Positions 1 to 64,000 of a DNA stretch of 64,000 bases are shown here, piece after piece; positions within the stretch are counted from its first letter, which is position 1; each line of letters starts with the position of its first letter. The notes beneath the pieces were generated by a model. It ran no database searches. It saw nothing but the letters and a program-made list of their open reading frames with translations, and was not told where the DNA came from. This DNA comes from Candidatus Aristotella avistercoris (GTDB taxonomy: Bacteria; Bacillota; Clostridia; Oscillospirales; Ruminococcaceae), in assembly GCA_904397835.1 (NCBI GenBank), contig CAJFOV010000045.1, forward strand, positions 4,078 to 68,077, in the 5' to 3' direction. The translations under genes and the position numbers were made by a program.

Positions 1-46903: not shown

Positions 46904-48184
46904 ATGGCACAAAAGCTGAGAGCTGTTCACTATATCAACCAATTCTTTGCCCAACTGGGGGGCGAGGACTCCGCCAGTGTGGGCATCCAGGTCCGGCAGG
47001 GCCCCGTGGGCCCCGGCCTGGGGCTGCAGAAGGCCCTGGGGGACCGGGCGGAGATTGTGGCCACCATCATCTGCGGCGACAACTACATCGCAGAAAAGCT
47101 GGATGAGGTGGTGCCCCAGGTGCTGCAGGAGATCAAAAGCTGCGCCCCGGACCTGTTCTTTGCCGGGCCCGCCTTCAACGCCGGACGGTACGGGGTGGCC
47201 TGCGGGGCCCTGTGCGCGGCGGTCAAAAAGGAGCTGGGCATTCCGGCGGTGACGGCCATGTATCAGGAGAACCCGGGGGTGGAGCTCTACCGCTCGGATC
47301 TGTTTATCCTCAAGGCGGGGGACAACGCCCGTACCATGGCTCAGGAGACCCAAAAGATGGCCGATTTTGCCTTCAAGCTGCGGGAGAACCAGGTTCAGGG
47401 CTTCCCCGAGGAGGAGGGCTTCTATGAGCGGGGCTGGATGAAGCTGACCCGTTCGGATAAATTGGCCAGCCAGCGGGGGGTGGATATGCTGTTGGCAAAG
47501 CTCCAACACCGGCCCTTCCAGACGGAGATCCCCCTGCCCCACAGGGACGAGGTGCCAAGACCCGCCCCGGTGAAGGATCTGCGCCACACCACTGTCGCCT
47601 TTGCCACCGACGGCGGCCTGTACCCTGCGGGGAACCCGGATAAGATGCCCCCGGCCAACTCCACCACCTTCCACGCCTACTCCATGGATGGCCAGGACAC
47701 CCTGAAGAAGGAGGACTACACCATCATCCACAATGGGTTTGATAAGACCTTCCTCCTGCAGGACCCCAACCGGATTGTGCCCCTGGACGCCATGCGCACC
47801 CTGGAGAAGGAGGGCAAGGTGCGCATGTACCCGGAGTTCCTCTCCACCACAGGCCTGACCACCAATGTGGTCAACAGCCAGAAGATCGGCAAGAGCATGG
47901 CCCAGTACTGCCGGGAACACAATATTGACGCTGTTGTCCTCACCTCCACCTGAGGCACCAGCACGCGCTGCGGTGCAGTGATTGTCAAAGAGTTGGAGCG
48001 GGCTGGGATTCCCACCGTCCAGTACTGCAACATGACCCCGGTGGCCGAGTCCATCGGCGTCAACCGGATCTGTCCCTCCACCAGCATCAAATACCCCTTT
48101 GGCGCCCCGGACCTCCCCCCGGAGGAGGAGAAGGCCGCCCGGGTCAAAATGTTGGAGAGGGCCCTGGATTGCCTGACCGAGTAG
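46904..48184 (+). CDS. GrdB/GrdF/GrdH-family selenoprotein B homologue (UGA-Sec at codon 350)
   Basis: Track ORFs 46904..47953 and 47978..48184 share one frame and are separated only by TGA 47951-47953. Read-through gives ...AVVLTST-U-GTSTRCGAVIVKELERAGIP..., matching the Sec site of GrdB. N-terminus MAQKLRAVHYINQFFAQLGGED and AGPAFNAGRYGVACG are family-typical. Confidence 0.8.
47955..47976 (+). promoter_or_regulatory. Candidate SECIS-like hairpin downstream of the UGA
   Basis: GCACC/GGTGC (5 bp) plus AGC/GCT (3 bp) separated by a 2-nt bulge, loop ACGC. Starts 2 nt after the UGA. The geometry has not been checked against a SECIS model. Confidence 0.3.
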
Positions 48185-48242
48185 TCCCCAGGATAGAGCG
48201 CCAGGTGATTGGCCACATCTACAATCGGATCTGACAGAACAA

Positions 48243-48276
48243 AGGTCCCCCGCCGGATCATACCGGCGGGGGACCT
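48243..48276. other. 14-bp GC-rich hairpin between convergent genes
   Basis: AGGTCCCCCGCCGG-ATCATA-CCGGCGGGGGACCT. There is no clear U tract on either strand. Confidence 0.6.
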
Positions 48277-48299
48277 GATGTATCTCAATGGATTGGTAC

Positions 48300-48743
48300 C
48301 TACCCCTCCTGATGGACCAGCACCAGCTGGTCGTCGGTGGTGGCGTTCTGATAGGTGATGGTGTTCTTCTCCGGGTCATAGGTGCCCACGGTGTCCTGGC
48401 CGTTGACGGTCATGGTCAGCTGCTCCCCCTCCAGGGTATAGGTGCCCTCCACGGTCATCCCCATCATGGCGGCGGTCATTTTGCCGTCGCCCTCAAAGGT
48501 GTAGGTGATGTTGGTCAGGCTCTTGAGGGACTCATACTCCTCGCTGCCCTCCAGGAGGCCGGTGCGCTCTAACCCCTCCTTGATATAGTCGTCATAGGAC
48601 TGCTCGCTTCCATCCCCGGCAATGACCGTGCCAGGGACATAGGTGCCGCCCAGGGTGTTCTTCTTCTCCCCGCAGCCGGTGAGGGCCAGCAGCAGGGCGG
48701 CAAGGGTCAGGGTGAGGGCAAAAACTTTGGTCCATCTCTTCAT
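48300..48743 (-). CDS. Lipoprotein (paralogue A)
   Basis: MKRWTKVFALTLTLAALLLALTGC lipobox. Paralogous to 49763..50209 (shared TLGG.Y.PG, EQSY..Y, EGTYTL.G, TYDPE.NT). Confidence 0.7.
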   Translation of the reverse strand: MKRWTKVFALTLTLAALLLALTGCGEKKNTLGGTYVPGTVIAGDGSEQSYDDYIKEGLERTGLLEGSEEYESLKSLTNITYTFEGDGKMTAAMMGMTVEGTYTLEGEQLTMTVNGQDTVGTYDPEKNTITYQNATTDDQLVLVHQEG

Positions 48744-49034
48744 ATTCTTCTTCCACCTTTCCAATTGTTGGACCCCACGCCCCAGCCACGGGGGCGGGCG
48801 GTGCCGATGGTTTCAGTGTACCACAGACCGGAAAGATCTGGCAATAGGTCCGCTGTTGCAGCTTTGGACTTCATCCCTGGATTTCCCACCCCTAAAACTT
48901 GGGTAAATTCAAAAAAATAGAATATTGCACCAAAAAACATAGATTTTACAAATTTTAATCCAACTGCTAGAATAGAAGGGGGAAGTGGCATCTCCCATCC
49001 CCAAAAAGGTTTGAAGAAGAAAGAAGGGATTCCG

Positions 49035-49607
49035 TTGATTTGCAACATGTGTGGAGCCAGCTACGAGGATAGTCTGCCCCAATGCCCCTACTGTGGCGCT
49101 CCCCAGGGGCAGACTGCGGAGCACACCGTCCCCGTGCCGGAGGAGGGGGCAGCTAGCCTAAATGCAGAAGCTGCAGTTGACCTGCCCAGAACAGGGCGGC
49201 CCACCTCCAAACGGATGGTCCTTATTGCTGCGGCTGTGGGGCTGGTCATTGTGGCACTGCTGGCGGTTCTGTTGGTGGTCTGGCCCAACATGACCCAGAA
49301 GCGATTTCATGAGGAACTTCAGGGCACCTGGGCCATCCAGCTGGGCTATTCTGACGAGCCCTATGGCGCCAAGATGGTCATTGCTGAGGAGGAGATGGAT
49401 CTGGTCTTCTATGCCGGCACCGTTGAGTTGCCGGTGGGCACCATCTCCTATGAAGTGGTGAAGGATGGCGTCATCCGTTTCCCTGAGGCCAAAACCGAGG
49501 AGCCGCCGGAGTTCCAGGTGGAGATCCGTGACCAAAGGGGAACCATGCGCATTTCCCCCGCCCCCTTTGGCGACGGAACCGACGGCGACTGGTACCGGGA
49601 GGAGTGA
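49035..49607 (+). CDS. Zinc-ribbon, single-pass membrane protein
   Basis: N-terminal CNMCG...CPYCG ribbon, TM helix MVLIAAAVGLVIVALLAVLLVVW, and an extracytoplasmic domain. Start uncertain: track TTG 49011, TTG 49035 with an AAGAAGGGA RBS, or ATG 49047. Confidence 0.6.
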   Translation: MICNMCGASYEDSLPQCPYCGAPQGQTAEHTVPVPEEGAASLNAEAAVDLPRTGRPTSKRMVLIAAAVGLVIVALLAVLLVVWPNMTQKRFHEELQGTWAIQLGYSDEPYGAKMVIAEEEMDLVFYAGTVELPVGTISYEVVKDGVIRFPEAKTEEPPEFQVEIRDQRGTMRISPAPFGDGTDGDWYREE

Positions 49608-49653
49608 TCCCCCTTCCGGCGGCCGCTGCCTGCCAGTGCAGCAAAAGAGGACA

Positions 49654-49700
49654 TGCCAAAGGCGCGCCCGGTGGGACGCGCCTTTGGCACATTTTTTTCT
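49654..49700 (+). terminator. Rho-independent terminator of the zinc-ribbon gene
   Basis: 13-bp stem TGCCAAAGGCGCG/CGCGCCTTTGGCA followed by CATTTTTTTC. Confidence 0.8.
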
Positions 49701-49762
49701 TCAAACCCAAGTGGGTGGTGGCAACATTGCATGGCCGAAGGGGTCTGGCAGAATCCGTTCCC

Positions 49763-50209
49763 CTACTGGCTGGCGGAGGTGTCTGCCTCCGGCTCAAGGA
49801 TCCACACATCCCCGTCCGACTCTGTGAAGGTCAGGGTGTTGTTCTCCGGGTCATAGGTGGCGCTGGTCTCCTCGCCGCCCATGGTGATGGTCACAGTGTT
49901 TCCATCCAATGTGTAGGTGCCCTCCGACTGGGCGGCAACTGTGGTCTGCACCACAACGCCGTTCTCTTGAAAGTCGTAGCTGTAGTAGTACATGGCCCGC
50001 AGGGACTCATAGAAGGGGTTGTCCCGGATATCGGCGGTGGCCTCGTCCACATACTCCTCATAGGACTGCTCCTGACTGCCGCTGGGGATGATCCGTCCCG
50101 GGCTGTAGACGCCGCCAAGGGTGTACTTCTCTCCGCCGCAGGCCGCCAAAGAGAGCGCCAAGAGCACCGCCGTCAGGCGGAGGGCCAGGCGCTTGCATGT
50201 CTGTTTCAT
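49763..50209 (-). CDS. Lipoprotein (paralogue B)
   Basis: MKQTCKRLALRLTAVLLALSLAAC lipobox. The leader and RBS region is also similar to that of paralogue A. Confidence 0.7.
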   Translation of the reverse strand: MKQTCKRLALRLTAVLLALSLAACGGEKYTLGGVYSPGRIIPSGSQEQSYEEYVDEATADIRDNPFYESLRAMYYYSYDFQENGVVVQTTVAAQSEGTYTLDGNTVTITMGGEETSATYDPENNTLTFTESDGDVWILEPEADTSASQ

Positions 50210-50421
50210 GTTCTTCTTCCACCCTTCTGCAATGGCTTGTTTGATTTTCAGTATAAAATAAACTATTCTGGAATTCATTGTAACATCATTGAGCCGCCTG
50301 GCGTAGAAAGTGGAGTTATCTCCTGGAGAGAATTGGAGGAATGCAGAAAGAAAGCCGCCCGCCTTTGGACACTTTGCCAAGGGCGGGCGGCCACAGACTG
50401 TGCTATGATCTCCTGAGAGGG

Positions 50422-50994
50422 CTATAGCCCCAGGGTATGTTCCAAAAAGATCTTCAGGCCGATCAAGATCAGAACCAGGCCCCCAAAGATCTCCGCCTTT
50501 TGGCTGAAGAGGGTCCCCACCTTTTTGCCCAAAAAGACCCCCACCAGGCAGCAGAGGAAGGTCACCACCGCAATAAACCCGGCGGCCTGCAGGATGTTGA
50601 CCCGCATCACTGCAAAGCTGACCCCCACGGCCAGGGCGTCAATGCTGGTGGCCAGGGCCTGGGTGAGCATCAATCGCACGGTGAAGGTCCTGCAGACGGG
50701 CTCTGTGGAGGGGTGGCGCAGCTCATGGACCGATTCCACCACCATCTTTCCCCCGATGAAGCCCAGCAGGATCAGAGCCACCCAGTGGTCAATGCTGGAG
50801 ATGGCATCGCTAAAGGTGCGCCCGGCAAAGTATCCGATGAGAGGCATGAGCCCCTGAAACAGGCCAAAGAACAGGGCCGAAAGGGCGCCGTACCGCACGG
50901 CGTCCTTGCGGTAATAGATGCCGTTGGTGATGGATACGGCAAAGGCATCCATGGAGAGCCCGACGGCAATGGCAAAGAGGGTGAAAAATTCCAT
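50422..50994 (-). CDS. mntP: Manganese efflux pump MntP
   Basis: 190 aa. MEFFTLFAIAVGLSMDAFAVS and a second DALAVG half-repeat (DUF204 architecture). Confidence 0.88.
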   Translation of the reverse strand: MEFFTLFAIAVGLSMDAFAVSITNGIYYRKDAVRYGALSALFFGLFQGLMPLIGYFAGRTFSDAISSIDHWVALILLGFIGGKMVVESVHELRHPSTEPVCRTFTVRLMLTQALATSIDALAVGVSFAVMRVNILQAAGFIAVVTFLCCLVGVFLGKKVGTLFSQKAEIFGGLVLILIGLKIFLEHTLGL

Positions 50995-51091
50995 TGGGTT
51001 TCAAAAACTCCCTTCCGTGGTGAACTGACAACATAGGACGAATGCCCTACATCATATCCTGGGATTCGGGCCAATATCACCGGCCCAGGGG

Positions 51092-51120
51092 CAAAAAAGA
51101 GGGACACGGTTCCGTGTCCC
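51092..51120 (-). terminator. Rho-independent terminator of the DUF1847 gene
   Basis: On the minus strand, GGGACACG-GAAC-CGTGTCCC followed by TCTTTTTT. Lies 12 nt after the stop. Confidence 0.75.
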
Positions 51121-51131
51121 AAACTGGGTGC

Positions 51132-51761
51132 TTATTTTTGGTTGGGGAACAGCTTCTTCTGGTAGTAGGACTGGGCGGTGTAGACCGCCGCCAGGGGGTT
51201 GTGGCCCAACACCCGGTCCTTGACCGCCAGGACGGTGACGGGGGCCTTGGTGTTCTGCAGGAAGATGGTGTCGTGTCCCACACACAGGCCCAGTACCACA
51301 TTGAGCTGGGTGCCTGCTTTGGCCAGGAACATGGCCTGCCCAGCGGGGTTGCACATGGCCTCAAAGGTGCCGTCGGGCTCCATGCCAGGGATCCCCACAT
51401 CCGCCTTGTTGACGGAGGAACACTTGCAGCAGACGGTATGCACCGTCAAGCCCTGCTCCCGGAAGTACCGGGCCACCACCTTGCACTCGTTCTGCAGGCC
51501 GGTGCAGAAGGCGATACCGATGGTCTCATAGCCCATTTTTTTGCAGAAGAGGGCGATCTCCTGGATACGGGTCAGCTGGCAGTAGCCCTCCTTCTCCACT
51601 TCGGCGGCCTTTTGGGCGATGGCAAAGGTCTCAGGCTCCTTGGTCTTGGCAATGGCTTGGGCGGTGGTCTCCTGGTCCCGGCAGGGGCAGTTGGCAGGGT
51701 AGGGGGTGGCCCCATGGTTGGTGCAGGATTTGACCGCACATTCGCTGCAGGTATACATCAT
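51132..51761 (-). CDS. DUF1847-like Cys-rich metal-binding protein
   Basis: MMYTCSECAVKSC...NCPC...CCKC Cys pattern and size match my memory of DUF1847. GGAGAGGAG RBS. Confidence 0.6.
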   Translation of the reverse strand: MMYTCSECAVKSCTNHGATPYPANCPCRDQETTAQAIAKTKEPETFAIAQKAAEVEKEGYCQLTRIQEIALFCKKMGYETIGIAFCTGLQNECKVVARYFREQGLTVHTVCCKCSSVNKADVGIPGMEPDGTFEAMCNPAGQAMFLAKAGTQLNVVLGLCVGHDTIFLQNTKAPVTVLAVKDRVLGHNPLAAVYTAQSYYQKKLFPNQK

Positions 51762-51989
51762 CACAACAAGCTCCTCTCCAAAAGAAATGCCAGAAGGTCG
51801 CGGGGAGATTCTGGCAGATGGCGGGGCAGCAGAGCCCCGGATTCGACACAAGATTCAATTTCCATCTTATCGCAGGGCCAGGCGTTTGTCAAATCCAAAT
51901 TGACCGTTTGGTACCACAAAATGCGGCTGGCCCTTTTCCAGCAGATTGCAGCCCCCTGGGAGATCCCCAGAGCGGCCTTTGATGCGCTC

Positions 51990-52518
51990 CTATTCTGCAA
52001 AACCGTTGGCCTGGTACCAGGCCAGGGCGCGCTGCTCCAGGGCTTTGACAAAGGCGTCCTTCCCATCGCAGTAGCCCTCAATGTCCAAAGGGTATTGGGC
52101 GGCCAATGCTACCTTGAGGGCCCCGTAGTCCTGGCAGTCCTGGGGATGGGTGCGCAGGTAGTCCCGCACCGCCAGGTGGCGCTGGATGTCGTGGCGGTTG
52201 TCCTGCTGAAAGATGTGGATCTGATGGGTGCGGTGATCCCCGCCCTTGCGCAGGTAACGCCTCCCCGGGAGGCCAAACTCCCCCAGATATTCATATCCCA
52301 GGGCCTCAAAGGCCCCCTGCTGCGCATCCGCCCGAGCCAGATCGGTCACCACCGGCAGAATGTCAATGATGGGCTTGGCCGAAAGGCCTGGCACGCTGGT
52401 ACTGCCAATGTGGTGGATGGCAACCAATGCATCCCCCAGAACCTGCCGGATGGCTTCGGCCTCCTGTGCATACGCCTCTGGCCAACGGCTGTCATAGGGC
52501 ACCACTGTCACATACATT
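51990..52518 (-). CDS. GrpB family protein
   Basis: VVPYDSRWPEAYAQEAEAIRQVLGDALVAIHHIGSTSVPGLSAKPIIDI is GrpB-typical. AGGAGG lies 8 nt before ATG 52518. The track ORF is over-extended upstream. Confidence 0.85.
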
Positions 52519-52774
52519 GGACATGCCTCCTTTGATGTGGGCGCTTCCGGCCCGGTTTGACAGGGGAGCCACAGAGTCCCCTGTGGCCGCAGGATCCAGG
52601 CATCCCCTCCAATTGCCCTTATTCTACCAAAACCGGCGTGAAAAGTCACGGCCAAAGAGAAAATACATGCCTCCTGAGGGGGCAAAGGGTCTATCGACGG
52701 TTTTCCCCTTGCTTGCCAAGGGGGCCGCGCTATGATACAGTGGTAGACAAGCCATTGTTGCACTGACAGAAAGG

Positions 52775-53884
52775 ATGATACCATTGCGCCGTGTGATCGC
52801 TCTCTTGTTTGCACTGCTTCTCCTGTGCCCCATGGCCTCCTGCGGGGAGGACCCTATGGATCAGGTGCAAGATACCTTTACCGCCAAGGTCACAGATGTG
52901 GTGAACGCCACCACCCTCACTGGGGAGTACCAGGATCAATCCCTGACCCTGCGGCTCATCGGGGTAGCAGCCCCGCCGGAACAGTATGAGGAATCGGTGG
53001 TGGCGGTCCACCGGGAGTATCTGGTGGACCGGTCCTTCACCTTCCAGCTGGACACCCAGCGCCAGGATGAGGAGGGGGCCTACTGGGTCTATCTCTGGTA
53101 CAACGACAGCACCACCTACAACGCCATGCTTTTACAGAGCGGCCTGTGCCCGCTGGGGGATCTGAGCCAGAACACCGCCCTGGCCCAGGCGTTGACAGAG
53201 GATAACCAGTACGCCCAGGAGCACTTTGTGGGCATCTATCTGGACAACTTTGATCCGGAGAACTACACCTATGACCAGGGGACCTATGACCAGATCCTCC
53301 AGACCATGCGCCCCCAGCCCCTGCCGGAGGACGCTCTGACGGCGGTGATGCACACCTCCATGGGGGATATGACCTTCCTGCTCTTTCCACAGCAGGCCCC
53401 CAAGGCGGTGGAAAATTTTGTGACCCACGCCCGGGAGGGGTACTATGACGGGGTGACCTTCCACCGGGTCATCCAGGACTTTATGATCCAGGGCGGGAAC
53501 CCCGGCGACGGCGGGGAGAGCATCTGGGGGGAGCCCTTTGAAAATGAGATCAGCCAGGATCTGTGCAACCTGCGGGGGGCCCTGAGCATGGCCAATGCCG
53601 GGCCGGACACCAATGGCAGCCAGTTCTTTGTGGTTCAGGCCCCGCCCCTCACCCAGGAGGAGGTGATCCAGATGGTCCAGGGGGGATATGACCTGGCCAA
53701 GGTCAAGCTCTATGAGGACTATGGCGGCGCCTTCTGGCTGGATGGGGATTACACCGTCTTTGGCACACTGCTGGAAGGGTTTGATGTGCTGGACGCCATT
53801 GCCGCCGTGGAGACCGACGATGGGGATGAACCTCTGGAGGATGTGGTGATCCAGTCCATCGACATCCAGGGAGATCTGCCATAA
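52775..53884 (+). CDS. Lipoprotein with SNase/OB-like N-terminal domain fused to cyclophilin-type peptidyl-prolyl isomerase
   Basis: Lipobox LLLLCPMASCG. N-terminal domain with LRLIGVAAPPE (compare the thermonuclease LIGVDTPE motif). C-terminal cyclophilin motifs FHRVIQDFMIQGG, GALSMANAGPDTNGSQFF and YTVFG. The start may be TTG 52784. Confidence 0.8.
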   Translation: MIPLRRVIALLFALLLLCPMASCGEDPMDQVQDTFTAKVTDVVNATTLTGEYQDQSLTLRLIGVAAPPEQYEESVVAVHREYLVDRSFTFQLDTQRQDEEGAYWVYLWYNDSTTYNAMLLQSGLCPLGDLSQNTALAQALTEDNQYAQEHFVGIYLDNFDPENYTYDQGTYDQILQTMRPQPLPEDALTAVMHTSMGDMTFLLFPQQAPKAVENFVTHAREGYYDGVTFHRVIQDFMIQGGNPGDGGESIWGEPFENEISQDLCNLRGALSMANAGPDTNGSQFFVVQAPPLTQEEVIQMVQGGYDLAKVKLYEDYGGAFWLDGDYTVFGTLLEGFDVLDAIAAVETDDGDEPLEDVVIQSIDIQGDLP

Positions 53885-53910
53885 TTCCTGCATCAAGTGC
53901 CGTCTTTGCT

Positions 53911-53942
53911 GGAGCCGCCTTGGGGCGGCTCCAATTTTTTTT
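53911..53942 (+). terminator. Rho-independent terminator
   Basis: GGAGCCGCC-TTGG-GGCGGCTCC followed by AATTTTTTTT. Confidence 0.85.
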
Positions 53943-54124
53943 GAAAGATGGGGCGATGTTGATAAAATGATTGATAAGATTATGAAAAAACCATTTGATT
54001 TGTGGAAAAAGGAGAAAAATGCAGGAAAAGTTGCATCATGGGTCTTGCTTTCCCAGGGTGGGGTGGTACAATATCCCCCGAAAAGATAGGCCGTCCCGGG
54101 CGGACGGCTGTGTGCAGGAGGAAC

Positions 54125-55018
54125 ATGATGTCTTGGAACACGCCTCAGGATCCCACGGAACCTCAGAGTAAGCTGCCCTTCTGGCTCAGCTTTTTGCTGC
54201 TCAATCTCTTGGGCAATGGCCTGTATGCCGTGGGTGTCCACTGTTTCACCCAACCCCACAACATTGCCCCCGGCGGCCTGACCGGTGTGGCCACCATCCT
54301 CAACTATCTGGTGGGGCTGCCCATCGGTACGGGAACCTTTTTGATGAACATCCCGCTGTTGATCCTGACCTGGCGGCATCTGGGCAAGCGGTTCGCCGTG
54401 GGTACCACCTTGTCCATCGCCATATCCTCCCTGATGATCGATTTGGCGGTGACCCCGCTGCCCCAGTACCAGGGGGATCCCCTGTTGGCGGCCCTCTTTG
54501 GCGGGGCCTGCATGGGGACGGGCCTTGCCTTCATCGACCGGAGCGAATCTACCACCGGCGGCACCACCATCATCGGATATCTGATCCAAAAGCGCTACCC
54601 CCAGTTCCCCATTGGCCAGCTGCTGATGTATGCAAACCTGGTGGTGGTGGGCCTTTCGGTCCTCACCTTCCACACCATTGAGTCGGCCCTCTATTCGGCC
54701 CTGACCATCTACATCTCCAGCACCTTTATGGACAAGGCCATCTACGGCTTTGAGACCCGGAGCCTGCTGCTGATCATCTCCGAGCGGAATGAGGCCATCT
54801 CCGCCCGCATCCTGCAGGAGATGCACCGGGGCACCACCTTTCTCAACGGCAAGGGGGGATACCACCACCAGGAGAAGGAGATCCTTCTGTGTGTGGTGCG
54901 CCGCACCGAATACTACCGGGCCAAACGGATCGTCCAGGAGGTGGATCCCCGGGCCTTTGTCATCGTCTCTGACGCCAACGACGTCATGGGCAAGGGATTC
55001 CACAGCCTATCCGTCTAA
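54125..55018 (+). CDS. YitT family membrane protein (DUF2179 C-terminal domain)
   Basis: Polytopic N-terminal region with GGTTI, plus a C-terminal DUF2179-like GGYHHQEKEILLCVVRRTEYYRAKRIVQEVDPRAFVIV. Confidence 0.8.
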   Translation: MMSWNTPQDPTEPQSKLPFWLSFLLLNLLGNGLYAVGVHCFTQPHNIAPGGLTGVATILNYLVGLPIGTGTFLMNIPLLILTWRHLGKRFAVGTTLSIAISSLMIDLAVTPLPQYQGDPLLAALFGGACMGTGLAFIDRSESTTGGTTIIGYLIQKRYPQFPIGQLLMYANLVVVGLSVLTFHTIESALYSALTIYISSTFMDKAIYGFETRSLLLIISERNEAISARILQEMHRGTTFLNGKGGYHHQEKEILLCVVRRTEYYRAKRIVQEVDPRAFVIVSDANDVMGKGFHSLSV

Positions 55019-55098
55019 AAGTGGAGATTTTTTGTCGAATTGCCAGTTGACAAATCCCACGGTGGCAGATAGAATAGATTGGTAAATTGAATATTACC

Positions 55099-55196
55099 AC
55101 CTTATCAAGAGTGACGGAGGGAACAGGCCCTGTGAAGTCCAGCAACCTGCCATGTGCAAGGTGCTACATCCTGCGGTGAACCGAGAGATGAGGAAT
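55099..55196 (+). promoter_or_regulatory. SAM-I (S-box) riboswitch aptamer
   Basis: CTTATCAAGAGTGACGGAGGGAACAGGCCCTGTGAAGTCCAGCAACC...GGTGCTACATCC...GAGAGATGAG matches the S-box consensus blocks. P1 pairs CUUAUC with GAUGAG. It lies upstream of metK. Confidence 0.9.
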
Positions 55197-55202
55197 CATA
55201 GC

Positions 55203-55230
55203 GCGCTCCGGTCCCCGGGGCGCCTTTTTT
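55203..55230 (+). terminator. Riboswitch expression-platform terminator
   Basis: GCGCTCCG-GTCCC-CGGGGCGC followed by CTTTTTT, 10 nt after the aptamer. Confidence 0.8.
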
Positions 55231-55367
55231 GTCCGGCAACGGCAAGGAGGACCCGGGATAGCCTGAGGGCGCTGTCATGAAAATCCAGTGGTAATGCGCA
55301 GTTTGAACCTGCGGCCGAGGGTGGTGTATTCCAAACCAACAACCGACCAGATCAAAGGAGGACAAAC

Positions 55368-64000: not shown

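What the first reader, a model, noticed from the sequence alone, without database searches (positions are those of the whole stretch)
46904..48184. In-frame UGA joins two track ORFs into one GrdB-family selenoprotein
ORF 46904..47953 ends at TGA 47951-47953. ORF 47978..48184 is in the same frame (47978-46904=1074, divisible by 3), and no other stop lies between them. Read-through gives ...HNIDAVVLTST-[UGA]-GTSTRCGAVIVKELERAGIPTVQY... The stop sits where selenoprotein B of glycine/sarcosine/betaine reductases carries selenocysteine, and the upstream 349 residues are collinear with that family. Standard gene callers would report a truncated gene plus an orphan 68-aa ORF.
Basis: partly seen in the sequence, partly recalled or inferred. 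Interest (0 to 1): 0.7.

Follow-up and report, generated by a model that had tools for sequence, protein, structure and literature searches.

The report
Selenoprotein B gene split by UGA
The TGA at 47951 almost certainly encodes selenocysteine inside one 426-residue GrdB-family reductase subunit; that recoding is textbook, but this protein belongs to an unstudied branch of the family whose substrate is unknown.

Summary
ATG 46904 to TAG 48184 is one frame broken only by TGA 47951-47953. The read-through product passes the selenoprotein B family models (Pfam GRDB 446 bits; TIGR01918 470 bits). All 85 related genes examined carry TGA at this position, with a conserved frame after it. Coding GC3 is 0.85 before the TGA, 0.86 after it and 0.61 after the TAG. 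The next 70 codons are under purifying selection. A hairpin at 47966-47980 has frozen synonymous sites and compensatory changes. TGA is a normal stop for 9 of 42 window genes.

The protein is not glycine, sarcosine or betaine reductase proper; it misses all three equivalog cut-offs. It sits in a deep clade with U-x-x-S-x-x-C instead of U-x-x-C-x-x-C. Its partner (45602-46876) has Tyr236 where GrdE has the pyruvoyl-forming Cys. Only the fluoroacetate reductase FarBE is described with both departures.

A dicarboxylate-type DASS symporter and a LysR regulator recur beside the pair. Close relatives also sit next to grdA, trxB, trxA, grdC and grdD, and in Sporobacter next to selA-selB.

Verdict: a correct call of a known recoding. 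It is a new member of a known kind with an unknown, probably anionic, substrate. Sec machinery in this genome could not be checked.

The parts
42767..44287 (-). DASS-family sodium-coupled anion (dicarboxylate-type) symporter, transcribed divergently; candidate substrate importer
   Evidence: Pfam Na_sulph_symp 184 bits and CitMHS 91 bits. Nearest solved structures are plastid DiT2.1/DiT1 and VcINDY. A homologous transporter lies next to the E-like/B-like pair in L002, L008, L083, L084/85 and L086.
44488..45429 (+). LysR-family transcriptional regulator just upstream of the pair; ends with an ordinary TGA stop
   Evidence: Pfam HTH_1 plus LysR_substrate. LysR genes recur beside the module in L008, L083, L084 and L086. 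It is not the selenium-associated LysR equivalog (NF040786 80 bits, cut-off 250). TGA stop.
45436..45479 (+). Two overlapping sigma-70-like promoter matches upstream of the E-like gene (weak evidence)
   Evidence: Consensus scan, 9 of 12 matches each. Pattern match only.
45602..46876 (+). GrdE-like component B partner subunit (424 aa), predicted not to be a proprotein: Tyr236 (codon 46307-46309) replaces the pyruvoyl-forming Cys
   Evidence: Pfam Gly_reductase 312 bits. The best NCBIfam match is FarE at 266 bits (cut-off 675), then GrdG at 224 (cut-off 780). Canonical 'SGN-C-VSACDK' aligns to the window's 'DRD-Y-GQLINAD'. ATG 45602 has a GAAAGGAG Shine-Dalgarno site and matches a 424-aa homologue that is 99% identical.
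46891..46895 (+). Shine-Dalgarno GGAGG, 8 nt before ATG 46904
   Evidence: Read directly from the sequence.
46904..48184 (+). Full selenoprotein B-like gene: 426 codons including Sec350, then a TAG stop
   Evidence: Pfam GRDB 446 bits; TIGR01918 470 bits (cut-off 65); below the GrdB, GrdF and GrdH cut-offs. GC3 is continuous across the TGA. Post-TGA pN/pS is 0.24-0.33.
47951..47953 (+). UGA read as selenocysteine (residue 350) in motif T-S-T-U-G-T-S-T-R-C-G; Ser353 = 47960-47962, Cys356 = 47969-47971
   Evidence: TGA in 85 of 85 homologous genes. No Cys homologue among the top 120. Coordinates.
47966..47980 (+). SECIS-like hairpin CGCUGC-GGU-GCAGUG, whose stem starts 12 nt after the UGA
   Evidence: Across 85 sequences 97.3% of cells pair, 24 cells carry compensatory changes, and no shuffle out of 500 matches this; slid registers reach only 14-72%. 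Synonymous sites are frozen: Cys+6 is TGC in 82 of 84 and Ala+8 is GCA in 83 of 85. Consensus fold.
48243..48276 (.). 14-bp GC-rich palindromic hairpin in the convergent intergenic region, after the true TAG stop
   Evidence: Terminator scan. The T-tail is on the minus strand, so it is formally the terminator of the convergent gene 48300-48764. No such element follows TGA 47953.

Best explanation
46904-48184 is one gene for a 426-residue GrdB-family selenoprotein in which UGA 47951 is decoded as selenocysteine (Sec350). Decoding is directed by a SelB-type hairpin at 47966-47980. Together with the co-transcribed GrdE-like subunit (45602-46876) it forms the substrate-specific 'protein B' component of a glycine-reductase-type system.

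Shown here: the recoding signals; family membership; the absence of the pyruvoyl-forming Cys in the partner (Tyr236); the altered motif U-x-x-S-x-x-C; and the recurrent linkage to a DASS anion symporter, a LysR regulator and, in relatives, grdA-trxB-trxA-grdC-grdD.

Inferred: an anionic substrate of the form X-CH2-COO-, possibly a dianion or dicarboxylate, is imported by the DASS carrier. Because no pyruvoyl group can form, it is bound without a Schiff base, as in betaine reductase GrdHI and the proposed fluoroacetate reductase FarBE. The C-X bond is cleaved with Sec350 taking part. The carboxymethyl group passes to selenoprotein A, and protein C releases it as acetyl phosphate, with thioredoxin supplying the electrons. 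The genes for proteins A and C must lie elsewhere in this genome. The substrate is unknown.
For: Recoding:
- Full-length family HMM match across the UGA.
- TGA in 85 of 85 homologous genes, followed by a conserved extension of about 76 codons ending at about the same place.
- GC3 is 0.85, then 0.86, then 0.61 after the TAG.
- The post-TGA 70 codons are 63-74% identical to relatives, with pN/pS 0.24-0.33.
- The hairpin shows covariation and frozen synonymous sites. In L089 it is re-formed by different bases that encode different amino acids.
- TGA is an ordinary stop for 9 of 42 window genes.
- The identical protein appears in independent assemblies.
- An AF2 model of a full-length clade homologue (pLDDT 88.7) puts Sec between strand 343-347 and helix 351-366. 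The post-Sec part supplies that helix, two further strands and later helices of the C-terminal domain.

Subfamily:
- A neighbour-joining tree separates 22 sequences with U-G-[T/S]-[S/G]-T-R-[C/S]-G from canonical UGTCTRCG.
- Every partner recovered in that clade lacks the Cys; 96 of 120 partner homologues have Tyr there.
- The far paper describes the same two departures for FarB and FarE (PMC10838667).

Pathway link:
- Sporobacter: selA-selB-orf-E-B-trxB-trxA-grdA(UGA)-grdC-grdD.
- L084 and L086: the module lies next to grdA, trxB, trxA, grdC and grdD.
- DASS adjacency in six loci from different lineages.
Against: - No tRNA-Sec, selA, selB, selD, grdA, grdC, grdD or trxB lies in the 64-kb window, and the rest of the genome could not be read.
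- Single-sequence folding of the hairpin region is no better than shuffled sequence (z = 0.16 to 0.44), so the RNA evidence is comparative only.
- Part of the hairpin's conservation is forced by the conserved R-C-G-A peptide.
- The substrate and the Schiff-base-free mechanism rest on analogy. FarBE itself is supported by transcriptomics, not enzymology.
- The E-like protein scores far below the FarE cut-off (266 against 675).
- No expression or protein data exist for this gene.
Confidence: 0.85

Rival explanations
1. It is an ordinary glycine, sarcosine or betaine reductase protein B, as automated annotations of its relatives say, so the substrate is already known.
For: Sources label clade members 'glycine reductase', 'sarcosine reductase' or 'betain reductase'. 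In Sporobacter and in L086 the pair is the only protein B next to grdA-grdC-grdD in the stretch examined.
Against: Scores are below all three equivalog cut-offs: GrdB 410 against 602, GrdF 494 against 800, GrdH 463 against 775. Genuine GrdB (L043, L048) and GrdH (L011_17197) pass theirs. The partner lacks the Cys that forms the pyruvoyl group used for glycine and sarcosine. True GrdH keeps UxxCxxC and falls in the canonical clade. The linked transporter is a dicarboxylate-type DASS carrier. A betaine-type carrier would be expected for betaine reductase; that expectation rests on my own knowledge.
Confidence: 0.1
2. It is an orthologue of the fluoroacetate reductase FarBE and dehalogenates fluoroacetate.
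For: The E-like subunit's best NCBIfam match is FarE. Both hallmarks are shared: no pyruvoyl Cys and a disrupted CxxC. One relative (L083) has a radical SAM gene after the pair, as farC has in farACEB.
Against: The FarE score is 266 against a cut-off of 675. The window has a DASS symporter, not the oxalate/formate-type MFS antiporter, and no radical SAM gene. The window protein keeps the second Cys, whereas farB is described as lacking the CxxC. No FarB sequence was available to place in the tree.
Confidence: 0.04
3. TGA 47951 is a real stop. The locus yields a truncated 349-aa protein, with or without a separate 68-aa peptide, or it is a decaying pseudogene.
For: Gene callers report exactly this. 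No Sec machinery is visible in the window.
Against: The eight codons between the TGA and GTG 47978 (GTSTRCGA) are conserved across phyla, yet would be untranslated in this model. No Shine-Dalgarno site precedes GTG 47978. Coding GC3 and purifying selection continue through the segment. A truncated product would lack part of the C-terminal α/β domain.
Confidence: 0.03
4. The UGA is read through as something other than Sec (Trp, Gly or Cys), through an alternative genetic code or a suppressor tRNA.
For: Some catalogues translate homologues with W or G at this site.
Against: TGA ends 9 of 42 genes in this window, including the neighbouring LysR gene. The W and G calls are therefore artefacts of gene callers choosing code 4 or 25. 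The conserved hairpin is what SelB-dependent insertion needs. Relatives encode selA-selB next to the pair.
Confidence: 0.02

Closest known systems
Fluoroacetate reductase FarB/FarE of Cloacibacillus porcorum (farACEB operon; PMC10838667)
   Same: It is a GrdB/GrdE-type pair with Sec in the T-S-T-U-G motif. The E subunit lacks the cysteines for pyruvoyl formation and the B subunit has a disrupted CxxC after Sec. The pair is encoded with its own transporter, apart from grdA, grdC and grdD, and is proposed to feed proteins A and C. FarE is the best NCBIfam match of the window's partner.
   Different: The score is far below the FarE cut-off (266 against 675). The transporter is a DASS symporter rather than an MFS antiporter. 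The window has no radical SAM gene. The window protein retains Cys356. It comes from Clostridia rather than Synergistota.
Betaine reductase GrdH/GrdI
   Same: It is a protein B whose partner subunit is not a pyruvoyl proprotein, for a substrate that cannot form a Schiff base. The B subunit is a selenoprotein with the same SECIS hairpin.
   Different: GrdH keeps UxxCxxC and groups with canonical GrdB and GrdF. The reference GrdH (L011_17197) scores 784 against a cut-off of 775, the window protein 463. The partner has Phe in a different local motif.
Glycine reductase GrdB/GrdE and sarcosine reductase GrdF/GrdG
   Same: Same two-subunit architecture and the same Sec position and hairpin. Relatives use the same downstream partners: GrdA, thioredoxin system, GrdC and GrdD.
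   Different: About 44-47% identity. Scores are below the equivalog cut-offs. The partner has Tyr236 in place of the self-cleaving Cys. Ser353 replaces the first Cys of UxxCxxC.
D-proline reductase PrdB/PrdA
   Same: PrdB is homologous to the C-terminal half that carries Sec (TIGR04483 72.6 bits on residues 223-424).
   Different: PrdB is a much shorter protein (model length 238), its partner PrdA is pyruvoyl-dependent, and the score is far below the cut-off of 300.

Membership tests
Glycine/betaine/sarcosine/D-proline reductase family selenoprotein B (TIGR01918; Pfam PF07355 GRDB) | Whole-protein HMM score above the curated cut-off, with the match extending past the Sec position | tested here: met
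   TIGR01918 470 bits (cut-off 65.45), residues 6-425 on model positions 1-421 of 431. PF07355 446 bits (cut-off 22).
Glycine/betaine/sarcosine/D-proline reductase family selenoprotein B (TIGR01918; Pfam PF07355 GRDB) | In-frame UGA at the conserved T-S-T-U-G position | tested here: met
   TGA 47951-47953. TGA at this position in 85 of 85 aligned genes.
Glycine/betaine/sarcosine/D-proline reductase family selenoprotein B (TIGR01918; Pfam PF07355 GRDB) | Bacterial SECIS hairpin shortly downstream of the UGA | tested here: met
   The hairpin at 47966-47980 has a GGU loop, 97.3% pairing, 24 compensatory cells, 0 of 500 shuffles reaching this, and frozen synonymous sites. Single-sequence energy alone is not significant.
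Glycine/betaine/sarcosine/D-proline reductase family selenoprotein B (TIGR01918; Pfam PF07355 GRDB) | U-x-x-C-x-x-C redox motif (as listed in PMC13188914) | tested here: not met
   The window has U-G-T-S-T-R-C: Ser353 replaces the first Cys and Cys356 is kept. The change is shared by the 22-sequence deep clade.
Glycine/betaine/sarcosine/D-proline reductase family selenoprotein B (TIGR01918; Pfam PF07355 GRDB) | Adjacent PF09338 partner subunit (GrdE/G/I type) | tested here: met
   45602-46876, Gly_reductase 312 bits, ending 27 nt before the B gene starts.
Glycine/betaine/sarcosine/D-proline reductase family selenoprotein B (TIGR01918; Pfam PF07355 GRDB) | Genome encodes selA, selB, selC (tRNA-Sec) and selD | not testable with these tools
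   None lies in the window. The source is an unnamed MAG whose other contigs could not be read. The relative S. termitidis has selA-selB directly upstream of the pair.
Glycine/betaine/sarcosine/D-proline reductase family selenoprotein B (TIGR01918; Pfam PF07355 GRDB) | Works with GrdA, GrdC, GrdD and the thioredoxin system | tested here: inconclusive
   These genes are absent from the 64-kb window. They lie next to the homologous pair in L001, L084/85 and L086, and L002 has a grdA.
Glycine reductase GrdB (TIGR01917) with GrdE | Equivalog score of at least 602.2 | tested here: not met
   409.6 bits. Genuine GrdB from L043 and L048 score 679 and 736.
Glycine reductase GrdB (TIGR01917) with GrdE | Partner is a proprotein that self-cleaves at Asn-Cys to form a pyruvoyl group | tested here: not met
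   Canonical 'SGN-C-VSACDK' aligns to the window's 'DRD-Y-GQLINAD'. Both cysteines are absent.
Sarcosine reductase GrdF/GrdG (NF040794, NF040793) | Scores of at least 800 (GrdF) and 780 (GrdG) | tested here: not met
   493.5 and 224.4 bits.
Betaine reductase GrdH/GrdI (NF040795) | GrdH score of at least 775 | tested here: not met
   462.9 bits. The reference GrdH (L011_17197) scores 784 and lies in the canonical clade.
Betaine reductase GrdH/GrdI (NF040795) | Partner subunit is not processed (no pyruvoyl Cys) | tested here: met
   Tyr236 sits at the processing position. This shows a shared property, not shared ancestry within the clade.
Fluoroacetate reductase FarB/FarE (NF053623 for FarE) | FarE score of at least 675 | tested here: not met
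   266.2 bits. FarE is still the best-scoring named model.
Fluoroacetate reductase FarB/FarE (NF053623 for FarE) | E subunit lacks the pyruvoyl cysteines and B subunit lacks the CxxC after Sec (PMC10838667) | tested here: inconclusive
   The E-subunit part is met. The B-subunit part is only half met, because the first Cys is lost and the second kept. No FarB sequence was available for direct comparison.
Fluoroacetate reductase FarB/FarE (NF053623 for FarE) | Operon with an oxalate/formate-type MFS antiporter (farA) and a radical SAM gene (farC) | tested here: not met
   The window has a DASS symporter and no radical SAM gene. A radical SAM gene follows the pair in relative L083.

The most novel reading that the evidence does not exclude
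The DASS-linked clade (Tyr-type partner, UxxSxxC) is a glycine-reductase-type enzyme for a substrate class not yet known for this family. The substrate would be a dianionic or dicarboxylate compound cleaved reductively without a pyruvoyl cofactor. That would give gut and sediment Clostridia, Negativicutes and Sumerlaeota a previously unrecognised electron acceptor coupled to ATP formation through acetyl phosphate.
Probability: 0.45. Interest if true: 0.6.

Novelty: new member of a known kind. Interest (0 to 1): 0.3.

Why it matters
For annotation, the case is routine but real. Public catalogues hold this gene as a 349-aa fragment plus a 68-aa orphan. Many relatives are either truncated at ...TST or translated with Trp or Gly at the Sec site because a gene caller picked genetic code 4 or 25.

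For biology, the interest lies in the subfamily rather than in the UGA. Protein B decides which compound a glycine-reductase system can use as an electron acceptor. This branch lacks the pyruvoyl chemistry used for glycine and sarcosine, and it travels with a dicarboxylate-type carrier. It is widespread: about 90 clusters at 90% identity fall in the Tyr-type group. Among the 136 near-full-length representatives closest to the window's partner, only 8 keep the Cys.

Identifying the substrate would add a new reductive branch to anaerobic fermentation in gut bacteria. It would also test whether the fluoroacetate activity reported for FarBE is a side activity of a broader enzyme class.

Tried and rejected
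- Single-sequence folding of the region after the UGA gave energies no better than shuffles, so it was dropped as evidence in favour of comparative analysis.
- Rfam at gathering thresholds found no SECIS or tRNA-Sec, only a SAM riboswitch. ARAGORN found no tRNA.
- Pfam scans of about 50 window ORFs found no sel or grdA/C/D genes.
- Attempts to name the organism or reach other contigs of the MAG gave only unnamed records.
A Sec-to-Cys substitution does not count as a window sequence, and translations containing a stop are rejected. A full-length clade homologue (P0074) was modelled instead.
- A PDB sequence search found no relative. A Foldseek search of the PDB gave only generic two-lobe α/β folds with TM-scores around 0.2, so it was uninformative.
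- Literature searches found no paper describing this subfamily or linking a DASS carrier to a Grd-type reductase. The library covers only open-access papers.
- One look-up (P0022, Oxobacter) returned nothing.
- The ungapped 'upstream 70 codons' comparison is probably distorted by indels and is not used.
- Candidate substrates such as sulfoacetate, diglycolate-type compounds and carboxymethylated amino acids were considered. None was adopted, because nothing in the data discriminates between them.
Full report
**1. The observation**

- An ORF starts at ATG 46904, preceded by GGAGG at 46891-46895, and reaches TGA 47951-47953.
- The frame continues without another stop to TAG 48182-48184.
- GTG 47978, the start of the 68-aa 'orphan' ORF, is in the same frame.
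- Read-through gives 426 residues with the UGA at position 350, in the peptide VVLTST-U-GTSTRCGAVIVKELERAGIPTVQY.
- This is the only in-frame TGA in the 64-kb window with a coding signature on both sides.
- Public gene catalogues hold exactly the 349-aa fragment and the 68-aa orphan, as predicted.

**2. Is the UGA decoded?**

Six independent lines say yes.

(a) Family match. The read-through product matches the selenoprotein B models end to end. Pfam GRDB scores 446 bits. TIGR01918 scores 470 bits against a cut-off of 65 and covers residues 6-425.

(b) Conservation of the TGA. In 78 of 80 related genome loci, 85 genes in all counting the window's, the homologous codon is TGA. The frame after it stays open and conserved. 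In the nearest relatives the extension runs about 76 codons and ends at about the same place.

(c) Coding signature. In-frame GC3 is 0.85 before the TGA, 0.86 after it, and 0.61 after the TAG. The 70 codons after the TGA are 63-74% identical to relatives whose synonymous sites are near saturation, giving pN/pS of 0.24-0.33.

(d) A SECIS-like hairpin. CGCUGC-GGU-GCAGUG at 47966-47980 is conserved beyond what the protein requires.
- Cys+6 is TGC in 82 of 84 sequences, while Cys+3 is a TGT/TGC mix of 47 to 19.
- Ala+8 is GCA in 83 of 85 sequences, while other Ala codons use all four bases.
- Across 85 sequences 97.3% of cells pair, 24 cells carry changes on both sides, no shuffle out of 500 reaches this, and slid registers fall to 14-72%.
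- In L089 different bases encoding different amino acids re-form a hairpin at the same place.
- The position and the G-containing loop fit the bacterial SECIS model as I know it. Folding energy of the single sequence is not significant by itself.

(e) No genome-wide reassignment. TGA is a normal stop for 9 of 42 window genes, including the adjacent LysR gene.

(f) No Cys homologues. None of the top 120 homologues has Cys at the site. 93 are truncated at ...TST. Of the 27 longer than 400 aa, 24 read W and 2 read G at the site, which is the same TGA translated under code 4 or 25.

An AlphaFold model of a full-length clade homologue (pLDDT 88.7) places the Sec between a β-strand and the N-terminus of a helix. 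The post-Sec segment supplies that helix, two more strands and further helices of the C-terminal domain. A truncated product would therefore be structurally incomplete.

One test stays open. The window has no tRNA and no sel genes, and the rest of this unnamed chicken-caecum MAG could not be reached.

**3. What kind of protein B is it?**

It is not GrdB, GrdF or GrdH proper. Scores against the equivalog models are:

| Model | Window score (bits) | Cut-off |
|---|---|---|
| GrdB (glycine) | 410 | 602 |
| GrdF (sarcosine) | 494 | 800 |
| GrdH (betaine) | 463 | 775 |

Genuine GrdB and GrdH taken from the related loci pass their cut-offs.

A tree of the 85 B-type proteins splits deeply in two.
- The canonical clade has U-G-T-C-T-R-C-G.
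- A 22-sequence clade, which includes the window, has U-G-[T/S]-[S/G]-T-R-[C/S]-G.

The window protein reads U350-G-T-S353-T-R-C356, so the first Cys of the family's UxxCxxC motif (PMC13188914) is a Ser.

The partner gene (45602-46876, 424 aa, Pfam Gly_reductase) shows a matching change. Canonical GrdE reads SGN-C-VSACDK, the Asn-Cys site of self-cleavage that forms the pyruvoyl group. The window protein reads DRD-Y236-GQLINAD, and both cysteines are gone.
- Every partner recovered in the deep clade lacks the Cys.
- 96 of 120 partner homologues have Tyr in a conserved [D/N]-Y-x4-N-A-D-P-[T/S]-[Y/F] motif.
- Among 136 near-full-length representatives from a library of 1.84 billion proteins, only 8 keep the Cys. 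That sample is biased towards the query's own type.

The same two departures are reported for the fluoroacetate reductase pair. In that paper farB lacks the CxxC, and farE lacks the two cysteines and is not a proprotein, like GrdI (PMC10838667). FarE is also the partner's best NCBIfam match, but at 266 bits against a cut-off of 675 it is not an orthologue.

**4. Gene context**

The window is from a spore-forming Clostridia chromosome of 59% G+C, with Spo0A, SpoIVB, GerA, YabP and YqfD. The local order is a DASS anion symporter (42767-44287, minus strand), a LysR regulator (44488-45429), the E-like gene and the B-like gene. A convergent gene follows after a strong hairpin at 48243-48276.

The DASS carrier's closest solved relatives are dicarboxylate transporters: plastid DiT2.1 and DiT1, and VcINDY.

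The module recurs in other genomes:

| Locus | Source or identity to window B | Gene order |
|---|---|---|
| L008 | Alkaliphilus MAG | LysR, two E-B pairs, DASS |
| L002 | Selenomonadales MAG | E, B, DASS, with a grdA about 3 kb beyond the DASS gene |
| L083 | 71% | LysR, DASS, E, B, radical SAM |
| L084/85 | 69% | DASS/CitMHS, E, B, FAD oxidoreductase, LysR, grdA, trxB, trxA, grdC, grdD |
| L086 | 56% | trxB, trxA, grdA, grdC, grdD, E, B, DASS, IclR, LysR |
| L001 | Sporobacter termitidis, 64% | selA, selB, orf, E, B, trxB, trxA, grdA (own UGA), grdC, grdD |

L083, L084 and L086 share the UGTSTRCG motif, the hairpin and the Tyr. A more distant clade member, P0074 (L089), instead sits with a lactate/glycolate-type permease, an α/β-hydrolase and a DsbA-like gene. 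Oxobacter pfennigii has at least four partner paralogues. Both facts point to substrate diversification within the clade.

**5. Most likely mechanism**

Shown: this is a Sec-containing protein B pair that cannot make a pyruvoyl group. It is genetically tied to an anion carrier and, in relatives, to proteins A and C and the thioredoxin system.

Inferred, by analogy with the Andreesen glycine reductase scheme as summarised in PMC13188914 and PMC10838667:
- The carrier imports an anionic X-CH2-COO- type compound.
- Protein B binds it without a Schiff base and cleaves the C-X bond with Sec350 taking part.
- The carboxymethyl group is passed to the Sec of GrdA.
- GrdC and GrdD release it as acetyl phosphate.
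- Thioredoxin re-reduces the system.

In this genome the A and C genes must lie outside the window, as they do for the far operon in Cloacibacillus. The substrate is unknown. A second negative charge is suggested only by the type of carrier.

**6. Rivals**
- Known-substrate glycine, sarcosine or betaine reductase: about 0.10. Sub-cut-off scores, the missing Cys and the clade position argue against it.
- FarBE orthologue: about 0.04. The score and the operon content argue against it.
- True stop or pseudogene: about 0.03.
- Non-Sec read-through: about 0.02.

**7. Novelty and score**

UGA recoding in GrdB-family genes has been known since the 1990s, and the family model TIGR01918 recognises this protein. 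The finding as stated is correct but ordinary.

What goes beyond it is the placement in an uncharacterised branch: DASS-linked, non-pyruvoyl, with UxxSxxC. I found no paper describing this branch, and sources label it only generically.

I rate it a new member of a known kind, with interest 0.3. If the clade proves to reduce a new class of substrate (probability about 0.45), the interest would rise to about 0.6.

Noticed in passing
window 55099-55194 (+), upstream of 55368-56555: SAM riboswitch (S-box, RF00162, 75 bits) directly upstream of the S-adenosylmethionine synthetase gene metK.
   Followed up: no
window 45608-48379 (-): A 923-aa ATG-started ORF runs antisense across both the E-like and B-like genes. 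It is longer than either real gene and looks like a shadow ORF typical of GC3-rich coding DNA. It would mislead length-based gene picking.
   Followed up: partly
proteins P0059-P0120: Of 27 GrdB homologues longer than 400 aa in the public catalogue, 24 carry Trp and 2 carry Gly at the Sec position. Gene callers evidently chose genetic code 4 or 25 for those contigs because of the in-frame TGA. This is a systematic annotation artefact.
   Followed up: partly
L001 4898-8265 (Sporobacter termitidis DSM 10068): selA and selB lie immediately upstream of the homologous E-like/B-like pair, in the same orientation. They are followed by trxB, trxA, grdA (with its own UGA), grdC and grdD. The Sec machinery and its client operon are fused in one cluster.
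   Followed up: partly
L008 6073-12894: Two E-like/B-like pairs in tandem, both UGTSTRCG with Tyr-type partners, sit between a divergent LysR and a DASS symporter in an Alkaliphilus MAG. Oxobacter pfennigii has at least four partner paralogues.
   Followed up: no
L068 11051 and L089 9048: Some deep-clade members have no Cys at all after Sec (U-G-T-S-T-R-S-G and U-G-T-S-S-R-G-G). A resolving Cys in this motif is therefore not universally required in the clade. L089's pair sits with a lactate/glycolate-type permease, an α/β-hydrolase and a DsbA-like gene.
   Followed up: partly
L083 11439-12326: A radical SAM gene directly follows the B-like gene in the relative that is 71% identical. This echoes farC in the farACEB operon. 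The window has no such gene.
   Followed up: no
window 49011-49607, 49604-50416 and 51042-52535 (+): Three sizeable ORFs downstream of the locus have no Pfam or NCBIfam match. 51042-52535 has an atypical codon-position GC pattern (GC1 0.73, GC3 0.62) and may not be a real gene.
   Followed up: no
window 48300-48764 and 49763-50380 (-): Two small proteins with DUF5640 (lipocalin-like) matches lie just downstream of the reductase pair. They are not conserved next to the pair in any related locus.
   Followed up: partly
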